The translations under genes were made by a program, and so were the position numbers. This document shows, one piece after another, positions 1 through 48,668 of a DNA stretch of 48,668 bases (position 1 is its first letter; each line of letters starts with the position of its first letter). This DNA comes from Chiloscyllium plagiosum (taxonomy: Eukaryota). The notes under the pieces are model-generated. The model searched no databases, was not told the origin of the DNA, and saw only the letters and a list, made by a program, of their open reading frames with translations. The DNA lies in the NCBI RefSeq assembly GCF_004010195.1, contig NC_057753.1, forward strand, positions 10,072,104-10,120,771, in the 5' to 3' direction.

Positions 1-11205: not shown

Positions 11206-11211
11206 CTGTGA
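10888..11211. repeat. Near-perfect 162-bp tandem duplication
   Basis: ACACTGATGTTTAAATCCC at 10888 and 11050; ORF 10764..11273 shows a 54-aa repeat. Confidence 0.9.
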
Positions 11212-11480
11212 AAGGTCATCACAGTCAGTTCATGATAGAAAATCTGAACGCAATTGTAGTCACTGTGGAACATTCTTTCCTCTCTTAATCCCAGAGATCT
11301 TTGTGTAGATCTATATGTAACTGTAAACTAGCAGGGTAATGACGCAGACTGCATACCTTCACGAAGAATTCACATGGACTCAAGTTGCTGCATGGACCTC
11401 TATAGTGCAGTATTGACGCTCTTACTGAAGATATACAATATGCTGCAGTATGATATTACAAGCCTAGAAACAACTGGGTA

Positions 11481-11782
11481 GATTAGATTAGATTACTTAC
11501 AGTGTGGAAACAGGCCCTTCGGCCCAACAAGTCCACACCGACCCTGCGAAGAGCAACCCACCCAGACCCATTCCCCTACATTTACCCCTTCACCTAACAC
11601 TATGGGCAATTTAGCATGGCCAATTCACCTAACCCGCACATCTTTAGACCGTGGGAGGAAATCCACGCAGACACGGGGAGAATGTGCAAACTCCACACAG
11701 ACAGTTGCCCGATGGGGGATTTGCACCCGGGTGTCTGGCGCTGTGAGGCAGCAAGTGCTAACCACTGTGCCACCGTGCCACC
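11481..11782 (-). mobile_element. HE1-like SINE
   Basis: tRNA-like head near 11780, conserved core, (TAATC)n tail at 11481-11495. Confidence 0.85.
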
Positions 11783-11849
11783 CGTGCAGCAAAAGAAACT
11801 AATATTGCAGGAGCGGAATGTACAGGTGCAAAAAAAACAACAAAAAAAA

Positions 11850-13838
11850 GAGTTTAATATTAAAAGCTTTATATTAAATGTCCTAGCTGTTTTCTTTGGA
11901 ATTTTTTCCAGTATAGCAAATTGGAAGACTTGTTGATTTTGCGGTCTTTTGAATAGACTATAAATTACATTAGGTAAAATTGTAAATTTATTAAACTGTA
12001 AATTAACCAGTTGATTGGGCAGTTGGCTTGTCCAGTTTTAAAAAACATTCTAATGGGTTACTTCTGTGTTCAAATGCCGTTAAAACTCCATGAAAAACTC
12101 CACAAAATCCTACTACGGTGGTACATGAATACTCAGTCTCGACATATGATACATGACAATCCCAGAGTCTGAAATGTGCCACAGATGCAGATCTAGTAAA
12201 GGACTATGTAAGAGATCTTAAATCATATTTTTTCCTCTTATACAAAAATTAACCAAACCATTTAAATACAAGTGTTCACATAGAATTCTGCACTAAACTA
12301 TTATAAATAAGAAATAATGTTATAAAGTACTGTTGTACTGACAGTTCAAGATTGTGAACCTCAGTTACAAAAGAAGAGATTAACAACCATTGAGGAATTA
12401 AAGTAAATGCATTCTGATTAGAATTCTATACAGTTTAGAAATTGCACTTTTAGTTTGAAAATGCAAGCTGCACATTTACATTGTACTCCATGTACAATAA
12501 AACCAACTCAGATTATAAAAGCCAATCTCCTCAGTGACACTCATACTTCTGCTGGGTTTTAATTGTGGATCATTTTACTTATTTGTAAAAAAATATCCAG
12601 CAAACCTCAGCAAAAAGAAGTTTATTAAAAATAATAAATTCCATAATGAATGCTACATATCGGGAGTTTATTCCTGCCAACAATTCAAGTACAGTGCTAT
12701 ATTTAAGTGATCAGATTTGTTTCTCTCCAATTTAACATTTAAGAGGCTCAAAAAGTGATGCTACCTGTTCTACAGAAATATTGCTATCACATTAATAAAT
12801 TCAAATTAAACTCCTATATTCATTTCAATTATCACACATGCAATCCAAATCGCACTTGAAGTGCTTGCTGGTAGCACAGTAATATTTTAAATAGATTTTT
12901 GTGATAATAAGTGGCAAATATAAAAGATAAAGCTGCCATAGTCCTATTGGATCATAGAGCTGTTCTCTCATTAAAGAGAGAGAGAGAGATGTAAGTGGTT
13001 GAACCAGAGGGTCGCCACACTTCAAACAAGGGGAGAGGTTGAGAGGAAGAGTTCTTCATAGTAATTTCAGCTGGTGTGGGAACTGAACTCATGCTGCTGG
13101 CATATTTCTACATCTCAAACAAGTTGTCCACCCAATTGAGCTACTGCAATTGCATTCCAAACTTCATTTATCAGTTCCCAGAAACATTTCTAAGAGAGGT
13201 GCATACCTCCCAAACCATCTTCTAGTCTGCATACCATTTTTATTAGATCAAATAATGAAAAATCAACTATGCTAGATTAATGCAGATTAAGATAGGCCAG
13301 AGTTATCAGTCAGTAATATGAAAATTCTTAATTTAATAATACTCAGATACTTTTGCTTTAAGTCACTTGTCTAGCTCAATTCACTATATATTCACAACTT
13401 AAACCATTTTTCAGAGCTGGACAGCTCTCTGAACAGGAAGCACAGGACTACTTGGCATGCAGACTTGTATCAAACTCTTACATTTTATACTCAGCACAAA
13501 GCATTTACACTTGGCATGGATTGGCCTTTCACCCTGGCGTAACATGATTAGAAGGATTAGTTCTATCCTTCACTGCAAGTTTGCTCAACCCGCAATTGAA
13601 ATTGGAAATAGGTTTTTAAAAAGTTGTTTACATTCAGTCTACTGAAGCCAGATTTAAATTCTTAGCCCTTAATGTGGTAGTCACAGTGTTTTACATTAGT
13701 GGCACCTACAGAATTTGTTCACCAACTTGAAAAGCCAATCTACCAATCACATTTCGATTTCAGTACGGTCCAACAACAAGTCTCAGGAACTAGAAAGGTT
13801 AAGCATGATCCAGAAAGTTGAAATACCTGTTGTGGAGT
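11850..13838 (-). pseudogene. Putative terminal exon and ~2-kb AU-rich 3' UTR of an unidentified gene
   Basis: Acceptor TTTTTCATATTGCAG (AG 13839-13840); one frame reads LHNRYFNFLDHA*; AT-rich unique sequence ending in ATTAAA followed by a U/GU-rich tract at ~11830-11860. Confidence 0.4.
12925..13143 (-). mobile_element. Old tRNA-derived SINE (family distinct from HE1)
   Basis: Minus strand begins TAGCTCAATTGG (A box) then GTTCAGTTCC (B-box-like); (CT)n tract near 3' end. Confidence 0.6.
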
Positions 13839-14053
13839 CTGCAATATGAAAAATTAATGCTGGTTCAAAACATCTTACTCTTTCCAAACAAAAAACAAAA
13901 TTTTTTAAGAACCAAGCTTATTAAAGGTTTCTTCAAATGTATGGCATTTAAAACTATAAATGACAACTTAAGTAAATTAACTAAATCTGGTCACTAAAAC
14001 TTTATTCTCACTCTTTTCAACCACCTTTTGCCCCAAGCAATACCAACCCTCAC

Positions 14054-14122
14054 ATGAATAGCTTTCAAAATCTATAATAGCACAATGTCAAAAACAGTGA
14101 GACCGTCAAAGTTGTAGGACAT
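14054..14122 (-). pseudogene. Putative 69-nt internal exon, decayed
   Basis: AG at 14123-14124 and GTGAGG donor at 14048-14053; stops in all frames, one frame VLQL*RSHCF*HCAIIDFESYS. Confidence 0.4.
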
Positions 14123-14274
14123 CTGTTATATAGTGATATGAAAGGAATCCTGCATCCACTGGTTTCGTGAATTGAGTGTTTTAGGCACTGCAAGATGTGT
14201 CTCTAAGTTGTCAGCCTTCCCGTTTTCCACAACACTTTGTTCCTGAAAATACTGCAAACCAGACAAGGTCTTTT

Positions 14275-14381
14275 CAGAAGTTGGACCATGAACTTCTGAA
14301 TTTGCTGCTGCTCTTCCTCTCTCTCTGAATGAAGATTGATCTTCACCCAGACTGCAACTTTCTTCCTCTGTCCAAATATTT
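14275..14381 (+). other. Orphan copy of ZF-gene non-coding first exon
   Basis: Homologous to the reverse complement of 27849-27945 (TGAATGAAGATTGA.CTTCACCC.AGACTGCAACT); donor-like GTGAGC at 14382-14387. Confidence 0.55.
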
Positions 14382-14519
14382 GTGAGCACAGTCCTTTTTT
14401 TGAAGGATGGCATGTTTCCTGATCATCACAATTAAAGGGGTGTCTTCCCCCTGATATGCAAAGGGACAGTCAGTCAGGGGAGGGCAGGGTCACGCCTTGT
14501 GTTGTTGTGTGGAATCTAT

Positions 14520-15240
14520 GACAACTGCAACAATTCATCCCAACTCCTGTATTCAATGCCCTGATTGATTAAAGCAAGCACGCTGTAAGTCTTCTTCACT
14601 GTCCTGTCTACCAATGACTCCACTTTCTAGTAGCTATGAACCTGCACCCCTACATCTCTTGGTTTGAAATACTGCATTTGAAACAGATTTGCTGCTTGTC
14701 GGCAGATGTTATTATTTGGTGCTTATTCTAATTCGGTATCTTATGACTGATGAAGGCCAGTGTGCCAAAAAACTTCTACCTGTGACTCCACTTTCAAAGC
14801 ACTGTGAACCTGTACTCCAAGATCCCTCTGTTCCACTACACTCCTTAAGGTCCTACCATTCACCATGAAATTCCTACCTTGATTTGACTATACAAATGTA
14901 AGACCTCACACTTATCTTAAATTAAACTTGATTTGCCATTAAACTTAAACCTATGCCCTCTAATTTTGGACTCCCCCACCCAAGGGAAAAGACCTTACCT
15001 ATTTACCCTACCCATGTCCCTCATGATTTCATAAATGTCTTTAATGTCACCCCTCAGCCTCCAAAGCTCCAGGGAAAATAGCCCCAGTCTATTCAGCCTC
15101 TTTTTGAAGCTCAAACCCTCCAACCCTGGCAGCATCCTTGTAAATGTTTTCTGAACCCTTTCAAGTTTCACAATACCCTTCCTGTAGCAGAGAGCACAGA
15201 ATTGCATGCAGTATTCCAACAATGATGGAACCAATGTCGT
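14520..15240 (-). mobile_element. Cluster of CR1 ORF2 fragments
   Basis: LLEYCMQF...[33 protein letters not shown]. Confidence 0.8.
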
Positions 15241-15589
15241 CTCTGAAGAGCATTTTAAAACAATATTGATAACTACAAGCAAATCAAGTTAGTTGGGCAT
15301 GACTTTCCCATAGCAGTTTGTTTTGGCTATCCTTCATTAACCTATGCTTTTTAATATATAAGAAAATATTTTGAGGGATGGGATTGTTGCTAGCACATCC
15401 AACATTTGCTCACCACCCCTCATGGCCTTTGGAACGAGCAATTGGCTCCATGTTAGAAGGCAGTTGAGAGTCAACCACATAGTAGGTCTGGAGTCACATG
15501 ATGTGAGCGCGTGCACACATGTGTAGGGTTGTGAATGGTAGATTTCCCTCCCTAAAAGAACACTTTCACAATAATCAATAATGGTTGGA

Positions 15590-15755
15590 GAAAAGCAATA
15601 GTTCTGGCAGCATCTGTGAAGAGATGACAGTGTTACTGTTTTAAGTCCGGTGCCCCTTCAAAACTTGGCTGGATTCAAAACATTAACTCTTCACAGATGC
15701 TGCCAGACCTGCTGCGTTTCCCCAGCAATTTTGTCTTTTGTTGCTGATCTCCAAT
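15590..15755. repeat. Inverted pair of PLE terminal-repeat fragments
   Basis: 21-bp perfect inverted repeat 15603-15623 / 15687-15707 containing GATGCTGCCAGA, related to the other PLE ends. Confidence 0.7.
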
Positions 15756-15774
15756 TCAGTGTTTTAGTCAATAA

Positions 15775-16420
15775 TGGTTTCAGTTGTGGCCTGACTAGTG
15801 CCTTACATATGTTCACTATAACCTCCCTACATTTATACTCTATTGAAAAGGCCAACCTCCCATTTGCCTCCCTATTGCTCACCGAAATAGGCTGAAGAAA
15901 TTCATGGACGTGATTCCAAAACCCTCTATTCTAAAGCTTTCTCCATTTAATATTCAGTTCTTCACCTCCTGACAAACTGGATAACCTCATTTTCCCATCT
16001 GCCAAACTTGCTTAACCTGACTACATCCCTCTCCAGATATCTAACGTCATCCTCACCGCCTGCTTTCACATCAACTGTCTCTTCTACAAACTTAGCAATA
16101 GTACATTCACTTTACTTATCCAAGTAATTCATATACATATTGTAAATAATGTTGGCTCCAGCACTGATCCCTGTGGCACACCACTAGTTACAAGTTGCCA
16201 TCCTGAACATGCCCCTTATTGCCACAGAGTGCAGTGGAGGCTGGGATGCTAAATGTCTTCAAGGCAGAAATTGATAAATTCTTGATGTCACAAGGAATTG
16301 AGGGCTATGGGGAGAATGCAGGTAAGTGGAGTTGAAATGCCCATCAGCCATGATTGAATGGCAGAGTGGACTCGATGGGCCGAATGGCTTTACTTCCGCT
16401 CCTATGTCTTGTGGTCTTAC
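15775..16420. mobile_element. CR1 fragments (minus-strand RT, plus-strand 3' end)
   Basis: GTGTGCCACAGGGATCAGTGCTGG (VPQGSVL) on minus near 16160-16185; CR1 3' UTR at 16220-16420. Confidence 0.7.
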
Positions 16421-16759
16421 CACAACTATGGTAGTTAGCCAATCCTCTATCCATGCTAACATACAGCCTCCATCACCCTGGGCTCCTTGCTTATTATTTC
16501 ATGAGATGTGAATATCATTGGCTGTGCCGACAACTCTTCCCAAACTGACCTTGAAAAGGTGGTGCTGAGCTGCCTCTTAAATTGCTTCACAAATATATGT
16601 GGACTGCAACAATGTTCAGGACTGAGTTCCAGCATTTTGGTCAATAACAAAGAAGCAATGCGATAAATCTTGCAGTCGAAATCCTGCGTTCACACTTGTC
16701 TGTTCTTGGTGGTTGAGGTCATGGCTTGGAAGATGCTTTTGAAGAACCATCACTCATGA

Positions 16760-16868
16760 AATCAAGCCAGGCTGATAGATTGTGGCCCCAAACTCTGCCA
16801 TTTGATTTTCCTCATCAATCTACATTCTTTCCAGACACGTTTCAGCCACGCAATGCCTTCTGTTATGG
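16760..16868 (-). pseudogene. Putative decayed second exon of the unidentified gene
   Basis: Acceptor CTTGTGTATTCTTACCTTTAAG (AG 16869-16870); one frame VAETCLERM*IDEENQMAEFG. Confidence 0.35.
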
Positions 16869-17429
16869 CTTAAAGGTAAGAATACACAAGATAATCAACC
16901 GTATCTTGGGTTGTATAAATCTTAGCTTGCCAGAATTATTTTAAACTGGGTGACTGCATGAAATGGTTTGTTGGTCAGACTTGAACCATCATCCTCAAAG
17001 GAGGCAATGCCATTGTTATCATTAAACTCCTCTTTTTGTTAAAAAGGACAAGCTCTTGATTTATTTTCACAACTTACTGGCATTCACACCAGCACATTCA
17101 ATGTCAAACTCTGACATCAGAAATGAAATTACATCATTAATTTTGTCTTACAATAATCCAACAGAATAATTAATAACACACAGTGAATACCAAGCCTGAT
17201 TAATATGAAATTAAATTTGACCGAAATTGTAAAATCAGGATGGGAAGATAACAAATGGGGGAAGGGCAGAAGGCAAGAAATGCAGCATCATAGAAGGTGC
17301 TCCTCCACGGAGTGTATTTTACCTACAACTGCTCAATATAAACAAACACTCTGACATGACCCTCCGGTTTTAATGTAAACCATATTCCCATACAGTAGGT
17401 ACCATTTAAATAAGTTAATAGATACAAGC

Positions 17430-17574
17430 CTTGAGCAAATCCAGCCTCCGGCCGGGCCTCCCGCTTCTTGGAGCTCGGACCTTCCTCCAGCTCCGGGGGG
17501 TTGTTGAGCTCCTGGGCTCCGGCCGCCGCCGAAGAAGCCGCGGGTGCCGGCTCTCTCTCCTCCACCGCCGACAT
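17430..17574 (-). pseudogene. Putative first coding exon of an unidentified gene (MSAVEEREPAPAASS...PSSKKREARPEAGFAQ), probably a non-functional duplicate
   Basis: CpG-rich, AAAAATGTCGGCGG start, Ala/Glu-rich N-terminus with basic PSSKKR; abrupt switch to AT-rich sequence at CAAG|GCTTGT; second copy at 1.8-1.9 kb. Confidence 0.55.
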
Positions 17575-17864
17575 TTTTAATTTGTTTTCTCGTTCACCCG
17601 GTAACCGTCACCTCCCCCTTCCCGGGCCCCGGGAATTATACACAAATAAACAATAAACCCCATTTACTGTAATGGGCTGTGGGGGTACAGTGGTTGTGTC
17701 TCATGTTGAGGAGGAAGATGTTTCCTCTCATTCAACAGAAGAGGACCTGTTTACTACAGAGGTTTTTTTTGCGATGCAGCTGTAGTCTCCCATAGAGCCC
17801 TGAGGCTCAGGTTTAAATCCCACTGCTCCAGTATGTGTAATAATATCCTCAATTTTTTTTCAGC

Positions 17865-17942
17865 CATAAGTCACACAAACTATAGTCCAACACGTTTATT
17901 TGAAATCGCACACGCTTGGAGCGTAGCCTCTTCATCAGGTGA
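17865..17942 (-). mobile_element. PLE terminal-repeat fragment of a second family with decayed hammerhead
   Basis: Reverse complement CACCTGATGAAGAGGCTACGCTCCAAGCG..TTCAAATAAACGTGTTGGACTATA. Confidence 0.55.
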
Positions 17943-18658
17943 AGGGATGGAAAACAAAACGTGCAGGAAAGAGAATTCAGATAAATGATCAGCCATAGAT
18001 GGTGATGAAAGACAGAGCATCTCAACCTATTCCCATTCCTATTTCTAATCTTTTTAATATGACAAGTTGTGTATTTTCCAAACATTAATTTTATTTCCAT
18101 GATTTAAAAATGAATATTTAAGGATGGTCAGTTTATTCTTTCTCACTTGGACACATTGTGACCCACAACTATTTAGATACCACTGTTAATATCATAGCAC
18201 CTCTCATGAGATATCAGAGAAACAATTCATAAATAAACTTGACAGAATCACTCGAGTAGACACTGGAACAGAGAAAGCACCCTACAGATATTGGGAATCG
18301 AAAGGTTATTGAAGTGAAATGTTAAGAGCAGGTGAACACCCCCAATAAGGGAACTCACCTGACTGACCTAATTAGAATCACCCACAGTACCCAGTGCTAC
18401 TCTTCACCGAACACTGATTACTTTCCTTTTCAGTTTAATGATCCAACTATCTTTTGAATGCCATAATTGAATCTGACTCCCACACTCTCTCTCACAGACC
18501 ATTCCAAAGGTCAACGATTTTCAATCATTAACAAAATACGTTCTGGATCTCTCCCAAAACACAATTCATATAGATTCTTGCTTCAAATCATTTGCAGTAA
18601 GTTCTTCACATGGACAAATTTGCAGCTTAGAGCATTTGTTCAAATTTCATATCATATT

Positions 18659-18950
18659 GGGGTGGCACAGTGCTTGGCATTGCTACCTCACAGCACTAGG
18701 AACCCAGGTTCAATTCCAGCCTCAGGCGAGTGTCTGCATGTTCTCCCTGTCTGCATGGGTTTCCTTCCACAGTCCAAAGATGTGCAGGTTAGGTGGATTG
18801 ACCATGTGAAATTGATCTGCGATGTGTAGGTTAGATGGATGAGTCATGGTAAATGCAGGAGAATGGGATGATCCTGGGTGGGATGCTCTTTGGTGTGTCA
18901 GCGCAGGCTCAATGGGACAAATGGCCTCTTTCTGCACTGTAGGGATTTTA
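18659..18950 (+). mobile_element. HE1-like SINE
   Basis: GGTGGCACAGTG..GGTTCAATTCC head; CAGTCCAAAGATGTGCAGGTTAGG core. Confidence 0.8.
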
Positions 18951-19719
18951 TGTATCTCTGTCTGATTTCTAGCACATGCTTCTATGTGAAAGGGACATTT
19001 TACACTCATGTTAAGTACTGCAGTCTCTATATTTTCATACATACCTCTAAATTAGGTTTGAATGAAATCCCCCCCATTTCACTGTATTTTAGCTAGCATT
19101 CCCCCCACCCCTTCCATTCCTTATTCCATTACCTGTGTTATGATCCCCTTCTCTTTATATATATTATTGTAGACAGGCTAAATCTAGTTACTATGTCTAT
19201 AAAATATGAGAGGAAAATGCTTTTTTCCTGATCCCATACTTTGAGTCCATTACTACAGCTTGTTAAGGTCTCTTGCCAAAGAGAACTCTTAATCCTGCAT
19301 CCTTCGGTAGGATTAGATTAGGATATCTGGTCGGCATGGATGAGTTGGATTAAATGGTTTGTTTCTGTCCTGTGCATCTCTATGACTATGACTATCGAAT
19401 AAGGACCAGGAGCAGGCAGGTGGGACTAGTTTAGTTGGGGATCATGGACTGGTTGGACTGAACGGTCTGTATGACGACACAGCCTCGAATGAATGGGGAT
19501 CAATTCCAAAGAGATGTTAAAGGTCTCGAGCACCACCTTAGACACGTGTGTGGACCCCTTCCAGATAACTGAGAGCAGTGGAGCACTGTGAAATTCAGTA
19601 CGTCAGTCAACCAGCAAGTTCTCTCCGGGAGACTTGTCTCAAGAAAGGAAGCGGTTTCCTGTCCCATCAACTGGACTGTGGATCAGTTTGGAGCAGGTCC
19701 TTTATCTCTGACAAAATAG

Positions 19720-20458
19720 GTGGACAGAGTCCAGAGTGTGGTGCTGGAACAGCACAGCAGCTCTGGCAGCATCCAAGAAGCAGGAGAATTGATGTTTAGG
19801 GCATAAACCCTTCATCAGCAATGAGGCTTGTGGGCCCGAAGGGCTGAGAGATAAATGGTGGTGGGGTTGGGGGGAAGGTAGCTGAGAATGTGATAGGCAG
19901 ATGAAGGTGATTGGTCAGAGAGGAGGGTGGGGCAGATAGATGGGAAAGGTGATGGACAGGTCAAGAGGGTAGTGCTGAGTTGGAGGCTTCTGACTGGGAT
20001 AGGGTGATGATCCACTAGTTGGCACCTGTCTCCCCAATGTAGAGAAGACCACATTGGATGCAATGGATACAGTAGATGACACTGGTGGTGGTACAGGTAA
20101 ATTTCTGTCAAATGTGGAAGGATCCTTTGGGGCCTTGGACGGAGGTGAGAGGAGTGATTTTGGGCGCAGGTTTTCACTTCCTGCGGTGGCGGGGAAGGTG
20201 CTGGGAGTGAGGTGTGGACCTGACGAGGGAGTCACAGAGGGAATGGCCTCTTTGGAATGCTGGTCGGGGTGAAAGGTGTTGATGAAGATGACGAACTGTT
20301 CAAACTCATGAGAGCATGAAGTGGCACCGATATGGTCATCGATGTACTGGAGGAACAGGTGGGGGGTGGTGCCAGTGTCGCTGAGGAAAATGGACTGTTC
20401 CACGTACCCGACAAAGAGGCAGGCATAGCTGGGTCCCATGGCTACCCCTTTAGTTTGG
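19720..20458 (-). mobile_element. Internally deleted PLE (RT, GIY-YIG, terminal repeat with decayed hammerhead)
   Basis: QTKGVAMGPSYACLFVGYVEQSIF..FLQYIDD; terminal CTGATGAAGGGTTTATGCCCTAAACATC at 19791-19818. Confidence 0.85.
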
Positions 20459-20559
20459 TACATTGGTTTGGATGCCGTCTGAGGTTTGTGTGGATCACTT
20501 CAGTGGGAATGTGCAGTCCCGGGCTCAGCGAGCAGCACTGCAAGCAAAGCTCACAGAAT

Positions 20560-20885
20560 CCCTACAGTGAAACAGGCCCTTCGACCCAACAAGTCCACAC
20601 CGACCCTCTGAACAGTAACCCACCCAGACCTATTCCCCTACCCCATTAGTCTACATTACCCCCTAAACAATACACACCTACACATCCCTGAACACTCTGG
20701 GACAATTTAGCTTGGCTAATTCACTTGCATATCTTTGGATTGTGGGAGCACCCAGAGGAAACCCTTGCAGACACTGGGGGAGAATGTGCAAACTCCACAA
20801 AGACAGTCACCCCAGGGTGGAATTGAACCCTGGTCCCTGGCGATGTGAGGCAGTGGCACTAATCACTGAGTTGCTGTGCTGCCCG
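20560..20885 (-). mobile_element. HE1-like SINE; head overlaps the ZF stop codon
   Basis: GGGTTCAATTCC B box near 20820-20830, conserved core, CR1-like tail. Confidence 0.85.
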
Positions 20886-21995
20886 TGAGCCAACCTGGGG
20901 TTGGGGGGAGATGGGAGGGGTGTGTGGGTGCAGTCTAGCAGAAAACAAAGAGAGCTCGCTGACGCTCCCAGTGCACCCACGGTCAGAACGGGCAGGAGGT
21001 TCAGTCCTGGGGGTAACCCACAGCAGCGTCGCCGGCGGAATCTGCTGGTGTCTCCTCTGGTGTCTCTGCAAGTTACTGGACGACGTGAACCTCTGCCCGC
21101 AGTTGGGGCAGGCAAACGGCCTCTCCCCCGTGTGGACCCGCTGGTGCCTCAGCAGGTTGGAGGCCTGGGTAAAGCCCTTCCCGCACTCAGGGCAGCTGAA
21201 GGGCCTCTCTCCAGTGTGGACCCGCTGGTGGTCCAGCAGGTCAGAGGAGCGTTTAAAGTCCTTCCCACACTCAGGGCAGGGGAACGGCCGCTCCCCGGTG
21301 TGGATCCGCTGGTGCATCAGCAGGGCAGAGGAATTACCAAAGGCCTTCCCACACTCGGGGCAATTGAAGGGCCTCTCCCCAGTGTGGACCCGCCGGTGGG
21401 TCAGCAGGTGGGAGGAGCGGTTAAAGCTCTTCTCACACTCGGGGCAGGAGAACGGCCTCTCCCCTGTGTGGATCCGCTGGTGCCTCAGCAGGGTGGGGGA
21501 ATTGCTGAAGGCCTTCCCACACTCAGGGCAGGAGAACGGCCTCTCCCCAGTGTGGACCCGCCGGTGGGTCAGCAGGTTGGAGGATTTGCTGAAGGACTTC
21601 CCGCACTCAGGGCAGGGGAAGGATCTCACCCCAGTGTGGACCCGCTGGTGGGCCACAAGGGTAGAGGCCTGGGCAAAGCTCTTCTCACATGCGAGGCAGG
21701 AGAACGGACTCTCCGTTGTGTGGATCCGCAGGTGGGCCATCAGGTTGGAGGAGCGGGTAAAACCCTTCCTGCACTCTGGGCAGGAAAATGGCCTCTCCCT
21801 GGTGTGGATCCACTGGTGGGCCAGTAGGTTGGAGTTGCTGGTAAAGCCCTTCCCACACTCGGGGCAGGGGAATGGCCTCTCCCCGGTGTGACTGCGCCGA
21901 TGAGTCTCCAGGGCAGACGGGAAACTGAAGCATTTCCCACAGTCGCCACACTTCCACGGTTTCTCCATGGAGCAGGATTCCTCGGGTTTCTCCAT
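20859..21995 (-). CDS. C2H2 zinc-finger protein, 11 tandem fingers, 378 aa, no effector domain visible
   Basis: Uninterrupted ORF from GCCATGG (ATG 21995, MEKPEESCSMEKPWKC); 11 CxxC..HxxxH units with TGERPF linkers; acceptor AG at 22379-22380. Confidence 0.9.
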   Translation of the reverse strand: MEKPEESCSMEKPWKCGDCGKCFSFPSALETHRRSHTGERPFPCPECGKGFTSNSNLLAHQWIHTRERPFSCPECRKGFTRSSNLMAHLRIHTTESPFSCLACEKSFAQASTLVAHQRVHTGVRSFPCPECGKSFSKSSNLLTHRRVHTGERPFSCPECGKAFSNSPTLLRHQRIHTGERPFSCPECEKSFNRSSHLLTHRRVHTGERPFNCPECGKAFGNSSALLMHQRIHTGERPFPCPECGKDFKRSSDLLDHQRVHTGERPFSCPECGKGFTQASNLLRHQRVHTGERPFACPNCGQRFTSSSNLQRHQRRHQQIPPATLLWVTPRTEPPARSDRGCTGSVSELSLFSARLHPHTPPISPQPQVGSRAAQQLSD

Positions 21996-22240
21996 GGCTG
22001 AAACTTCAGCCGCACACAAACGTGTGTACAGCCCCTCCCTGCTGCGAATTCCTCTTTCCAGGCTGTATAACTGTTTCAGGCTCCACACTCAGTGCACTGC
22101 AACAGTATGGTCTCTCATCCAGTCCCACTGATGCTGAAAACGTTATGAAACAGGAACCAAAAAGCATTGCTCCATCTCACAGCATCATAGTTGAAAATCT
22201 TTGCAGTCCCGATGGATTGAGTGACTGTCAGACATTGATG

Positions 22241-22346
22241 TGAAAATGAGGACTGCAGACACTGGAGATCAGAATCGAAAAGTGTCGTGCTGGAAAAACA
22301 CAGCAGGTCAGGCAGCATCCGAGGAGCAGGAGAGTCGAGCATAAGC
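22241..22346 (-). mobile_element. PLE terminal-repeat fragment in the ZF terminal-exon leader
   Basis: GCTTATGCTCGACTCTCCTGCTCCTCGGATGCTGCCTGACCTGCTG on minus; hammerhead core absent. Confidence 0.85.
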
Positions 22347-22744
22347 TGTTGATTTTGAAACTTCCGTCTTCAGGTAGTCTGTAAAAAGAGATTACAAAAG
22401 TCATCACTGTCAATCCGGGGGGAGGTGGGGTCGGAATGAGACAACAAGGTATTGACACCGACACCAGAAAGAAACTGAACATAGAGACGTGGCAAACGTT
22501 AGTGACAAGTCAGAGTCAGAGAGAGACACAGCACTGAACCAGACCCTTTGGTCCAACTCATCCACGTCAACCAGAAATCCAAAATCCATTTGCCAGCATT
22601 TGGCCCATAACCCTCTAAACCCCTCCTATTCATATACCTATCCAGATGCCTTTTAAATGTCATAATTGTTACAGCACCCACTACTTCCTCTGGCATCTTT
22701 GTACACGCACCACCTTCTGCATGAAAAACTTGCCCCTTAGGTCC

Positions 22745-25035
22745 GTTTCTAACAAGTTGCTCTCATCTAAACCCGTGACACTATGGCAATCCCAGTATAT
22801 GTTTGAAAAGTTAAAATCCCTGACAATAACCATCCTATTACTCTTACAGGTAACTGAAACCTCCTTACAAATTTGTTTCTCAATTTCCCACTGACCATGA
22901 GGGTGTCTACAACACAATCCCAATAAGGTGATCATCCCTTCCTTATTTCTCAGTTCCAACCAAATAACCTTCCTGGATGTATTCCTAGGAATATCCTCCT
23001 TAAGTCCAGCAGGAATACTATCCCTTATCAAAAACACCACTCCCCCTTCATCTCTTGCCTCCCTTTCTATCCTTTCTGAAGCATTTGTATCCTGGAACAT
23101 TAAACTGCTAGTCCTGCCCATCCCTGAGCCACGTTTCTGTAATTGCTATGATATCACATCCCATCTTGCTAATCATGCCCTGAACTCATCTGCCTTCCCT
23201 GTTAGGCTTCTTGTAATGAAGTAAATGCAGTTTAACTTGTCAGTCCTACCTTGCTCTCTGCTTTGTCCCTTCCTGACCTGACTGTTTGACTCACTCCCTT
23301 TCCCAACTGTACCAGTCTCAGATTGATCTCTTTCCTCTATTTCCCTGGGTACCTTCCCACCCACTCACCTTACTAGTTTAAATCCTCCCGAGCAGCTCTT
23401 GCAAATTTCCCTGCCAGTATATTAGCCCTCTTCCAATATTCAGGTGTAAACTATCCTTCTTGTACAGGTCACATCTACCCCAGAAGAGATTCCAATAATC
23501 CAAAAATGTGAACCCTTCTCCCATGCACCAGCTCCTCAGCCATGCATTCACCTGCTCTATCCTCTCTATTCCAACCCTCACTAGCTCGTAGAACTGGCAG
23601 TAATCCAGATTTTCCTTGACTCGAGGACCTCTTTTTTTTTAAATTCGTGCCTGACTTTCTACATTTTCCCTTCCGAATCGCATCATTTTCCCTTCCTATG
23701 TCATTGGTTCTGATGTGTACAATGACCTCCAACCGGTCCCTCTCCCTTTTGAAACATTCTGCCCCCTCTCTGAGGCATCCTTGATCCTGGCACCAGGGAG
23801 GCGACACACCATTCTGATTTTTTGCTGCTAACCACAGAAGCGTCAGTTTGTACCTCTCACTAGAGAGCCCCTTATCACAATCGATCACTTGGAACCTGAT
23901 GTACCCCTCATTGCATGAGAGCATGTCTTGAGACCAGAAACTTGGCTGTTCGTGCTACATTCCCTGAGAGACCATCACCCCCTACATTTTCAAGAACACC
24001 TTACTTGTTTGCAATGGGGACAGCCACAGAAGACTCCTGCACTACCTGTTTTTTTTTTAAATTCGTGCCTGACTTTCTACATTTTCCCTTCAGAATCGCA
24101 TCCTTTTCCCTTCCTATGTCATTGGTTCTGATGTGTACAATGACCTCCAACCGGTCCCTCTCCCTTTTGAAACATTCTGTACCCTCTCTGAGGCATCCTT
24201 GATCCTGGCACCAGGGAGGCGACACACCATTCTGATTTTTCGCTGCTAACCACAGAAGCGTCAGTTTGTACCTCTGACTAGAGAGCCCCTTATCACAATC
24301 GATCACTTGGAACCTGATGTACCCCTCATTGCATGAGAGCATGTCTTGAGACCAGAAACTTGGCTGTTCGTGCTACATTCCCTGAGAGACCATCACCCCC
24401 TACATTTTCAAGAACACCTTACTTGTTTGCAATGGGGACAGCCACAGAAGACTCCTGCACTACCTGCCTACCCCTCCTAACCCATCTCCCTGACTGTAGC
24501 TGCGGCTTTTCTCCTTTCCTATAACTGCCAAACCATCGTACCCCCAGGTCTTGTAAATTCCTCATTACCTCGAACTGTCGCTGCAACTTATCCACGCAAT
24601 TCAATCGGATTTTCAACCAAACACACGTACTGCAGACATAATCACCAGTAACATGGATATTCTCCCTAATCTCCCACATCTGACAGGAAGAGCATATCAC
24701 TCTCCTAAAGGCCACCTTTGCTCCTTCACAATGTACAGACCCAGAAAATAGCACCGTCTTTTTGCTCTAAAAAAGTGCTCCAGACTAGCACAGTCGTCAT
24801 GGTTTATATTTTTAAAATTTAATCAAGGAAGAATCCACTCCATTCGCGACTGTAGAATTACAGCAAGGTTACACGTTAAAGACTATACACTTGTCTGTTC
24901 CTGTTCTGTGAGCTTCCCCACACAGGTTCCTCCACGGTCATCTGTGAATTTTTTTGTGCATTAACTTTTCCTAGATGCACTTCAATGTCCAGTAACTGTG
25001 CAGATTCACTGCTGTGTCAGGTGGCAGTGTAGGTT
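22745..25035 (-). mobile_element. CR1 LINE 5' half: 5' UTR, ORF1 (zinc finger plus SGNH esterase), ORF2 endonuclease start; disrupted
   Basis: CSSCQMWE..YVCSTC; VIVHIRTNDIG; LYKKDSLHLN; NCIYFITRSL, GGVVFLIRD, IVRDFNF. Confidence 0.85.
23631..24466. repeat. Near-perfect 418-bp tandem duplication inside CR1 ORF1
   Basis: AAATTCGTGCCTGAC at 23641 and 24059; ORFs 23475..23924 and 24001..24342 nearly identical. Confidence 0.9.
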
Positions 25036-25039
25036 TCTT

Positions 25040-25600
25040 TTTCTCTCTACCTTGTTTTTGGACTCCCCTACCCTGGGGAAAAAATCTTGGCTGTTCATCC
25101 TATCCATGCCTCTTATAAACTTCTATAAGGTCATCTCTCAGCCTCCGACACTCCAGGGAAAACAGCCCCAGTCTTTTTAGCCTCTCTCTATAACTCAAAC
25201 CCTCCAAATCTGGCAACAGCCTTGTAAATCATTTCCAAACTCTTTTAAAGTTTCACAACATCTTTCCTATCGTAGGAGACCAGAACTGAATGCAGTATTC
25301 CAAAAGTGGCCTAACTAATGTCATGTACAGCCATAACATGACTCCCAACTCAATGCTCTGATCAATAAAGGCAAGTGCCACCAAACACCTTCTTCACGAC
25401 CGTGTCTACCTGTGACTCCACTTTCACAGAACTACAAATCTGCACTCCATGGTCTCTTGATACAGGAACACTCCCCACAGCCTTACTATTAAGTGTGTAA
25501 ATCCTGCCCTGATGTGCCTTTCCAAAATGCAACACCTCACATTTATCTAAATGAAACTTCATCTGCCACTCCTCGGCCCATCAGCCCATCCAATCAATTC
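25040..25600 (-). mobile_element. CR1 ORF2 fragment
   Basis: MKFHLDKCEVLHFGK..VESQVDTVVKK. Confidence 0.8.
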
Positions 25601-25749
25601 TAATTTAGATTGAACTTTCTTTCCTCTCTTATTTCCTAAACACTGAAAATCTCCATCCCCACATCCTCCCTCCATTCTCACTTTGCTGAACCTAATCTGT
25701 GCTGTACCTCATCCTGAAGGGTCTGGTTTACGCTAATTTACAGCCCACG

Positions 25750-27250
25750 CTTGGGGGATCTAATTGAAACATACAGAATAGTGATTGGCCTGGACAGGGT
25801 GGATGTTGGGAAGATGTTTCCATTGGTAGGAGAGACTAGGCCCCAAGGGCACAGCCTTAGAGTAAAGGGAAGATCTTTTGGAACACAGATAAAGGGGAAA
25901 CCTTTGTAGACAGAGAGTGCGAAACCTATGGAATTCATTGCCACAGAGGTTGTGTTGGGCAAGTCACTGAGTATATTCAAGACAGAGATAAATAGGTTCT
26001 TGTATATCAAGGATATTGAAGGTTGCAGGGAGGAAGCAAGAGAATGGGGTTGAAAAACTTGTCAGCCATGATTGAATGGTGGAGCAGACCTGATGGGCTG
26101 CATGGCCTAATTTCTGCTCCTAGGTCTTATGGTCTCTTGCTGTCCTGGAAATAGTGAGAGAGAACTGGGAGCAGGAGTAGGCCATTTGGTCTTTCAAGTC
26201 TGCACCAACATTGAACAGATCTGCACCAACGTTGAACTGGATATGAATACACCTACATCTCGGTGGATAGGCTGGGACCTTTTTCACTGGAGCATAGGAG
26301 GCTGAGAGGTGATCTTATCAAGCTTTATAAAATCATGAGGGGTATAGATGAGGTGAATGATGGGTGTTCTTTCCTTACAGTGGGGGTTTCAAGTTTAGGG
26401 AGCAAATTTTGAAGGTGAGTGGAGAAAGATTTTAAAAAGACCGGAGGGACACCTTTGTTCTCCCATAGAGAATGGTTTGTATGTGGAATGAATTTCCAGA
26501 GGAAGCGGGGGATGCAGGTACACTTACAACGTTTAAAAGACATTTGGATAAGGACATGAATGGGAAAGGTTTGGAGGTGTTATGCAGCGCAGACCGTAAA
26601 TTTGCTATTTGTTTCAGTAAGTGCACCGTGAAAATTACCCAAAGTTAGCTAGGTTGACTACCAGGATTCAAAACAGACAAATGTATTCACAAGAATACAG
26701 AATGAAACACGAAGAACAGAATATAAAATACCCACAGAACTCAGTCTATCTAGACTTAATTATGCTATTCCAAATGTACACAACAGTCCCAATAAACAAA
26801 CCCCTTAAACATACAGTAAAACTGAAACAGAAGCTGACAGGTCAAAGTTAGAAGGGCAGAAGGAGAGAGAGTTTAACAGTCTTTCTCCACATAGTCCACT
26901 GCTGAACTTACTCAAACAAGGCCTCAGCTTTCACGACAGACCACTCATCTTTCGTTATGCAGGTCACTTCGAAAACATAAAAGCTTGGGCCTAAAGTCTC
27001 ATCTGTTGACATATAAACAAAAAAGTCAACCAATACCCTTTTCATCTTTGTATTAAACCAGCCGTTTTGGAGCTCAGGGCTGTTTTGCCACCACTCTGAA
27101 AAAAACCAAGGACACGGTATCCTTGAGAAGGACCAGCTTTGTGACAGAGGGATATGGGCCAAACACCAGCAGATGGGATTAGTTTAGTATGCAAACATAG
27201 CATGGACTAGTTGGTCTGAAGGGTCTATTTCTGTGCTGTATGATTCTGTA
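25750..27250 (+). mobile_element. Two CR1 3' ends, the second split by a solo LTR
   Basis: GDLIETYRI.. and GDLIKLYKIMRGID.. followed by CR1 3' UTRs; GGTTTGGAGG resumes as GAGGGATATGGGCC after the LTR. Confidence 0.75.
26578..27146. mobile_element. Solo LTR (569 bp) with 4-bp TSD
   Basis: Termini TGTTATG...TGTGACA; GAGG at 26574-26577 and 27147-27150; cleanly interrupts a CR1. Confidence 0.85.
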
Positions 27251-27499
27251 ATGGTCTCAAAACCATTTTTTTGCCTTCTCCTATTACCATCCACTTCTTT
27301 GTTATTCAAAAGTCAGATGACCTCAGCCTTGAATATATTCAATGACCCCCCCGCCCATTGCAGGAAGTCATCCCGATTTTTGAACTCAATTCCTCTTGCT
27401 AATATACCACTTGCCTTGCTGGTTGCTTGCTGCACCTGTGTGACAACTGGCAGTGACTGGCGTAGAAGGTCACTGAGGTCCCTTTGTACATCCACAAAT

Positions 27500-27600
27500 C
27501 ATTCCTGATGAAGGGCTCATGCTCCTTGGATGCTGCCTGACCTGCTGTGCTTTTCAAGCACCACACTGATCTCCAGCATCTGCAGTCCTCACTTTCTCCA
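27500..27600 (+). mobile_element. PLE terminal-repeat fragment; GAAAC half of hammerhead deleted
   Basis: ATTCCTGATGAAGGGCTCATGCTCCTTGGATGCTGCCTGACCTGCTG. Confidence 0.8.
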
Positions 27601-27848
27601 CATACCAATATATTATCATTTAAACCATGCACCTCCTTTCTGCCTTTTTTTTTTAAAGCAAAAGGCTTTAACTTTACATTGTGTTACTGCATTTGCTCTG
27701 CGTTTGCCAATTGAGACGCAGACCTGGACCAACTTTTCCAGAGTCTGTCCCCTCCCTGGATTCACTCCCTTTCCCTTCAGTTCGTGCAAGTCAGCAACTG
27801 AATCCCAGGATGAAAAAAAAAATTAAAAAGTGAGAGTGCCGTACCCAC

Positions 27849-27945
27849 AGATGTTGGGCAGAGTTGCAGTCTGGGGTGAAGCTCAATCTTCATTCAAACA
27901 GAGAGAGGAACAACAGCAGCTTCAGAAACTCACGGCCCAACTTCC
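27849..27945 (-). other. Putative non-coding first exon of the minus-strand ZF gene
   Basis: Adjacent to the promoter block; donor CT|GTGGGT at 27843-27848; paralog at 14275-14387 has GTGAGC at the same position. Confidence 0.55.
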
Positions 27946-27959
27946 ACATTCAGACAAAG

Positions 27960-28135
27960 AGGCGGCTCTGATTGGCAGGAGGACCAGGCTCCTTCCGGTC
28001 CTCCGGGTCTCACCATTGGTCCTTCAGATGAAAATCATGCGCCGTTTCAGTGGACAGCGTCGAGCATGCTCAGTGCTTCTGATGACACCGCCGCACATGC
28101 GCAGTGCTAGCTGACACCGAGAAGCATGCGCAATA
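27960..28135. promoter_or_regulatory. CpG-rich promoter (CCAAT, ETS, NRF1-like motifs)
   Basis: ATTGG 27971, CTTCCGG 27992, GCACATGCGCA 28093, GCATGCGCA 28124. Confidence 0.6.
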
Positions 28136-28269
28136 AGATCTGTGGAGATGCTGGCATTACTGACAGATTTTAAGCGTCCAAATGTCAATCGGAGTAAAAA
28201 AAGCTGCAGCCACAATTTTATTTTTCCTTGTGGCCCGATATTTTATTCCTTTTGAATTTTGTCCGGCTT

Positions 28270-28600
28270 TGTATGTCTTTTCCCCAGAGTAGAGGAAGTC
28301 CAAGACTAGACGGCATAGGTTTAGGGTGAGAGGGGAAAGATTTAAAACGGACCTAAGGGGTAACTTTCATGTAGAGTGTGGTGTGTGTATGGAATGAGCT
28401 GCCCAGAGGAAGTGTTGGAGACTGGTACAATTACAACATTTGAAAGGCATCAAGATGGGTATCTGAATAGAAAGGTGTGAGAGAGATATGGGCGAAATGT
28501 TGTCAAATGGGTCACTAGATTAATTTAGGATATCTGGAGGGCATAGGCGAGTTAGACTGAAGGATCTGTTTCTGTGCTGTTTCTATGCGTCTATTTCAAT
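28270..28600 (+). mobile_element. CR1 3' end
   Basis: SKTRRHRFRVRG region plus CR1 3' UTR. Confidence 0.75.
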
Positions 28601-28657
28601 GCAAGTTTCGGAAACATGACTGCAGCTTTTTAAAAAATAAATTAATATGCTTTTAGA

Positions 28658-28940
28658 CACGGTGGCACAGTGGTTAGCACTGCTTCCTCACAGTGCCAGA
28701 GACCTGGGTTCAATTCCCGCCTCAGGCGACTGACTCTGTGGAGTTTGCACATTCTCCCCATGTCTGCGTGGGTTTCCTCCCACAGTCCAAATATGTGCAG
28801 TTAGGTGAATTGGCCGTGTTAAATTGTCCATAGTGTTAGGTGAAGAGGTAAATGTAGGGGAATGGGTCTGGGTGGGTTGCGCTTCGGTGGATCGGTGTTT
28901 ACTTGTTCGGCCAAAGGGCCTGTTTCCACACTGTAAAAAA
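28658..28940 (+). mobile_element. HE1-like SINE
   Basis: CACGGTGGCACAGTGGTTAGCACTG head, GGTTCAATTCCC B box, core and tail. Confidence 0.85.
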
Positions 28941-29245
28941 AAATCATTTTAGCTGTTCTCAATTTTAAAGATCAGCCATTTCTTGTGCACCCCTGTCTCC
29001 CAAGCAAAGTCATCACCATCCATTCTCTCTCTTTCCTGATAAGAGCTGATACAGCAATCAAAGAGGGCTCGAGGCACAAGAAACGATGGGAAAATGGTAG
29101 AAGGGAGAGAGAACGGATGGGGAGAAATGGGGGGGGGGGGAAGAGAGAGAGGAAGGCTGAGCACAGAGAATTGGTGGGTGCAGAGTGTGAGGAGAGAGAG
29201 TGGCTGGGGGTGCAAAGGGTTGTGGGACTGACAGGAAAATCGCAC

Positions 29246-30167
29246 CTTCTACAGGACTGGTGTCAGTGTCTCATGAACTGGAACCCACTCCATCCACAGC
29301 AGACCTAAGGCAATCGTTTCTCAATAGATGCTTGGCTAAGGCAGTAGAATTATATAACCCCGACAGGCCATTTGGCCCATTAAATTCAGACTGACCTTCC
29401 AAACAGTATCCCATCCAGACCCACCCACTTTTCCTGCTGTTCCCCATGGTTAACCGACCCTCAGTTATATATGCGTGTACACTTCAGCATGGCCGATCCA
29501 CCCTGAACTGCAGATATTTAGACTGTAGGAAGAAACTGGAGCACCCAGAGTTAACTCACGGAGACAGAAGGGTGAGAACATGGCAAAGTCCACACAGACT
29601 CAAGAGTGGGACCGAATCCAGGTCCCTGGCATTGTGAGGCAGTGGCATGAACCACTGAGCCGCCCAGAGCTTTGTCCTAGTAGTTTCTAACTTCTCATGT
29701 GCTCTCAGCAGAGGGTCTCTCCTCCTGACATTGTTGGACCACACCCACTGCAACCTCCCTTTCCCACGTCTCCAGCCCTGAGCACATCGGTTCCTGAATC
29801 CTGGCACCAGACAGACACCGATGCCATCTGTGCTCCTGCTGCCAACTGTAGAAAACAGAGACCATCCCTGTCACTGTTCTGTCCCTTACCACCACCTCCC
29901 CCTCCCCAATGTTGTTTTTACTCCCACCCCCCTGAAACCCTCTCTCAGATCCCTTTTACCTGCCAGACCTGCACTTACACCCTCCTGATCCTGTCCACCG
30001 ACGCAAACAAAAGGCTCTCTCCAGAGGGGAATGACCGTCTCCCAGCATATAGCATCCGGTTAATTTTCCCGCTTTACCCTCAACGTGGCTTCCAGCTCCA
30101 TCTCTCTGAACGAAGGTCCTCCAGGATGTGTTTGCCCTGAATCACAGCATCCAGAGCCTCCCACCAT
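29246..30167 (-). pseudogene. Exon remnants of an unidentified multi-exon gene (29979-30167; from 29845; 29246-29304)
   Basis: AG/GT-bounded blocks: WWEALDAVIQGKHILEDL.. ending at GTAAGT; GLLWMEWVPVHETLTPVL*K ending at AAG|GTGCGA; stops and frameshifts. Confidence 0.4.
29340..29665 (-). mobile_element. Old HE1-like SINE
   Basis: GGGCGGCTCAGTGGTTCATGCCACTGCCTCACA head on minus; diverged core. Confidence 0.7.
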
Positions 30168-30239
30168 CTGCAAATTGAAAGACAAGCCCCACCCTGCCCT
30201 CTCCAATGTGTGTTGTATAAACTGATTAATCATTTCTTG

Positions 30240-30610
30240 TGGCCAAGCAGAGCCTGATAGCCAAGTTTGGAACCCTTGAGGATGGCCTCAACATGGACCT
30301 TGGGTTCATGTCACACTACAAGTGGCCCCACTTACACAGGCTTGTACTCCATTACTCACACACTTTACCAAACATGCTCATATGCAAACACACATGCTCT
30401 TACGTGCATATACACACACTCTCATGCATGCATACACATCAGTCTATGGGGTGAAATTGCAATTGTAGAATTTTATTTGCAGATACATTCTATTTTGCTC
30501 AAAAAGCGCGCAATTTTCAGGCAGTCAATCCATGTGACATGTTATAAATCCCTACTTTGGAAACAGAACCAATCTGACTCAAGATTGGGTTACAGACAGA
30601 CTCGAACATG
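30240..30610 (+). mobile_element. PLE GIY-YIG C-terminus and 3' UTR with (CA)n-like tract
   Basis: KQSLIAKFGTLEDGLNMDLGFMSHY. Confidence 0.7.
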
Positions 30611-30611
30611 A

Positions 30612-30790
30612 GTGAATCAGATGGTTTTCTTTCCCCAGAAAATGATTTCATCATTAGATTCTGAACTCCAGATTTCTGACTGAATTCCAATTCCGCCATC
30701 TGCTGTGGCAGGATTCAAACCCAGGTGTCCCGAGGAGTCCCCAGAATTGGGTTGATAGTCCAGTCGATAATGGCACTCGGCCCTTGTTCC
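30612..30790 (-). mobile_element. tRNA-derived SINE head (DeuSINE-like)
   Basis: GGGTTTGAATCCTGCCACAGCAGATGGCGGAATTGGAATTCA on minus. Confidence 0.5.
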
Positions 30791-30814
30791 TTCAATCCCC
30801 CTGTGATGACACAT

Positions 30815-30990
30815 GAATACACTGGTGCCACTGCAGGTGGGAGGAGGGGGTGAAGCCCTTCCTGCACTGAGAGCAGGCTGTGCCTGGTGTGGACCTGCTG
30901 GTGCATCTGTAGGCTGGAAGAATTGATGAATCCCTTCCTGCGCTCTGAACAGGTGATTGGCCGCTTCCTGTTGTGGATTTGCTGGTAAAC
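30815..30990 (-). pseudogene. C2H2 zinc-finger fragment
   Basis: QQIHNRKRPITCSERRKGFINSSSLQMHQQVHT. Confidence 0.75.
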
Positions 30991-31483
30991 TTCTAAAATT
31001 TCAAAACATATAATCAAGAAAGAAGCCACTCTATTCCCTACTGCAGACTTACGACAAGGTTACACGTTAAAAACTATGCACTAATCTGTTCCTGTGCTGT
31101 GAACTCTCCTACACATGTTCCTCCAAGATCAGCTGTGAATTTTGCTGTTTATTAATTTTTCCAAGATGTCCAGAGATACATGATTTCAAACAGCAAAGGT
31201 AGTAACTATGCAGATTCACTGCTGTGTTAGTTGGTAGTGTAGGTTTCTTTCTCTCTCTCTCTTCCTTACAGACCATGTGCTTGCTGCCTTAGGCTGTCTT
31301 CCTCCCTTTTAAAAGTGCTGTTGTCTCGATTTATTTACTCCAAAGTTCCAAAACAATACAACATTATATAAAACAATAATTGCTGCTCCTGGAATTCAAG
31401 GAAATTGCCTCCAACACTGAAAATTCCCCAAAAAAGGAGCAGCTCTTACAGACACAAATTTTCCCATCCTCCATCTTGGATTA
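30990..31483 (-). mobile_element. CR1 5' UTR fragment
   Basis: 31000-31250 is homologous to 24810-25035 (upstream of CR1 ORF1); begins AATCCAAGATGGAGG on minus. Confidence 0.7.
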
Positions 31484-31780
31484 GTTCTTGGTGAACATTC
31501 CCATCTCCCAGGTTACAGTTATTGAAATAATCTGCTTTTCTATTTTTGCTACCAAAGTGGATCACCTCACGTTGATCCACACTAAACTGCACCTGCCATA
31601 CATTTGCCCACTCACTCAGCCTGTCCAAATAACATTGCATCCTCCTCACAACTCACCCTTTCACCCAGCTTTGTTTTGTCTGCAATTTGTGACATATTCC
31701 AATTAGTTCTCTCATCTAAATCATTGACACATACTGTGAATACCTGGGGTCCTAGTCCCAATCCCTGCAGTTCCCCAATT
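31484..31780 (-). mobile_element. CR1 RT fragment
   Basis: LDRLSEWANVWQVQFSVDQREVIHFG. Confidence 0.75.
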
Positions 31781-32529
31781 ATGAATCATTATAAAACATC
31801 GATCTGACTGATCCTCCCTGACTGATGACAAAATAGCAGATGTTAGCCTGATATTCATAACTGACAGAGATCTGATAAGCAATTATGAACCACTGAATTA
31901 CTAAAGCACAGAAGCAGGCCATTCAGCCCATTGTGTCCATCAGTTCTCTCAATGAGCTATCTGACCTTGTGTCATTTTCCTGACATTTCCTTGGAAACTT
32001 GTACATAACTTGTCATCAAATGATTGTCCAATGCCATTAATTGAACCTGCTTCAACCACTGCTCCATACAAAGTCTTTCTGATCTATCAACTCACTTTAT
32101 GAAATTTCTTTCTCACATCACATTTTCTTTCTTGCAATGTATTTGAAATCTGCATTCTTATTCTCAATGCTTTTACCATGGTGAACAGGTTTTCACTGTC
32201 TTTTCTGGGTATGATTTTCCTCATGATTTTCAAATCTTCTTTGAAATCCGGCTTCAGAGAGCAGTCCATGAGGCCAAGCCGATCAACAGCACAGAAACAA
32301 GCGAGCATCTAAAGGGAGAGCCCCTCAGTCACCAGTCATCACTTTGGTCCCCACAGCAACCTGGGCGGCCATGCATTCAAAACCCGCTCTCTCAACATCA
32401 CCAGTACTGGCCCACAGTTTGGAAAACTGTTTTTCTCGCTACGACTACAAGAATGGAACTTTTTTTAAAGCGGATGTTGCAGGGAAATTTACTCCTTTGT
32501 GTCCAGTAGGAAGTCGATGATGTATTTGG

Positions 32530-32665
32530 GTTTGAATGACTCGGTGAATCCCTTCCCACATGTGGAGCAAGTGGATCACCGCTCCCTGGTGTGCATGAAG
32601 GCATTACATTCCAGGTCAAACAGGGAATTGGATCTCTTCCTACAGCCCATGCATACTTCTGGTAA
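32530..32665 (-). pseudogene. Highly decayed C2H2 zinc-finger fragment
   Basis: CMGCRKRSNSLFDLE..MHTRER*STCSTCGKGFTES. Confidence 0.6.
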
Positions 32666-32836
32666 CTCCCCAGGGGGACTGTGCTTTTGAGGCACAGGTC
32701 ATATTATTGGCTGATTTAGAATGTTTAGAATATTACAGTACATAAGGAGGCCTTTCAGACTATCATGTCGATAATTGTTCCTGAAACATCCACCCATTCT
32801 GTACCGCTATCTCCATCATCTTGTAACTGTTCAGTG

Positions 32837-32909
32837 TCCTTGGTAGTATAGTGGTTAGTATCCACATCTGTGACTTGAGAGACTGGGGGTGCAATTCCCC
32901 ATCAGGGAG
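32837..32909 (+). tRNA. tRNA-Asp-derived pseudogene (anticodon now GTG)
   Basis: TCCTTGGTAGTATAGTGGTTAGTATCCACATCTGTGACTTGAGAGACTGGGGGTGCAATTCCCCATCAGGGAG aligns to vertebrate Asp-GTC; stems and B box broken; T5 downstream. Confidence 0.85.
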
Positions 32910-32979
32910 GATTTGATATTTTTATGGATGTCTTGTAGCACAAGAGAAATTCTGGATTTTCTGGGTAACTCTGGATAAT

Positions 32980-33175
32980 TCTCCCCGTGTCTGCGTGGGT
33001 TTCCTCCGGGTGCTCCGGTTTCCTCCCACAGTCCAAAGATNNNNNNNNNNNNNNNNNNNNNNNNNNNNNNNNNNNNNNNNNNNNNNNNNNNNNNNNNNNN
33101 NNNNNNNNNNNNNNNNCGGTGTGGACTTGTTGGGCCGAAGGGCCTGTTTCCACACTGTAAGTAATCTAATCTAAT
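32980..33175 (+). mobile_element. 5'-truncated HE1-like SINE spanning a gap
   Basis: Core TCTCCCCGTGTCTGCGTGGGTTTCC and (TAATC)n tail. Confidence 0.8.
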
Positions 33176-33324
33176 TCTGGATCGGATACAAGTCATGCCT
33201 GCTCCAGAGTTTAAAAGTTCACAGAGAGCAGCAGAATTAGGTCATTCAGCCCATCAAGTCTGCTCCGCCATTTAATCAAGTCTGCTGATCACCCCCACTT
33301 TCCTGCCTTCTCCCCATAACCTTT

Positions 33325-33795
33325 GAAACGGTTCAGAAAAGATTTATACGGACGTTTCCAGGGTTGGAGGATTTGGGAGAGACTTAATGGGCCAGGACTG
33401 TTTTCCCTGGAGCTTTGGAGGGTGAGGGGTGACCTTATGGAGGTTTATAAAACAATGAGGAGCATGGATAGGATAAACAGATAATGTCTTTTCCCTGGGG
33501 TGGGGGAGTCCAGAACTAGACGGCATAGGTTTAGTTTGAGAGGGGAAAGATATCAAAGGGATCTAAGGGGCAATGTTTTCACACAGATGGTGTGCTTGTA
33601 TGGAATAAGCTGCCAGAGGAAGTGGTGGAGGCTGGTACAATTACAGCATTTAAAGGGCATCTGGATGGGTAGGTTTCAGAGGATATGGACCAAGTGCTGG
33701 CAAATGGGACTAAATTAGGTTAGGATATCTGTCGGCATGGACAAGTTGGACTGAAGGGTCTGATTCCGTGCTGCACATCTCTATGACTCTATAAC
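33325..33795 (+). mobile_element. CR1 3' end
   Basis: GESRTRRHRFSLRGERYQRDLRGNVFTQ plus 3' UTR. Confidence 0.8.
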
Positions 33796-34054
33796 AAATA
33801 GTAAACAAACTGGTCTGCAATTTCCCACATATTGCCTCCCTCCCATTTTGAATATATTAGCAATTTTCCAATCAAATGAAATCATAAGATGATAAGACAT
33901 AGGAGCAGAAATTAGGCCATTCAGCCCATTGAGTCTGCTCCACCATTCAATCATGACTGATAAGCTTCTCCAACTTTCTCCCCGTAACCTTTGATCCCGT
34001 TGACAATCAAGAACATATCTATCTCAGTCTTAAATAAACTTAATGAAGCTTTTC

Positions 34055-34335
34055 CCCTTTGGCCCAACAAGTCCACACCAACCCGCCGAAGCGCAATCCA
34101 CCCAGACCCTTACATTTACCCCTTACCTAACACTACAGGCAATTTCACATGGCCAATTCACCTGACCTGCACATCTTTGGACTGTGGGAGGAAACCGGAG
34201 CACCCGGAGGAAACCCACGCAGACACGGGGAGAACGTGCAAACTCCACACAGTCAGTCGCCTGAGGCGGGAATTGAACCCGGGTCTCTGGCGCTGTGAGG
34301 CAGCAGTGCTAACCACTGTGCCACCATGCCGCCCA
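34055..34335 (-). mobile_element. Young HE1-like SINE
   Basis: Near-consensus A box, GGGTTCAATTCCCG B box, core. Confidence 0.85.
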
Positions 34336-34810
34336 CTTTGGAATATTGTAACTAATGAATCCACTATCTCTGCAGCCACTTCCTTCAGGAGCCTAGGAAT
34401 TAGGCCATCAGGCCCAGGGGATTTGTCTGTCCTCAATCCAAATAGTTTGGTGTGTACCTTTTCCCTGTCAACACTGATTGTTTAAGTTCTACCCTTTCTA
34501 TAGCCTCTGACTTGCCCATTCCAATAGGAAGTGTTCTATCGCCTTCCAATGTGAAAACTGAGGACAACTATTGATTTAGCATCTCTGCCATTTCAGTATT
34601 CCCCCATTAACTCACCGTTTTCATCTTCCAAGTGTACCAATACTTACCTTAGCGACTCTGTTCCCTTTACCGTACCAACAGAAGCTTTTGCTGTTCTTTT
34701 TGATGTTTGGTGCAAGGTTTCTTTTGTAATTTATCTTATCTATTTTTATTAATTCTTTTAGTATCCCTTTGTTGATGTTTGAAAGTTTCCCAATGTTTCA
34801 CCCTTCCAGT
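34335..34810 (-). mobile_element. CR1 ORF2 fragment
   Basis: DKSPGPDGLIPRLLKEVAAEIVDSLVTIFQS. Confidence 0.8.
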
Positions 34811-34889
34811 AGTCTGGAATACCATTTCTGAAAAGGCTGAGAATTAAAAAAAAAACTACATCTAAACCTTTTCTCAACACCTTCATGTG

Positions 34890-35530
34890 GCTGGGGGCCG
34901 GCAAAACCATCGCCCCGCCCCCATGGTCTCCGATTGGTTGGAGGACTCATCCAACCACGCCCCCCCCCCACCGGTTAGACGTCATACATCGGAACCCCGC
35001 CCCTTGCGTGTTGGCGCATGTGCAGTGTAGGTGCTGCAGTGAGACAAAGACAGTGTTGCTGAGTGTGGGAGAGGAATGGCGCCGGTGGCTGAAGGAACAA
35101 GAACAGGAGCCGCTGGAAAANNNNNNNNNNNNNNNNNNNNNNNNNNNNNNNNNNNNNNNNNNNNNNNNNNNNNNNNNNNNNNNNNNNNNNNNNNNNNNNN
35201 NNNNNNNNNNNNNNNNNNNNNNNNNNNNNNNNNNNNNNNNNNNNNNNNNNNNNNNNNNNNNNNNNNNNNNNNNNNNNNNNNNNNNNNNNNNNNNNNNNNN
35301 NNNNNNNNNNNNNNNNNNNNNNNNNNNNNNNNNNNNNNNNNNNNNNNNNNNNNNNNNNNNNNNNNNNNNNNNNNNNNNNNNNNNNNNNNNNNNNNNNNNN
35401 NNNNNNNNNNNNNNNNNNNNNNNNNNNNNNNNNNNNNNNNNNNNNNNNNNNNNNNNNNNNNNNNNNNGGTGAGGGTCAGGCGCATCTTGTCTTGGGGCGG
35501 GGAGCGTGGGCGGCCATCTTGGTGAGGGCA
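34890..35530 (+). promoter_or_regulatory. CpG-rich promoter/first-exon region of the plus-strand ZF gene (spans gap)
   Basis: GC boxes, GATTGG, GACGTCA, GCGCATGTGCA; after the gap GGTGAG donor-like sites and YY1-like GGCGGCCATCTT. Confidence 0.55.
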
Positions 35531-35704
35531 CCATCAACTGTTATTTCTGGGAAAGACTTCCACCCTTGTGGCAGCCCTGGCCTTTGCTGAGCTTAATTCC
35601 CCACACTGTCCAGCGACGTGCAGGTTAGGGTGGATCGGCCGTGCTAAATTACTGCTAATGCCCAAGGATGTTCTGGTTAGTGTTTATCGGCCACACTAAC
35701 TTAC

Positions 35705-35734
35705 CCTGATGAAGGGCTCCTGCCCGAAACGTCG
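35705..35734 (+). ncRNA. Minimal hammerhead ribozyme core in a PLE terminal repeat (PLE fragment 35704-35798)
   Basis: CTGATGA (35706-35712), A, GGGC-TCCT-GCCC stem II, GAAAC, GTC (35731-35733); stem I weak. Confidence 0.7.
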
Positions 35735-35799
35735 ATTCTCCTGCTCCTCGGATGCTGCCTGACCTGCTGTGCTTTTCCAGCACCACTCTGATCTTGACT

Positions 35800-35875
35800 C
35801 CTTCCGCCTGCTGCCGATTTCCGCTCTCGGCCTAGCACCGCCCCGTTTATGACGTCACAACACGGAAGTGGCCCT
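35800..35875. promoter_or_regulatory. CRE, ETS and GC-box motif cluster
   Basis: CCGCCCC, palindromic TGACGTCA and CGGAAGTG within ~35 bp. Confidence 0.5.
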
Positions 35876-36349
35876 ATCAGTTTCAGTGTGAAACACCCTC
35901 CTCTGGGCAACTCCTCATCCTGGGAGGGAGAGAGGGAAGGAAGGGGAAATCTGTTTACTTGTAGCAACTGGAATGAATCTAGGGAGGGAGCAGACTCTGC
36001 AACCTCTGGCATGTGTCTTACTTACCCGAGTGAGGAGGGACGGATGATAGCGATTGGGGAGGAGTGGATACTTTTTCTGTTTTATTTTAAAATGCACCCG
36101 GCTCCCACAAATAAATGCATCGGGTACAAGTACGGCACATGCAATAATCCACATTGCAGCTTCAAGCCAGCTGCAATGGTTTTACATCCTGTTCTTCCTC
36201 CGTCTCAGCTCCTGCATTTCAGTTTCCTTCCCCCATTCCCACCCCCGCCCCAAGACATTGATGCTGCCAAGCTGACACTCAAAAGTTCGGTTGTCCCTCC
36301 ATTCTTTCCCAATTTTCAAAACCCACAAAAGACAACTTTTCCAATCCTC

Positions 36350-36885
36350 TGAGTATCGGAGATGGGAGGTTACGTTGTGACTGTACAGGACATTAGTAAT
36401 GCCACTTTTGGAATATTGTGTGCAATTCTGGTCACCCTCCTATCGGAAGGATGTTGTGAAACTTGAAAGGGTTCAGAAAAGATTTACAAGGATGTTGCCA
36501 GAATTGGAGGGTTTGAGCTTAATTGGTTAGGGCTGTTTTCCCGAGTGTGCTGGATGCATTTATGCACATTTATAAAATCATGAAAGGCATGGATTGGATA
36601 AATAGCCAAGGGCTTTCCCCTGGGTTTGCAGGAGTCCAGAACTAAAGGGTAATAGCTTTAGGGTGGTGTGGATCTACAAAAGAAACCTAAGGACAACTTT
36701 TTAATTCAGAGTGTAGTGAGCATAAAGAATGAGTGCCAGAGGAAATTGTGGAGGCTGGTACAATTATAATATGTGAAAGTCATCTGGATGGTTATATGAA
36801 TAGGAAGGGTTCAGAGAGAAATGGGCCAAGTGCTGGCATATGGGACTAGATTAATTTAGAATATCTGGTCAACATGGACGAGTTA
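36350..36885 (+). mobile_element. 5'-truncated CR1
   Basis: LYRTLVMPLLEYCVQFWSP..VKLERVQKRFTRMLP plus 3' UTR. Confidence 0.8.
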
Positions 36886-38113
36886 AGAACATAAGACATA
36901 GGAGAGGAAGTAAGACCATTCAGCCCGTTGAGTCCACTCACCATTTAATCATGGCTGATGGGCATTTCAACTCCACTTACCCGCACTCTCTCCGTAACCC
37001 TAATTCCTTGCAAGATCATGAATTTATCAATCTCTGCCTTGAAGATATTTAACGTCCCGGCCTCCACTGTGCTCCGTGGCAATGAATTCCACAGGCCCAC
37101 GCTCTATGGCTGAAGAAATGTCTCCTCATTTCTGTTCTAAGTTGACCCTCTCTAATTCTCAGGTTGTGCCCATGCGTCCTAGTCTCCCTGCCTAATGGAA
37201 ACAACGTCCCAGCATCTACCCTTTCTAAGCCATGCATTATCTTGTAAATTTCTATTAGATCTGCCCTCAACCTTCTAAAATCTAATGAATACAATCGCAG
37301 GATCTTCAGCCATTCATCGTATGTTAGGCCTACCATTCCAGGGATCCTTCGTGTGAATCTCTGCTGGACACACCCCAGTGCCAGTATGTCCTTCCTGAGG
37401 TTTGGGGACCAAAATTGGGCACAGTATTCGAAATGGGGCCTAACTGGAGCTTTATAAAGTCTCAGAAGCATGTTACAGATTTTAAATTCCAACGCCCTTG
37501 AGATAAATGACAACATTACATTTGCTTTCTTAATCATGGACTCAACCTGCAAGTTAACTTTGAGAGAATCCTGGACTAGCAATCCCAGATCCCTTTGTAC
37601 TTTGGCTTTATGAATTTTCTCACTGTTTAGAAAATAGTCCATGCCTGTATTTTTTTTTTCCCCAAAGTGCATGACCTCTCATTTGCTCACGTTGAATTTC
37701 ATCAGCCATTTCCTGGGCCACTCTCCTAAACTGTCTAAATCTTTCTGCAGCCTCCCTACCTCCTCAGTACTACCTGCCTGTCCACCTCATTTGTATCATT
37801 GGCAAACTTTGCCAGAATGCCCCCAGTCCCTTCATCCAGATCAATTAATATATAGAGTGAACAGCTGTGGCCCCAACACTGAACCTTGTGGGACACCACT
37901 TGTTACCAGCTGCCATTCGAAAAAACCTTTTATCCTAACTCTCTGCCTTCTGTGAGACAGCCAGTCCTAAATTCATGCCAGTAGCTCAACATGGCCCCCC
38001 CCTTACTCAGCAGCCTCCCGTGAGGTACTTTATCAAAGGCCTTTTGGAAGTCTAGATAGATAACATCCACCGGGTTTACCTGGACTAACCTACTTGTTAC
38101 CTCTTCAAAGAAT
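36886..38113 (-). mobile_element. CR1 RT and 3' end
   Basis: SGVPQGSVLGPQL; VQRDLG; RPHFEYCAQFWSP; TRTHGHNL; TCTTATGTTCTT tail. Confidence 0.9.
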
Positions 38114-38669
38114 TAAATTAGACCAAAGGGGCAGTTTCTGTGCTGTGTACCTCTATGAATCTGGCTTGGCAATAATGTTAGCCATGTCTGTATGTTCAGT
38201 TTGTCTCTAGTGTTGGTGTCAATAGCTTGCTGCCTCATTTCGCTCCCCACCCCAAACCTCCTCGGGACATTAACCATTTTGTCACTGGTTGCTTCTAAAG
38301 AATACTGTATACGTTTGCTTCCCAAAATCAGTCCTGCTCACTCTCAGCAGCGTCCCAGTGTCGTGAAAGATATTAACTTTTCAGCAGAGTGATCCAAAAT
38401 TCAAAGAAATGTCAGTCTTGATGTTTTTCTTTACTGCCCCTGTAAGATCCTGAATCAGCACCTTCAGGAGGATTAGTTAGAGTGGAGAGAGAACAGAGGG
38501 GGAGAGAGGCTGGGATGGTGCTTTCAATTTTGTGGAATAACAAAAGAAAAGAATGTTCCGCAGAAAGTAGAATTGCTTGTTCTGAATTTCTACCCTGAAC
38601 TGACATTGACATTTGTAATCTCTTTACAGAGTATTTGACGATCTGATGACTGAAGTTCCAAAATCAACA

Positions 38670-38791
38670 GATGAAAGGCTTACACCCGAAACGTCGACTC
38701 TCCTGCTCCTCGGATGCTGCCTGACCTGCTGTGTCTTTCCAGCGCCCCACATTTTGACTCTGGCTCTCCAGCTTTCGCAATCCTCACTTTC
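38670..38791 (+). mobile_element. PLE terminal-repeat fragment in the ZF terminal-exon leader, damaged hammerhead
   Basis: GATGAAAGGCTTACACCCGAAACGTCGACTCTCCTGCTCCTCGGATGCTGCC, 40 nt after the acceptor AG at 38628-38629. Confidence 0.85.
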
Positions 38792-38995
38792 ACATCAACA
38801 GGTCCGTGACAAATTTTGACTCTGATTCTGTGAGAAGGAGCAAAGCTCTTTGGTTCCTGTTTCAATATATTTTCTGCATCAGTGGGACTGGATGAGAGAC
38901 CCTACTATTGCAGCACAGTGAGTGTGGAGCCTGAAACAGGAATTCACGTCAGGGAGGGGCTCTATACATGTTTGTGTGCGGCTGAAGATTCGGTC

Positions 38996-40003
38996 ATGGA
39001 GAAACCCGAGGAATCCCGTCCCGTGGAGAAACCATGGAAATGTGGTGACTGCGGGAAAGGCTTCCGTGTACCGTCTGCCTTGGAGACTCATCGGCGCAGT
39101 CACACTGGGGAGAGGCCGTTTTCCTGCCCTGAGTGTGGGAAGGGGTTTGTTCAGGCCTCCCACCTGCTGTCCCACCATCGGGTCCATACTAGGGTCTGGC
39201 GGTCCACCTGCCCCGTGTGTGGGAAGGGTTTTACGCAGGCCTCCCACCTTGTGATCCACCAGCGCAGTCACACCGGGGAGAGGCCATTCTCCTGCGCTGA
39301 GTGCGGGAAGGGCTTTACTCAGGCCTCCCACCTTGTGGCCCACCGGCGGGTCCATACTGGAGAGAGGCCGTTCTCCTGCTCCGAGTGCGGGAAGAGATTT
39401 ACCCACTCTTCCCACCTCCAGGCCCACCAGCGGGTCCACACCAGAGAGAGGACATTCTCCTGCCCTGAGTGTGGGAAGGGCTTTACCCGCTCTTCTGCCC
39501 TGCTGGCCCACCAGCGGGTCCACACCGGCAAGCGGCCCTTCCCTTGTTCTGAGTGTGGGAAGGCCTTCAGCGATTCTTCCACCCTGCTGGCCCACCGGGG
39601 ACTCCACTCTGGGGAGAGGCCCTTTAGCTGTCCGAAGTGTGGGAAGGCCTTCAGCAATTCCTCTGTCCTATTGAGGCACCAGCGGATCCACACGGGGGAG
39701 AGGCCCTTCAGCTGCCCTGAGTGCGGGAAGGGTTTTACCCAGGCCTCCCACCTACTGACCCACCAGCGGGTCCACACGGGTGAACGGCCGTTTGCCTGTT
39801 CCGAGTGTGGAAAGGCCTTTGTCGACTCGTCGGACCTGAGGAGGCACCGGCGGGTCCACACTGGAGAGAGGCCATTCCTCTGCACTGAGTGTGGACGGAG
39901 GTTCACGTTGTCCTGCAACTTACAGAGGCACCAGCGGGTGCACCAGCGCTCTCAACAATTGGATTCTACCAGTGATGCTGCTGTGGGTCACCCTCGGTCA
40001 TGA
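38996..40003 (+). CDS. C2H2 zinc-finger protein, 11 tandem fingers, 335 aa, no effector domain visible
   Basis: Uninterrupted ORF from GTCATGG (MEKPEESRPVEKPWKC); 11 fingers with TGERPF-type linkers; paralog of 20859-21995. Confidence 0.9.
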   Translation: MEKPEESRPVEKPWKCGDCGKGFRVPSALETHRRSHTGERPFSCPECGKGFVQASHLLSHHRVHTRVWRSTCPVCGKGFTQASHLVIHQRSHTGERPFSCAECGKGFTQASHLVAHRRVHTGERPFSCSECGKRFTHSSHLQAHQRVHTRERTFSCPECGKGFTRSSALLAHQRVHTGKRPFPCSECGKAFSDSSTLLAHRGLHSGERPFSCPKCGKAFSNSSVLLRHQRIHTGERPFSCPECGKGFTQASHLLTHQRVHTGERPFACSECGKAFVDSSDLRRHRRVHTGERPFLCTECGRRFTLSCNLQRHQRVHQRSQQLDSTSDAAVGHPRS

Positions 40004-40169
40004 GTGTATTGGGAATATGTTGCATTCTGTACCTTTAAATTATGATCTGCCTTCAAAATGGTCAATTGGTTCACCCAGCAGTTATTGGTATGATCTGAAC
40101 TCAATCCTGAAATTGAGTCAACTTTACACTGGTCTCCTAAAAAGCTGGAAATAAATTTTCTCGGATCTT

Positions 40170-40925
40170 TGCGGTTGTAGAGTCCAACAGCACGGAAACA
40201 GACCCCTTGGTCCAACTATGCTGAACATAACCCCAAACTGAACTAGTCCCACCTGCCTGGTCCCAGCCTATTCCCTCTGAGCCTTTCCTATTCATGTACT
40301 TATCCAAATCATTAGAAAAACCAAAGGAATTCACTCTTCTTAATCATTTATTTCCAAAAGCAATTAAGGGTCTGACTGCTTTCTCCCGCCCCAATCTAAA
40401 TCTGTGCCCTCTAGTTCTGGACTCCTCCCAATCCAGGGAAGAGGCCTTGTCTATTTACCCTATCCATGTCCCTCTGTAAGGTCACCCCTCGGCCTCTGAC
40501 GTTCCAGGGAGAACAGCCCCAGCCTATTCAGCCTCTCCTTGCAGCTCAAATCCTCTGACCCTGGTAATGTCCTTGTAAATCTTTTCTGAACTGTTTCAAG
40601 ATTCACAACATCCGTCCAATAGCAGGGACATTGGTTTGCGCACAGTATTCCAAAAGTGGTCTATGTCCTGCACAACTGCAACATGACCTCCTAACTCCGA
40701 TACTCGATGCTCTGACCAATAAAGGAAAGCATGCCAAACGCTGCTTTCACTATCCTATCTACCTATGACTCTACTTTCAAGAAACTATGAACCTACACCC
40801 CCAAGGTCTCTTTGTTCAGCAACACTCCCCAGGATTTTACCAGTAAGTGTATAAGTCCTGCCCTGATTTGCCTTTCCCAAATGCAGCACTTAAGTAAATT
40901 ACATCGGTCACTACTCAGCCCATTG
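40170..40925 (-). mobile_element. CR1 ORF2 3' fragments
   Basis: Homologous to 25040-25600 and 46435-46940. Confidence 0.75.
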
Positions 40926-41529
40926 TATGCTGTTCAAATAAATACAAATGCCACTTCTGTTAAAAAAAAAAATAGAATGTAGAATTTAGCCAGGTCACAT
41001 GTCTTCAGGAATGCTTTCTCTGTTGTTGTCATTATTATTGAGATGGTGCCTCCTCTAATACATAGAGGTGCCTGTGAAAGCCAGTGATTCTCTCTGAAGA
41101 GCTGAGGACCGTTAGCTCTGGTGAATGACAACTCTGGGCGCTTTGTCCAACTGCAACCTTCTCTTATACCCTTGATGACTAATCAATATTTCTTACAACT
41201 GGACTGCGCCTGTGTTGCCAAAACTATCAGATTTAAATTTAATAGGTGTTTCATGCCTGAGGGTTCAAATTGATTGGCTAAATTCAAAACCTGTTGTCTG
41301 AGTAAAAACTGCTGTTTGACACACTAACTGTATGGCCTTTCCATAAGAAATGTTTCTGTTCAGGTGCTCTCTCTGTCTGCTTGCAACCTTTCCGCTCACA
41401 GACAACAGTTTTAAATTGCTAAGTGCAGAAAAAACACATGATCTTTTAAAGTGACCACGCAATACTTTCCCCATTTTACAATTTTACACACCACCAAATT
41501 CGAACTTACTGCCTCCCAATCTACAGTTA

Positions 41530-42232
41530 CAGAGGAACCTCGATTATCCAAACGAGATTGGCTGGCACTATTTCGTTCGGATAATTGATTAGTCAGTTAA
41601 TTGATTCGCTGCCTGTCCTCTGGGGCTCGGAGTTTTCTGAAGTTTCCTTCTTCCTCGCTCTGCCTGCCTTGCTCCCTCTCTCTGTCTCGGTTTGTTTCTG
41701 AGCAGACACACACTTGTGTGTAAGGGACCTGCAACATTGCTGAAAACCCTGCTGCCCTTTCCCCATGTGTCCCTGTCCCCATCAGCTCCTGTTCGCCCCC
41801 TTAAGTCTCCCATCTACCCCCCCCACCCCCTCTCCAGGCCAGTTGGACTGGACGCCAACAGTAAGACTGCTACTGCCGTTGGGGGGGATGAGTTTTAAAT
41901 TAGTGTATGTGCACACACATGCTACTTTTTATTGAAACTTTTTACCTGTACAGGTAAAATGTTGGAGAGATTATCTGGAGAAGGGAAGTTTAGGCTATAT
42001 CCCTGTGTAGAACTCCGGGGGAAGTGTGGGGAGAGAGGGCGGGCGGTCAGTCATTTGGAGACTGTGCCTGGACTCCTATCGATGTCCAGGACTATTCTCG
42101 GCAGCATTTCAGTAAGCCGAGTGCGTTTTTAATCAATGTTAAAACATCTCTATGTTTCTATCAGGACCTTGATCTTCTTTTGGATAATCCGAAATTCAGA
42201 TAATTGATATTCAGATAGTCGAGGTTCCTCTG
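41530..42232. mobile_element. Non-autonomous Tc1/mariner (Tigger/pogo-like) DNA transposon, 703 bp
   Basis: TIRs CAGAGGAACCTCGATTATC / GATAGTCGAGGTTCCTCTG; TA TSD at 41528-41529 and 42233-42234; subterminal GATAAT repeats. Confidence 0.9.
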
Positions 42233-42491
42233 TACTCTACCCAACTTCACAACACATCACATCTGGAAGATGACACTTCACATCTGCCTTTAACTTAAGA
42301 AAGCGATCGGGTTTAGACTACTTTCGCAAAATCTTTTGAAGGGGGGGGTGGGCATGGGTCCATAACAGTTGTCACTAACTTGTTACCCACTGCCATTAGC
42401 GTATAGTACCCAATAGCTGCCAATTATGGCCACAGTAATGTGGTTTCTTGGCTCAAACACCACAGAGTAGGATATGGTCTGAATGTGTCCC

Positions 42492-43033
42492 TGTAACACA
42501 GACCGCTAAGGACCAGGCCAGACCCCATCAAAACATTTGAAGAATGTAGGCCAAACCCTAACATTTTAACTTTTTTTTTTAGGCATTTGTGAAGTGGATA
42601 TTCCAGGAATGATGCATCTGGTCAAACCACACTGTTACAGCCAAAACAATTTATTTACACACTACAGCTGAAAGAAACACAAACAAAAGAAAACAGAATT
42701 GAGAATAACTTGTATGAAAGCTCAACTGATTATTGCAACTTAATAAAGCTGTTCCAATTCTGCAACATCCTGAAAACAGAGGTTCTTACAGATTTCGGAG
42801 AGTGGAGTCAGGCAAGAAAACATCTATTAAAGCATGTTTCATTGTAGCTGCTTCTCTAGGACCCCTGCTAAAACTACACCAAACTGGGAAAACAAAACTG
42901 AGCTGGGAGAACTGTCTGCTCCCCTTTCATTGTGCAACTGTGTCTGTTAACCATTTTGACACCACTGCTTTTAAACCCCCCCTTGAAAATAACCAGGGAC
43001 AATATAACCTTGTTAAAGGGGCAGGATCGTCCC
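42492..43033. mobile_element. Probable solo LTR
   Basis: Starts TGTAACA; similar length and composition to 26578-27146; no clear CA end or TSD. Confidence 0.4.
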
Positions 43034-43619
43034 GATACCATGTGGTCTGGGTTCTTGTGGAGGCAGATGTCTTGACATTTATTAACAACACTCATTATGT
43101 ACACCGTTACATGATCTCAGGCTGGGACACTGTGCTTATTGATGCATCACATAACTAGAACACAACATGTGGCAGAGTGACTGCATATTGCACTGACTAC
43201 TGAGATGAGGGAATGGCCTTTGTTGTGGAATGCCACATTGTGAGGTGATCCAACTGCCCGAAATATGCATGGTCTTTCTGCAATCCATGCAAAGCTACAA
43301 GAGACTTCATCCTCTCATCTTCAAAAAGGAAGGTGCCGGAACTTCATTTTTAATCTTCCAAAATGTCCTAGGTTCTGAAACCGCCACAGCAGACTGCAGG
43401 ATATTCCTCTCTTCATGGAAGTAGGGATACAAAAGGCAGGAATGGAGAGGCTGCTTGGTTTAACATCAGTCAAAGGGAGAAATCTGCAGTCAGTTATTAA
43501 GGAAGATAAATTGTGACATTTATAAAATCTTGTTGCAATCGGGCAGAGTCGACAAAGGTTTATGAAATTGACTCATCATTGGGAGATCTATTTTAAGAAA
43601 ATAACAAGCAATGTGGATC

Positions 43620-44170
43620 ATTCAATTTTATTTTCTTTACTTTATTATTGTCACATGTACCTAAGTACAGTGAAAGGTTTTGTGTGCAGTACAGGCAGAT
43701 TATACCACACAAGGTGCATCAGAGTAACAGAACTGAGTGAGAATACAATGTAACAGCTGCAGAGAAGATGCACAAAGAGTGACATCAACATTAAATATGA
43801 AATTTGAAGTGTCCATTCAGCGGTCTAGTAACAGCAGGGAAGAAGCTGTTCTTGAATCTGTTGGTCAATAAATTTAAGCTTCTGTGTCTTATGCCAAACG
43901 GAAGAGATTAAAACCGGGGTGGGCGGCGTCTTTGATGTTGGCTGCCTTGCTGAGGCAGCAGGAAGTACACATGGAATCAATGGTTGGAAGGTTGGCTTGT
44001 GTGATGGACTGGGCTGTCTGGGCAACGGTCTGTAGTTTCTTATGATCCTGGGCACAGCAGTTGCCGTACCAAGCCACGATGCATCCAGAAAGAATGCTTC
44101 CAACGGTGCATGTATAAAAATTGGTAAGTCTTTACAGATATGCTGAATTGCCTTAGCCTCCTGAAATAGT
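43620..44170 (-). mobile_element. Rex1/Babar-type LINE 3' end
   Basis: AWYGNCCAQDHKKLQTV..AQSITQANLPTIDS..CLSKAANIKD..HPG. Confidence 0.8.
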
Positions 44171-44174
44171 TTAA

Positions 44175-45280
44175 GTGAGTGCACAAAAGTCTGGCAGTTG
44201 AAGTAAAATGTTTATTAATGTGAAGTCATCCATTTTGTTGGAATAACAGTAAAAAGGCTTATTACTTGAATGGTAAAAATAATTGCAACATGCTGCTGTG
44301 CAGAGAGACCTGGGTGTGCTTGTGCATGAAGCACAGAAGGTTAGTCTGCAGGCGCGAAAGGTAATTAAGAAGGCAAATGGAATTTTGCCCTTCATTGCTA
44401 AAGGGATTGAGTTTAAAAGCAGGGAGGTTATGTTGCAGCTGTACAGGGTACTGGTGAGGCCACACTTGGAGTACTATGTGCAGTTTTAGTCTCCTTATTT
44501 AAGAAAGGATGTATTGGCACTAGAGTGGGTGCACAAGAGGTTCACTAAGTTGATTCCGGAGGTGAGGAGAGACTGAGTAGACTGGGATTATGTTCATTGG
44601 AATTGAGCAGAATGAGATGGGATTAGATTAGATTACCTACAGTATGGAAATAGGCCCTTTGGCCCAACAAGTCCACACCGATCCTCCGAAGAGCAATCCA
44701 CCCAGACCCATTCTCCTAACTAATGCACCTAACACTATGGACAATTTAGTCTGCCAATTCACCTAACCTGCACTTCTTTGGACTTTGGAAATCCACACAG
44801 ACATGGGAAGAATGTGCAAACTCCACACAGGCAGTTGCCCAAGGTGGGAAATGAACCCGGGTTCCTGATGCTAACCATTGAGCCACTGTGCCACCCCTCT
44901 TATAGAAACATATAAAATGATGAAAGAAGTAGCTGAGACAGACCTAGAGAGGATGTTTCCACTGGCGGGTGAAACCAGGACAAGAAGGCAGAGCATCAAA
45001 ATTAGGGGGAGCCAATTTAGGACTGAGTTGAGCAACAACATCTTCACCCAGAGGGTTGTGAATCTGTGGAATTCCCTGCCCAGTAAGGAAGTTGAGGCTA
45101 CTTCAGTAAATGTTTTTAAAGCTAAGATCGATAATGATTTGAGCAGTGAAGGAATTAAGGGATACGGTGAGAGGGCGGGTCAGGGGAGCTGAGGCCATGA
45201 AAAGATCAGCCACGATGTTATTGAATGTTGAAGTGGGCTCGAAGGGCCAGTTGGCCGACTCCTGCTCCTAGTTCTTATGA
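44175..45280 (+). mobile_element. CR1 ORF2 3' part interrupted by a SINE
   Basis: VQRDLGVLVHE..LYRVLVRPHLEYYVQF; LIETYKMM..TRTRRQSIKIRG..QRVVNLWNSLP. Confidence 0.85.
44621..44895 (-). mobile_element. HE1-like SINE
   Basis: Head near 44895, core, (TAATC)n tail. Confidence 0.8.
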
Positions 45281-46080
45281 AGTAGAGGAACCCATGGATG
45301 TACTGATATTCTAGAAGTCTTTTGAAGTGCCACATCGAAAGTCATTATTCAAAATAAGAGCTCATCTTGTCCAGGTCTTTTAACAGCGTGGATAGAGCAT
45401 TGGTGTGTGAACAGGCAACAGTTGTCAAAATGTTTTGGGTTGTCAAGGCATGATGAATGGAACATAGTGCAAGAGCTTGCTTTTTTTTTACAATTTCTAT
45501 TCACAGCTTTGATGAAGGAAGCATATGCAAGGGTGTTAAATTTGGTGATGGCCCGAATCTATGGAGAAAACTCTTAAGTACAAACAGGGCACAAGACATC
45601 TGTGAAGTATGGTTGACAGGTTGGGTGCAGGGTTGGGAACAGGTGAGATAAAAGTTTAATGAAGGAAGCCTGTCAAACGTAAGTGAAATATTGTCATTTG
45701 TGGTAAGGGGGCAGAATATAAAGTCAGGGTGTTTTCCTCAGTTTGTCAGTGGTATTGGGAAGACCACCAGATTTGGTCTCTTTACTTAGGAGAGGATGTA
45801 AATAGCAGTTTATAGCTGATTTACTCAACTTATAATTGGGGTCAAGAGGTTGTTAGGCTGGGGTTGTATCAGTTAGAGCTTGGAAGAATCGGATGATCTG
45901 ATGGAGATGTATAACATCCTGTGAGCACTTAATGTGAATGTCTAAATCTCATTGTGCCAGAGACTAGAACTGAATGGACACAGTTAACAAATAGGTGACC
46001 TCTCATTTAAGGTAGAGTTTTGTTTTTCTCTCAAGGGTTCCCGAATCTTTGAAATTCACTTCTTTAGAGAGTAGTATGAG

Positions 46081-46275
46081 ATGGAACAGTGGTTAGCATC
46101 ACTGCCTCAAAGCGTCAGGGACCCGAGTTCAATTCAACCCTTGGGTGATTGTTTGGGTGGATTTTGCACATTCTGCCCATGTCTGCATGGGTTTCATCTG
46201 GGTGCTCCGGCTTCCTCCCACAGTCAGTGCCGACTCAATGGGCTGAATGGCTTGCTTGCACACTGTATGGTTTCT
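46081..46275 (+). mobile_element. Internally deleted HE1-like SINE
   Basis: CAGTGGTTAGCATCACTGCCTCA head, TTTGCACATTCT core. Confidence 0.7.
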
Positions 46276-46434
46276 AGAACTGCCTGGAGCCTGTAACGGA
46301 CCAAATAACACGTGGACACTTTTCTTACACTGCTTTTATTCAAGGCTGCAGAGCCATTTCCACAAGACGGCAACAAGATCCCCAAATAATCAAATACATC
46401 AGCTTAATATATTGTGTTATTTTAAGAGCAGTTT

Positions 46435-46940
46435 ACATAGAGTCATAAAGATGTACCACATGGAAACAGACCCTTCGGTCCAACCTGTCCATGCCAACCA
46501 GATATCCCAACCCAATCTAGTCCCACTTGCCAGCACCCAGCCCATATCTCTCCAAACCCTTCCTATTCATATACCCATCCAAATGCCTCTTAAAATGTTG
46601 CAATTGTACCAGCTTCCACCACATACGCTGGCTGCTCATTCCATACAGGTATCACCCTCTGCATGAAAAAGTTGCCCCTTAGGTCTCTTATATCTTTACC
46701 CTCTCACCCTAAACCTATGCCCTCTATTTCTGGACTCCCCGACACCAGGGAAAATACTTTGTCTATTTATCCTATCCATGCCCCTCATAATTTTGTAAAC
46801 CTCTAAAGGTTACCCCTCAGCCTCCAACCCTCCAGGGAAAACAGCCCCAGCCTATTCAGCCTCTCCCTGTAGCTCAAATCCTCCAACCGTGGCACCATCC
46901 TTGTAAATCTTTTCTGAACCTTTTCAAGTTTCACTACATA
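46435..46940 (-). mobile_element. CR1 3' end
   Basis: ORF2 C-terminus and 3' UTR ending TATGACTCTATG on minus. Confidence 0.85.
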
Positions 46941-47319
46941 TCCCAATCAATAGTATAACTTGTTTTATGATTACCCACATCCCATTACAATTAGTGGTTC
47001 TGGTTATTTTATTTGTCTTACCTTGTTGTATTTAACCAACTACAGCAACTTAGACACTTGCTTAATTATAATGTCCAATGTCTACAGAGTCACGACCGTT
47101 CTCCTGAACACTGACTTGTGACCACCTCATTGCTGTCAACGTTTTACTTTGTCAAATGTCTTCCTGGCTTTTTGCAGTTAGCACCCTATATTCTGCCCTT
47201 GCCAACATTTTCCCCTCCAAGTCTGTACTGAGGATTTCATCAGAAACCTCAGAGTGTGGGGCAAGCAAACAAAAAGCCCCCTGATTCTCCCACAGCAGCC
47301 ACTATTAGAACAGGCAAGA

Positions 47320-48085
47320 GGTTCAGTCCTCAGGGTGACTCTCAGCAGCGTCACCGGCGGAATCTGGTTGGAAATGCTGGTGTCTCTGCACTTGGGTCAG
47401 GCAAATGGCCTCAGCAGCTTGGATGAGTCGACGTAGGCCTTCCCACACGCTGAGAAGAAGACCGGCACTTGCCTGTGTGAACCTGCGGGTGCTCCATCAG
47501 GTGGTAGGAGTGCGCGAAGCCCTTGCCACACACAGCGCAGCTGAAGGGCTTCTCCTTGGTGTGGATCTGCTAGTGGCTCAGCAGCTTCAAGGCCTGGGTA
47601 AAGGCCTTCCCACCCTCAGGGCAGCTGAAGGGCCACTCCCTGGTGTGGACCCGCTGTTGCCTCAGAGGAATTACTGAAACCCTTCCCACACACTGAGCAG
47701 CTGAAGGACCTCTCACTGGTGTAGACCCACCGGCGGGTCAGCAGGATGGAGGAATGACGAAAGGACTTCCTGTACTTGGGAAAGGGACCAGCCTCTCGCC
47801 CATGTGGACTCGCTAGTGGGCTAGTAGATTGGAGGAATTGCTGAAGGTCTTCTTGGACTCTGAGCAGCTGAAGGGCCTCTTCCCCTGCATGGACCCACTG
47901 GTAGGTCAGCAGGTCAGAGGAATCGCTAAGCTGGTTCAAGGCCTAGGTAAAACCCTTCCCGCACTCTGGGCATGGAAAGGCTACACTCAGTGTGCTGCAA
48001 CAATAGAGCATCTCATCCAGTTCCACTGATCTGAAAACATACAAACAGGAATCAAAACGTTTTGCTGCTTCTCACAGAATCATAG
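47320..48085 (-). pseudogene. C2H2 zinc-finger pseudogene paralogous to the two intact genes
   Basis: Leader 47980-48085 matches 22080-22190; ATG and first finger deleted; frameshifted fingers; ends HQHFQPDSAGDAAESHPED*. Confidence 0.85.
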
Positions 48086-48087
48086 TT

Positions 48088-48668
48088 ATAGAATACAGCA
48101 CAGAACAGGCCCTTCGGCCCACGATGTTGTGCCGAACATTTGTCCTAGCTTAAGCCCCTATCCATGTACCGATCCAATTGCCGCTTAAAGGTCACCAATG
48201 ATTCTGACTCCCACAGAAAGCGCATTCCATGCCCCCACCACTCTCTGGGTAAAGAACCTACTCCTGACATCCCCCCATACCTTCCACTCTTCACTTTAAA
48301 TTTATGTCCCCTTGTAACACTCTGTTGTACCTGGGGGAAAAAATCTCTGACTGTATACTCTATCTGTTCCCCTGATCAACTTATTAACCTCTATCAAGTC
48401 ACCCCTCATCCTTCGCTGTTCCAATGAGAAAAGGCCTAGCACACTCAACCAATCCTCGTACGACCTATTCTCCGTTCCAGGCAACATCCTGGTAAATCTC
48501 CTCTGCACCCTCTCCAAAGCTTCCACAACTTTCCTAAAATGAGGCGACCAGAACTGCACACAGTACTCCAAATGTGGCCTTACCAAGGTCCTGTACAGCT
48601 GCAACATCACCTCACGACTCTTGAATTCAATCCCTCTGCTAATGAATGCTAATACACCATAGGCCTTC
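48088..48668 (-). mobile_element. CR1 3' part inserted in the ZF pseudogene leader (continues beyond window)
   Basis: LYRTLVRPHLEYCVQFWSPHFRK..LERVQRRFTRMLPG. Confidence 0.9.

Follow-up and report, generated by a model that had tools for sequence, protein, structure and literature searches.

The window analysed here, a stretch of 48,668 nt from the genome of Chiloscyllium plagiosum, contains a cluster of single-exon C2H2 zinc-finger (ZF) arrays between 3400 and 47900, with arrays of 11 fingers at 21110-21950 (minus) and 39041-39881 (plus) and shorter or broken arrays near 3400-3560, 10350-10690, 30875 and 47540. A hammerhead-like motif is located upstream of the plus-strand 11-finger ORF and on the same strand, at the 5' edge of a short repeat stub and within the putative first intron of this gene (Table 1). 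An N gap (35121-35467) hides the end of the putative first ZF exon. Downstream of the stub, at a distance of 50-65 nt from it and about 115-130 nt from the predicted cleavage site, is the CRE/ETS cluster that the preliminary description had placed near the hammerhead; its CRE is the only full CRE in the window, and the CpG observed/expected ratio is 0.76 in 35601-35900.

Table 1. Features of the locus and of related copies in the window
Feature	Positions	Strand	Basis
Minimal type I hammerhead motif	35706..35733	+	letters read; match to the min-HHR consensus
Stem II, 4 bp, GGGC (35714-35717) with GCCC (35722-35725), loop UCCU	35714..35725	+	pair probability 0.99 in the predicted fold
Loopless palindrome ACGU (15.2-16.2 palindromic)	35729..35732	+	stem III only between two copies
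Complete stub of ~96 bp, with hammerhead and tail, from the 3' end of a Penelope-like pseudo-LTR	35705..35800	+	BLAST, alignments
Decayed SINE-like flank, two ~53-nt units	35580..35706	+	BLAST to other SINE copies in the window, alignment
Putative first intron of the ZF gene (inferred)	35469..38629	+	donor-like GTGAG at 35469, polypyrimidine tract, acceptor-like AG at 38628-38629, depths
CRE (TGACGTCA, 35850-35857) and ETS-like CGGAAGT (35863-35869)	35850..35869		motifs, CpG-rich segment
Second sense copy of the stub family in the putative ZF transcript	38671..38793	+	core broken, 8-nt target-site duplication
Single-exon C2H2 zinc-finger ORF, 11 fingers, putative host gene	38996..39997	+	Pfam zf-C2H2, E 1.2e-78
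Internally deleted Penelope-like element	19718..20472	-	tblastn with RT proteins, alignment

The letters of the motif agree with the preliminary description, which had listed an intact core, an extra A, a 4-bp stem II, an ACGU palindrome and a GUC cleavage triplet. CUGAUGA at 35706-35712 corresponds to C3 to A9, with C35705 directly 5' of it, and 35726-35729 to G12, A13, A14 and A15.1; these are followed by C15.2 (35730), G16.2 (35731), U16.1 (35732), C17 (35733) and G1.1 (35734), and the predicted scissile bond is 35733/35734, after the GUC triplet. The extra base, A35713, lies between positions 9 and 10.1, and the pair G10.1:C11.1 is G35714:C35725. In the predicted fold of the monomer the ACGU of stem III has a pair probability of 0.000, and an ACGU duplex is predicted at -1.7 kcal/mol. 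The motif fits the published min-HHR consensus (CUGANGAH G..C GAAAN palindrome NUH; supplement of PMC4209133, partial text). A strict descriptor, consisting of the core, a 4-bp stem II and GAAA-x-x'-U-H, matched the window once, at 35706-35733, compared to a mean of 0.005 in shuffled sequences (1 of 200 shuffles held a match). A loose core pattern gave 5 window matches versus 1.65 expected, and at least 5 were found in 6 of 100 shuffles, which by itself is not above chance.

The preliminary description had also noted that the copy is truncated just 5' of the core and that its stem I is weak, and this is indeed the case: in register, stem I at 35705 reads C:G, a C-A mismatch, A:U and a U-U mismatch, a single contiguous pair, whereas window relatives with a complete upstream part show C:G and U:A (two contiguous pairs), then U-U and A:U. 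Published min-HHRs have 2-6 contiguous stem I pairs, 2-bp stems I included (supplement of PMC4209133, partial text), and a short stem I is therefore not always fatal; the 35705 copy, however, falls below the at least 2-3 contiguous pairs of a min-HHR helix I, and its motif is thus best filed as a truncated relic rather than as a complete motif. In folds predicted with ViennaRNA, a model that leaves aside the hammerhead tertiary core and Mg, the pair C35705:G35734 has a probability of 0.001, whereas pairing between the core and the cleavage region (P 0.29-0.58) gives an inactive extended hairpin, and a homodimer with an ACGU helix reaches -18.9 kcal/mol compared to -28.4 kcal/mol for two monomers. 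Monomers of min-HHRs show no detectable cleavage and dimers or multimers low activity (PMC4209133, partial text); the PAc hammerhead of Anolis failed to cleave unless its protein was present, and RNA-seq showed no ends at this site (PMC11167929, partial text). The hammerhead copy at 35705 is probably inert, an inactivity that we infer, as the folds ignore tertiary structure.

The stub belongs to a dispersed repeat family. BLAST with 35705-35800 detected 7 other window copies with 82-93% identity, an eighth further copy at 575 (minus) has the head and the upstream part in common with the stub family, and a motif search allowing up to 3 mismatches gave 5 window matches versus 0.00 expected. The copy at 19818 links this family to a coding element: on one strand and in this order it comprises an RT piece (20472-20179), a GIY-YIG piece (20107-20018; VIYCIHCIQCGLLYIGET, with the pattern VIYCIHC..C..LYIGET), a 3' UTR, a decayed hammerhead at 19818, and the tail. 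The best tblastn E-values, which refer to a window-sized database of 49 kb, were 8e-6 for the RT and 0.002 for the GIY-YIG-like piece. A pair of cysteines placed between GIY and YIG is a diagnostic feature of the endonucleases of Penelope-like elements (PLEs; PMC8557442, partial text). Through the 19818 copy the family thus shows a repeat 3' of an RT with a C-terminal two-cysteine GIY-YIG domain; no coding sequence is present in the 35705 copy. Since the copy at 19718-20472 runs into GIY-YIG- and RT-like sequence, the stub repeat represents the end of a Penelope-like element, and the assignment to Penelope-type minimal hammerheads, already made in the preliminary description, holds by both the consensus match and this link. 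In addition, the family consists of dispersed, 5'-truncated copies with a variable 3' tail (loose ends at 35782-35794), the pattern of endonuclease-bearing PLEs.

The link to PLEs is drawn from motif and weak tblastn matches because Pfam and database searches did not recognise the decayed pieces. Pfam assigned no significant family to the GIY-YIG or RT fragments (four PLE fragments; a fifth frame gave one sub-threshold transposase match), none of 17 candidates from protein databases was significant for the GIY-YIG fragment, a second search with it gave one weak, unrelated-looking match, and a PDB search with the RT fragment gave 0 matches. A separate RT fragment at 5755-6408 matched 26 of 382 candidate proteins, most of them with PF00078; its best matches were from sharks, with 62% identity, in line with a shark genome as the origin of the window. 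Judging from an RT motif, the parent element is presumably Neptune-like.

The 35705 copy is 5'-truncated at the core, and its 3' end is about 30 nt shorter than those of copies 7170, 27505 and 38670. The SINE-like flank, which we take to be of the HE1 family, ends in ..TTACCC and overlaps the ATTCC of the stub family by a 2-nt microhomology, CC, at 35705-35706, and the 5' arm of the family was therefore replaced by SINE letters. The search for a target-site duplication of this stub yielded only 4-nt candidates, none longer. In an alignment of the 35705 copy with 6 window copies (copies 575 and 15696 were left out), it differs from the majority of the other 6 at 2 of 28 motif sites and 1 of 57 tail sites; the other aligned copies differ from the majority at 4-8 of 53-57 tail sites. 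The tail is thus as well kept as the core, which indicates that the copy is young, and the greater conservation of the core than of flanking element sequence that would mark a domesticated ribozyme is not seen. A point against an inert stub is that, among the 7 aligned copies, only that at 35705 retains both the core and stem II intact. Judged from this alignment, its intact core is explained by youth, and nothing points to selection on the ribozyme.

Sequencing depths point to a very large family. Runs X1 and X3 are guessed to be RNA; the kind of run X15 is unrecorded and appears genomic-like (29 of 30 bins covered). These are three of the four runs compared with the region, out of 24 listed; the fourth, the raw-read run X20, gave 0 reads there, which carries no weight as a test. 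In X15, 108,014 contigs match the region and the stub is the deepest bin: the bin 35720-35903, which includes most of the stub, has a summed depth of 4.6 million compared to 8.8-12.6 for single-copy contigs. If up to 31-fold overcounting is allowed for, this corresponds to roughly 3e4 to 1.3e6 copies, an estimate valid as an order of magnitude only because depth is not copy number and X15 possibly stems from a relative. By this rough count, the family to which the 35705 stub belongs numbers tens of thousands of copies at least. The family is also present in the two presumed RNA runs, with bin depths of 122,055 in X1 and 174,990 in X3.

We consider the 35705 stub, with a probability of roughly 0.87, to be a young 5'-truncated retrocopy of the pseudo-LTR end of an endonuclease-bearing Penelope-like element, and inert intronic cargo if it is transcribed. 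Starting from the tail, the RT of the element would have reverse-transcribed the element's RNA as far as the 5' edge of the hammerhead core, and the new copy would then have joined the decayed SINE via the 2-nt microhomology. In the parent element two motifs would pair through ACGU to form a dimeric hammerhead, probably assisted by protein. At the 35705 locus the enzyme half is left with a single stem I pair and lacks an intact cis partner. We did not find an intact sense partner in the putative intron or transcript; the only other sense copy found there is that at 38670, in which U4 is changed to A and 2 of 4 stem II pairs are left, with ACGUC intact. With one stem I pair and without an intact cis partner, the motif would most likely remain uncleaved if transcribed. 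Within a ZF pre-mRNA it would most likely adopt the extended stem II hairpin, cleave at no meaningful rate, and be spliced out as neutral cargo.

Whether the stub is part of the ZF pre-mRNA depends on where transcription starts. The claim that the hammerhead lies in sense orientation in the first ZF intron stands with respect to strand, and a first-intron location is plausible from the donor- and acceptor-like sites, with no splice joint seen: a joint 35468-38630 was not among the 15 joints listed out of 83. Depth is 0 at 34800-34983 in both X1 and X3, rises to 824 (X1) and 34 (X3) at 34984-35167, and is low after 35468, as expected for a first exon common to many paralogues. Alternatively, the CRE/ETS cluster, a possible second promoter or enhancer, could be the real or main ZF promoter, which would place the stub, still inert, upstream of the start and outside the pre-mRNA. 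This alternative bears only on where the stub lies and does not conflict with the retrocopy explanation; we regard it as unlikely. The combination of a CRE and an ETS-like site in a CpG-rich segment so close to the stub, a second donor-like GTGAG at about 36030, and the lack of depth in X1 and X3 at 35807 or 35845 are what one would expect of such a promoter. However, the step in depth at 34984 fits an upstream first exon, and X1 contigs also cover 35525-35623 (depth 6.9) and 35623-35733 (depth 17.7), that is 7-18 on 35525-35733, with none listed there for X3; these X1 contigs, which carry no strand, possibly derive from paralogues. Moreover, the segment 35900-36010 is similar to the start of the putative first intron of the paralogue, although the alignment as a whole, with a score of 124, did not exceed shuffles (maximum 128). 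A promoter comparison with the paralogue at 27900-28200 likewise gave no excess over shuffles (82 versus a mean of 84).

The genomic-like run X15 has a depth of 89-131 over 35513-35733 and of about 10 at 35807-35845. This suggests that the 5' part of the intron exists in about ten nearly identical copies and the CRE/ETS segment in one, and it hints at several close paralogues that may share the neighbouring intron stretch.

Another view of the stubs themselves would be that they form a separate non-autonomous family, retrozyme- or SINE-like with a unit of about 100-130 nt, instead of being truncated copies of an autonomous element. Three of the nine window copies (35705, 27505, 38670) start at the core or a few bases from it, as units of such a family would, two of them with 6-8-nt target-site duplications, and non-LTR retrozymes, which are non-autonomous PLE derivatives, have been found in one chondrichthyan (bioRxiv 10.64898/2026.07.22.740005, partial text). 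On the other hand, four of the nine (5489, 7170, 19818 and 575) reach further upstream, through a pyrimidine-rich 3' UTR to a GIY-YIG-like frame and thus to PLE coding sequence, the 3' ends vary, and none of the 11 tandem-repeat rows of the window is a tandem array of the stub. As retrozymes are defined by tandem units, the stub is by this measure not a retrozyme, and a separate family is improbable.

Still less probable is a working intronic ribozyme, in which the substrate half at 35705 would be cut in trans by a copy that kept its 5' arm, or with the help of a Penelope protein, lowering ZF mRNA. This substrate half (ACGU, GUC and 3' arm) is intact, partners could be abundant, and the family is present in X1 and X3; protein assistance has been described for PAc (PMC11167929, partial text) and domesticated intronic hammerheads exist in amniotes (PMC6155905, partial text). 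However, even the best 5' arm in the window, that of copy 7170, would offer no more than C:G, U:A, U-U and A:U next to an ACGU duplex of -1.7 kcal/mol, and the core of the cis partner at 38670 is broken, with no ACGU helix predicted between the two copies. A hammerhead is missing from the corresponding site of the in-window paralogue, whose 27505 stub is antisense and has lost half of the motif. High copy number, youth, the missing stem I and the missing intact partner together speak against the special or functional status that the preliminary description had implied for this hammerhead. The X1 contig 35623-35733 stops at C17, which taken by itself would agree with cleavage. We rejected this end as a cleavage mark: its position is some 30 nt inside a high-copy repeat, at which a graph of 31-letter words must branch, and contigs cannot show RNA ends. 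A k-mer break thus explains the contig end, the alternative cause being cleavage.

In a broader version, which we think far-fetched, the vast pool of intronic Penelope stubs would be latent cut sites; a stub such as that at 35705, whose intact ACGU-GUC substrate half is close to the 5' end of a zinc-finger gene, would undergo trans cleavage only at high levels of Penelope RNA and protein. If this were true, the output of a zinc-finger family would be tied to transposon activity, and if trans cleavage of intronic stubs is real at all, it would connect transposon expression with pre-mRNA cutting across the genome.

A chance resemblance to a hammerhead can practically be dismissed: the strict descriptor found 1 match versus 0.005 expected, the site is the pseudo-LTR of a Penelope-like element, and every feature of the published consensus is matched, against which stand only the lack of an Rfam match and of significant covariation. 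The Rfam covariance search, run on the window at gathering score and on 35400-36100 at E-values up to 10, gave no hammerhead match; the Rfam hammerhead models presumably do not cover forms with a loopless stem III. Among 6 window copies, stem II shows one compensatory change, from G:C to A:U, and its covariation is not above that of shuffles (57, 142 and 77 of 500). Scans of metagenome contigs and viral contigs with the motif pattern gave 0 matches.

The closest known counterparts are the min-HHRs in metazoan Penelope-like pseudo-LTRs (Cervera and de la Pena 2014, PMC4209133, partial text). They have in common with the 35705 motif the CUGANGA core, the base between positions 9 and 10.1, the pair G10.1:C11.1, the loopless palindromic 15.2-16.2 and the position at the end of a PLE, mostly as solo truncated copies; they differ in having 2-6 contiguous stem I pairs instead of one, and the 4-bp stem II of the 35705 copy is at the short end of their range. 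Neither "shark" nor the genus Callorhinchus was found in the portion of the PMC4209133 supplement that was searched. PAc, a Poseidon element of Anolis carolinensis (PMC11167929, partial text), resembles the stub in that the hammerhead is followed by about 60-100 nt with variable tail ends, which in both cases match RT initiation downstream of the hammerhead; PAc was, however, assayed as a full element with its protein, whereas 35705 is a stub only. Non-LTR retrozymes and newt satellite 2 (bioRxiv 10.64898/2026.07.22.740005; PMC6155905; both partial text) are likewise type I and need a second copy to cleave, but their tandem arrays provide this partner in cis, while the 35705 copy is solitary with no intact partner nearby. 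The amniote intronic hammerheads of RECK, CTCL and DTNB (PMC6155905, partial text) are also located in sense orientation in an intron, which at 35705 is a putative one; in contrast to the shark motif they are conserved across species and possess a full helix I with tertiary contacts, whereas the 35705 copy is young, belongs to a very high-copy family, has no stem I, and is missing from the equivalent place of the in-window paralogue. By its way of working and by its origin, the 35705 motif belongs with the minimal, dimer-type hammerheads found in Penelope-like elements.

We found no paper on the shark stub family in the literature searched, a search that did not extend to the supplements of the retrozyme preprint or to most subscription papers; the family may thus be undescribed in print, the kind itself being known since 2014. 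As it stands, the 35705 copy matters little, as it is one more solo min-HHR from a truncated Penelope-like element. Two points are more useful: stubs of this type are very numerous in sharks, and a core left intact in one copy is a sign of youth and not of function.

Several other repeats of the window deserve mention. The region 4420-7291, between two N gaps, contains a 1681-bp direct duplication (91-98% identical), each unit of which consists of a Penelope RT fragment, a tRNA-like piece and a GIY-YIG/pLTR end, the latter maybe of another family; the units may be chimeric or have arisen as an artefact of assembly. The tRNA-like piece at 6462-6533 (minus) scores 34.7 bits with the Rfam tRNA model, ARAGORN reported no tRNA, and the anticodon CUC was read by eye. 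Perfect two-copy tandem repeats, 98-99% identical, are found at 886-1341 (228 bp), 23632-24466 (418 bp) and 10888-11212 (162 bp), the first of which contains GIY-YIG pieces; these are possibly assembly artefacts. The stub at 27498-27620 (+) is antisense in the putative first intron of a minus-strand ZF paralogue; a 21-nt internal deletion has removed the 3' half of its hammerhead, and it is flanked by a 6-nt ATCATT repeat. Finally, two inverted paralogous ZF genes carry the same Penelope stub about 40 nt after the predicted acceptor, at 38663-38801 (+), with an 8-nt target-site duplication at 38663/38794, and at 22243-22350 (-). This stub predates the duplication of the ZF gene and may be exonised in the 5' UTR.
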